Assembly (NCBI RefSeq): GCF_016432865.1
Contig: NC_067399.1
Span: 141,732,001 to 141,796,000 of the forward strand
Direction: 5' to 3'
Length of the DNA: 64,000 nt
Origin: Antechinus flavipes
Taxonomy: Eukaryota
In this document: positions 1 through 64,000 of the stretch, in pieces
How the letters are laid out: each line of letters begins with the position of its first letter
How positions within the stretch are numbered: the stretch's first letter is position 1
Program-made: the position numbers and the translations under genes
Notes under the pieces: generated by a model
Told to the model about the DNA's origin: nothing
Databases searched by the model: none
What the model saw: only the letters and a program-made list of their open reading frames with translations

Positions 1-1119
1 GATCACTGGAGTCTGGGATAGTTGGGGAAAGCTACCTGAAAAGATAGGTTTGGAACTGAGTTTTACAGAATTCAGGTACAAGGAGAAAGGAAGGGGGATT
101 TTGAAGGAGAAAGCTTTAGAAAGAGTAAAGAAGAAATTGATTTTTTTTTTTAGGGAACAAGAATGAACAAATGAAGCATAATTTATTATGTGTCAAATAT
201 AGGAGAAACAAAGGACTGTCTAAAAGAGGGAGATATGACTTCCAGAGGAGTGGTGAGCAGGGAAGGGAGAGGTGGGTAGGGATGTGTTCACAGCAGCAGG
301 CTTTATGGTGAGATGACCTGGATAGGTGACTGGATGAGACATGAAGGTCAAGAATGATGTCTAAAGCCAGCCAGGAAGTGTGGTGGACAGAAGGGCCAGT
401 CTCTATACATCCATTTACCAATCCACTGCTTTGGGCCCTAGGTTTGGAGCTCCCTATGGTCTCAAATGTAGTATGGAGGAGCAGGTCATCAGAGGCAGGC
501 AGAAGGTAAGAGGACCTCAGTGGATAGCCGGATGTGATGGGAGACAAGCATGGGAAGGGGGAAGACAGGATTAGAGGTATCTATAGGGGAAGAGTGGAGG
601 GATAAATTGTAGACAGAGGTTCAGGCTGGGTCTTAAATGTTGGAAACAAGATGTTCCTATCTTCTTACAGAGATCTGAGGACTGGGTGACATCAGTCTTA
701 TAAATGGTGGCAAGTTGCAGCTTGCTGTGACTTCCTCCTGGAAACCTTTCAATCCATCCTGATGCCCCATTCTGTCTTTCCAGACCCATTCAGATCTGCA
801 TTGTTGCCTTCTTTCAATTGCCTGGTCTCTTCTCCTAAGTTCTGTGAGCTCCTGGATGGGAGGAGCCGTCCTACTTATTCTTGATTTCCCAAAGCATAAT
901 CAGGACTAGACACACAGTGGGGATTCCCAGCGACTGAGGATGGATTCCTGGTGATTGCCTTGGTCCCACACCTAGATATCATTTGAATGCTTAACACCCC
1001 CAGAGCCGTAAGAGCTCAGAGTTCTACAGCTGCTGAGTAGGAATCTTTATATACCTGTCCGCGGGTTCTGCAAAGACATTGAACACTCCAGGGATGGGAA
1101 CTTTTTAAAGCCAGACCAG

Positions 1120-1235
1120 TCCACTTTTAGACAGTCTATTTAGCAAATTCTTCCTTAAATTGGGCCAAAATTTGACTTTCTGTAACATCTATCCATTGGT
1201 GCCAGTTCTGCTGTTTGAGGCAAAACAGAAAACAA
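1120..1235 (-). mobile_element. Old CR1/L3 LINE 3' fragment
   Basis: The stretch aaattcttccttaaattgggccaaaatttgactttctgtaacatctatccattggtgccagttctgc resembles the antisense L3/CR1 3' region as I recall it; boundaries approximate. Confidence 0.45.
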
Positions 1236-2419
1236 CAAAAAATCATGGACGTCCGCCCATGAAAGGAGGGGGCAGCTCCAAGGCATTAATTACTGAGGAA
1301 CGAGCAGGCTGTAGTTTTGCTTGGAATCGCTCTCCTGGTGAGGCAAGCCTTAAGTCAGAACTTCATATTCCCTGGGAAGGTCGAAGGCCGTCAGGCAGGC
1401 TCTGAGGTGGCCGCGATGCCCCTTGATTCTTTCCAACCCCAAAATGACAGGCCCAGGAACACTCGAAACCCTGCTGCTCAGTGCTCCCCTAACACGGGGA
1501 GACCTCATAAACCTATCAGGATTCAGCACCGTGTCAGGCCTGGTCCGCTTCTCCCTACTCACTAGGGACACAGTTAATCTTCGAACTGACGGCTAAACTC
1601 TCTCCTCAGCCCCCTCGCCTCCTCCCTTTCTCACTGACTCCCCAGCCTGAGTCAAGGACCCCTTGACAAAACACTGGCTCCTACTTGTGTCCAGCGCTAC
1701 CGAGATGGGTAGGGAAGGAGTGATGTGTCTAGAACCATCAGGGATAGGTGGTCGAGACCGGGCAGAAAGACGGCCCGAAAGGACTGGAGAGCCGCCCGAA
1801 AGTGGCCCGGAGGAGGCCGAGCAGCGGCCAGCTGCAGGAGGCGGCCCCCTACTCGGGTTATCAGTCGCTATCTGATGAGTCTGCCCCCTCCCCCCCAGGC
1901 TAGAAGGGAGCTGAAGCCCTGCCCGGGATGCTCTGTGCTCAGGCACAGAAGGGATCCCTGGCTCCGTTCGGGGCGCATCCCTCCGGGCGAGCAGGACACC
2001 CCGATTCCCCAGGGCATCTTCCCTGCCCTGAAATTTCCCCATCAGGCACCAGTGGTTGGGGAGTGGCCAGGGCTCAGAGCAAGTCTGGAAAACTGGTGCT
2101 GCGGCTGCCCCCGTGTGGCCTCCCTCCAGGGATGCAGCGCTCCGGCGCTAAGGCTGCGCCTGCTGAGGGGTGGGACAGGATTTCCAGCTTGAGCTGGGAG
2201 GCCCAGCACATTTTCCACCCTAGGAAAAAGGCAGCTTTCTCTTTGTTTCAAGATAAAAGCGCTATTATCTTAAGGCGTGAAAAGGAAGTCCTGGAGGGAG
2301 ACAGGGAACACCTTTTCAAATAAACATTTCAAAAAAGAGGACCTGCTGGGGGAGGTGAGAAGCCCACCTTGAGGCTTTGGGGGGAGAAAAAAGGATAAAA
2401 ACAGAGCAAAGTCCATGTA

Positions 2420-2425
2420 TTTATT
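2420..2425 (-). terminator. REEP4: REEP4 polyadenylation signal (AATAAA on minus strand)
   Basis: tttatt at 2420-2425, about 685 nt downstream of the REEP4 stop codon. Confidence 0.65.
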
Positions 2426-3108
2426 TATCAAAACCATTACAAACTTGTCTACACACCAACACACATATACACATATACAAACACATACACACACATACAT
2501 ACGACCCCTGAAGAGGCCTGTCAAGTAACATTGGGGAAGGGGATGGAATGATCAAAGCTCCGTCTGGAATGGAGGGGAGAGGTGAAAGGGAATCACGGCT
2601 CCCCCTGCCTCCTGACCACTAAGGGTCGGGGGAGGGGAGGGGAGGGGGAGGGAGAAAGGCAATGCCAGAAAAAAGATGGGCAATAAATAACCCTCAGGTC
2701 AAGGCACGAAGGAGGGATTGCTTTGGCATATTGAAAACACACGACCTGGGCAATGCCAATGGGTGACCCCTTTGGAACACTGACCCCAGAGCCAGGAGGA
2801 GGTGCTGGTTAGGGCTGGCCCGGGGTTTCATGGAGGCCAGGCTGGCAGGTGAGGGGAGGAGGATCCCCTCGGGCCCACCAAGAGCACTTTGATGGGGAGA
2901 GGATGTTAAGTCAAGGAGAGGGCATTGGGGCAAAGAGAGATCATGTGGATATTGATGAAAACCATCCCCAAAGGGGGCATTTCTGCCTTTTCCAGTGTCC
3001 ACGGACCTAACTCCCTCTCCTCCAACCTCCCCTTCTGTATCCAGAGTGGGGTGTTAGAGGGGAGGGACAAGGCGGCTGAAGGTAGAGCGGAATGGGAGAT
3101 GCTGGGCA

Positions 3109-3174
3109 CTAGCTGTCCAGGTCTGATGGGGCCGCCTTCTTCCTTGTCCGAGATTTCAGGGAGCGGGAAGTGCC
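3109..3174 (-). CDS. REEP4: REEP4 exon 8 (last coding): [21 protein letters not shown]
   Basis: Acceptor AG at 3175-3176, TAG stop at 3109-3111. Matches the human REEP4 C-terminus. Exon sum 32+73+77+121+114+136+155+66=774 nt = 257 aa + stop. Confidence 0.97.
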
Positions 3175-3258
3175 CTGTAGGGGAGGAGAGATGGGTGAGA
3201 AATGCGTCCCGGGTCCTCTGACAGCCCAGCTGTGCGGCTCTCCCCTCTCTCCCCTCAC

Positions 3259-3413
3259 CTCTCTCACCAGTGGCTTCCTCTTGCCAATCCGGAGGCTCTG
3301 GCTCCTCACCAAGGGCTTCTCCCTTGGCCGGGGAAGGGTGTGGGCCTTTGTCTGGGAATCGGACCAACACTCATCTTCAGTGTCACTGTCCTGCAGGCCC
3401 CCGGGACGGTACC
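3259..3413 (-). CDS. REEP4: REEP4 exon 7: (R)[18 protein letters not shown]...KRKPLVRE
   Basis: 155 nt, AG/GT boundaries, REEP4 motif [15 protein letters not shown] and RSQSLR. Confidence 0.96.
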
Positions 3414-3950
3414 CTGGCAGAATCAGAGAGAGAAGGAACATAGAGGCTTCCCATAGGCAGCTATATTTTCTGCTTTCTCAAGATTTCCCCAACTGACTGA
3501 GAATGCAAGTTACTGATTCTGAGCTAAGAGCCATTTCAGGATATCTCCAAACCTGGGATAGGTCCCTGATATCATTCCCTTCAGCCCCATCACTTCCCCC
3601 TAGGCCTAGCAAGACCTGTTCTCAAGGCTGGCCAGCAAAGCAGGCTCACAATAACCCTAAACAGCTGACATTGCTATGTACTTTAAAGTTTACAGAGCAT
3701 TTTACATCTGTTACCTCACTCAAGCCTCCAAATAAATCCGGAGAGAACCACAATAAAATAGTATTATTCACATTTTACAGATAAGGAAATGGAGGACTGG
3801 AGAGATTAAGTGACTAGTCTGTGGCCACACAACAGCAGGATCAGGATTCAGTAATCCTCTCCACTTACAGTGCCTTGTCACTGGCCCAGTTCTGGGAGCC
3901 CCCTCCCTGAGCACAGCTCATCTTCTCCCCCGTTCCCTGCCCCCACATAC

Positions 3951-4086
3951 TGATGGGTGGTCTCCGGTGCAAATCCTGGTCCTCCAGGTAGAGGGGATCC
4001 TGATACGATGGAGCAGGATTGTCAGGGATGGAGCGCAGGTCCTGCATAGAGAAGCTCCGAAGCCTGCCAGCGAGGGCACCCTGACT
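3951..4086 (-). CDS. REEP4: REEP4 exon 6: [20 protein letters not shown]...RRPPI
   Basis: 136 nt, AG/GTATGT boundaries, RSFSMQDL motif of REEP1-4. Confidence 0.97.
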
Positions 4087-4596
4087 CTGCGGGGAAAGGA
4101 GATGGTCACTGGGCATTCCGGCCATGGAGAGGGCCCAGGAGGAGCATGGCAGGGCTCCGGAGTGGCTCCACAGCTGGTGAGGAGGAGTACCCAGACTGGG
4201 AGGCACGAGCTGCCCTGCTGCCTCGGGGCTCAGGGCCCAGCCTGGGGGGCTCATGGATGTGGGGGCTGAAAGCTGCCTTGGAGAGTTTAAGACATATTTA
4301 CTTGCCCAAACTCAGGAAGCTAATTATCGGCAGAAACAAGGTAAGAACCAGGATCTTGGGGCCCTGAGAATTTCCCAATTTAGAGCTGTAAAAGACGTGA
4401 TCATCCAGTCCAAAGTCCTCATGTTACAGAGAGGAAAAGGAATTCCAGTGACTTAATGGATGCGTAAGGGTAAGGACCGGACTCAAGTAGTGACTGGGTT
4501 CCAGCTCGCCCCAGTGTCTCCCGAGAAGCCTATCACTGCATGTCGGGACGGTGGGCAGCACCCCCCAGACCCGGCGCCGGAGGACCAGGCTGGCAC

Positions 4597-4710
4597 CTTA
4601 GCAGCCGCCTGCACGGCGGCAGTGGCGGCGATGTTCAGACCGCGCTTCCCGAAGCTCAGCACCGTCTCATAGCTGCGCTCCTTCGCCTGCACGATGTATG
4701 AGTCGATCTC
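4597..4710 (-). CDS. REEP4: REEP4 exon 5: [38 protein letters not shown]
   Basis: 114 nt, AG/GT boundaries, near-identical to human. Confidence 0.97.
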
Positions 4711-5262
4711 CTGGGGACGAGGGAAGTTGTGAGGGAAGTTGTGAGAGCCCCACCACCCTTCTCTCCACAAGCATATAGTCAAGAGGCCGTGTTCCAGACA
4801 CTGGTGACACTGAGCGAGAACTGAGAGGTTTTCTCTTTCGGGAGCAATTTCTACTTAAAAACAAACAACATGTCTGTATCTTTAGGAGAGAGGGGGCTGT
4901 ACCTCCCTCCTGCCTCAGGACCATCTCCAGTGTAGGAAGCCAGATACAAGCCTGCCCCAAGGAGCCCCGGTCCCGGGCTCCCCATGAAGGTCCTACCCTG
5001 CCCCACTCCCAGCCAGAGCCACGTGTCACACATGTTAACGTTTTCCAGCAGGTTCTAGTGGGCACCCTGCTATATTCATTGGATCCTCACTTGTGAAGCA
5101 GGAGGACAGGGACAGTGATTCCCATTTTGTGGATGAGTAAGTGGAGGCACAGATATGGCCAGTGCCTCATGCAACGTCAAACATCAATTAGCGGCCGAGC
5201 TGAGGACTCCTCAATCTCAGTTCGAGGCCTTCCCTCTCCCCCTCAGTCTCTCTCCTGCCTAC

Positions 5263-5383
5263 CTTCTCCCGGTAGGAAAGCGCTGGATGGACAAACTTCC
5301 TATAAAGCAGGCTGGCACCCTTGGTGTAAGGGGAGAGGAGCCACACCACAAATGCCATCTTGATCTCATAATAGAAAGGAAAC
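5263..5383 (-). CDS. REEP4: REEP4 exon 4: [40 protein letters not shown]
   Basis: 121 nt, AG/GTAGGC boundaries, TB2/DP1/HVA22 domain. Confidence 0.97.
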
Positions 5384-5476
5384 CTGTAAGATAAGAGTCA
5401 AAGGCAGGAAGTAATCAGGAGGGGGAGGAAGCCAGCACTGCCCAGTCCCACCCCCAGCCACCCACCATCCCCATAC

Positions 5477-5553
5477 CAGGAAATGAAGATGTCCGAGAAG
5501 GTCTCTATTGTCATAAAGAAGGCGAAGACAATCCAGTACATCATCCATCGGAC
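5477..5553 (-). CDS. REEP4: REEP4 exon 3: [26 protein letters not shown]
   Basis: 77 nt, AG/GTATGG boundaries, WMMYWIVFA motif. Confidence 0.97.
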
Positions 5554-6155
5554 CTGACGGATGGAGGATGCCCAGGGTCAGCTGCCCGGCCTCCCCTAAC
5601 CCCTCCCCACTAGCCCCAGTCTGGCGGAGACGTTCCCTGAGAAGCTGGTCCTGCTGCATTCCGCCTCCAGAGACTCATCCCCACCAGAAGCTGGGCAGTT
5701 TCCTCCACTCCCTCTCCAGACACCATCCCTGACATCCTTCCTCTAGAGGACCCTGTCCGTTGTCTAACACCTTCGACACCGTCGCTTACCACCCACTTGT
5801 GATTTACACGACATTTGTGGCTAAAAGGTGCTATGAATTCTCCCATATGTCATAGGAAACACCACAATTATTTTCCTCATTTTGCAAACTGAGGGTAGTT
5901 GACAAATTTGCTTTTACAAATAGTTCACTGAGGTGTGGCCTGATGAAGCAATTCGCTCACAGCCAACTAGCAAGGGGTGAATGGAGTCAGGGCTTGTCTC
6001 TGGGTTGGGTGCTTTTGCCACTGCGGCCTGTGGCCGGCTTCCCCGAGGCTCACGCTCCCATCCATATGCCCACTGCCCCCTACCAGGCTGCTGCTCCGCT
6101 CTAGCTGTGCCATCTGCCTGGCAGCCTGCCCCCATCACACCAGGCCCGCACTCAC

Positions 6156-6228
6156 ATATTCCCGGATATTCTTAGTCTTCACAGCTTTATAGGAGGCGTA
6201 GGCAGGGTACAGCATTCCAAACACCAGC
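6156..6228 (-). CDS. REEP4: REEP4 exon 2: [24 protein letters not shown]
   Basis: 73 nt, AG/GTGAGT boundaries, YPAYxSYKAVK motif. Confidence 0.97.
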
Positions 6229-6299
6229 CTGGGTGAGGAGAGCAGGAAGTCCAAGGGAAACGCTCACAAAGGGCCCTACAACCTCGTTTCTTTAAACGT

Positions 6300-7560
6300 G
6301 GCTTTTCTGTTTTTCACTCAGGAAGGAACTGAGGATCCGAGAAGGGGGTGTGTGCGAGGAGACCCCGTGGGAGGGCTCCGTTGGAGGTGACATGCCTCCC
6401 AATCTGGGCTCCTGCCACCACCGGGGCCCTAAGCTCAGACCCCTGCTCCCGGTCCCGCCTCCCGCGGCTTGCCATCCATTTGTTTCTGACTGGGCCCATC
6501 CAGGGTTCCCGATCCCTGAGTCAGAGCCCTGCAGGCCCCCTCCCCATCCCATGGCGAGCAAACATCCCCGAGCCTGCCCGGGCCCGCAGCCGCCTCCCAC
6601 AGGGGGAGGGCACAAGGCACTGTGCCATGCTCGCAGGGAGGGGAGCAGAGCCACAAAGCCCCGCGGAGGGCCCAACCCTCGGCCCCCTCCCCCGGCCCCC
6701 CGGGGCACGCAGGTGGGCTCCGAGCGCCTGGGGAGAGGCGGGGGGACCTTGCTGGAGGGGGACCCTGAGGAGGCTGGGTGCGTTACCTAGAGACCCGGGG
6801 GTGAGTCACGTGCTTACTCAGGCAGGAAGCAGGCACCTGGATTCTTGGGCCATGATGGGCCGTCGCCTCCCTGCCCACCCTCGGCGAGGGGATGTCCCCT
6901 GCTCCCCCAGCCCCTCCCCTACAAGCAGATCTACTCCCTTTGGGGGGGACGGGATGGGTGCCCGGCGGGAAGCAGCTCCGATGGCTGTGGGGCAGGTGGG
7001 GGCGGGGGCTTCTCCATCCTCCCGTCCCGATACTCACACCACCAATCGGGAGATCACCCAGGACACCATCCTGCCAGCCGGGGGGGGTGGGAGGTGCGGG
7101 GTCCAGGGGAAGCCGAGGAAGTTTCCAGAGGGTTTGGGGTGGGGAAGGGGCGCTCCGGGTGGAACACGCCCGGCCGCTGCCCCCGCCGCCTGGGAAGCGA
7201 GGGGCCGGCAGAGCCGGGAGAGAGGGGGGCGCAGAGGCGGGACGCTCGGCCGCTCCGGTCGCCGCACCGCTCCGCAGATGCCCGAGCCCGGCCGCCGCCG
7301 CTGCCGCCCCGTCGGGCCCCGAGGCGGAGTTTGCAACCGACTTGAAAGTTGCACTGACCTAACTTCTGTCCAATCCCCGAGGCCCGAGCCGGCGCAGGCG
7401 CAGTGCGGGCCCGGAAGGCCGAGACCGAGCGGAGGCGAGTCAACGAATCCTTAAAGGGGCCGTGCGTGTTCCGCCCCGGCGGGCGCTGTGGGGAGCCGGG
7501 CTCCCAGAGTGGCGCTAAGGAGAGCGCGGCCCAAAACTCTGCGAGAGGCTTGGCGAGCTA
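6300..7560 (-). promoter_or_regulatory. REEP4: REEP4 CpG-island promoter (TATA-less housekeeping type)
   Basis: Very GC/CpG-rich around exon 1. NRF1-like GCGCAGGCGCA at 7392-7402, ETS core CCGGAAG at 7411-7417, CCAAT near 7370. Confidence 0.75.
7038..7069 (-). CDS. REEP4: REEP4 exon 1 coding part: MVSWVISRLVV
   Basis: ATG at 7069-7067, 32 nt to a GTGAGT donor, typical REEP1-4 N-terminus. Confidence 0.96.
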
Positions 7561-8827
7561 CTGTCCAGAGCTGTGAGGACACAGAAAGTCTTCAGATCCC
7601 ACCTGCCTCTCTCTTCCTAGGAGGAAACGGAGGCCCAGACAATGAAGTGTCTGGATTCGAACCCGTGTCCCCCAAACCCAACTACCCAGACGTTCCTCCT
7701 TCCTGTGCCACAAGGAAATGTATTCCTTCTGTTTACGCTTAATTTTTTTATTGTTTTATCTAATTTAATTAATTTTACATTATTTCAAAAATAATGATCG
7801 TCAATCATTTATTATATAATAAATTTATTATTATTAATGTTCTTTTAAATTCTTACGTTTCAAATTCTTTTCCATCCTTCCCCACCCACTGAGAAGGCGC
7901 GCAAAATTATATCAGGTATCCTTGTGAAATCATGCAAACTATGTCGGGAACAGCCACTCACGGGGAAAAGTAAAACACAAACACATAAATCTTGTATTTA
8001 GCAAATGGTGAATGAGATGCTTTGAAGTTACTCTCTTCCCACCCTCCCCCTCCCAATATACACACACTTATTTCAGATCCTGCCTTTGTCTTTCTACCTT
8101 CTGAGTCCCTAGGGGATAGAAGGAGAAGGAGCCCCTCAGATCCCGAGAAATCTCAAGTAAGCGCCGTGTCGGGAGGCCGGCGTCCGGGGAGACTGGCAGA
8201 GGAGAAGAGCTGCTGAAAGGCCTCGAACAATAACCAGGGGTTCTGTCTGGCCCTGGAGGCGATAAGGAGGGACGGAGTAGGGAGAGACGGTCCCACCTGG
8301 GCAAGGGGAAGTTGCTTTGGCAGCTGATGGAGGAAGGACTGGATGGGGAGAGACTTAAGGCAGACAGACCCAAGTGCGGGCTGTGCGATGCCCAGAGAGC
8401 CGCACCGCAGTGCAGCAGGGTCCAAATGTAAACCTGACGGCAGGCGGGCTCGCTGTTTTTCAGTCGTGACTCCTTGTGGGGTTTTCGTGGCAAAGCTACT
8501 GCAGGGGCTGGCTATTTCCTTCTCCCTCCCGTTTTACAGATGAGAAACTGAAGTCTGAGGCTGGACTTGAATTCAAAGCTTCCTGACTTCAGCCCGGCTC
8601 TCTTTCCGCTCCTGCCGCTCCCGCTAACTGCTCCTCTCCCTCCACCGTTTGCAGCCTTGAACACTTACTAGCTCTGTGACCCTTTTTGCTTCAGTTTTCT
8701 AATCATAAAATAAGATAGAAAAAGAAATGGCAAAGTACTCCAGTTTGGGTTTTCTAAGAAAATCATTCCAAGTGGGTTCATAAAAAGTTGGCCATAACTG
8801 AACTCTAACTACAATTTGATTGTAAGT

Positions 8828-9571
8828 NNNNNNNNNNNNNNNNNNNNNNNNNNNNNNNNNNNNNNNNNNNNNNNNNNNNNNNNNNNNNNNNNNNNNNNNN
8901 NNNNNNNNNNNNNNNNNNNNNNNNNNNNNNNNNNNNNNNNNNNNNNNNNNNNNNNNNCTCCCTCCTTTCCCTCCTTACTTCCTCCATCCCTCTCTCGATT
9001 CTTTCTTTTTCTTTCTTTCCTTCCTTCTTTTCATCCCTTCCTCCCTCCTTTCTTTCCTTAATTCCTCNNNNNNNNNNNNNNNNNNNNNNNNNNNNNNNNN
9101 NNNNNNNNNNNNNNNNNNNNNNNNNNNNNNNNNNNNNNNNNNNNNNNNNNNNNNNNNNNNNNNNNNNNNNNNNNNNNNNNNNNNNNNNNNNNNNNNNNNN
9201 NNNNNNNNNNNNNCCTTTCTTTCCTTAATTCCTCNNNNNNNNNNNNNNNNNNNNNNNNNNNNNNNNNNNNNNNNNNNNNNNNNNNNNNNNNNNNNNNNNN
9301 NNNNNNNNNNNNNNNNNNNNNNNNNNNNNNNNNNNNNNNNNNNNNNNNNNNNNNNNNNNNNNNNNNNNNNNNNNNNNNNNNNNNNNNNNNNNNNNNNNNN
9401 NNNNNNNNNNNNNNNNNNNNNNNNNNNNNNNNNNNNNNNNNNNNNNNNNNNNNNNNNNNNNNNNNNNNNNNNNNNNNNNNNNNNNNNNNNNNNNNNNNNN
9501 NNNNNNNNNNNNNNNNNNNNNNNNNNNNNNNNNNNNNNNNNNNNNNNNNNNNNNNNNNNNNNNNNNNNNNN
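8828..9571. other. Three N-runs (8828-8957, 9068-9213, 9235-9571) within a CT-rich simple/tandem repeat
   Basis: N runs flanked by (CCTT)/(CTTT)-like sequence. ORF-track entries here are artefacts. Confidence 0.9.
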
Positions 9572-9619
9572 AGAACAGTAGCTGACACATAATAATATCT
9601 TAATAAATGCTTGTTTATG

Positions 9620-9790
9620 ACTTATATGGAAATATGTTTAACATGTTTGTACATGTATAGCCTATATCAGATTGCTTACTGTCTTGGGGAGGGGGAGGGA
9701 AAGAAGGAAGGAAGATAAAATGTAGAACACACAAACTCTTACAAAAATGAATGTTGAAAACTACCTTTACACATAATTGGAAAAAATACT
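9620..9790 (+). mobile_element. Marsupial L1 3'-end fragment
   Basis: ggaaatatgtttaacatg...tatatcagattgcttactgtcttgggg...gttgaaaactacc motif, shared with the copies at 15775-16120 and 23985-24165. Confidence 0.55.
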
Positions 9791-10304
9791 ATTATGTGGG
9801 AGGGGGGAAGTTTGACTTTGAAGCCTGGTATAAATTCTCTCTTGTTGCCTCCCTCTGAAAATTTGAGAAAATAGCTAACTCCCTCTTCTCCCACAAAAGA
9901 ATGAGGTAGGGTTGAGTGACATCATGTCTACATAGGGCTCCCGAGAGAAAGGGAGGGGTGATTATTATTTATTAAAAATAATACTTAACTCCCACCTACC
10001 TCCCCTGAGGGATGGAAGAGTTAATGTGAAGCAGAGTGAAAGACTTCTGGGAAAAGGTAAGCTTCTTAGGACAGAAGGAGATAAATATATACTGTCCATC
10101 ATTAGGCCATTATTAATTATTATCATCAATTTTATAGGTTACCACTGGGTGTGAGAACTGATCGTGAAACCTACCAGAGAAATCTTCTTTTAGGACTTCT
10201 CCTCCCTTACCCAGTTGGGCCAGTGTTCACACACAAGAAGAGAAACTGATCATTGCCCAGGACCAGATTATTCCTAACCAAAAACTTTGAGTTTAGTGTA
10301 GGAT

Positions 10305-10505
10305 TTCTTAACCTTTGGACCACATTGAGGGGCCTATGGATAGATTCCTGAGGGTCCATAAACTTGAAAAGGAAAATAAGAGTTTATTTTATTTTCTAAA
10401 TCTTTGGTTTCTTTTTGTAATCCTATACATTTTATTTTATACATTTAAGAACATTATTCTGAGGAAAACAGTCTAAGGAGGAAAAAAAATAACAAATTCC
10501 TACTC
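10305..10505 (+). mobile_element. hAT/Charlie-type non-autonomous DNA element (related fragments at ~26015-26125, 29150-29385, 35815-36000; a further hAT-like MITE at ~12545-12750)
   Basis: ttcttaacct...ggatagatt...gtccataaactt...ttgtaatcctatacattttattttatacatttaagaacattattctgag resembles the recalled Charlie4z-like consensus, and the AT-rich core recurs in the window. Confidence 0.5.
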
Positions 10506-12859
10506 TTGCATTATCTGAAGGTGATATGTATTCCCCCAAATCACCTTATTACCTTGTATTATCTTCTTCAACAAAATCTTCCAGGTTAAAAAAAAGGACT
10601 AAAATTAATATAAAGAGTAATACAAAGGGGAAAATTAGAAAAGGCAGCTTCTAAAGTGCAAAGAAGCAATAAGAGAAGGAGGGGAGATATCTTTGTCTTG
10701 ATTGACAGAAGAAGTGGATGCTGTCTCTGCAATAATTTAAATTTTTTTTCATGTTTCAGTCATATCCAGTTATTTCACCACCCCTTTGGTGGTCTTCTTG
10801 GCAAGGATATTAAAGTGGTATGCTATTTCCTTCTCCACTCATTTTACAAATGAGTAAACTAAGCCAAATAAGATTAAGTTATTGCCCAGGATCATGTAGC
10901 TAGTATCTAAAAGCTGGATTTGAACTCAAGTTTTCCTGACTCCATGCCCAGCACTCTATCCAATGTGCCACCTAGCTGCTTTGAATTTAAAAATACTTCA
11001 TATTTACATAGTACTTTAAAGAACTTTCACATCTATTTTCTCTTGTTCAAAGGTTTCTGGCTGATCCCCTTGGGATATTGGGGAGGTGGCAATGTGAGAG
11101 GGACTAAAACATTTATTTATTCTGGTATGGATTGGACTAGATAACCTAGGAGGAACTTTCAAGACTGAGATTCTGTGATCTCATATGATCCTATAATAAC
11201 AATCACAGACATAGGTAGGAAATATATTATTATCCCAATTTTACACATGAAGAAAATGAAGGTCAGAGAAATGAAATCTGGTGAGTTTGTTTTGTTTTTT
11301 AACAGATGTTGATAGAGCCATCTCTTCTTTACCACCCATGAGTTCCTCTTCTCAAGAGTTTAGGACTCTGGAGGAATCCTTCAGACATGACATTCTCCAA
11401 CTCATACACATATGAATGGCTTTGTCAAGAACTTTTGCCTTAGGAAGGTAACTTACACCAAATCTTCCAGGCTAATGTTGTGAAACATTATCAGAGGGTG
11501 AAATTTCAAGTATTATCTCCAGGGTTTCAGGGTGTCCCTAACTGGAGACATAGACAACTAGAAATTCTACGTAAGGTGATTCTTAGCTTAGAGTCTCTTA
11601 AAAGAAGCATGGGGCCTAAATAAAGAGTATATTTTTAATTTTCTGATTAAAATGTTTTTATTCTATTAATATCATAAGATGATAAATTACAAGACTATAT
11701 CAATTATAAGACTATAAATTGTTGTCCTGTATTGGTAGAGAAGGATTTTCCTCACCAAGTTTTCTCTATGTCAATAGAACTGCAGATCTAATAAAAAAAA
11801 TCCTTCACAAAGAGAACCTGGGAGAGAAGCAATGAGATTAATTAAAGTATCCTTTTGATATCTAGGATTATATCTTTCCAGCCTTTAGCCTCAAGTCTAT
11901 TGACATCCAATTTTGGTTATACTAGAGATTCTGAGGTATTCGTTGGTGATATGACTAGTAGGCAGATGACCTCTTGATCTGGCTATGAGGTAGACAGATC
12001 ATGTGTTCTCATGCCCTTTGGACTGCAGGGACTAAACGTCAGGACTCTGTGCAAAGGAGAGATTGCTCCCATCCTGCATATCCTAGATATCTGCTATCAT
12101 ACTGGCATTTGGATGTTCCTTAGTTGAGCTTCAACTGGTCATTTTCTCTTTTCCCCAGCAGCCCCCTTTCTGGGAAAGAATGATTGGTTTACTTCCCTAT
12201 AATTACAGGACAATTGTCTGCAGGATGATGAAAGCCCCAGCTGTGCAATGAATAATGTTGAAGGAAGCTGACCAGGTGAAGGACTGGCTATCAGTGTCCA
12301 TCCCACATGGTCTGTAAGTCATCACAAGGCTAGAGTGAGAAGGACTGAGACAGGAAAAGGGAGAGAAGCAAGAGAATGGACTCCCAAACAGTCCCATCCA
12401 CTGTTACCAATGTTCTCTTAACCACTAAATCCTAAAACCTTTTCTCAGCCCTTATTGTATTTGTCTTTGTACTTTTTAACCCTGACTTCCCCTCCTCTCA
12501 GGACTATTCTCTCCTACCCTGACCTTTATTGTGCTGAATTAATTTGGTTTTCTTCTCCCAGCTTCCTAAATTAGGGGTCATGATTCTATATGGGGTTTCA
12601 TTTCTGAAGGTAATGATCACAAAATTGTGATTTATAATCATTAAATGTTTGATTTGTATACCTGTTTTATATACTCATATACCTGGGATCATGTAAAAAT
12701 TTCTCAGGCAAAAGGGATCACAAGTACAAAATTTAAGAAGCCCTGGTCTATTTGAATCTTTTTTTTTCCAGTTTTCTTTACTATATATCATCATTCTGCT
12801 AAGTGGAAAACAAGCTGTTTGGGGAACCATCATTCTTCCAATAATTCAGTAATGCCATA

Positions 12860-13560
12860 TTCATTCTTGGTCCTCACAAAAATTCAATCACTAGCCAAGC
12901 CATGTCTATTCTACCTTCCCATTAGGTTACTATCACCCCCTTTTCTCTAACTATCTTGATTTAATCATTCATCACCTATTATCTGAACTCTGACAATTGC
13001 ATTCTAAAGGGTCTCCCTTGCTTGCAGGCTGTCCCCTCAACAATACACAAAGCCATCAAATCAATCTCTTTAAAACACAAATCTGATTATGTCACATCCT
13101 TACTCAAAAATCTTTGCTTCTGGTTGGCTCTAGGATAACATATGAAATCTTTAGTCTAACATTTAAATCCTTCTAAGATCTGCTCCCCACCTTCCTTGCT
13201 AGCCTTATTTCATACTGCTTTTCTTCCTGTACCCTGTGTTCCAAAATTGCTGCTCCCGGGCACAACAGAACATGTCTTTTCTCTAGGACTTTGCACAAGC
13301 TTCTTTTCCATGCCTGGAATGCAATCGCTCCTCATGGCTACCTTGGACTACGCAGTTTCCTTCAGAGCACAGATCAGTTAACCTAAATAAGGCTTTTCTT
13401 TATCTCCCTAGTAACCAATGCTCTCTGCTTTATTTTGTACCTTGTACTTAACTGTGTACACATTTTATCCTCTGGTTCTTTCACTAAGGAAAATTTCATT
13501 CTTATTTTTGTATTTTCAGCTCCCAGAAAGGCGCTTTGTACATATTAAGCAAATAACGAA
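12860..13560 (+). mobile_element. L2 LINE 3' fragment
   Basis: Characteristic L2 motifs (aaaacacaaatctgattatgtcacatccttactcaaaa; tail ending aaataacgaat). Further L2 pieces at ~16425-16565, 38290-38530, 47350-47640 and 48990-49300. Confidence 0.6.
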
Positions 13561-13849
13561 TTTTTGTTAACTAGGTTTAACTGAGTTCTACAGAAATGGA
13601 GGATGCCTCAGAAACCAGGTCTTAAGCAAGCATCCCAAAAGCTGCCTAAAAATACAGAAGTATTATGGAGACCAAATTGATAGGATCTGACCAATTGCCT
13701 AGATAGAAGAGAAAAGAAGGGGAAATGAAGAGTTGAGGATGAATCTGAGAGCCTGTCGTGCTTAACTACATGCTATTTAACTTTTTTTTTAATCAGGAAG
13801 AGGGAAGGATGGGTTTAGGGGTAAACATCAGTTCTGTAGAGGCAACAAA

Positions 13850-14100
13850 GACAGCGCTAGGCCAGCAATCAGGAAAATTCATCTCCCTGAATTCAAATCT
13901 GCCCTCAGACACTTATTAGCTATGGGTGGACACTGGGCAAATCACTTCCTTTTGTTTGACTCAGTTTCCTAATCTGCAAAAGGAGCTGGAGAAGGAACTG
14001 GCAAACCACTCCAGTATTTTTGCCAAGAAAATCCCAAAAAAGGGTCATAAAGAGTTGGACGTGAATGAAAGTGATTGAACAATAGCAACAACAACCGCAT
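13850..14100 (+). mobile_element. MAR1-type CORE-SINE with RTE/BovB-like tail (further copies at ~10780-10980-, 16935-17190-, 25555-25790-, 28490-28705-, 30430-30660-, 32945-33160-, 49660-49870-, 53055-53270+, 56045-56275+)
   Basis: tRNA-like head (gaattcaaatctgccctcagacac), CORE block, and tail ctggagaaggaactggcaaaccactccagtatttttgccaagaaaatccc...tgaacaatagcaacaac. Confidence 0.75.
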
Positions 14101-14714
14101 CAGTTCTGTGCCAGGATCTTTGCCTAGGGAGGAACAGTACAAAAATGACAAAATAGGGAGTTGAAACCCAAGATAAGTAGAGAGATAATAAGAGCACTTG
14201 TTTGCCCTTATGAGTTCAAGTCATCTGGCCCAGATGAACTACATTCCAAAGTACTGAATGAGCCAGCAGATGTGCTTGCTGACCCAACATCAATGACCTT
14301 TGTAAAGACTGTGAACAATGAGGGACGTGCTGCAAGACTAGGCAAAGCAAATGTCCCCATTTTCAAAAAAAGAATAGAGAATTCAGCCTGCAAACTATTG
14401 GCCAGTGAGTTTGACTTCTTCTATTTCTGGAAAAATTCTAGAATAGATTATAAAAGGGATATCTTGGGAACATTTAGAAAAGGAAATGGTAGAGAGATAG
14501 TCTGGATCCATCAAGGTCAATCCAGAAAAAAACTTTGTTTTCTTTTATTAAAAGAGTAGATCAGCAGGATGAGATAGATATAGTTTGCCAAGATTTTAGA
14601 AAAACATTTGACAAAATCTCTTACACTCTTCTTGCACACAAATTGAAGAGGTATGGTGGATTCAGATTTGGTTAAGTGGACAAATTGAAAGAGTGGTCAT
14701 TAAAGGTGTTTCAA

Positions 14715-14829
14715 GGGGCAGCTAAGTGGTACAATGGATAGAGCACCTAGCCCCTGGAGTCAGGAGGATCTGGATTTAAATCCAGACACCTTTCTAGCTG
14801 TGTGACCCAGGGCAATTTAACACATTTGC

Positions 14830-14863
<34 letters not shown>
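14715..14863 (+). mobile_element. WSINE1/SINE1-type tRNA SINE with A32 tail
   Basis: ggggcagctaagtggtacaatggatagagcac...ggagtcaggagg head and a long poly(A) at 14832-14863. Confidence 0.85.
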
Positions 14864-14866
<3 letters not shown>

Positions 14867-14989
14867 GGTTCAATGTCATCTTAACCTTGAAATTTTCTTG
14901 GCAGAAAGCCTAGGAGAGTCTGTGCTTGACGATGTGCTATTTAACTTTTTTTTTTTTTAAATTTAATGCCTTAAATAAAGGCATAGATT

Positions 14990-15265
14990 TTTTGTTGTTG
15001 GATTTGAGTTCATTTCTGTTGTATCTAGTTTTTCATGACTGCTTTGGGGTTTTGTAAGAGGTTTTTGTTGTTGTTGTTTTGGCAAAGATATTGCAATAGT
15101 TGCTATTTGCTCCTCCAGCTGGTTTTAGAAATTGGGAAAGTGAGGCAAACAGGGTTAAGTGACTTGCCTAAAGTTATTCAGCTATTAAATGTCTGAAACA
15201 GGATTTGAACTCAGGAAGATGATTGCAAGACCAATACACTATCCAGTAAGCCACCTAAATGCCCC
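14990..15265 (-). mobile_element. MAR1-type SINE with a 13-bp TSD
   Basis: Flanked by AAAGGCATAGATT at 14977-14989 and 15266-15278. The SINE head GGGGCA begins at 15265 on the minus strand. Confidence 0.85.
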
Positions 15266-15643
15266 AAAGGCATAGATTATATTATCAAGTTTGTAGATAA
15301 CACCAAGGAGAGATAACTAGCATGTTAAATGACAATGAGGATCCAAAATTATCTTGTCAGATTAGAATACTGAGCCTAATTTGAAAAGATGAAATTTAAT
15401 AGAGATAATATAAAGCTTCATAATTATGCTCCAAGAAATCAACTTCACATGGAGAAGGAATGATTAAATAGCACTGAGTCAGTAGCTACAACAGACTGTT
15501 CTGCTTTCACCTAGCTCTCCTAGCCATCCTCAGATGAAGGAACTCCTGTTGGGAAGAAATCAGCCGTCCCCACCAACCAACAGCGACTAACAGGACATGC
15601 AAGCTGACTTGGCTGAAGCTGCAAAGCTTCCTGAGGAAGCAGC

Positions 15644-15774
15644 ATGTGCCAGGCAAGTAAAATCATTACTACCATCTTAACTGGCATCTCAGACCCTGAA
15701 GATCTTCATCTTCAGACCCTGATGGAGACAGCCTGGGTTCTTGTACTCAAGACCCTTGGAAATAGATCATTGGA
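15644..15774 (+). pseudogene. YBX3: Probable 5' part of the YBX3-like retrocopy (decayed N-terminal coding region)
   Basis: gaggaagcagcATG TGC CAG GCA AGT AAA ATC ATT ACT ACC (MCQASKIITT) resembles YBX3 MSEAGEATTTT after CpG decay. It joins 16135 once the L1 and its TSD are removed. Confidence 0.4.
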
Positions 15775-16120
15775 TCTTGTGATGAAGAGAACCATCTACA
15801 CCCAGAGAGAGGATTGTGAGGACTGAGTGTGGATCACGACAGAACATTCTCACTCTTTTTATTGTTGTTCACTTGCATTTTGTTTCCTTACTCATTTTTT
15901 CCCTTTTTGATCTGATTTTTCTTATTCAGCAAGATTATTGTATAAATATGTTTACATATTGGATTTAATATATTTTAACATGTATAACATATATTGGATT
16001 GCTTGCCATGAGGGGGAGGAGAAGGTGGGAAAAATTTGGAACACAAGGCTATACAAAAATCAATATTGAAAAATTATCTATGCATATGTTTTGAAAATAA
16101 AAAGCTTTTTAAAAAGAGAG
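15775..16120 (+). mobile_element. 5'-truncated L1 (3' UTR) with a 14-bp TSD
   Basis: AATAGATCATTGGA at 15761-15774 and 16121-16134 flanks an L1 3' end with AATAAA and an A-rich tail. Confidence 0.85.
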
Positions 16121-16134
16121 AATAGATCATTGGA

Positions 16135-16396
16135 GCTTTTCATCTGATTTGGAACCTCCAAAACCTCTAGCTTAGTGTCATTAGCTATCATCCTACAAAG
16201 AAACCCCCTTTGGAGATGAAACCTGACAACTGCTCCTGCAAGTACTATAGCTATAGCTACTGCATATTCAGAAAAGAAGTATCTTGTCCCCAAAGTTCTT
16301 GGAACTGTCAACTGGTTCAACATTAGAACTGATCATTTCCTTGATAGAAAAGACATTAGAGAAGAGGCATTGAAAACCGCCACTGCATCCCAATGA
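16135..16396 (+). pseudogene. YBX3: Y-box (cold-shock domain) processed pseudogene fragment, YBX3-like
   Basis: 16271-16366 translates as EKKYLVPKVLGTVNWFNIRTDHFLDRKDIREE, versus recalled YBX3 [33 protein letters not shown]. No introns are present, and TGA stops lie at 16217 and 16394. Confidence 0.75.
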
Positions 16397-19382
16397 CTGT
16401 CAGACCTTTTCATCCCATTTGAAAACTTCCATAAATGTTGTCTCCCCCTTTAGAATGTGAGCTCTTTGAGAGCAGGAACAGTCTTACTTCTTTGTTTGCA
16501 TGCCCATTGCTTAGCATAATGCTTTGTGCATAGTAAGTGCTTAATAAATGTTTTATTTATTCATTCAAAAAAATTGTCTCAGGTAATATTGAGATATAGT
16601 GTTCAGGTGACAGTCCCACTGTTCTCTGCCCCAATTAGACTCATCTGAATCATGGCATTCAGTTCTAGGGAGCTACATTTTAGGAAAGAGATTGGAAAGT
16701 TAGACAGTGTCCAGAGGAATGCCCAGTGTGGGGAAGAGTCTTAAAATCAAGTCTCCTGAGGACCAATTTAGGCTAGAGATGTTTTAGTTTGGACTTAAAA
16801 AGAACATCACCTCTGTCTTCAAGTTGAAAGGTTGTTGACAAAAAGAGTCAATAGATTTATTATTTTTGTCCCAGGGGACAGTAAAAAGGAGATTTAGATA
16901 GGATATAAAGAAAAAGGAACTTCATAACAATTTTTGTGGTTGTAAGTCACTTCTGCCTTACCATGAACTTATTTGTTCTTGGCAAAGCTCTTAAGAGTGG
17001 TTTGCCATTTTCTTCTCCAGATCATTTTACAGATGAAGAAACTGAGGCAAAAAACAAAATCTGAGGGTTAAGTAATTTACCTGGATTCATACACAGCTAA
17101 ATAAGTGTTTCAGGACAGATTTGAATTTATGAAGAGGAGTCTTCCTGTTTCCAAACCCAGTGCTCTATTCACTTCATCTACTAGCTGCCTCCATAAAAAT
17201 TAGAATTATTCAAAAGAGGAAAGGGTTGCCTCAGAGGTAAGGAGTTACTCCTCATTAAAGATGTCAAACAAAGGTTGGATGCTATTTGTTGGGGGATATT
17301 GTAGAGGGGATTTTTGTTCAGTTATGACCTATACTATGGCTCTTCACCTGCTGCTTGCCTAAGATCCTAGTTTCATCCCCTCAATCATTTTGTTTTTGTT
17401 TGTTTTTGTCTTGTAATGTCTTATTAAAGGGCACAGAATGGAAGTACAGTAGGTTCAGTCTGCATCGAGAATTGCTATCCCAGAGCTTGAATAAACAAGG
17501 TAAATCCATGTGTTGAAGGACATTAAATGTCAGACAGAGAGAATTGAGGTTTCAGGAAAGTTACTGTGTATAGAGGAAGAGGGATCAGCTCAGGGAAAAA
17601 TTGGAGAGAGAGAGAGAACATCCAGTAATCCAGTCATACAGGGCTTTACCAACAATAATCCACATTTGTAAAGCACTTTAAGGTGTACAAAGGAAGGGAA
17701 GAAATAGACATTTATTAAGCACCTCCTAGGAGCCAGGCATTACGCCAAATATTTTACAAATATTTTATTTGACCCTCACAACAATCCTGGGGAGAAAGGT
17801 ACTCGTGTTAACATTTTTTAAACTGAGGCAACAGAAGCTAAGTGGTTAAATGATTTGTTTAGCATCACACAGCTAATAAGTATCTAAATCTAGATTTGAA
17901 TAGATTTGAATTCCTGATTTCATGGCCAATTCTCTACCCAATGGATAATGAACAGTGTAGGGTATCTATATATACCTATTTATTTAGAGTATATGTTGTC
18001 TTCTCCACTAGGAATTTAGGAATTATTATTATTTTTCATCAAATATCTTAAACAAAAGTAAAAGGGAAGGGGAGTGAGCATTTATATGGCACTTACTATG
18101 TGCCTTACCCTGGGCTAAGCACTTTATCATTACCTAATTTGCTTGTCACAACAACCCTTGGAGGTAAATAGTATGATGATCCATTTTACAGTTAAAGAAA
18201 GTGAAATTAAGTCACATTGCTAGTAAGTATCTGAGGCTAGATTTGAACGTAGGCTCTCTGGACTCCAGTCCTATATTCATTGCACCACCTAGTCTTTTTC
18301 CTTTCCTCACCTCAAAGAGACAGATAAACTCTGAGAGGAAGATAATGGTATATTTTTCCTATTTTTACATTTGAAGAAACTAAGGCCCACAAATTAATAT
18401 AGTAAATGTCAGAATCAAGATAAATCAGGCAAAAAGGATCGCAGCTAGTGCAGGGATCATAGAAGCAGAAAAAGGCAAAATCTTTTTTTCAAAAAAAATT
18501 TTTTTAGCAAGCTATATTTGCTGCCTGGTGACTGAATATGAAGGAGAGATAATAAGATGTGGAACCAGGAAAGACTGCCTTTGAATCCTTCCTCAGATAC
18601 TTATTGGCTGTGTGATCCTAGCAAGTCCCATGCTCTTTAGACATCAGTTTCTCCATTTGCAAATAAGGGGAGAGGCTACTCTCTGTGACCTCAAAGGACC
18701 TTTCCAGGTCTAAATATATGAATTTTTAAGAAAGGTCCACCGAATTCTGGCTTCTAATAGGAAAATAGCAAGTTTGACTTTGGACACGTTGAGTTAGAAA
18801 TGATGGCACAACACCCACCTAGACAGGAGTACCCCTTGGATGCCAGTCTTGTGTTTGCCATAGACTTCTTCCTTCTCTCCTTTGTGACGTGATAGGGTTG
18901 ACAAGGTTCCAGTAGAATGAGTCTCGTTTCTAGTTAGGCCTTCCTCAGGGCTCGGAATGTTGCTTGCAATTCTGAGATGTCCCATGCTCTCCCCGGCCTG
19001 GGATTTCCCAACAGCCAAACACCTTTCCTACTTTCCATCTTGCTGCTGGTGCCCTACCTGTGCTGGGTCTCCAGGACAGGAATAACCTTGACTTGGGACT
19101 CCATCTCAGGCCTTGAGAACCAGTCACGCTCCATCAGCCCCCCGTGACTGGCTTACACATGACTGCTAATTCTGGAATCTATGCCTTCTGGAAGATCAAG
19201 GGATGGGCTGGCCCTCTATGTGGGGGACTGAGTGGGGAGGAAGGGGAACCCTAAGTACTCAGAAAAGGCCTCTCCGACCCCTGCAGGTGGATGCTCACTG
19301 ATGTGAGGGGCAGCTGGTCCCGGCACTGCCTCGGATGATATCGATGGAAATTAAACAGGAGACAAGGGGAAAGGTGAGGGGT

Positions 19383-19388
19383 TTTATT
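19383..19388 (-). terminator. LGI3: LGI3 distal polyadenylation signal (AATAAA); a proximal AATAAA lies at 19954-19959
   Basis: tttatt on the plus strand about 1.37 kb and about 0.8 kb downstream of the LGI3 stop. Confidence 0.55.
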
Positions 19389-20757
19389 GGAAAAAAGGTG
19401 AATCCGAGCTTTACGCCTGAGCCATCTGGATCATTGATATTGTAGGCTCTGGGGGGTCTCAGCAGACAGCAGCCCCCTCCCTCCTTTTACCACAGCCCAC
19501 CCCTTGTTTTCTCATATTCAAAGTGCCCAGAAGGTGGCAGCAGAAGCTTATCACCTGGGTGCCCTCACCTTCAGACTGGTAGCACTAGGCTGTTCACTCA
19601 CACCTGGCCCTCCCCAAAGGGCACAGCACCCGAGAGACATTCTGGCTAGAGATGCAGGAGCCCCAGGAAATGCCCAGCTTAGCTTGGCCCCTCTGGTGCT
19701 GGGGGCCTGTAGGCAAGTAGATACAAATGCCCCATCTGCCAACTTCCCCACCTCTTACCCAAGACAGACCCAGCCCGGGGCAGCTCAGGATAAACAGATG
19801 GGCAGGCTCCAGGGTGAGGACAGATTGGTATTGAGCCAAGATGGACTCAGTGTTCTGCTACCAGGCTCTTAGTCATCCCCTGCAAGCAGGAGGGGACCCT
19901 GCATCTCAGAAAGAACTGGGGGATGCACCAGCAGCACCAGGAAAAGCCTGGGGTTTATTATTGCTTTTGGTGGGAGTGGGAGCGGCTCAAGCGCAAACAG
20001 GGGCTGTTCCCATCGTCTTGATCCTGGCTAACAGTGGGAACGGGCCCAGCTGTGTGGGTGAGCAGAGGCAGAATGGGCTGTGGTTCCCTGGGGCACTGCA
20101 GCTTCCTGGGTCCTTCCTCTGTGGCAAACCAAGGGAGGGAATGGAGTGGAAGCCCTGCTAGACAAGCAGACACCCTACGTAGGCGAGTCTCTGTGTGTGT
20201 GTGTGTCCCTATGCACACTCATGTGAACAGAAGCTAAGGCTGGGGTGTTTCTTTGGGTGTGACTGGGTGGATGCCTTGGGCTGGGGGGGACAAGTTGTCG
20301 GGGTTCAGACACAGCTAAGGAAGGGTTTAGCCACCTGAGAGCAGAAATGCTAACTGTGTTAAAGAAATACTCTGAGGCATCAGTATGGGAGCCTGGGAGA
20401 GCCAGAGAAAAGCACAGATAGCCACTCAGGGTGCAGATGCTGGAGACAAGTGGACTTGTTAATACAGGAGAGTGAGATTGGGGGGGGGGGGGCCTGCACA
20501 CACCTCTGTGTGCATTTTGCATCTGCCTGGGAATGCGTTTAGGTGTGTTTGTGTATAGTTCTATTTAGGTCGGTTCTTGTACATCAGACGTGTGGCCACA
20601 TGTTACCTTGTGTTTCTTATGTGCACATGCATGTTTCTGGGGTGTACATCTATATGCATGTATGAACACTGGTCACATGTGTCTCCCCACTGTTACATAC
20701 GGACTACAGGGACCTCCCAGTGTCTTCTACAGAAAAATCTCCGCTCGGGGCTCCTCC

Positions 20758-21723
<966 letters not shown>

Positions 21724-22319
21724 CTACAGCAGTTACTGCCCTGACCGTCATTATTTTCTCATTGAGCCAAGGATGTTGATTTTTATCTCCCCAGAGTGAA
21801 AACTGCACGAAGGCGGGAGCCATGTCGTATAAGTCTCCAGATGCCCTGAAATGTCTGGCATTGGAAAGGGCATGGGGTGAGCACTCCATAACTGCTGGTT
21901 GACTGGTAGGTATTTAAAAGGAAGTTAACTGTTCTGGAGAGGAGGAAAGGCTCACTCCAAAAAACAAGACCCTTTGCATGAATGCCACACACACACGGAA
22001 ACAAAGTAGCTATGATTCATTGCCTTCTGAGAATAATTCTTTTAGAATGTAAAGTTTACATTCTAAAGTTTAAGTAAAGTTACATTCTAAAGTAAAGTTA
22101 AGTTTACATTCTAAACTGAAGGCAGGGGTTGCCTTTTTGCATTTGTTGTAGTCCAGCACATTCATTTATTCACATACAGACACACATATGTGCATATAAA
22201 CATAAACTTATACAATTATGCCAAGATAAAACTTTACACACATGACCAAAATTTATCTCCATCCTGGTTATCCTTTAGCTAGGATTAGTATTTATCCTCT
22301 CTCTTAACAGACTATGTCC

Positions 22320-22935
22320 CAGATCTACTTTGTCCTTCTTCCTCAGTATGTTGAGATATAAAATTTCCCCTAAAAACTGCTTTGGCTGCAGCCTATAAGT
22401 TTTGGTATGTTGCCTCATTATTGTCATTCTCTTGGATGAATTCATTGATTGTTACTATGATTTCTTGTTTGATCTACTCATTCTTTAGAATGAAATTATT
22501 TAATTCCCAATTGGTTTTTAGTCCATCTTACTTTGTTCTTTTATTCAATGTAATTTTTATTGCCTCATGGTCTAAAAAGGATGCATTTACTATTTCTGCC
22601 TTTCATTGTGAGATTTTTGTTTTTGTTTTTGCTGAGGCAATTGGGATTAAGTGACTTGCCCAGTATCACAGAGCTAGGAAGTGTTAGTGTCTGAGGTTAG
22701 ATTTGAACTCAAGTCCTCCTAACTTCAGAGCTGGCGCACTATCCAATGCACCACCTAGCTTCCCCAATTGTGAGGTTTCTATGCCCTAATACATGGTCAA
22801 TTTTTGTGTAGGTACTATGTACCACTCAGAAAAGAATATATTCCTTTCTATCCCTATTCAATTTTCCCCAGAGATCTATCATATCTAAGTTTTTAAAGAT
22901 TCTATTAATCTCCCTAATTTATTTTTTTTATTTTG
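22320..22935 (-). mobile_element. L1 ORF2 (endonuclease-region) fragment, interrupted by a WSINE1-type SINE at 22613-22766
   Basis: Antisense L1-type sequence (aagttttggtatgttg...aatttttattgc...atgcatttactatttctgcc). The SINE is flanked by the TSD ATTGTGAG at 22605-22612 and 22767-22774. Confidence 0.75.
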
Positions 22936-23159
22936 GTTAGATTTACCTAATTCTGTTCCTCAGCACAACAAAAACTCATAGTGTTTGTTTGGAAGACTCA
23001 AGTCTTATTTGGAAGACTTTGTTGCTCAAACAGTAATTCTGCCCATAGCCTGAAGCCCTCATCACTGAACTTCAGGCCCACATAGTCAAGCACAAAAGGC
23101 TATCATGCTAATTGGCAATGCTACTAGTAGTGCTGGAAGGAGACTGGCTGCCCCCATAC

Positions 23160-23324
23160 CTGGAATTCGGTCAAAATCACGAAGCTGCCGTTCCACATAG
23201 TCCCACTTGAGGATGGTACAGGCACTGGCACTGGGCTGGGCCAGGGCCAAGTAGAGATCACTGGCATAAAGAAAAGGTTCAGCCGACACCGCAGGGAAAG
23301 GCAGAGTCTGGTACAGCACGAAAT
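23160..23324 (-). CDS. LGI3: LGI3 exon 7: [17 protein letters not shown]...RDFDRIP
   Basis: 165 nt, AG/GTATGG boundaries, first EPTP repeat. Confidence 0.97.
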
Positions 23325-23628
23325 CTGTGAGAAGGAGATGTGGGGTAAAGCTGATAGAAGGCCCATTGGCCCAGGGACAGAACAGGTGGGGATGGAAGGG
23401 GAAAGACTAGCACAGGTTAATGAGAGGAGGGCCAGAGTGTACTCAGTCAGAGTAAGAAGAATAGAATACAGGATGCAAAATGAAAGAAAAGGGGGTAGTA
23501 AGATACATGGAGAGGAAGAGTATCTGGTGACCTAAAGCTGGAGGGGACACAAATGTGGAGAGCTTTATGATGTACCCAACGGATACCCTAGGAAAAGGGG
23601 CTGCATTAATCCCCAGGTGGTCTCCTAC

Positions 23629-23798
23629 CAGTTGTGATACAGTCGAACTCTCTGAGTGGCAGGTCCTGCACCTTGTGCTCTTGGAACCTAGGAGGGCTAG
23701 CGCAGTAGATGGGAGCCACAGTAGTATTGGTATTTGCCAACCACTCCACCAACCACTTCACTTTGCAGTCACAGACCAATGAGTTGCCCCGAAGGTCT
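23629..23798 (-). CDS. LGI3: LGI3 exon 6 (LRRCT): [20 protein letters not shown]...EFDCITT
   Basis: 170 nt, AG/GTAGGA boundaries, LRR C-terminal cysteine cap. Confidence 0.97.
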
Positions 23799-26169
23799 CT
23801 GGCCAATAGGAGTGAGAGATTTTGGAAGGGAAGAATGACATTCAGCAACCTGGCTCAAAACACTTCCCTCCCAAAGTAGAGTGTGTGGATCACTTATGCT
23901 AAGCAAACAGTCCTCCTCATTCCCCTACCCTCATTTTATTCCTATTGTCCCATACCAAGAATTCCTCCTTCCTCAGTTTCATTATTTTCTTGTGTAAGTA
24001 AGCATGAATATGTGACAAATATGGAAATATGTTAAGAATAAATGCACATATTTAACCTATATCAGATTACTTGCTATCTTGGGGAAGAGAGAGGGAGGAG
24101 AGAAAGAGAAAAATTTAGAACAAAAGGTTTTGCAAAAGTGAATATTGAAAATTATTTTTGCATGTATTTGAAAAAAATACTCTAAGAAAAAGAAAAAAGT
24201 GATCGTGAATATGGTTGAGCTTCTGATAAGGTTCATTTGGGATTTTCTTGATGGAGTCTCCAATCTGTAAAGAATCATAGAATTATAAAGTAGGAGAGAT
24301 ATTAGGGCAATCCAGTATGGAAATAGCTCAGCCTAGAGGCTGCTTAGAGCTGGTTTTGCCATGCCCAGGGTTTATTCAGAGGAATATGGAGTGGAAGTAA
24401 TAGGTCTTTGTGAAAAGAAACAAAGACTGAAATAACAATAGGACAAATAGAAAAGCAAATAAACTTTAAACGTGTGATTAGAGCCCATGAATCCCTGTTC
24501 AACTTTCTCATTTTATGGATGAGGAAATTGACCTATGTATGCTACAGTGAAAAGAATACAGGTTATTGGTTCCAATCCCACTTCTAATATCAACTACCTA
24601 AATGACCTTTCAAATGTCACTTAACCTTGCCTATGCCTCTGTTTTCCTATCTGTAAAAAGGCTGGACTAGATGTCCCAGCTTTCAGACTCGAGTTTAAGG
24701 AACTTATTCAAGCTCAGAAAAGGAATCATAAATACTGACATTTTCAGAGTGCTTTACACTGAACAGGTGGCAGGTTCAATGCTAAAATCCAAACCTCCCA
24801 ATCTAGTACCCCTCTACCTATATCCTATCCCATAATTGTCCTCTTATTCTCCATGGAAGAACCATAGGGAAGATAGAGGTGACTGTTTCTTAGTGACTCA
24901 GTGTTGCTTTATAAACATCAGTTGTACCATGTACTGGGCTGTTATGCAATGCCGTCCTCAGGGCCTACTGAGGCACAAAAGCCCAATGATAATAGCTGAC
25001 ATTTTGGATTTGCCAAGTGCTTTACATATATTATGTTATTCTTGCCCTAACACAATCCAGTGAGGTGGGAGTGACAGGTACTTATCAACATTATACAGAT
25101 GAGGAAGCTCAGAAAGATTAGCTTTGCCCAAGTTCTCACAAGCCAAGAAGTCTCAGGGGCAAGATCAAGACCTCCACCTCTTGACACCTTGATTATAGCT
25201 TGCCCTGCACATTTTAAGTTGGTAACCAGCTCCTTGCTTTGGTATTAGCATGCCTGAGATGCGCTCCTTGCTGACCCGTGCCTCAGAGAATCCCTCTCTT
25301 CCTTTAATGAGCAACTCGGGCATCAAATTTCTACAGAGCCTTTCCCCACTGAGTTCCTGCCCTCCCTCCAAAATTCTCTTGTATTTAGCTTTTCTGTATG
25401 TGTTTGTATTTATTAGCTACATATACCTTCTGTATATATACTTTATATGTACTTATCTCCCCTGTCAGAATAGAGGTGCAAGCTCCTTCTGAGAATGGGT
25501 TGTTTCATTCTTTGTACTTTTATTTCTAATGTATAGCACAGAGACTGATAGGTGCTTGTTGTTCAGTCGTGTCCAACTCTCTGGGATCCCATTTGGGGTT
25601 TTCTCAGCAAAGGTACTATTACTATTGCTATTTTTTTTAATCCAACTCATTTTACAGATGAGCAAACTGAGGCAAACAGGGTTAAGAGATTTGCCCAGGG
25701 TAATACAACTAGTAAAAGTGACTGAGGATATATTTGAACTCAGGTTTTCCTGACTTTAGACCCTGAATTCTGTCCACTGCACCACCCAGCTCATTAAATG
25801 TTTATTCTCTTTCCTTTTCCTGACCCTGCAGTGGGAAATGAAGGCTTTTCATACTTGAACTTCCCCCAATCATACATTTTAGACAAGGTCATGAACGCCT
25901 TGGGGAATCATACATGTTAAATTTCTAATTCTGTCCCGAAGGTCCCAGTACCCACACTTGTCTCTTTCTTTAGATTTTATATCCCTCACATCCCCTAACA
26001 TTTCCCTACAATAGTTAAGTGACCTCTTTAAAAATCTGGTGAATCTTGTGAGCCCCTTCTCTGACAATGTTTTTAAATGTATATAATAAAATATGTAGGA
26101 TTACAAAGAAAACTATATTAAATCAGTCACCTATATATGTGTGTTGGTATATAGATGTTATATAGACTT

Positions 26170-26580
26170 TTTAATCTTATTTACCTGTACATATATATAT
26201 TTATGTGTATGTATGCATATATAAATAACACATACCTATATCACATACAAGTATATATCCACATGCATATATGTGTATATACATTTGTATATATGTACAT
26301 ACTTATATAGGTATATATACATATATCTCTTTGTGTCTGTCTCTGAATCTGTCTTTCTATCTGTTTCTGTCTCTCTGTCTCTGTCTTTGTTTCTGAACTC
26401 TCTGTTTCTGAATCTCTGTCTTTCTGTCTCTCTGTCTCTCTGAGTCTTTCTGTCTCACTCTCTCTATATCTGTCTTTCTTTGTTTCTGTCTGTCTTTCTG
26501 TCTAAGTCTCCTTCTTTCATCCTCCCTCTCCTCCACTTTCTCTCTCCTTCCCACTCGCCCCTTCTATCCTTCCCTCCCTC
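26170..26580. repeat. Compound (TA/CA)n then (TC)n/(TCTG)n low-complexity tract in LGI3 intron 5
   Basis: Visible directly in the sequence. Confidence 0.9.
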
Positions 26581-26677
26581 CCTCCCCAAGTTAAGAACTC
26601 CTTCCCAAAAGGGAATCTCTCCTCCTGGCTAAAAGATTCAAAGTAGGTTCATTAAAAGAGATGGGAAAAGGGCCTTA

Positions 26678-26770
<93 letters not shown>

Positions 26771-26936
26771 TTAGTTACAAAGTCACCTAGAAATTATAAG
26801 GGAGTCTTCTGGGTATTGGGATTTTGGCCAAAATCAACCATTCCACCTTTTTTAGCCCCGGAGAGGAACCAGTTTTTAGGGACTACTGGGCAGGGATACG
26901 CCTGTAGCAAACAACCTTGTGTTGGGTTATACTTAC

Positions 26937-27008
26937 AGGTGTGTCAAAGACTTGAGTCCTCGGAAGGTGAACCTAGACAGTGCCCAGATGTCATTGTTCT
27001 CAATGAAG
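26937..27008 (-). CDS. LGI3: LGI3 exon 4 (LRR): [24 protein letters not shown]
   Basis: 72-nt LRR exon, AG/GTAAGT boundaries. Confidence 0.97.
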
Positions 27009-27760
27009 CTATAGAAAATAAGAGCTTGGCTCAGCCTGGCATTCAATCCTACCCCTGCTTTTAGCCCATAATTTTAACCCTAGCCAAACTGCAAGCCCAG
27101 TCTCCAAAAAAGGCTACCAATTAGACTGCATGGACTTTTGACCCACAAAGCTTTAAAAAGGAAAAAAGTGATGGCTAAGAAGCTTTAAGGCAGTTCTCAA
27201 TACATTTTTTTTTGCTTACAGCACAGTATTCTTTGCCATGAAGAATCAAGGCACAGAGCACATTTTAAGTTGGTAACAAACAACAGTTTCTTGGCAGTCA
27301 GTGCTCCAGACACATTAGGCAGATTTTTCTCTTCCTCTCTTTACCCTTCTTTTATCCCCCCTCCCACTTCACCCCCAAGGTTCTCAGCAAGGGAGGTAAC
27401 TTTTCACCTCTCTTCCCCTTCCACTGAGTGGCTATTATGACCTTCCCAAAGAGCAGGCAGCCAAATGCAGCAGAGGTGGGGGTGGGTGAGGGCTAGGTAT
27501 TTTAAAGCACACCTAATGGGAAATATTGAGGCAATACACACTTTGAGAAACTCTGGTTTAGCTGTAGTCATGTACATGATATGGAAATGGATGAAATAAC
27601 CATGAGTTTTTTTCCAGACCTAAATTTCATTGATTTTTTTCACCCTCTGACCTTCCATTTCCAACCTTCTCCATCCAACTTCCAATCAACCCCACCCAGA
27701 TCCCAGTATCCTCCTCCTCCTCCTTTTGTTCCACCCTTTATCCCTTCTTCTCCCACGCAC

Positions 27761-27832
27761 AGATATTGTAGGTGGGATAGTCCCATGAAAGCATTGTCTC
27801 CGATCAGAGTAAACTTGTTGGAATTGAGTAAC
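27761..27832 (-). CDS. LGI3: LGI3 exon 3 (LRR): [24 protein letters not shown]
   Basis: 72-nt LRR exon, AG/GTGCGT boundaries. Confidence 0.97.
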
Positions 27833-29651
27833 CTAGAAAAGGAGGCAAAGGAAAAGTTAGAGCTCTAGGATGTGCCCATTATCCCAAGATCCCTCCCCAA
27901 GTATTCTGTCTGTCTTCTAAAACTCTTTACTATGATTTGGCCTTCACTATTGCCCATTCCATCCAGAGCACCCAAAAGATTTGTTAATAGGTGACTATCA
28001 GATCATGGAATATGAAGAACAGTAAGGTACAAACATGAAATAATATATTGTAGCAGTTGGTACTTGGATTTTTTTCCTCCCTACCACAACCCAAGTATAA
28101 AAATAATGGAGAGAGGATTGAGCTTCCTCCTGTCAAAGATGGATGTCTCTGGGTCCTGAGTTTTCCCACTTTTCTTTTACTGGCAACTTCCCTTTCCTTT
28201 TCCTATCTCCAACAATCTAGCATACAATTGAAGGATGGTTTGGTATGAAGGTACCATAAAGCACCTTCTCCTGATTCTCAGGATAATTTTAAAGATTTAA
28301 AGGACCAAAATTCTTAACATTTTCTGTGTCTTGGATCCCTTTTCAGAGTTCGTAAATAATCAGAATTATTACATTTAAGCCAGAGGTTAGTAAAAAAAAA
28401 AAAAAAAGACATAATTATTTTCCCCAATCCCTTGAAATCTAACCCTGAACTTATTGGCCCCCCATGCTTACAATCATGTTTGATTATACATGACCCTATG
28501 GACATTGTTTATGGGGTTTTCTTAGCGAAGATACTGAAGTGGTATGTTATTTCCATTTTCCTCATTTTACAGATGAGAAATTAAGGCAAATAGGGGGTAA
28601 GTGACTTGTTCAAGGTGACACACAATTAGTGTCTGAAGCTAGATTTGAACTCAGATCTTGAATCTACGTCTGGTACTCTATCTGCTGTTTCACCTTACTG
28701 CTTCGGTTAATAACTCCTGCACTAAACAGTCCCTTTTTAAGTTCTCCTTGGAATAAAAAAAGTATTCTCTCTCTCCCTATACAAAAGTCACTCCTCTAGT
28801 CCAATATGTATGGTTTATGTATTTTCTGCCTTCTCTCTTCTAAACTGCCATTTCTTGCTTTGGAGGAAGCTATGTAGTAGCTTGGACTGGAGCAGAAAAA
28901 CTGAGTTCAAATCTGCACTCGGAACACTAGCTGTATGATCTTGAACAAGTCACTTAATCTCTGCCTCAGTTTCTTTAACTGTAAAATGGGGATAGTGATA
29001 ATTTCCCAAGGATCAAATGAGATATTTTTAAAGTGCCTGACCTATTATAGGAACTTAATAAAGACTTGTTTCCTTCCTTTTGTTCATACCTGTCTCTCCT
29101 GTGGGAAATGAGAGCTATGTACAAACAAATTCCACCACCCCCACCCCCCATGCATTTTTGGCAAATCCACTGATGACTTGAGCAATCCTTTAGAAATTTT
29201 GAACCTCTCTAGAGTTTGTGAACTTTTAAAAATATATATGCATCTTGATAATTATTATTTCAATATAATTGTTTCACTTTATAATTCTATGTACATTATA
29301 TTGTACATTCTGAAATATGATCCACTGACTTCAAAAGTTGGCCAACAGGGTTATAACACAGAAAAAAAGGTTAAGAGCTTTGGCTCTGAGACCTGATCCC
29401 CAGGACCCATCAATATCCAGACCATTCCATCCTTCCCCAACTCTCCAGATTCAGACTAAATTGTTGCCATATCCTTGCCTGGATCTTACCTCCACTCCAC
29501 CATTGGCTTCTGGTTTAAAATGCTTTTCTCACAGCCACTGCCCTCATCAACCCAGCCAAAAAAGTCTAGACTCTGATTCTAGAGATCCTTCCCTCCACCC
29601 CAGCTCTCCATCTCGATTCCTGCTTTCAGGTAGAGGCTCCCCTGTGTTTTA

Positions 29652-29858
<207 letters not shown>

Positions 29859-31707
29859 TTATGCTGGGTGGGTGGATGGGGTAAAAAGAAAGGGAGTGGG
29901 AAGATTTAGCTTAGTCCTTTACTCCAATGATTAGTTTCTCTGCTTTCCTCAGCTCCACTGATTTCATTTTATTCATTCACACCTTCCAACTTTATCCTTT
30001 TCTCCCAAACCTCAAACCCTATCTTTCCTTTCTTGACACTTAAACCCTCTCCTTGGGCCATTTAGATGCAATCCCTCACCCCCACTACCTTGTGACATTC
30101 CTTGGGAAGCTCCTCAGCCCCTCCCTGTAGACTCACCTAGACTCCCCACATCTTTCCTTACATGTTCCCCCTCTTTGCCCTGCCTCCATAAATCCTGTGC
30201 TTTTCTTACACCCACACCCATCAGAAAGAAGCTGTTGCATCATCATGAACAAACATTTTCATTCCTACTGTGTACAAGGTCCTACAAAGTACTACAAGTC
30301 CTGTGCTAGGCCCTGGAGATATAAATAATAATAGCTGATTTTAAATATCTTAAGTGGCAGAGGTAACTCCATGGTTAGAGGATCTTCTGTCAAGAAATTC
30401 TGAGTTTAAATGTGACCTCAGACTCTTTGCTGTTATCCAATATCTGATTCTTCATGACACCATTTGGGATTTTCTTGGCAAAGATATCAAGGAGTGGTTT
30501 TCCATTTCCTTCTCCAGTTCACTTTACTGATGAGGAAACTGAGGCAAATTGTGCTAAATGACTTTCCTAGACCACACAGCTAGAATCTGAAGGCAGATTT
30601 GAACTCAGGAAGTTTACTTGACTTAGGTTCAGCAGTCTATCCATTGTGCCATCTAGCTGACTCTAAACACTTACTAGCTATGGAATACTGGGCAAGTCTC
30701 TCTGCCTCAGTTTCCTCTGCTGCAAAATGAGGTTAATAGTAGCACTTATCTCTTAAGCACTTATTTTGTGAGATATTTGTAAAGTGCTTTGCAAAACCTT
30801 AAAGTGGTATATAAATGCTTATTATTGTTATCATAGCACTTTAAGACTGAAAAAACACTTTGTATTACATGATCTCATTTGATCTTCACACAGGTTATTA
30901 ACTGTTTTCATTTTATAGATAAAGAGACAGACACAACTAGAGAAACTGTTGACTGAAGCTCATATGTGCTATTTTCAAAGAGTTTAAACTCAGGATATCC
31001 CAGTAACCAAGGGGTTAATTGTGGCCAAAATTACATCTGTAATGCTGAAGTTCAAAAGATACCATTGAAAGGCCGATATGTCACATTGCATTGGCCAGCA
31101 TCAGTGTCAAGGAACAGAGCAGGGCAAAATGTGGCTGCAGTTTCCCTCCCTCGATGCAGCACTGTGGGACTGATCCCATGGATGGGCATGCAGGATGAGG
31201 AGACACATATACACCAGAGGAATACACATGCTTGTGTGGACACAGAAGGCCTTGCACCTTTCCTCATGTTTGGTGACCATATACTCTTCTGTATATAGAG
31301 CACATACTCTTGGGGTTTTCCCCATCAGTCATGCTTGCTGGTCCCCTTATATTCATTACCCAACTTTCAGCAGCGCTGTGGAAGGTGCTGTGCTGCATCT
31401 TGGAAATAAAATTTTTAAATGCCACAGCCCCTACCTTCTAAGAGCTGCTTCCTTGACATCTGCCTCCTGTTTCTGAGGCATTGGGATGACAAGGCATCTG
31501 CTTACCCCCCTCTGAAGCCAATCACCTTCTTGGGAAACTCCTAATCCCCTCCTCCCCCAACCTTATCTAAATTCCCCCCCTCTTCACCCCACACTTTTTG
31601 CCTACCCCTAAAAAATGCACTTCTAGAACCCCAAGCCTGTGCCTGTTGTTCCCCCATCATCTCTGGTCTTTCTCTCCATTCCCCTCCCCCTTGGATCGGG
31701 CACTCAC

Positions 31708-31916
31708 AGGGAGATGACTTCAGTGGGAAGATTCTTGGGCACAGCCTTGGAGTCAACGCAGAAGGCAGTGTCCCGGGTACAGGAACAGCTGGGTGGGCAT
31801 GGGGGAGTCTTGGGGGGCCTCTTGGCATCCCCCAGTAAGATCAGGCAGAAGCCCAGCAAGCACAGCTCCAGAAGCCGATGCCCAGATCCCTGCGGCAATG
31901 CCCACAGTCCCAACAT
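31708..31916 (-). CDS. LGI3: LGI3 exon 1 coding part (signal peptide + LRRNT): [10 protein letters not shown]...[39 protein letters not shown]
   Basis: ATG at 31916-31914 in gcagccATG context, 209 nt to a GTGAGT donor, LGI3-specific [15 protein letters not shown]. Confidence 0.96.
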
Positions 31917-32420
31917 GGCTGCAGCTAGAGATTGCCCCTCTCACCCTTCGCTTCTCACCCACGGGCACTGCCACCCCGAAGGCTGGTCCCCCACAGTCTC
32001 CAAAGGCCCCCAAAGGATGCCAGCATTCCAGGCTGGCACCTCCCCCTGCAGCTCGGATCCCTGCCCGGTGGCCGCAGCTGAGAACTCCCAGGCAGCTGGA
32101 TCCTCCCTCTCTCTCCCTCCCTCAACCCCCAGCAGCCCGGCAGCCGCTGCTGCTCTTTCTCCCTTCCCCCTTTCCGCTCCCCCTCCCCCTGCCCCAAGCT
32201 GCGCTCTCCAGATTTCCAGCCTCTCCCTCCTGACAGCGGCGCTGCCCTGCCCCGCTGCAGTCCCCTCTGCCTGGGAGAAACAAGTGCGGAGTGCGCTGCG
32301 CTCGGGGACCAGCCGGGACAGGGGTGGGGTTGGAAGGGACTGCGGCGGGGACAGCGCATGGAGGGAGGGCTCTCAGGATTAGACAGGGAGGGGGAGGAGG
32401 AGAGGGTTGGTTAGAGATCT
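31917..32420 (-). promoter_or_regulatory. LGI3: LGI3 5' UTR and GC-rich promoter
   Basis: CpG-containing GC-rich block directly upstream of the ATG; TSS not determinable from sequence. Confidence 0.6.
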
Positions 32421-34189
32421 TGCTGCAGTGTGTGGGAAAGCAGGTGTCTCAGGACTGCGTGTGCGTGTGCCTTTGTCCCTCAGTACATACATCTGGATCT
32501 TGCATCTTCTCAAGAGTTTATGCCCGTGCTTACGTGTGTACTGTGTATAAATGTGCACACGCATATGTGCGCATGTGCTCCCGTCCGTGCATGTGGGCTT
32601 TGGACACACATGTGTGTGTGCATCTATGCAGACGTTCAAACAAGTCTCCGTGTGTGCGTTCCTCTATGTATCCCCTGGGTCTCTGTATGTATGCTTACCT
32701 GGCCTCAAATGGGTTATAACAGCTACTGACATTTCTATGGCCCCTTTGGTTTACAAACACTTTGCTTTGCAAACACATCTCAGTGAGGCAGGAAGTGCAA
32801 ATATTCATAGCCCCACTTTATAGAAGAGGGAATGACTCTCAAAAATCAGGCAGCTTGCCCAGGTTCACACTAACAAGTGGGGTAGTCCATCAATCAATAA
32901 GTATTTGTTATTATCCTTCATTCTCCTCCAACTCTTCACTGACCTTGAGGACGGTGGAACACCGATGTTGTCCATGGCGTTTTCTTGGCAAAGGTACTGG
33001 AGTGGTTTGCCATTTCCTTCTCCAGTGGATTAAGGTAAACAGAGATTAAATGAGCTGCCCAAGGTCACACAGCTAGTAAGTATCTGAGGCTGAATCTGAA
33101 CTCAGGTTTTTTCTAATTCCAGGGCCAGCTCTCTACCCACTGAGGCACCTAGCTGCCTCCAATTATATTCCCCCATACCTCTGCAGTATGTACCCATGAT
33201 GGCTTGTGTGTGTGGTGGCCATGGCAGGCCTAAGAATGTAGGTAACAGGGACTGAGATGACTGGGGTGGAGTGCATATGTATGTTCATGTGTGTGCTGCT
33301 GAATAAAAATATCTTTGTCCATTGGGCATGATGTGTGGGTGAGAGGACAGAGTCCTTGCTGTTCAGTACATGTGGAATCTGGAATATTTCTGACCACCCT
33401 CCTCCCCCCAGAAAGTCAATTATTGGTTTTTACTAAAGCCAAGTGTTCTGATAGCTGGGGACCATCCTGCTTGAGTATACAATTATTTCCTCCTTCTTCT
33501 GGAGCCCTCCAGAATGAGAATACTCTGACCTAAACAAAGACTCTTTACTCAGAAACAGATGGCTTCTCTTTCTTCTAAGTCTAGTCCAGATTCTCCATAC
33601 AACTCCCCTTTGCTTCTGCCTCACAGACACAAGGCTAAGCTTTCTCCTTTAAGAAGATGGGGTTACCCTATGTCATCACTGCCAACCCATCTGCTTGTGC
33701 CCTACTCACTCTGCTCTTGCCCACTTGTGTGATAGGGAGTAGTGGGAGGGGGGCTGGGAGTTGGGGCAGCTGGGCTTCCCACCGTCCCTGGCACAGCCCT
33801 GCCCGGCATACAAAGGGAAGAGTGAGAGCTGCCCCGCCCCCTGGTAATGAGAGGACCAGGAGGGGGTAGAAAGGGTAGGCTCCCTGGTGTCATCCATCCC
33901 AGAGAGGACATAATGAGGGTCATCTTAGAGACAGACAAGAGATTCTTAAAGCCCAAGGAAACAGGATTCCTGGATTCTTTTCTCAAATAGTGGAGAGGAA
34001 TAATGATGGACCAGAGCAGAGCCCAAACTAAGACTTCAAAGGAAGAAAATGCAAATAAAGTTATGTCCCCTTCTTCTGAGGGCATAATCTGTGATATTAG
34101 TATTGAACTTAATTTTTTCACAAGCTCCATTATCTGTCATTCCCACTGTGATTTCATTGCACGGTTTTTGGGGTTTTTTTGTTCTTTTT

Positions 34190-35460
34190 AAATTTAATTT
34201 TTTCTAGGTTATATATGTAACATTAATTTTTAAAACATATTTCCATATGAGTCATTTTGTGAGAAAATCAGAACTAAAGGGAAAAACCACGAGAAGAAAA
34301 AAAAAAACAAGGGTAAAAATAAAATGTGTTGATGCACATTCAGTGTCCATGGTTCTTTTTCTGGTTACAGAAGACATTCTCCATCCAAAGTTTATTGGAA
34401 TTGCCTTGAATCACTGAACTGCTGAGAACAGTTAAATCTATCATAGTTGATCATCAAACACTCTTATTGTTGCTATGTACAATGTTTTTCTGGTTCTGCT
34501 TGCTTCACTTAGCATCAGTACATGTAAATCTTTCTAGGCTTTTCTAAAATCATCCTGTTCATTTTTTAATAGAACAATAATATTCCATTTCTTTCATATA
34601 CCATAGCTTATTTAGCTATTTCCCAAATGAAGTTATTTTTTCCAATTCCTTGTCCCCAGAAAGAGCTCATTGCAGTTTAACTAAAAAAACATGATCCTCA
34701 TAACAAATATGTATAGCAATCCACCAAAACAAATTCCAATTCCAACATTAGCCATGACCTCCAGAAAAGCATTTCTCATTCTACACCTTGAGTCTATCAG
34801 TTATCTGTTAGGAAGTTGATAGCCTGCTTCATCATCTTTTCTCTGGAATTTTAGTTGATCACTTCATTGATCAGAGTTCTAAAGTCTTTTAAAGTTCATT
34901 TTCTTCATAATATTATCATTGCACAAATTATTTTATTTCTTGCTCACTTTATTCTGCATCAGTTCGTAGAAATTCTCCCAGTTTCCTCTGAAATAGTTCA
35001 TTTAGTCACTTCTTGGCAGAATAACATTCCATTGCAGTCATATACCACAATTTGTTTAACTATTCCCAGTAGGAGGGTGCCCTGGTTTAGGGCTATTTTT
35101 GATATATAAGGTTGTTTTTTTTTCTTTTTCTTTCACCTCTTTGGGATATGTCTGATGTGTTTTATCAACATCAAAAGATATGCACCTTTTAGTAACTTTG
35201 GATACAGAGTTCAAAATTAATTTTTTTTTTTGCTGCTGAGACAATTGAGGTTAAGTGACTTGCCTAGGGTCACACAGCTAGAAAGTATTAACTATCTGAC
35301 GGTCATATTTGAACTCAGGTCCTTCTGATTGCAGGGCTGGTGCTCTATCCATTGCACCACCTCGGTGCCCCTCAAAATTACTTTCTAGAATATCTGGACC
35401 AATTCACAGCTCCACTAACAGTGAACAAGTGTGCCTATTTTCCGGAAAACCCTTCTTCCC
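34190..35460 (-). mobile_element. Cluster of antisense L1 3'-end fragments with a nested WSINE1-type SINE (35220-35371)
   Basis: L1 3' motifs (tcatataccacaatttgttta...). The SINE is flanked by the TSD TCAAAATTA at 35211-35219 and 35372-35380. Confidence 0.7.
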
Positions 35461-38400
35461 AACATTTGTGTTGAATTAACAATCTTATTTTTTTCATTTA
35501 ACATTTGATTTTCACAGCCATTCTCTGAGATAGAGAAGGAAAATGTTATTATTCATAGTTTAAAAAGATAGGAAATCATCTCAGAGGTGTGATATGACTT
35601 GCCAGGTTTAAACAGCTGGTAAGTGGTATAGCCAATACTGTAACTCAAGCATCTTGACTCTTTAGCATTCTTCCCAGTGTATTATCTGTATGCTGCCCTT
35701 GACTTCTTCCACCCAAACCAAAATGGGTATTTTGGTTCTATTCATCCCAGAGAAAACATAAAAGGCATCAATGTAAAGATAGGCAAAAGATTCAAATCTA
35801 GAGAGAGAGAGAGAGAACTGAAGCATTTTGTGTCATGGTTCCCTATGGAAATCTAGTAAAGCCTGTGGACCCTTTCTCAGAATAGTGTTTTTAGATGCAT
35901 AAAATAAAAAAATTAGAATTACAAAGGAAACCAAAGGTTAACAAAAATAAAGATGTAATATTTTTCTCATCAAAGTTGAAAACCCCTGAATTCTATCTAA
36001 GCACTCTTTGGGGATCTGTGCACACCTTTATGTAAAGGAATGGGATTCCTTCATGTAATTAGATTTGAAATAATAGACTATCAAAACTATTACAGAAATA
36101 AGGTCTGAGATTCACTTGTCCCCTTTCATCACCATGTCAAGCCATCAAATATTCATTCATTGAGGGAGTATTCATAAGCACCCATCAGATGCAAGGCAGT
36201 ATGTAATTCAATGAATAATTCAAAGATTACTCCACATTCTAGGAACTCATGGTTTAATGGCCATGGTCTAGCTAGCCAAGATTAACACAAAGATAACTGA
36301 AAATATGAAGCATTGATTGATGCCAAGGTCAATGTTATTTGAGTGCTAGGAGTTCATTCCTATGGTTTCAAAGTGACTGGGAAAGTTTTGCCGGGGAGGG
36401 GAGTTTTTACCCAGGTCTTGAAGGATGGATCAGATTCAAGACATAATGAAGAGGACAAAGATGACCGAAGAATAGACTTCACAGTAGAAGGTAATGGGGG
36501 ACAAGGCTGGAAAGGTAGACTGGGGTAAGATTATATAGAAATATGAATGTTAAAAAATACTATGGAATTCTTTTTTATCAATCTTCCAGAAATCTCCAAG
36601 CCCATTAACATGGTGGTGGTTGTTCTCCAAGAAAGAGGAAAAAATAGTCTTTCCATCTATTTTCTCCACTAGCCAAAGGAAAAATTTCCAATTTCTTTTC
36701 TCTTCATAACTGCCCCGCAAAAGGTAATGGATTTGAGAGTTTGTGATAGCTCCTGCTCATATGGAACCTTGCCAACAAGGAAGTAGGATCATGGATTAAG
36801 AGGAGGAAGGCATCTTATAGTTTATGTAGTACAACCTTTTGCTTTGTATAGATGAAGAAACTAAAGCCCAGAAAGACTGAGTGAATTATCTGCCAATGGT
36901 CCCACAGATAGTAAATGCAGAGCCAGGATTCCTTACCAAGGAGAATAATGACCCGGATGAGGCAGACTTGCCCAGAGTCTTCCAGCAATGTGAAGGATTC
37001 AGGACAATAAATTCACAGTTTAATAATTTATGCTACAAACTCCCTCCACCCCCATCTGACTAGCTCTCCTGAGAACAAGCTTCTACACAATTTCAAAGCT
37101 CAGGACACTCCCTGGGTCAGGGCCCTCCGGCCTCTAGAGATGCCCACGGGGTCCCCGAGATGCCTTTGGTTCTCCTTGGCTTTCCAGTTGGCCCAGTGCC
37201 CCACCTGGCTCCAGCCCAGTGCCCGTGAGTCAGCTGATCAATTCCAATGTTACCAAGACAACTAGGGGAAGAGGCCCTCGGGAGCTGGCAAGGGTGGGCA
37301 CTGCAGGCGGGCAGGCTCCCAGCTCTGGCACCTGGACATGGCTGAAGCAGTATTATTAGGAGAGCAGGGAGTATGGGGCTAGAATTTCTCTTTTCTTCTT
37401 CCTTCTTTCCTCCCCTCTATCTCCTCTTTCTCCTGCCCCCAACTTTCTCCTGGGACATTTTTCCAACTAGAAACTTGGGCAAATATTTAAAGGGGTACAT
37501 GGAGGATTGGGGATGAGGAGCAAACAATTGCTTCCTCTCCTTCGAAGCCCTACTGAAACCTCTTAGGCCCTCTCAGGAGCCAGGAATTCAATTAGTTGCA
37601 CAACCTCTAGAGTCTGAGTGTACTTCAGCTAGGGGTCATAGGTGAGAGAGACATGTGCATGCAAAACTAAGGGAACAGAGTGTCAATTTTTAAATCTAAA
37701 GAGAATTTTAAAAGTAGTTGGATTAGGGAAGATAAAAGGTAGCAGTTGAGGTAAAAGCCTGGAATTTGGAAAACTGCATGGCTGGGTCACAGTTAAAGAT
37801 GTCAGAAAAAAAAAAAAGGTGAGGTGTGAGGAGGGAGTTGGGAGAAGCAGGTTACGGATTGGGAGAAACATGCAGAAAAATCTAGGGAGAGAATGGAGAT
37901 TCAGTGAAAAGAGACTAGCCAGCCTGGGAAAGGAAGGCTGAATGGCGATTTTATGTTTGGAAGACAGGAACATAGCAGTCAATCAACTTCCTGTGCTAAG
38001 GATTCCTTTGGGGTATATAGAAACATAAAAATAGTTGCACACATTAATTTTAAGGTTTGCAAAATACTTCTGTGCTTCACAATAACCCCATGAGGCAGTT
38101 GCTGTTATGAACCTCATTTCACGAATGAGGAAACTGACATTCAAGACGAGTAATTTGCTCAGGCTAACAGCTGGTAATCAGGATTGGGATCTCAGGCTTT
38201 CTGACTCCCTTGATTACACCATAAACCCATGCCAGCATCTAAAACAGCCCACCCCAGAAAATGAAGAGACAGAGGTCCCAGAAGTTAATGTAGAGCCCTC
38301 CCTACCTGACTCCTGGCCATCCTTCAAGGCTCAAATCAAGGCCCACCACCTTCAGGAAGGCCTCCCTAATTACTATCCTTGATGATCTCACCCTCCTCTC

Positions 38401-38682
38401 AACTCCTTTACCACTTACTTACTGGAACCATCATTGGTGCTATTACATGTTGAGAGCTGTGTGTGTCCCAGCCGGACTCTTTGAGGACAGAGATTCTGTC
38501 TTCTTCCTCCTTCATGCTCTCTTCAGCATGTAGCCGAAGAGAACAGAGATGGGATAAATTCTGTCCTTCTAATATGACTCATGAGATAGGAGCGGAGTAG
38601 AAAGCCTGAGGTGGTGGAAGCAGAGGTGGATTTAAAGTCAGACGTCATGATTGTGAATTTCTGCTCTGATATTTGGGTGTGA

Positions 38683-38925
38683 AATGGTGCAGTGGAGAGA
38701 GCACTGGGCATGGAGTTAGAGAGCTCTTAGTTCAAATCCTGCTTCAGACATCTATGAGCTGTGTGATCTTAGACAAGTCACTAAGCTGCTGTCTGCCTCA
38801 GCTTCATCCTCTGAAGAATGGGGATAAAAATGGTACTCACTTCTCAGGATCTCTGTGAAGATAAAATGAAATAATGTTGATATAAGATACTTTGTTAATC
38901 TTAAGGTGTTGTATAAATGTTAGCT
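38683..38925 (+). mobile_element. MIR-type CORE-SINE
   Basis: agtggagagagcactgg...gttcaaatcctgcttcagaca...gacaagtcact...ctgcctcagcttc...tataaatgttagct (MIR head, core and tail). Confidence 0.75.
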
Positions 38926-38929
38926 CCTG

Positions 38930-39875
38930 GTACTGATGTTGCTGGTCCTATAACTATTTGTACTGATACTTTTATCACTGCCACTACTACTATTATTAGT
39001 AATACTATTTCTGCTGTTATTATCACCACTACTGCTACTTCTACTATTGCTGTTGCTACTACTATTACTTCTATTGTTGCTACTTCTACTGCTGCTGCTG
39101 CTTCTACTACCACCACTACTATTATTGCTACTATTACTACTTCTATTGTTGCTACTTCTACCATACAACTGCTATTGCTTCTATTACTAACTACTTCTGC
39201 TACTGCTTCTTCTACTATTACTATTATTGTTACTATTACTACTTCTATTGTTATTTCGACTTCTGCTACTACTTCTGCTTCTTCTACTATTACTATTATT
39301 GCTACTATTACTACTTCTATTGTTATTTCTACTTCTGCTACTACTTCTGCTTCTTCTACTATTACTATTATTGCTACTATTACTATTTCTATTGTTGCTA
39401 CTTCTGCTGTTGTTGCTACTTCTACCATACTACTGCTATTGCTTCTATTACTACTTCTGCTACTGCTTCTTCTACTATTACTATTATTGCTACTATTACT
39501 ACTTCTATTGTTGTTACTTCTACTTCTGTTACTACTTCTGCTTCTTCTACTATTACTATTATTGCTACTATTACTACTTCTATTGTTGCTACTTCTGCTG
39601 TTGTTGCTACTTCTACCACACTACTGCTGCTGCTTCTACTACTACTTCTATTGCTGTTGCTACTACTGCTGCTACCGCTATTGCTTCTTCTACTATTTCT
39701 GTTACTGCTGCTACTATCACAACTACTGCTATTAATACTACTACTTCTACTACTGCTGCTGCTGCTATTGGCACCACTACTGCTATTGCTACTATTACTA
39801 CTTCTATATGCTGCTGCTGCTACTACTACTTACTACCACTCCAGTTATTGCTACTCCTACTATACAACACCTACT
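38930..39875. repeat. ~0.95 kb degenerate trinucleotide array (ACT/GCT/TCT/ATT/GTT) with a 72-bp higher-order unit
   Basis: The 24-mer gcttcttctactattactattatt recurs at 39205, 39277, 39349, 39465 and 39540. Confidence 0.95.
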
Positions 39876-40619
39876 TGAGCCTTGACTTTCTCTTTTGCAG
39901 AATACACTTGATTTTAACTCTACTGCCTAGCTCACAGGGTTTGGAGGAGAGTCCTCTACAAACTCTTTCCTTCAAGGTCTCATAGTCTGGTTGAAGAACA
40001 TAGAGGAAACCCCTGGCAAATGATAAAAGAAAGCGTATCACTCAGTTCTACCCAAAGGGAATTTAGAGTTTTCAAGAGTAAAAAGGAGTGCTAGGATTCC
40101 CAGGCTCATAGAATTGAGACCTTAGATTGCATCCAACTTAATCACTGTGGCCCAGAGAAGGGTCACTGGCTCAAGGTCACACTGGAATTGAGTAGGGAAG
40201 GAAAGATTCAAAACCATATCTTGTGACTCCAAATTCAGGATTTGTTCCATGACACCTGGGTGCCTTCCTTACTAAGGAACAACTCAATAGATTGGGGGGA
40301 GGGAGAGTAGGGAGTAGGCATAATGGAGAGAGTCTGACCTATGTGGTGAACTTGGCACTTGGCTGAAATCTTTAGAACCAAGGATAGCACTCCTGCACTA
40401 GTGGTGCTTGTGGGTCCTACTTTCCTTAGAGATTCTGTTTCTAGTGCTGAGCCCCTGCAAGTTTGTGTGGTAGAACAGGGGAAACTCTGAAAATCCAGCT
40501 GTGCCAGGGATCTTGTTGCCCAAGGCTCCCAACACTGGAAGAATAGGGCAGTACCCCAAGGACTGAAAAATAGGTAGTTGCCAACAGGAAGGGTAGAAAC
40601 AACCCACACCTATGATGGT

Positions 40620-40870
40620 TGTCTTAAGGCCAACTTAAGGCCAAGTTTACTCAGCTTGAAGCTAATTCTAGTTTGCTGTGCCCAGGAGGGCTTTTGAGAA
40701 ATGAGAGCCCTTAGGAACTCAAACTGAATTATCAGCGCTTTAATTCTGAAGAGTCAGGAACAAACAAGCTTCAAAGCTAAGGGCTTGGCTTGGATTCTGA
40801 AATGCAGGGGCATTTCATGACCCCCATTGTCTAATGTAATATATAAGATCCCTGGACCAGGAGGCTGAGG
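40620..40870 (+). promoter_or_regulatory. SFTPC: SFTPC proximal promoter with TATA box
   Basis: TATATAAG at 40840-40847, ~55 nt before the ATG. NFI-like half-sites (GCCAA twice within tandem CTTAAGGCCAA 40623-40644; TTGGC 40785-40789) and CAAG/CTTG NKX2-1-type cores are motif matches only. Confidence 0.65.
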
Positions 40871-40899
40871 GTTTGAGGACGGGAAGAGGCTGAAGTAAC

Positions 40900-40950
40900 A
40901 TGGATGTGGGCACCAAAGAGATCTTGATGGAGAATGCACTGCCACCACCG
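40900..40950 (+). CDS. SFTPC: SFTPC exon 1 coding part: MDVGTKEILMENALPPP
   Basis: ATG at 40900, 51 nt to a GTAAGA donor; human is MDVGSKEVLMESPP. Confidence 0.93.
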
Positions 40951-41266
40951 GTAAGAGGAAGTTTGGGAAGGATGAGAAAGGGCCCCCTGCTAGGAAGCTA
41001 TGATACAATGGGACTATGGGCATTCATAAACCTATACCCTGGACTAAGGCATTTCATGGACATTTATTGCCCCTAGAAGCTTGGCACACATGTTGACCTG
41101 GAGCAGCCAAAGGTGGGGATATAGGAATGATAGTCAATTCCTGTGTCTTCCTTGAAGCCCTTCCCTGATTACTATCTCTTGTAGATTTCTCCTTCCCTTC
41201 AACTCTTTTATTAATTCCTAACTGGGACAATCATTGGTACCATTGCATGTTGTGTTATCTCTGTTT

Positions 41267-41433
41267 NNNNNNNNNNNNNNNNNNNNNNNNNNNNNNNNNN
41301 NNNNNNNNNNNNNNNNNNNNNNNNNNNNNNNNNNNNNNNNNNNNNNNNNNNNNNNNNNNNNNNNNNNNNNNNNNNNNNNNNNNNNNNNNNNNNNNNNNNN
41401 NNNNNNNNNNNNNNNNNNNNNNNNNNNNNNNNN
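41267..41433. other. N-gap in SFTPC intron 1
   Basis: 167 Ns. Confidence 0.95.
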
Positions 41434-42026
41434 AGAGATTCTGCTTTCTACCTCCTTTTATTCTTTTCAGGACCTAGCAGTACAGTGAATAGCAGGAATG
41501 TGATAAAATCTTGATGACTTGTTGCTCAATACCCAGGAGAAGTCTTTAGGAATCTGTTTATATAGTGTAAAAGAATGGGTGACATCAGAGATAGGAATAG
41601 GATGGCAAAAAAAAAAAAAATCAAAAATAAAGAAAAGGATAGAAAAGGAAAGGAAAGGAAAAAGAGAGACATTAAGGGATCTTTTGTAAAAATGAAGAAT
41701 AAAGAATGGAAAGAAAATCAGAAAGAAGCACAGACAAGCAGGATAGCTTTAAAACATACTTTAAAAGAAAGCAAGCTGTTGATAACAGCTATCTGTGGTT
41801 TTGTTGGCAATCTTGAATTTTTTTCCATTGTATATATGGAAATGCTTATTTTTATTTGATATTTTAAAGTTCAAAATAAAAGTAATTTTTTTAAGAAAAA
41901 AAAAAGAATGGATATCTTTGTTAACTGACATAAGGAATCAAGTGGCAGTAAGGGTAGGGCAGGGAGTCATCTAGTCACGTACTTTGGCTTTGACCGTAAT
42001 TTCCCTGGGCCCTCTCCCCATAACAG

Positions 42027-42185
42027 GACTATTCAGCTGCCTCTCAAGGCCGACTTAGAATACCCTGCTGCCCTCTGAACATCAAGCGGCTGCTCATCAT
42101 CGTGGTGGTCGTGGTTTTGGTAGTGGTTGTGGTGCTGGGGGCTCTGCTCATGGGACTACATATGAGTCAAAAGCACACAGAGATG
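42027..42185 (+). CDS. SFTPC: SFTPC exon 2 (mature SP-C): [53 protein letters not shown]
   Basis: 159 nt, AG/GTGAGG boundaries, IPCCP palmitoylation site, poly-Val helix, GALLMGL. Not shown in the ORF track. Confidence 0.98.
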
Positions 42186-42609
42186 GTGAGGAGGTGCCAG
42201 AGAGATGGGCAGCTTGGGAGTGGGCTGGTAGGATGGGCAGGGAACAGTGAAATTTGATTTGGGATGATGTGGGGTGGTCCCTGTGAGCAGAAGATCGTGG
42301 GGCTATTGAGAAGGTTGAGCATGGAAGGCATGGCGGAATAGGTGCAAAGCAGGAGCAGAAAGAATAGACATAATAGACCTAACTTTTGCCCTTTATCAAG
42401 ACAGCTTGATCTGATTAAAAAGTAGCAGAATTGGCACCTTCACACTCTCACCACATAAGCCCAAATGCTCTCCTCAGTTCATTCTGGCTGAGTAGCACTG
42501 CCCATACACCAGCCAAAGGCTACACTTTGAATAGAACCCTGAAAGAATAAGAAAGGAAAGCCCACATGAAATGAGAAGACACGGCAGAACTAACAGTCCA
42601 ATTTTCTAG

Positions 42610-42732
42610 ATCCTGGAGATGAGCATTGGGGGGCCGGATGTCCAGCAGCGCCTGGCCCTCAGCAGGCATGAGGGAACCATCTCTACCTTCTCCATTGGGT
42701 CTTCTGGCACTGTGGTGTATGATTACTATCGG
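42610..42732 (+). CDS. SFTPC: SFTPC exon 3: [41 protein letters not shown]
   Basis: 123 nt, AG/GTATGC boundaries, linker plus start of BRICHOS. Confidence 0.96.
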
Positions 42733-43103
42733 GTATGCAAAAGATGATCTAGGACTGGTGTTAGGTGGGGGGTAAGGGTGGGGCAAGTCAATCACCAGAT
42801 TGGCTGGAAGGTGGGGTTCACTATCTCTCTCAAGCATGTTTGGGATTTAGTTTAGGTGCAAACATGCCTGAACACCAGCCTCCACCCTTGTTCCTTCCTC
42901 CATACTTCATTCTATAATGGTCACCTGATCCTGAGTTTTTAGCTCCCAAAAGACCAGCAGGCTCCAATGCTGATCCTCACAGTCCACTAGATGGAGACTG
43001 ATACTCTGAACCCTCAAAGGATCAGGATCCAAGGCTTGTTGAGAGCTAGGTTGTAGAAGAGGAAGAAATTTTCTTCAGTCCAGTTTTTTCTTTTCATACT
43101 CAG

Positions 43104-43214
43104 CTTCTGATTGCATATAAACCTGCCCCGGGTGCCACCTGTTACATCACTCAAATGACTCCAGAGGATATCCCTAGCCTAGATGTCATCACTCGAAAAT
43201 TTCAGAGTCACCTG
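43104..43214 (+). CDS. SFTPC: SFTPC exon 4: [37 protein letters not shown]
   Basis: 111 nt, AG/GTGAGT boundaries, [20 protein letters not shown]. Confidence 0.96.
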
Positions 43215-43304
43215 GTGAGTGGTGCTCCCCATTTCCATTGCATACTCAAGTATTTTTAGCTGATGTCAATCATATTCCACCCTTGGGGAAATGTCTTTTT
43301 TTAG

Positions 43305-43442
43305 GCTAAACCTTCTTTGCCCACTGCTAACCTGAATCAGGAGGAGGATACCCCTGCCAGCTCAGAGTCCCAGGTGGACCAGGCTTTCTTGGGCACTACT
43401 ATGAAAGTCCTTTGTGGCAAAGTTCCTCTACACTACATTTAG
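43305..43442 (+). CDS. SFTPC: SFTPC exon 5 coding part: AKPSLPTANLNQEEDTPASSESQVDQAFLGTTMKVLCGKVPLHYI*
   Basis: 138 nt with TAG at 43440-43442, followed by a GTGAGC donor at 43453. Total 582 nt = 193 aa. Confidence 0.95.
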   Translation, partial: AKPSLPTANLNQEEDTPASSESQVDQAFLGTTMKVLCGKVPLHYI

Positions 43443-43880
43443 GGACTATCTGGTGAGCAAGGGGATAGAGGCAAGATTCTTGGAGGGTACTGCTAAATTG
43501 AACCAAGGGAATTGTGGAAAACATGACATTATGTCTGTGTCTGCCAAAGGGCACTGAACTCAGATGAACTATGGGTAGAAGTGGAGGGGGTGGAGGAGGC
43601 AGATTATGCTCAGGAAAGCCCAGAAGTGAGAATGGGGATGAAGAGGAGAGCTGAGGTTCTCATTTTCTCCCCTTCCTCTGGAGAGGAACCTTACAAGTCT
43701 TTAAGTCTAGCTCCCTCATATTACAAATAAGGAAACTGAGGCACAGAGAGATTAAATAAATTTCTGACAATAACATAGCAGGTAAAAACCTGGAACTAGG
43801 TCCAAGTCCAGAGTTTTGTATGGTGCCGGCTGGCTTTCTGGTAACTTTGTCCCATGGTAACTAGGATATTTGCTTTCTAG

Positions 43881-44070
43881 GTTCTGGGCTGCCAAGAGAG
43901 CAGAAGAGATCCTGCATGGTTCCTGAGTTTGAAGAAGGTTATAGTTTAAAAGGAGTAGAAAAGGAGGGGGTTAGGAAAGGGGTGGGGGGGAGGAGGTTGA
44001 AGGGAAGAAGTGTGTTTGCTGGATGCAGGTACTTCTGTTACAAAAATAATAAAATTACTTTATGAGCTCT
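43881..44070 (+). other. SFTPC: Probable SFTPC non-coding exon 6 (3' UTR) with AATAAA at 44048-44053
   Basis: Acceptor tgctttctag ending at 43880 and a polyA signal; human SFTPC also has a non-coding sixth exon. Confidence 0.55.
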
Positions 44071-44483
44071 TTAAAAAAAACTTTTCTGTAAAACCTTGAG
44101 TGTGTTCCTTCCTGTCTGTCAGTCCACTACATCTCCCCGACCAGGGTCTCGGGGACTTATGGAGTAATGAATAGCGTTCTAAGGTAGGGCTGGGAAAGAC
44201 GGTTGGCAGATAGGGGAGAACAGAAAGCTCCTCCCTCCGCTTTGTAGAACGTGACTCCTTGTCCCGGACACGAGTGGGGAAGTAGCTGAGATTTGAGGAG
44301 CGATCAGCGAGGCTGTAGCGCCCTCCCATGGCTATTTCAGAAACGTCCTTTTTCCGTGAAAAAAAGACAAGTTTAGAAGAAACAGAGAAAGAAAGAGAAA
44401 GAAACCAAGAGGGACCGAAGAGAGAAAAAGAGAAAGAGACACAGAGAGACATATATACAGAAAGGAAGTGAGGGAGGGAAGAG

Positions 44484-44615
44484 NNNNNNNNNNNNNNNNN
44501 NNNNNNNNNNNNNNNNNNNNNNNNNNNNNNNNNNNNNNNNNNNNNNNNNNNNNNNNNNNNNNNNNNNNNNNNNNNNNNNNNNNNNNNNNNNNNNNNNNNN
44601 NNNNNNNNNNNNNNN
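44484..44615. other. N-gap within a purine-rich repeat between SFTPC and BMP1
   Basis: 132 Ns flanked by GA-rich sequence. Confidence 0.95.
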
Positions 44616-44829
44616 GGGCAGCGGGACAGAAGAAAAAAGAGGAAGTGAAAGAGGTAGAAAGAAAGGAAAGAGAAGAGGAGTTTCTGCAGGGACTGTGGCT
44701 GGAGGTGGAGGTGGTGGTGGGGCGCTTCTTTTTCTGTGACAAAATCTTAGGACTCCTTGGCACCCTAGGGACACCCTATGGAGAAACTCAACCATTAGGA
44801 GGCACTCCCCTGAAGCTTCCACCCCACAA

Positions 44830-45502
44830 GTGAACTCCGTACCGGGGCCACATCGCACTGTTTTTTTCTCTAGCACCCGCGCCCCACGCGTGTCCCTTGG
44901 TGCCCGGAGCTCCCTGTTCTCCCAGGCCTGCGCGGGTGGAGCCAGCAGTAGCAGCAACTGCAGCAGTGGTGGTGGCGGCGGCAGCGGCCAGAACCCCCAC
45001 CCCCCACGCGTGGAGGGGGCCCCCTCCCGTTCCTCGGCGGGAGGGACCGCGACCGCCCGCGGGCCGGCTAGCTGCTTCCCCGCCTCCGGCTGGCCCCATT
45101 CCCGGGGCTGAGCACAGTCCGGGCCCCGAGGGGGGCTGAGCTCCGAGCGAAAACACGCCCTCCGGCGAGCTCATTTCCCTAAAAGAAAAAAAAAAAGAGG
45201 AAAAAAAAGAGGGGGGGAGGAAGAGAGGGAGAGAAAAGCAAGAGCCGGAGAGGGAGAGAGAAGGGGGAGAGAAATTGAGAAAGGGGGTGGACGGGAAGAG
45301 AGGGAGGAGGAGAGGAGGGGAAGAGATAGGAGAGGAGGGAGAGAGGGAGGGGTAGAGAGCCGGAGAAAGAGAGGGAGAAAGAGAGAGAGAGAGAGAGAAA
45401 GAAAAAAAAAGCCCTCCCTTCTCCTTCCATTCCTCCTCTTCCCCTCCTTCCTTCTCTGCTCTCTCGGGCTCGGCCCCGGCCCGTAGTCGCATCCCCGCCA
45501 GC
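44830..45502 (+). promoter_or_regulatory. BMP1: BMP1 CpG-island promoter / 5' UTR including a polypurine-polypyrimidine block
   Basis: CpG-rich sequence directly upstream of ccgccagcATG at 45503. Confidence 0.7.
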
Positions 45503-45692
45503 ATGCCGGGCTCAGCCGCTCGCCCGTCCCTGCTGCTGCTGCTGCTGCAGCTGCCGCTGCCGCTGCTGTCCTTACTGCTGCTGCTGCTGTCCCCGCACCC
45601 GGCCCGGGCTCTGGATTTGGCCGATTACACCTATGACCTGGGTGACGAGGAGGATCCGGAGCCCCTGAACTACAAAGACCCTTGCAAAGCCG
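45503..45692 (+). CDS. BMP1: BMP1 exon 1 coding part: signal peptide + [27 protein letters not shown]
   Basis: 190 nt to a GTAAGT donor; BMP1-specific [10 protein letters not shown]...[11 protein letters not shown]. Confidence 0.97.
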
Positions 45693-48600
45693 GTAAGTGT
45701 CCCCCACCACTACCACCAGGGTGGGGAGGGCAGGCCTGGAGCTGGGGGGGGGGGGTGAGCAATGAAGGTTGGGAGGGGGCTAGTATGGGAGAGGAGGCAA
45801 GAAGATCCCTGCCACGCCACGGGGTCTACTAGGGGTTCGAGTTGGGGGAGGACAGTCCAGTGTGGGAAGCCGAGCCTGCCTGGTTGGCAATGCAGCGGGG
45901 AACAAAAGAGAGAGGGAGAGAGGGAGGGGGAAGTTTGGGGGACTTCTAGGACAGAAGTTTTGCTGCTGCCACCGCTGCCTGTTGCTGCTGCCTGCTGCTA
46001 TTTCTCTGATTCCAGGAGAGGATTCCTAGGGAAATCTCCCAGGATCCGGGAAGGCAGCTGCTGGGCAGTCCGTTTTCCAATCCACTGGAAATTTTTTTTG
46101 GCCACACTTGTGTATGTGTGTGTGTTCGACCCTGTGCAATTTTTCCTTTCTTTCCACTCCTCCCCTCACCCCCCATCTCCTCTTCTGGAGCTGTAGAAGT
46201 TTTCCAGTCTATCCCTGATGGTCCTTGGGATTGCCTGACTACTAGTGGAAAGGAGAGGTGGGGAAATCCCTATGGGCCTAATCGGGACAGGCCTCTGACC
46301 CAAGGGGGAGAGGATAGGTTTTTTTTTTTTTTTCCTTATGAATGATGAGATTTCAGCTTCTCTTGTTGCCTGGGATTCTTTGGGTGGTTGTAAGCCCCCA
46401 CCATGCTTGGGGAGACTGGTTAATCAGCTGTCAAAATCAATGAACACAACCCAGAGAGGGAATTAACCTTTCCCCACATGCCAGGAGGAGGCTCACTGGC
46501 ACCCCCACGCCTAAGGCCAAGTTGGTGGTGGAGAAAGGGAGGACACAAAGAGAAGTGGAATCTTAAATATCCACTTTCCTACTCCACCAGAGCAGGAGGT
46601 TAATTAGTAGAGGTCAGGGTCTTGGGTCTGTGTGATGAGGTGTGTATATAAGAGTGTGCAGCCTCACTGTGGCTCATTGGAGAGTGTGTTTAACCCTACC
46701 CTGTAAAGGGTCCTGCCTTAGGAAGGTCTAGGTGGTCAGGCCACAGGGCCATTTGTGTTATAGGAAGTCCTAGAACAGGGTTGCCTGGGGACAAGGAGCC
46801 ACATAAAGTATAGAGATAGCTGGGCTTTGTAGTTCAGGTCAGATCTCTCCAAAGAAGTTGGGGGTCGGGGAAGAGAATAAAAAGATGGAGTGGAGAGGAA
46901 GAAGAATTCTCAGGGCTGATGGGGAAGCCTTCTGGGGTAAGCCTGGCCCCCTAATATTGTGAACCACTAGCTCTTATAGAAAAAGTCCTCCTTCTAATGA
47001 CTTCTTCCAATCTCTCCAATTCACTGAGGTCACTGTCAGGTTTCTTGGTAGAGAGGGACCACTGCAGGGACAGAATTTTCCCTACTCATCAATACCCACA
47101 TCTGCCTTCAGTTCTGAACCAGAATCCTTTATTGACTTCAGTTCAACAATTCAGGAGACAATTAACAAATACTTTCTAAGTACAAAGCATTGTGCTCAGT
47201 GGTGGGGGATCCAGAATATCTGTTTATTTGGATGGTCAGTTGGTTGGTTGGTATGGTTTTTTAAAGGGCATAGCATGAGTTCTAGAGGACTTTAAGAGGG
47301 GCTCAGATAGTGACTCCCTTAGTATTCTTCCTAACTTCTATCCTCTGTATGTTACTCCTCAAAAAAACTTTAGCAGCTTCCCATTGTCTTATTTAAAAAA
47401 AGTATAAAGTGCTGATCAATCTGCCTTTTTCTCTAGCACCCTTAATTCCCTTCCTTTATTCTATGCCATGGTCAGACTGGCTATATCTTCAGTCCTCATT
47501 CTCATTCAGGACTTTCTTTCCCCTTGCCCATTAGAAGTTTATTGCCTGTAGGCATTTTTCATTCTTTGTACTTATATTGCCAATGGCCTCAAATGGTATC
47601 TGGCATTTAGGAGGTGTTTAATAACCGCCTGTTGATTGATTGATTTGCTCACACTGTACCCTGCATCTGGAATAGATTTCCTACTTCTCCAATTTCAGTC
47701 AGTTAACTGACACCACCCTCACCCCCACCCCCAACTGAACAGCCAACTTAGGTGCCTCCTCCATGAAGATTTCCCTGATCTCTCCCTCTTCTTTGACTTC
47801 TTCTCCCCCCACCCATCAAGTAAAAGTGGTTGCTCAAATTTCTCTTTGTGTGGATTTCTCCTTTACCCTTTATTCTTTGTGCTCATATTTTCTTCTAACT
47901 ATAAGCACCTTGAGAATTGAGCTTGTGTCCTAATTCTATTAATAATCACAGTGCCTGGTGCAGAATAGGTGACAAATGTAATAATGTTTGTTGAATAAAA
48001 AAGAAATTTGAGAAGGATAAAATTGCTTATAGCACTTATAATTTATGTTGCTATATTTCAGTCCTTTCTTCTCTATACTTGCTGGGAAGAGAGACAGATA
48101 GAGGATGGTTGTCTGGTGAAAAGAGAGTTCTTGTCCCCTAAGTCAAGGTCCAGGTGTCCCCAAAGGAGTTTGTGTACTCTTTCTTTGAATAAATGGACAT
48201 TTCCTGTGCATCTATTATGAACAGGGCTGATGGAACCACAAACTCTGGCAACTTACTGAAAATGTGTTATATGGGGTGTTCTGCCATCATACAGTTTATT
48301 AGTCTAGAAGAGGGAGACAAGACATACATGTATAAAATGTAATTACTAATATAGCTAATATATAAGTGCCATATAAATGGCAGAAAATTTATGATAGGAG
48401 AGTCTGTGATCTTTAGAGAAATTCAGTTCTCACTTTCCTTATCTGTAAAATGAAGGGGTTGAAATCAATGATTTCTAAGGTCCTTTCCAACTCTAAATGT
48501 GGGAGCAGGGAGAAAAAGCATTTATTAACCACCTATTATGAGTCAGACATGATGCTAAGCACCTTATGAATATAATCTATTTGTCTATTTCTAATAGAAA

Positions 48601-48912
48601 TTGTTTCTTTTCTCTCTGACTCTTCCATTTGAAGAGTTGCAGTGGGGATAGACTTAAGTCCCCAAGCTCCACTGGTAAGGGACTGAATAGGAGTGGTGAT
48701 AATAGTAATGGGTACTTGCTCAGGAGAAAGTCCAAACTGATAGCAAAATTAAGCTGCTGAGACTGAGGGGATAACCCCCATGCTCCAGAGATGATGTGGT
48801 TATAGGGGATAGCAATCTCTGGGTCAGTGACAAAGCAAACTGCAGGTCAAACTGGGCAAGTTGTTCTTACCCACCTATGTGGCCATTTCCAAAAACAAAT
48901 TTCCAATCCCCT

Positions 48913-48916
<4 letters not shown>

Positions 48917-48966
<50 letters not shown>
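48917..48966. repeat. (AC)25 microsatellite in BMP1 intron 1
   Basis: Perfect dinucleotide run. Confidence 0.97.
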
Positions 48967-48968
<2 letters not shown>

Positions 48969-50629
48969 ATGGTTTCAGCAGCCACCTAGGCTCCCATGTT
49001 GGCAAAAACTTTGACTCCTCTCTCCTTTCCCTCTCTTATCAAATCAGGTACCAAGTTTTGTCAGTTCTACCTCCAAATATCTCTTATATCTGTTTGATTG
49101 TCTGTATCTCTATTGCCATCAATTTGGGGTAGGTCATCATTACCAATGACCTAACCACCTCCACTCTCTCTTGCTTTCCAGATTCATGCTTCACATGTTG
49201 TCAGTCATTTTTCTTCTATACAGAGCTGATAGTAATATTTCTCTGCTCAAAATTCTTCATAGCCTTCCTATTGCCCATAGAAAAGAGCATTGGATTGGTC
49301 AGAGGACCTGGCTTCACATTCTGGCTCTGCTATGTATGTGTGGATTCTGTGAATTCATTTCTAGCTTCTTCTGAGCATATGTGATCTCTCCCAGTTCTGA
49401 ATACCCAGACTTTTTTGTACGCCGCTCACATTGTGCAGTCATTTGTACTAGACTTTTGGGATGTGGATGTGTATATATATGCATGTTTGTATATGTGTGT
49501 ATACATAATACGTACATACATATATACACATACACACATATAATTCCCCTACTAGATTGTGAACCCCATGAGGTTAGGAACCAAGTCAGGAGCCAAATAT
49601 TGTCTCTAATGCCCAGAAGAGTGTTCTGCACATTTTGTTTTTGCTCAGTCATTTTCAATTGGGTCCAAGTCTTCTACCACATTTGGGGTTTCCTTGGCAA
49701 AAATACTGAAATGATTTGCCATTTCCTTCTCCAGCTGGTTTTATAGGTGAGGAAACTGAGACAAAGAATTATGTGATTTGCGCAGGGAGAAGCCAGATTT
49801 GAACCCAGAAAGATGAATTTTCCTGACTTTGGGTCAGGTACTCTATCCCCTGTGCCACCTAATTGTCCATTCTACACATACTCATGACTGACCAGGTGGC
49901 TCAGTGACTAAGGAAGAGACCTAATATAGGATGTTACTCAAATCATCCAGAATGTCTATGTAGGAGTTCTGTCTACCAGTTCACACCTAGGTGTTCTCAT
50001 ATGGTACTATACTCTCTAAAACCATATTTTTCTTTCCTTTGCCCACTTTTCTTTCATACTTCTACCCTCTAGCCCTCCTGTGTTCCTGTTGTTTCTATAC
50101 CCCAAGGGCTAAGGATTGCTTGGACATACCCAAGATCTAACTACTTTTTCTGGCTGACTCTTCAAGTGCCATACCATCTCTACAACAAAGTCCAAATTCT
50201 TGACCTTGAAATAGCTTGAGGTAATGGTGATAGATAGGTGCCTCTGTTTCCTAGAGACGGAATTTGTCTCTGTTCAATTCTACTCCCTCCTCCCGCTTTG
50301 TACATAGCTTAGACAAGTTTGCAGTCTAGGAGAGTTGACAACCCTATCAATAAAATGGAAATGTCCTTATGATTGGGTTGTCCTGGGGATAATCAGACAC
50401 TATTCACTCCACCATTACCACCACCCCCATTCCCACCCCACCCCTGCAACTGCTGTTAACCATCAAGACAGCTTTGAGAGAGATCAAGAGATCCCCTAAA
50501 TGGAATTCATTAGCATTTTTGCTCCCTTTGGGGAGGATTCTGGAATGTTGAAGGATGATTAAGAGATCATATATTGAGAGCTGAAAAGAACCTTAGAGAT
50601 CATTTATTGAGTCCAACACCTATATTTTA

Positions 50630-51390
50630 TTTTATTTTATATTTTATTATCATAGGTTTTACATCATCTACATTCCCCCTATATGTTTATTCCTCTCTTT
50701 TCTTCCCATCCCTTATAACAAATAATTTTTAAAATAAAAAAGAGGAGAAAAATCAGCCCCCCAAAATTAAGATATCAAAAAAGTCTGAGGCAATAATGTG
50801 ATATTCAACAACTCTTCAAAAGAACAGGGCAGAGTATTCTCTTGTGTATCTTTTTGGGAGGCTGAATGTGTTCATTATCATCTTGCAACATTATTTCAAT
50901 TGTTTTGTGGTGGTTTTCCTTCCATTTATGTTGTTGTAGTCATTGAGTATATTGTTTTCCTGACTTGCTTCTCTTTGTATCACTTCATCCTTCTTTCCAT
51001 GTTTTTCTGTACTCATCATGTTCATTGTTTCTTAGATTCTAAACCATAGTCTTCCATTACAGTCACATACCACAATTTGTTTATGCTTCCCAGTTGAAGG
51101 GAATCGATTTTATTTCTTATTTGCTACCACAAATAAGGCTGCTATAAATATTATGGTATATATGGGACCTTTCTTTTTTATTAGTGACCTTCTTGATATA
51201 TATACTCTCTGTGTAATCTTTCAGAGTATATAAACTTTTGAATGACTTTATTTACATAACTCCAAACTGCTTTTTAGAATGATTGCATCCATTCACATAT
51301 CCTGTGTCTGTTTTTCCACAATCTTTCTAACATTTAAATATTCCCTACTTTTTCATCTTTGTCATCTTTGCTATTTTTTTCCAACTTCCC
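50630..51390 (-). mobile_element. Older L1 3' fragment
   Basis: cagtcacataccacaatttgttt...gctaccacaaataaggctgctataaatatt (antisense L1 ORF2 end / 3' UTR). Confidence 0.65.
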
Positions 51391-53475
51391 TCTCCTCCTG
51401 CACCCTTATTTTACAGATAAGGAAACTAAGGTCCACCAATTAAGGCTTTTATCACATAGGTAGTAAGTGGCAAAGACACAATTAAAATCCAGATCTTCTG
51501 CCTCCAAATCTAGCTTCCTTCCCACTCAGCAACTTTACCTTCTCTGCTTTATATTTTGTTTATAGTCTGAATATTTCCCTTCTTCCTGGCTATTTCCCCA
51601 AGTAGATTTTAGGGAAATAGTAGAATAAAGTCTTGCCTCCTTGACTCACATTCCCTTCGGGCCCTAAAGCCCATGGTTCTTACCCACATCTGACTTTTTT
51701 GGCTGGAATGATGAGGGAAACTGTGGGCAATGGGGAAGGGGGAGATGTAAGTTAAATAGGATGGAATACTAGTTAGACAGCCTATTTCTGTGCCTGCTCC
51801 TCCACTAGAAGCTGAATCTTAGAGATTGGGATGAAAACATCCTACATGTAGACTCTGGGGAACCATCTCAAGGAGAAAATGAGCAGAAGAGAAAGGATGG
51901 TGGGAGAGTTTTGGAGCCAAGTGAGAAAACTCTGTTTGCCTCTTATCTCCCACATTTCACATCAGCTGTTTGGTACAGGTCTCTTGCCACAGTTAGCACC
52001 TTGGAAGACTTGAGAGAATGTAGAGATATTTATTGCCAAGGAATAGGGTATGTAGCTGCAATAGTCAAGAACATAACTTTACTCTCACCATCTCTCAAAA
52101 TCTATAATAACATTATAAACTCATGACATGTTAGGTCTAGAATGGACTTTATAGAGCAGTCCAACAGATTTGGACTCAGTTTACCGATAGGGAAACCAAG
52201 GTTTAGAATAAAGAAATATCCAGAATTTGGCTCTCCTTGTGGTCAGTCTAGAGCTCAAGTGTTTTTTCTGCCTTTTCCATTATGTCCACTTTAATTAGTA
52301 AATTAAGACATGTTTGGTCCCCAGGAAATTATGGAGGGAGGTGGTTTACTGGGCCCTGCAGGCTTTACTCCCAGACACATTAAATGACTCACCTCCCACC
52401 CACTCACGGCTCACTCCTTTGTTCAATTCTTTTTCTTTGGGGCCCCAGGGGTGAAAGAAAAGCTGAGGACTGTTCTAGATCTGATGTAGAAAGAGCTGGA
52501 CACAGTTGATACCTGACCAGTACCTCTGGGACCAGGGGCAGGTATGCTTGGTGGGAGGGGTCTTAAAAATCCATTATCCCAATATTGAGTAACTCAAAAT
52601 TATACCCCTAATTCCATCCCTTCAGCCCCGACCCGAGGTAGGGAGCAGGTAATAGAGCCAAGAGAACAACATTGTCCCTTTATGGGCATTCCCTAGCAAG
52701 GGCAGCCCTATCCTCAGGAGATTATCCTTGCCCTCACTCCTAATCTCATTTCCAATTTTAGGTTTTAAATACTTGATTTGAAAGGGTAAAATAAGTGTGA
52801 TTTCTCATCAGACCATTCTGCTACAGAGGAAAAGGCATCCACTTTGAATCAATCAGAATTTGCTGGTGTGGTTCCCTCCTTCTCCTTCTCCCAATCATTC
52901 AGTCAATTAATCAACAAGCATTTATTAAGCACTCCTTTAATGCCAGATACAGTCCTAGGTGCTAGAAATACAAAAACAGAAAAGGAACAGTTCCTATTCT
53001 CAAGAATATTCTATGGGGTGGAGGAGACACAATTTGTCAGTATATTAGTATAGGTGGTAAGTAGCTAGATGGTTTGGTGGATAGAGCTCAAGTCCCATAG
53101 TCAGGAAGATCTGGGTTGAAATTTGGCCTCAGACATTAGCTGTGTGACCCTAGGCAAGTCATTTAATCTTTCAGCCTAATCTACTAGAGAAGGAAATGGA
53201 AACCAAGCCGGTATCTTTGTCAGGAAAACCTCACAGGGGATCACTAAGGGTCAGACATGACTGAACAACAGCTAGACTTGTAATTTCCCTGGTAGAGAGA
53301 ACCTCAGGTAGAAAAACTCCCTTTACAACACGCCTGGCACCTTTTCTGCAAATTATCTTATTTAAAGAGTTGCCTGAAACATTGAAAAGTGACCTGCTCA
53401 GGATCACTCCACCTGTATGTGTCAGAGGTAAAGCTTCTTCATGCTTGGCTCTCTTATCATCTATGCCATGTTATT

Positions 53476-53901
53476 TGTTTATTTATTTATTTGTTTTTAT
53501 TATTATTATAGCTTTTTATTTACGAGATATATGCATGGGTAATTTTTCAGCATTGACAATTGCAAAACTCTTTGTTCCAACTTTTCCCTTCCTTCCCCCC
53601 ACTCCTTCCCCCAGATGGCAGGTTGACCAATACATGTTAAATATGTTAAAATATAAGTTAAATACAATATAAATATACATGTCTACATAGTTATTTTGCT
53701 GTACAAAAAGAACCGGACTTTGAAATAGTGTACAATTAACCTGTGAAGGAAATCAAAAATGCAGGCAGACAAAAATAGAGAGATTGGGAATTCTATGTAG
53801 TGGTTCATAGTCATCTCCCAGAGTTCTTTCCCTGGGTGTAGCTGGTTCAGTTCATTACTGCCCTATTGGAACTGATTTGGTTCATCTCATTGTTGAAGAG
53901 A
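53476..53901 (-). mobile_element. Young 5'-truncated L1 3' end with a 13-bp TSD
   Basis: TSD ATGCCATGTTATT (53463-53475) / ATGCCGTGTTATT (53902-53914), with one CpG-type mismatch. Confidence 0.8.
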
Positions 53902-56900
53902 ATGCCGTGTTATTAAAAAAAAAAAAAGGAATTTGGGGGAGAGAAGAGGGTACTAACAGGTAAGGAAATCAAGAAAGGAAAAGTGTAAAAGTTTAGAGCC
54001 GAGTTTAGAAGGAAATAAGGGATTCTAAAAAGACAAGAAAGATTTAACTGTTTTCCAGGCATGGGAGGTAGGGAGTTGGTGCAAAGATGCAGAGGGAGGA
54101 GATCATGGCCTCATAGGTTTAGAACTGGACTAAACTATGTGTGATGAAATGCAAGAAGGCCCATCTGGCAGATTGGTAGTAAAGAATAATAAGCCTGGCT
54201 AGGTAAGTTGGGGCCAGATTGTGAAGAGCTTTAAAAGCCAGAGGAGTTTGTATTTGGTCTTAAAAGCCATGGGAGTTTATTGAGTAGAGAAGACACACAG
54301 TCAGACCCAGACTTTGGGAAAATCACTTTAGCAGCTGTCTGAAGAATAGATTGTAGGAAGAGAGAATGTATATAGTGGGGCGTATTTTTGAGATTGGAGA
54401 TGTGTTTTAGACACTGTGCTCAGGTGTTTTCCTGAACAAGATCAAATATTTAGATGAACACATTTCCACACATAAGAATATGTGGTCAAGAACACATGTG
54501 TTCTCAGGATGGATGGTTACTTAAATTTGCTTGTGTATGAAATCAAGTGTGTTGGTAAAGAAAATGCCCACTTTTGGGCCGCACTGGGACATGTATATAT
54601 CTATGCTCTAACCCTGAGTGTCCTTCATCAGGCACCCTCAGATCTCCACAGGCAATCAACGATTGGAGACACTGGGAAGAAGGTATAACTCCAAGTTTGC
54701 AGCTTCTAGGACCCTCAGGCTCCAAAGTTTCAGCCTTCCCTTTTCCTTCCAGCTTATCCAGTGCTTTGCTCTAAAATCCCATGCTAGTTAACAAGCAGAA
54801 AATAAAAACAAAAACTTTTGATCCCAAGTTGAAAACAACGGACCCTGACCCCACAACTTCCTTCCTGACTGAGGAGGGAAGGCATTGGTTCTGGAGAAGA
54901 CAGCTTTTTCAGCCTTTGGCTGGAAGGGAATTCCCTAATGGGTGTGATTTTCCTGGTTCCTGTACCAGAAACTCCTCCTCCTCTCCATCCTGGGGCTCTC
55001 CCACATCCCCAGCTCTCCCTTTTACTCCTCTCTTCACTCCCTCCCCCCCCCCCAGTCTATTCCCACACATTCTTCGGCCATGACATCCCATTCCATCCCA
55101 TTCTATCCCACGGGGCTCCCTGATCCAGGCCTGACTTGCTCTGAGATTCTCTGGGTAAATTACTAAGGCCCATCAACACACAATTCCCTTGCAGGCTCTG
55201 ACATGTTCTACCTTCCTAAACGACCTCTCATCCCACACATTCCATTGTCCCCCAGATGGGTGCTTCCCCACTCTGATCCTCTGCACCAGACAGTGGCCCA
55301 AATGCTTAGAATTTGGGGTTGCAGGTTAGAACCATTTCAGCCTCCCCAGGGGCTCCTTTCAGCTGGGAGCTGATTAAGCATGTTCGGCAGGGAGGAGTTA
55401 TAAAGTCGCATACTTTTGCAACTCCCTCCCCAAAAAGTGCCCTTGAATATTTAAGAAAAGGAGATAAATAGAGGACTGAGTGCTTTGGAGAGCATAAAAT
55501 TCTATACACATGTTTGGGATTATTACTGTTGCATGTGCAAATGTGCTTACATGTTTGCAGGTGGGTGCCCATGAAGCTCCCTGGGCAAATGAATGTTTAT
55601 GTATATGCCTGTACAACAGTGTGCAGAGCAGAGTGTACACTTGGGGGATCATGAGATTAAGAGTTGGCAAGAGATCAGCTTAGCTATCACCCGATTAAAT
55701 CCCCTCATTTTGTAGCTGAGGAAAGGCAAGGTCCGAAGAATTAAACAATTTGCCCAAGATCAGACAATGGAGCCATCATTCACTCCCTCCCAATGCTCCT
55801 TCCACAGCATCCTCCTCTGTCCCTGGAATAGGACCCACTGTTCCCAGCCTGGGCTCATCCTCCTCTACTCATCCAGTTTCTTTGTAATCTTAGTTGTAGG
55901 TAATCTAATAAGGTCACCATTTCTTCATTTCCCATGGACTGGGATAGTTGAATACAGTTTTTAGAGGGGATGAATTGTGGCTTCTGTATCTGAATATGAT
56001 GAGCGAGGCATTTCAACAGGCTGGAGAGAAAAGCCTATGCCTTAATGAGGCAGTTAGGTCGCAGAGTGATGGAGTACAGTACCTAAACTCAGGAAGATTC
56101 ATCTTCCTCAGTTCAAATCTGGCCTCGGATACTAGCTCTGTGACCCTGGGCAAGTTTCTCACCCCTGTTTGCCTCAGTTTCCTCATTTGTAAACTGAGCC
56201 AGTGGAGGAAATGGCAGTATCTTTGCCAAGAAAACCCCAAATGGGATCACAGAGTCAGACACAGCTGAACAACACTGTACTTGAAGGAACATGAGTATTT
56301 GTGTGAACATGGATTTGTGGTCTATGAAGACGTGTTTATATGGAAGTCCCATGGTCTAATGAAAAAAGTCTATCACTTACCAGCTATGTGACTGTGGTTA
56401 TATCAGTAGCCAAGGTGCTGGAACCAAGGTCAGGAGGACCCGAGTTCAAATCCAGCCACTTGGCTATGTGACCCTGGGCAGATCATTTAACCTCAGTGTT
56501 TTCATTTGTAAAATGAGGACAATAACAGTGCCTATCTCTCAGAGTTGTTATGAGAATCAAATGAGATAATATTTGTAAAGTGCTTAGTACCTAGTAGGTG
56601 CTTAATAAATGCTTATTCCCCTTAGGTGTTTGTAAATCCTACCATCTACAGGAAGCCTTCCCCAATGCCCCTTAATTCTAGTTCTTTCTCTCTGATGATT
56701 ATCCCCAACTTAAATCTTTTCCCTACATAGTGGTTTGCATGTTACCTCCCCCATTAGCTGGTGAGCTCTTTGAGATCTGTATGTCTTTCTGGGTGTCTCC
56801 AGTAATTAGCCCAGTACTTAGCACATATAAGGCACTTGATAAATGTATAGTGACCCAGTCTTTATATCTTGTGTCAGTGCCTTCTTCTTAGGGCACCTGC

Positions 56901-57997
56901 CTAACTGTGCCTGTTTGTTGTCGAGTGTTTATGTACTAGTCCCACATCTGGATTGTCAGTAAGATATACTGGGAAGAATGTCTTTGTTTCTTTAAGACTG
57001 TCAGGGACCACAGGTGGGCCTTTGTGTACCTGTATGTGTCTGAGTAAATGATTGTGTGTTTCCACAGAGCAGGCCATTTGGGGCAGAGAAATCTGTGTCA
57101 AGACCCAAGGTTAAAACAATTTGTGTAATTCGGACAGCCAAGCCCCAGCTGAACTGTGGGATGGGAAGCAGATGTCTCCATGGGCGGAGCTGCAGGGAAT
57201 CGGCTTCCAGCTCTTAGCTCTATCTCCCCGGCCCAGACTCTGCACAACTCCCCCCCCAATCCGGACTTCCAACTTGCTCCGATTTCCCGGAGACAATTCT
57301 TTTTTTCTACTCTCCCTTCCTTCTTTGCTCCCCAGAAAGGAAATAGACTCAGCTCAGATGCTCAGATCTGAGTGAATCTAACAATTCACTAGCATCTCTC
57401 AGTGTCTTAGTTTTTTCATCTGTAAAACGGCCATAATTGTACTTGTAGCACCCATCTCAGAGTCATTGTGAGGAATAAGCTATAAAGTTTTTTTTATATC
57501 ATTATCCAAAAAAGAGATTTTTTAAATAATGTAATTATTATAGATATTGTAGCTCTAGTCTCTTCTTCTCTCTTCCCCCTACTTCTCTGCTTTTCTGTAT
57601 GAATATTTTCCTAATCTCTTAGTTGACTCAAGTCCCCCTGAAAGCTAGGCAGCTAGACTTTGCTCTTGCAAGACTGCTCATTGAAAAAAAATCTTTTAAA
57701 GCTCCCTGGAGAGCTAGCACCCAGTCTTCTCTTCTCTCCCTGTTTTTTTCTCTCTGCTGTGGATACTTAACCTGTGGGGGAAGATTTGGGGAAATGTAGG
57801 GCTAAGGACCAGGAGAAGGTAGGGACAGTCCCCAGTCAAAGCAGGGGCAGAAAGACTGTGTTTTGCACTCATCTGATGGGCTAGTCCCACACCTCTGCTG
57901 CCTGTTTTCCCCCATCCAGGGAAGGGAGTAGGCGAGCAGAGACCCTGCCAGTTGTGGGGAGGATAACTGACTGACTTTTCCTCATGCCTTTCTCTAG

Positions 57998-58111
57998 CTG
58001 CATTTCTTGGGGACATTGCTCTGGATGAAGAGGACTTGAAGGCCTTCCAGGTGGAACAGATTGTGGAACTCAGGCAGCGGGCCATCCACAGGGCGACTGG
58101 CAAAGCCTCAG
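57998..58111 (+). CDS. BMP1: BMP1 exon 2: [38 protein letters not shown]
   Basis: 114 nt, AG/GTATCA boundaries, FLGDIALD aspartate-switch motif of tolloid prodomains. Confidence 0.97.
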
Positions 58112-59445
58112 GTATCACCAATACTGTGCCATCACTGCTCCTAGAGTTCTGTGAGCTCATCAAGACAGGGTGGAGACTGCCTGCTTTCCAGCAGCCTCCA
58201 AAACCTCATTCCTTTCCTGTTCCACAGACAGAGGCCACATAGAGGCCAGGGCACAGCCCTGATGCCCATCCCTCTTCTCGGGTCAACTTAGTCTATGAGA
58301 AGACACATAGGGTGGACAGCTTAGTCCTCTGGGCTGTCCTAGGTTCAGGGATCCAGTGATTACTTTTATTCCTTGATTTGGAGAAATCTGACCTATGTCC
58401 TAGGCCCACCCAAGTCCCTTTCTCACCTTCAGCTTTCTATTGAAGGCTTTTATGCCCTGCCAGGGGACTACAGATGACAAGGACAAGAACTATCCCCTAA
58501 ACCTCTGGGAGCACATCCCCAGGGAACAGAGGAAGTTCTTCAGCCCCTAGCACTCACCTTCATGCCCTGCCTTTCTTCTCCACTGAGGTATCACAAGTGG
58601 TAGCAGAGGGCAGATGCTTTGAATTTGGGAGCTCAAGGCAGGTCAGCCTTCACAGGAAAGTCAAAAAGTGGAATCAGGTGCTGAAAATGAGTATCTTTCT
58701 ATTTCTCCCTACCACAGACCTTACATTTTCTCTTGAAATAGTATCCCAGGTCAAGTTTGTTCCAGCCCCACCACTGCTCCAAACTGGGAGTGGGCAATAC
58801 TTGATCTTTTCCAGAGATGGCATCTGAATAACAGTCTTGTTCCAACTGATTTTCCTGTTGACAAGACCTCTAATGACTGTCTAATTGAACAAATCCTGAT
58901 ATAACCAGGCAATGTTTAGTCAGTCTAGTAAAGAGAGAGATTTGACTACCCCCAAGAGCCATAGTTTTGAGGTCAGAAAACTTGGATTCAAGATTTTGGA
59001 TTCTCTGATACATTACTTGTGTGATCTTTGACATGTAATTTAACTTTCCTGGTTTTATTTTCTTCAATTGTAAAATAAGAGTAAAGGACTAGATTTCTTA
59101 TGAGATCCCTCTCAACTCTATGATCCTCTGACTCAGCCTGAGAGGTGAATTAGATTGTGAGGTTCAAATATGCCATTCTATAGAAAAGTAAATAAGGCCC
59201 TGAGGGAGTTTATTATTTAGGATTGATTGATTGAAGGAATAAGGGAATATTTAGCCTTGAGCATGGAAGACTCAGAGGGTCATGAGAGATGTCTCTGAGT
59301 ATTTGAAGAGTCATCACAGAGAAGACAGATGAGAAAAGTTCTCCTTTGTCCCACAGAGGAGGACTGGAACAATGAGGCAGAAGTAGAATGAATTTAGGCT
59401 TGATGTCAGGGAAAGCTTCCTAACAATTGTTCATCCTTCATTCTC

Positions 59446-59890
59446 TCTTTTTTTTCATAATAACTTTTTATTGACAGAACCCATGCCAGGGTAATTTTTT
59501 TTTACAATATTATCCCTTGCACTTGCTTCTGTTCCAATTTTTCCCCTCCCTCCCTCCACCCCCTCCCCTAGATGGCAAGCAGTCCTATATGTGTTAGATA
59601 TGTTGCAGTATAGCCTAGATACAATATATGTTTGCAGAACCAAACAGTTCTCTTGTTGCACAGGGAGAATTGGATTCAGAAAGTAAAAATAACCCAGGAA
59701 GAAAAACAAAAATGCAAATAGTTCACATTCGTTTCCCAGTGTTCTTTCTTTGGATGTAGCTGCTTCTGTCCATCATTTATCAATTGAAACTGAATTAGCT
59801 CTCTTTGTCAAAGAAATCCACTTCCATCAGAATACATCCTCATGCAATATCGTTGTTGAAGTGTATAATGATCTGCTCATTTCATTTAGC
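59446..59890 (-). mobile_element. Young L1 3' end with a 15-bp TSD, inserted into an RTE-derived SINE that itself sits in a CR1/L3 fragment
   Basis: TSD TCATCCTTCATTCTC at 59431-59445 and 59891-59905. Confidence 0.82.
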
Positions 59891-60539
59891 TCATCCTTCA
59901 TTCTCAAAGAGGACCAATGACATCAGGAGGGTCTTGAGTTGCAGGTGAATTGGATTTAAATGAGGCAGGGCTATGCAAAGTCATCAGGCTCATTCTCTCC
60001 TCCTGAGTCATGTAGTTCAGTGGCAAGACATAAGTCAAGACCACTGGTGATGACCCCCTTCCTAATAGTTGGAGCTATCTGAAAATAGAATGTGCTGCTT
60101 TGGTTGGCAGATCTTCAAGCAGAGGCTGGATGATCCCTTACCAGGGATGTTATATAGGAGACTGCTTATTCAGGACTCACTGGGACTCTGACTTTTGAGG
60201 CCCTCCTAACTCTGAGATTCTGTTATCTGGGCGAGGAATGTGATATAGTTGGAAGCTCATAGGTCAAGAGATATTCTATATGTAAAAAATATAAATGGTA
60301 GCTATGTACAGCAAGTATACAGAACTTTGTAATCCCAACAAGCTCATAATTATCAGCCAATACATTCTCAGATATGTGGATGCAGTTTATAAAACTGTCA
60401 TATCCTTTGCAAATACAGGACATAGTTAAAAGAAGACAAACTTATTCTCAGATGGCTTCAGGTCCCTCACACATCTCAGGAAAAAGTGGATAAGCTTTCT
60501 CCCACCTAGAACTCCATCCTGCTTCTCTTTTCTTTTCAG

Positions 60540-60716
60540 GAAATAGTTCAACCCCCACCAACCAGTATGCTCGGGGACGGGCTCAGAGGAAGGCTCGAGA
60601 GAAGATGGGGGGCCGGAGCCGGGGCCGGTCCCGTAGCAGGAGGGCAGCAACATCTCGGCCAGAGAGGGTGTGGGCCGATGGCATCATCCCTTTTGTCATT
60701 GGAGGGAACTTCACTG
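60540..60716 (+). CDS. BMP1: BMP1 exon 3: [59 protein letters not shown]
   Basis: 177 nt, GTGAGT donor, furin site RSRR then mature AATSRPER. The acceptor could alternatively be at 60510. Confidence 0.92.
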
Positions 60717-61224
60717 GTGAGTGGAGAGTACAAGGATGGAGTACAAGGAGAGTGGGGCGGGGTGGGTGGGCAAGATCAGGTGAACCAACTTCTTTAGGAA
60801 GTTGACATCAGGAGGTTCCTGAAACTGAGTACTGACCTTCAGTACAGAAACTCAAAAAGGAAGATTTCTCCTCTTCCTCTACTTATCAGCCCCTCTTCCT
60901 GTTGACTTCTCTCTCCCAGGTCACTGTGTGACCTTTTTCTCTTCACAATAAATGGAGGTATTCAAAGAGACTGAGAACCAGAACATCTGGGCTCCATTTG
61001 TGACTGGCTTTGGACAATGCCATCCCTTCTCTGTGCTGATGCTCTTGTTTCCCAGCTGTAGAATGGGGAGAATAAGTTGGACCACTATCATTTTCCTCCC
61101 CACTTCCCCTGCACTGCCCTCTTCCAACCCTCTTCCTCTAATACTGCATTATAATAAGGGCAAAGCGCTTTTAGCTGCTTGGATGAGAAGCTGGGGTCTC
61201 TGAGCTGGTGATCAGCTAGGATAA

Positions 61225-61368
<144 letters not shown>

Positions 61369-61616
61369 TGAGTGGGAAACCCTAAGGCATAAACTTCCTT
61401 AGGTACCACCCCTAATAGAAGCAATGTTTTGGGCATGGCTCTACTCACCTGGGCATCTTGCTGGGTGCTGCTTATTGATGGAGATGCTGCCCAAGGGTAT
61501 GGTTCTCCTCACCCTCAAATGTCCATCTCTCTTGGCCACTGGCCCCGGGATAGACCTACTTGGGTTTGTCCAAGCTCTTTGTCTTGGGTCCCGTCCTTCC
61601 CCTCAGCCTGGACTAG

Positions 61617-61904
<288 letters not shown>

Positions 61905-62710
61905 TAGCCTCCTTGGTTCTGTGGCTGTGACCCTAGCGTTCCCAAAGCCTGATATCTGTTATACAGAATCACTGAGAAAAGATAGTGGTCAACAGACTCC
62001 CCTAACTTCAGCCTAAGTCAGCTCTGTCTCTGGGCAATTCCATGGGTTCCAATCCAGGGAGCTAAGAAGCCTAAGGTCATCTTTAGTCCAAAGGACCTTG
62101 ATTAGAATAGGTTAAGTATGGAACCACTTTAGGAATACCAATCTCTCTTCTATCCTGGATAGAGGATCCTTAGGTCACTCCAGAAATCAACTAGTCTCTG
62201 GGGTAGAAAGGGGGGAACAGGGGCAAGGAGAGCTATTTTCCCAACCATTCACTTCTCTGCTGTCTCTCATCTTCTCACCCTTTCTCTTCCCCGGCCCTCT
62301 ATGATTTCCATCTCCCATTCTTGCTTTCCCTCTCTGTCTTAGTCTCTGCCTGTTTTTCTCCATTTCATTGTCTCCATCTCAGTGTTTCCTTTTCACCATC
62401 AAGGCCCCATTCTTGTCCACTCCCCTTGCCCTTTTCCTCCTTGCTCTCTCCCCATCCACTCTTGGAGCTTTCTCTGAGACGTCTGGGCAGAGCTAGCATG
62501 TTAGCAGGAACTTCTGTCCTCCTCCTGGCTGCCCACACCTGGGGACCCCAGCTGCATCAGCACCTTATCCTTACCAAGAATCCTCCCCTTCCTGGTGTGC
62601 TAGCCCCAAGACAGGTCTTCTGACACTGTCTCAGTGCCCCAAAGCTGGGCAGTTCCCCTCTCCTTTCCCCCCTCCTCCTGCCCCCCGCATCCTTTTCCCC
62701 ATCTCCACAG

Positions 62711-62816
62711 GACAGGAGTATAACTTCCTGAAGATGGAGCTCGAGGAAGTGGAATCTCTGGGAGAGACTTACGACTTTGACAGTATCATGCACTATGCTC
62801 GTAACACTTTCTCCAG
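62711..62816 (+). CDS. BMP1: BMP1 exon 6 (Met-turn SIMHY): [34 protein letters not shown]
   Basis: 106 nt, AG/GTAAGA boundaries. The gene continues beyond the window. Confidence 0.98.
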
Positions 62817-64000
62817 GTAAGAGGCAGAGCCTAAGCTTCTAGTTCTCACTCTCACCTTACTCATTACTCAGTAGCATGCTGGATTTCTTCAAACTTGACA
62901 TGGAGCCCTGACAGTACAGGTAGATGGTAGTGTGTACTATGATCCTATATAAATAACCTTAGCCACATCAATCTAAGTGATCAGCTCCTCTAACTCCTTC
63001 ATTTTACAGATGAAAATGAGATTCTGAGATGTTATGGGTTTGCCCAGCATTACCCAACTAGTTAGGGTCTGAGATGGGATTTGAACCAGAAGTCCTGGGC
63101 TCCAGTGATTCCAAGCTGAGTTTCCATGGTCAGGACCAAAGACATCTGTCCTCTGAGCATCTGTAACCCCAAAGCTCGGAGAAATGCCTTAAGTGTATAT
63201 CATCCACCCTTCCTCACTCGTGTATATTTTATCTAGCAGAATATACTGAATATCTTAGTATCTTCTGTAGTATATCTGCCCCCTCCCCCCATTTTCAGAA
63301 TTTGCCACTGTTAGATTTGGAATGCCTGCTGGTCCAACATTAAGTTTCAGAGAAGAACCACAAGCCTTGCCTTCTGGGAAAGTTTGGGGAGGAAGTTTTG
63401 AGATCACCAGACTCCTTCAAGTCAGTATCTCAGTTCCTTTCTCATCAGAAATAGGACCTGGCCTCTTGCAGCTTCTAACTCAGCCTGCTCTTTCTGTTTT
63501 CTTTCCTTGTCTTTTCCTCTGCCCTTGAATTTGTCCTTCTACCCCTTGCCCTCACCCCACCCCCAGCCAAAGCTCAATCTCTCTCTTTCTCTTTCAGTTC
63601 CACTCTCTCCTTCTTCCTGCCTTCTGGCTCTTTCTCAATCCAAGGCTGTTCCCAGACCCTTGAAGCAACATCAGAGACCAAAGTAAAGTGATGAGGTCAT
63701 TACATCCTTCCCCCCACAGACCCATATCCCACCCCACCCTACCTTCATGCTATGCTCCATCCAGCTGGATGTGAGTCAGGGACTCTGGGGAGGTAGAATC
63801 CTGTCCAATCTCTCATTCACCTCATGGGAACTTCCAGGATTTTAGCATTCCCATTAAGAAGGGAAGGAAATAATTGGAGCCATCAGGTTCCCAAGGTCTT
63901 CAGAGTGATCCCTAAGGACTGAGTTGGCTAGCAAAGTTTTAAATGTTCAGAGGATCTAGTTCCAGCAAGGTAAATTGCTAGGGATTGGCAGATCAGAGCA

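What the first reader, a model, noticed from the sequence alone, without database searches (positions are those of the whole stretch)
15480..16396. Hidden intronless YBX3-like cold-shock-domain retrocopy, missed by the ORF track
Seen: the stop-to-stop frame 16220-16393 (58 codons, no ATG) reads NLTTAPASTIAIATAYSEKKYLVPKVLGTVNWFNIRTDHFLDRKDIREEALKTATASQ. Known (recalled): YBX3 reads ...[50 protein letters not shown], and EKKxL fits YBX3 better than YBX1 (DKKVI) or YBX2 (DKPVL). The match crosses positions where Y-box genes have introns, so it is mRNA-derived. Removing the L1 and its TSD joins it to an upstream ATG (15644, MCQASKIITT versus MSEAGEATTT). Unusually, the 5' end of the mRNA survives while the 3' end and poly(A) appear lost. 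The RNP1 motif (GYGFI) is destroyed, so it is probably non-functional as protein.
Basis: partly seen in the sequence, partly recalled or inferred. Interest (0 to 1): 0.7.

Follow-up and report, generated by a model that had tools for sequence, protein, structure and literature searches.

The report
Decayed Y-box mRNA piece with L2 tail
A dead, intron-free fragment of a Y-box (cold-shock-domain) gene transcript sits here fused to the 3' end of an L2 LINE, and the same fusion occurs at another, unrelated locus, so it looks like one copy of a small mRNA-headed, L2-tailed retroposon family rather than a lone pseudogene.

Summary
The frame 16220-16393 reads as quoted. It is truly Y-box derived: PDB phmmer E=3e-6, tblastn with a fish YB-1 E=7e-10, and a DNA alignment 12 SD above shuffles. 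I mapped exons on a goby ybx1 gene. The match runs without a break across three conserved intron positions (window 16286|7, 16347|8, 16375|6), so it came from mRNA. The L1-type insert (15775-16120) and its 14-bp duplication are real.

Y-box homology stops in exon 4 (16396), and about 40 nt later the last ~130 nt of an L2-type LINE tail begin (16437-16567).

A Logan contig (L001) with unrelated flanks carries the same head, the same stop point, the same spacing and the same tail. It also shares derived residues at invariant domain positions. The scan's first readers noted this architecture at two other places of this genome (s1-189114, s1-215360, unchecked).

Best reading: a decayed copy of a chimeric Y-box-mRNA/L2-tail retroposon, non-coding. 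The claimed 5' part (ATG 15644) and the YBX3 assignment could not be tested and have no support from L001. Interest is moderate.

The parts
16228..16396 (+). Head: intronless Y-box (YBX) mRNA fragment, from the end of the Ala/Pro-rich N-terminal domain through the first half of the cold-shock domain into early exon 4. Decayed, with a 3-nt deletion in the RNP1 motif and deletions of 6 and 7 nt.
   Evidence: Intron-site equivalents 16286|16287, 16347|16348 and 16375|16376 come from the goby ybx1 exon map.
16397..16436 (+). Short linker between the end of Y-box homology and the recognisable L2 tail. Its length is the same (41-42 nt) in L001. Its 3' half is probably already L2 sequence.
   Evidence: local match 12/14, reached by 14 of 500 shuffles
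16437..16567 (+). L2-type LINE 3' terminal region, containing AATAAA and ending in TTCATTC, followed by A7 at 16568-16574.
   Evidence: nhmmer finds about 15 other copies of this tail in the window, all starting at model position 45-56 or later. The aligned copies have a different upstream sequence of their own. 74% identical to the L001 tail. The name L2 rests on my recollection of the L2 3' consensus.
15775..16120 (+). Later insertion of an L1-type 3' fragment with an A-rich end.
   Evidence: four other copies in the window at 69-72%. L1 identity was not verified against ORF2.
15761..15774 (.). Target-site duplication of the L1-type insert, left copy (14 nt).
16121..16134 (.). Target-site duplication of the L1-type insert, right copy (14 nt, identical).
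15480..15760 (+). Membership unresolved (my estimate about 0.35-0.4). Unique within the window.
   Evidence: No homology. GC-rich relative to the flanks.
16135..16227 (+). Stretch between the L1-type insert and the head. No detectable homology to L001 or to fish YB-1 cDNA. Membership unresolved.
   Evidence: (42% identity in a forced alignment)

Best explanation
The locus is a decayed, non-coding copy of a chimeric retro-element. Its 5' part (16228-16396) is a reverse-transcribed, spliced Y-box gene mRNA fragment, probably YBX3-like. It runs from the end of the N-terminal domain to codons P-R-K of exon 4. Its 3' part (about 16420/16437-16567) is the terminal ~130-150 nt of an L2 LINE. Inferred origin: an L2-type reverse transcriptase, which needs its own 3' tail to start, began on an L2-tailed RNA and switched template onto a Y-box mRNA. 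Alternatively a fused transcript was copied. The resulting chimera kept the tail that L2 machinery recognises, and was copied again to other loci. The window copy and L001 are two descendants of one already-mutated master. Later an L1-type 3' fragment with a 14-bp target duplication landed about 95 nt upstream of the recognisable head. Shown: Y-box origin, absence of introns, the L2-type tail directly downstream, and the same junction at an unrelated locus. Inferred: template switching, mobilisation by L2, and family size.
For: Y-box origin. mRNA origin: on the goby ybx1 gene, intron 1 lies in the codon after K-K-V-I, intron 2 in the R of F-I-N-R, and intron 3 after V-H-Q. In human YB-1, exon 1 encodes the A/P domain and a published exon-2 primer covers N-V-R-N-G-Y-G-F-I (PMC4130533). 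Mouse exon 3 encodes part of the domain (PMC13441540). The window sequence is continuous across all three sites. Tail. Common origin with L001: window 16228-16567 aligns with L001 1622-1957 throughout, at 64% in the head, 60% in the linker and 74% in the tail. Y-box homology starts at the same YB-1 residue (~20) in both copies, ends at the same P-R-K codons, and lies 41-42 nt before the tail in both (my reading). The flanks are unrelated. Shared derived residues occur at positions invariant from arthropods to vertebrates: F-N-V to F-N-I, G-F to H-F, D-T to D-I. First readers noted the same architecture at two other places of this genome (unchecked).
Against: Only one independent second copy was seen by me, and its organism is unknown. 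The two other loci are unchecked AI notes. No target-site duplication was found for the element. There is no pol III A box, only a box-B-like GGTTCAA that comes from the W-F-N codons, so how a master would be transcribed is open. The V-to-I change could be a parallel CpG decay. The head is more diverged between the copies (K2P 0.50) than the tail (0.34). L2 identity of the tail rests on a recalled consensus.
Confidence: 0.65

Rival explanations
1. One reading: a single L1-mediated processed pseudogene of YBX3. Its 5' end (5'UTR from about 15480, ATG 15644) is intact, it is split by a later L1 fragment, and its 3' half and poly(A) were removed by deletion or by an unrelated L2/MIR-type element lying next to it by chance.
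For: The spacing from ATG 15644 to E-K-K is 267 nt once the insert and one duplication copy are removed, close to the ~255 nt I recall for YBX3. GC is raised in 15500-15776. The Thr/Ile-rich run after the ATG could be a decayed Thr run (a recalled feature of YBX3). Note s1-215360 speaks of an mRNA 5' part.
Against: L001 has the same end of Y-box homology, the same spacing to the same tail and shared derived residues, but unrelated flanks. Chance adjacency cannot give that. No measurable homology of the upstream piece to anything was found. The upstream extension could still be true within the chimeric model, as a longer, less 5'-truncated copy.
Confidence: 0.15
2. An L2 subfamily carried the Y-box fragment inside its own 3'UTR (a captured sequence), and both loci are ordinary 5'-truncated L2 copies.
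For: It would explain dispersal without a separate promoter, and the identical junction.
Against: Both copies lose mutual homology at the same point, 16216-16228 and L001 ~1612-1622, which random 5' truncation would rarely give. Nothing upstream of the head resembles the L2 3'UTR sequence seen upstream of the tail in other copies in the window. Only two copies were compared.
Confidence: 0.1
3. Independent, recurrent template switches between L2 RNA and abundant Y-box mRNA produced each locus separately, or the Y-box likeness is chance.
For: Y-box mRNAs are very abundant. The tail is less diverged than the head, as expected if each part merely resembles its own source.
Against: Identical start, end and spacing in two copies, and shared derived residues including a multi-nucleotide Gly-to-His codon change. 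Chance is excluded.
Confidence: 0.05

Closest known systems
Processed pseudogenes (retrocopies) of YBX1/YBX3
   Same: Intronless copy of a spliced Y-box mRNA, decayed and non-coding.
   Different: Only about 170 nt of coding sequence. No 3' half, 3'UTR or poly(A) of the mRNA. It ends in an L2 tail. The same truncated unit recurs at another locus with shared mutations.
LINE-tailed non-autonomous retroposons (MIR/CORE-SINEs with an L2 tail; stringent-type SINE/LINE pairs, reviewed in PMC3747384)
   Same: A 3' end borrowed from a LINE that needs its own tail, SINE-like size (~340 nt), and dispersed copies.
   Different: The head is a pol II mRNA coding fragment, not a tRNA or 5S gene. No internal pol III promoter was found.
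snoRTE of the platypus (a snoRNA-derived short retroposon with an RTE tail, cited in PMC3747384)
   Same: A cellular RNA fused to a stringent-type LINE tail and retroposed without a pol III promoter.
   Different: The head is an mRNA fragment, the partner is L2 rather than RTE, and the host is a marsupial-like genome.
Chimeric retrocopies made by template switching (for example U6-L1 or U6-mRNA chimeras, PMC4476161)
   Same: Two RNAs joined head to tail during reverse transcription, with the RNA copied first lying at the 3' side.
   Different: Those are L1-made, mostly single events with poly(A). Here the 3' partner is an L2 tail and the chimera seems to have been copied again.

Membership tests
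Y-box (YBX) gene-derived sequence | Significant similarity to the Y-box N-terminal flank and cold-shock domain. | tested here: met
   PDB phmmer E=2.9e-6. tblastn with L002 YB-1 E=7e-10. DNA alignment z about 12. Pfam CSD itself not reached.
Processed pseudogene / retrocopy | No introns at the parent gene's intron positions. | tested here: met
   Three intron positions mapped on the goby ybx1 gene L004 are crossed without interruption at 16286|7, 16347|8 and 16375|6. The human exon 1/2 layout agrees.
Processed pseudogene / retrocopy | The mRNA's own 3'UTR and poly(A) at the 3' end. | tested here: not met
   Y-box homology ends in exon 4 at 16396. An L2-type tail follows.
Processed pseudogene / retrocopy | Flanking target-site duplication. 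| tested here: inconclusive
   None found for either candidate 5' end. Old age could have erased it, and L2-type insertions often lack clear ones.
LINE-tailed non-autonomous retroposon family | 3' end homologous to the partner LINE's 3' end. | tested here: met
   16437-16567 matches about 15 other tail copies in the window. The copies aligned carry a different upstream sequence of their own. The label L2 comes from a recalled consensus.
LINE-tailed non-autonomous retroposon family | Several dispersed copies with the same head-tail junction and unrelated flanks. | tested here: inconclusive
   One verified second copy (L001) of unknown organism. Two more in this genome are known only from unchecked notes. 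No further copy in the window.
SINE in the strict sense | Internal pol III promoter (A and B boxes). | tested here: not met
   Best A-box match is 7 of 9 and lies downstream of the B-like site. The B-like GGTTCAA scores 6-7 of 9.
YBX3 (as against YBX1 or YBX2) as the parent | Paralogue-specific residues before the domain, and the N-terminal domain sequence. | not testable with these tools
   Both copies have E-K-K-[YF]-L. YBX1 of human and fish has D-K-K-V-I. No YBX3 sequence could be retrieved: searches gave only invertebrate Y-box proteins or teleost YBX1.

The most novel reading that the evidence does not exclude
This genome, and at least one other, holds a so far undescribed family of L2-mobilised retroposons whose head is the 5' part of a Y-box (YBX3-like) mRNA. 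That would be a pol II mRNA fragment turned into a SINE-like element by acquiring an L2 tail. Copy number could be in the tens to hundreds, given three sightings in the roughly 40 Mb that the scan has annotated. The W-F-N codons would supply a box-B-like motif.
Probability: 0.35. Interest if true: 0.6.

Novelty: new variant of a known kind. Interest (0 to 1): 0.4.

Why it matters
L2-type LINEs recognise their own 3' tail, so they are thought to make almost no processed pseudogenes. Their known passengers have tRNA-type heads (MIR). A coding mRNA fragment that gained an L2 tail and was then copied to several loci would show how a stringent LINE can still mobilise host mRNA sequence. It would also add an mRNA-headed type beside snoRTE. 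For annotation, such copies should be masked as a repeat family, not counted as independent YBX retrocopies. The locus itself has no sign of function.

Tried and rejected
- Pfam on the frame, on P0003 and on the upstream ORFs: nothing.
- Word search with the 58-residue frame: no candidates.
- Whole-library phmmer: only P0003 was relevant, plus two low-complexity proteins and a triple-CSD protein.
- Word search with P0004: only invertebrate Y-box proteins.
- Word search with L002: only teleost YBX1. No marsupial or YBX3 sequence was obtained, so the parent could not be assigned.
- Exact look-ups of three window ORFs in public assemblies, to reach orthologous loci: not on record.
- P0003 is a singleton cluster.
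- Fugu isoform look-up: not on record.
- Viral and prokaryotic genome collections: no relatives. The metagenome scan gave only a fish YB-1 transcript.
- Rfam on 14000-18500: only sub-threshold chance hits.
There is therefore no read, RNA or orthologue evidence.
- The L1-removed joined model was not searched as one sequence.
- An alternative short transcript ending in an intronic L2 was considered. It was rejected because homology continues about 21 nt past the exon 3/4 junction.
- The 25-nt direct repeat 16133-16157 / 16403-16427 was considered as a target duplication of the head. It was rejected: the second arm is part of the element shared with L001, and no poly(A) precedes it.
- Literature searches found no description of a Y-box-headed retroposon. 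That is not proof of absence, and Repbase/Dfam could not be consulted.

Full report
**Observation.**
- Pfam does not reach it.
- phmmer against all PDB chains returns eight Y-box entries as the only clear hits: YBX1 E=2.9e-6, zebrafish YB-1 1.8e-5, YBX2 4e-5. The alignment runs from the residues before D-K-K-V-I to V-H-Q-T-A.
- A metagenome scan later supplied a real vertebrate YB-1 cDNA, L002. It is a goby-like transcript of 298 aa with a Pfam CSD hit at E=5e-25.
- tblastn with L002 aligns YB-1 residues 20-70 to window 16235-16387, 46% identity, E=7e-10.
- At DNA level, window 16271-16396 aligns to CDS 91-232 with score 60. Shuffles give 21 +/- 3.2, maximum 35.

The likeness is real, not chance.

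**mRNA origin.** The word search with L002 gave teleost YBX1 proteins. One of them (P0130, Eucyclogobius newberryi) was fetched with its gene, L004.

Exon mapping with splice sites gives three intron positions:

| Intron | Position in the protein | Window equivalent |
|---|---|---|
| 1 | after the first base of the codon following K-K-V-I | 16286\|16287 |
| 2 | inside the Arg codon of F-I-N-R | 16347\|16348 |
| 3 | after the Gln codon of V-H-Q | 16375\|16376 |

The window sequence is continuous at all three sites, with conserved bases on both sides. At the third site nine bases are identical across the exon 3/4 junction.

The layout is old. In human YB-1, exon 1 encodes the A/P domain and a published exon-2 primer covers N-V-R-N-G-Y-G-F-I (PMC4130533). 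Mouse exon 3 encodes part of the domain (PMC13441540). The fragment therefore derives from spliced mRNA.

**The L1-type insert.** 15775-16120 is flanked by a perfect 14-nt direct repeat, 15761-15774 and 16121-16134. It has four other ~70% copies in the window and an A-rich end. I did not verify L1 identity against ORF2 (one search showed no helpful ORF).

- Y-box homology ends at 16389-16396, the codons P-R-K of exon 4. Nothing downstream resembles the rest of the CDS.
- From about 16437 to 16567 the sequence is the 3' end of a common interspersed repeat. nhmmer finds about 15 other copies in the window, and all begin at model position 45-56 or later, which corresponds to window ~16437.
- In the copies aligned, the sequence upstream of that point differs from the element's linker and head.
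- By my recollection of the L2 3' consensus this is the L2 LINE tail. It contains AATAAA, ends in TTCATTC, and is followed by A7.

So the missing 3' end is in fact a junction: Y-box mRNA fragment, about 40 nt, then an L2 tail.

**A second copy.** The whole-library phmmer search found one relevant relative, P0003. It is a 66-aa ORF on a 1957-nt Logan contig, L001.
- L001 1622-1957 aligns to window 16228-16567 along the whole length: head 64%, linker 60%, tail 74% identity.
- In both copies Y-box homology starts at the same YB-1 residue, about 20.
- In both it ends at the same P-R-K codons, 41-42 nt before the tail.
- The flanks upstream are unrelated. Relaxed blastn and shuffle-controlled local alignments give nothing. 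The two loci are therefore not orthologous.
- The two copies share replacements at positions that are invariant from arthropods to vertebrates. These are F-N-V to F-N-I, the Gly before Phe in G-Y-G-F to His (both copies have the codon CAT), and D-T to D-I.
- The V-to-I change might be parallel CpG decay. The Gly-to-His change needs at least two identical base changes.

Both copies therefore descend from one already-mutated chimera. The organism of L001 is unknown to me, and I had no reason to take it for human.

**Earlier notes of this scan.** First readers recorded the same architecture at two other places of this genome:
- s1-189114: [quoted passage not shown].
- s1-215360: "YBX3-like mRNA 5' part fused to an L2 3' tail".

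They are unchecked and I could not read those windows. They agree with a dispersed family, and they are leads, not support.

**Mechanism.**
- Shown: a spliced Y-box mRNA fragment joined to an L2-type tail, the same junction at an unrelated locus, decay to non-coding, and a later L1-type insertion upstream.
- Inferred: an L2-type reverse transcriptase primes on its own 3' tail (stringent recognition, PMC3747384). It started on an L2-tailed RNA and switched to a Y-box mRNA. The chimera, still carrying the tail, was retroposed again.
- Not explained: how a master copy was transcribed. There is no A box, only a B-like GGTTCAA supplied by the W-F-N codons. Read-through transcription would be enough for a low-copy family.
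- Age: the copies differ by K2P 0.45 overall, so the events are old.
- No target-site duplication of the element was found.

**The upstream piece (15480-15774 plus 16135-16227).**
- No homology to L001.
- No homology to the fish cDNA. This test is weak, because the 5'UTR and N-terminal domain are not conserved at that distance.
- No homology to anything else in the window or to Pfam.
- Hints in its favour: GC is 44-52% against 31-39% in the flanks. The ATG-to-E-K-K distance is 267 nt after removing the insert and one duplication copy, close to what I recall for YBX3.

I put membership at about 0.35-0.4. If true, this copy is simply less 5'-truncated than L001. I did not search the joined, L1-removed model as one sequence; the pieces were compared apart.

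**Paralogue.** Both copies have E-K-K-[Y/F]-L. YBX1 of human and fish has D-K-K-V-I. I recall that YBX3 has E-K-K-V-L, but I could not retrieve any YBX3 sequence. "YBX3-like" is plausible and untested.

**Limits.** There is thus no evidence on expression, on orthologous copies, or on an empty L1 site. The run table shows that six coded organisms hold parts of the stretch, but at about 1x coverage this cannot be turned into ages. N runs were left alone. Repbase and Dfam were not available, so the family may already be catalogued.

**Verdict.** The locus is a real but dead Y-box mRNA fragment, best read as one copy of a chimeric Y-box-head/L2-tail retro-element. It is ordinary as a locus and moderately interesting as a type.

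Noticed in passing
window 16133-16157 and 16403-16427: A 25-nt direct repeat, 80% identical, 270 nt apart. One arm lies just after the L1-type insert's duplication and the other lies in the linker of the element. Probably chance; rejected as a target-site duplication of the head.
   Followed up: partly
window 15100-15260 and about 16960-17010: MIR/CORE-type SINE-like stretches flank the locus. The reads tool's filter tripped at 17018-17054, which lies next to the second one. Nothing from those places was sent on.
   Followed up: no
window 8828-8957, 9068-9213, 9235-9571, 41267-41433, 44484-44615: Five runs of N (912 bases in all).
   Followed up: no
window 16078-16323 (-): An 81-aa ATG ORF antisense to the head, spanning the end of the L1-type insert. 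A mechanical ORF, not on record in public assemblies.
   Followed up: partly
window 38917-39875: An earlier first-reader note places a triplet-repeat array about 1 kb upstream of SFTPC, so the window lies in the SFTPC neighbourhood. Not examined.
   Followed up: no
L002 (JGI contig Ga0314697_10062768) 144-1040: A complete goby-like YB-1 mRNA sits in an environmental metatranscriptome. It was useful here as a real vertebrate Y-box cDNA.
   Followed up: yes
P0004 (ENA, 322 aa): A protein with three tandem Y-box-type cold-shock domains from an unidentified eukaryote. Unrelated to the finding.
   Followed up: no
L001 1-120: The Logan contig with the second copy starts with another L2-type tail in the same orientation, so this tail is a common repeat in that genome too.
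   Followed up: no
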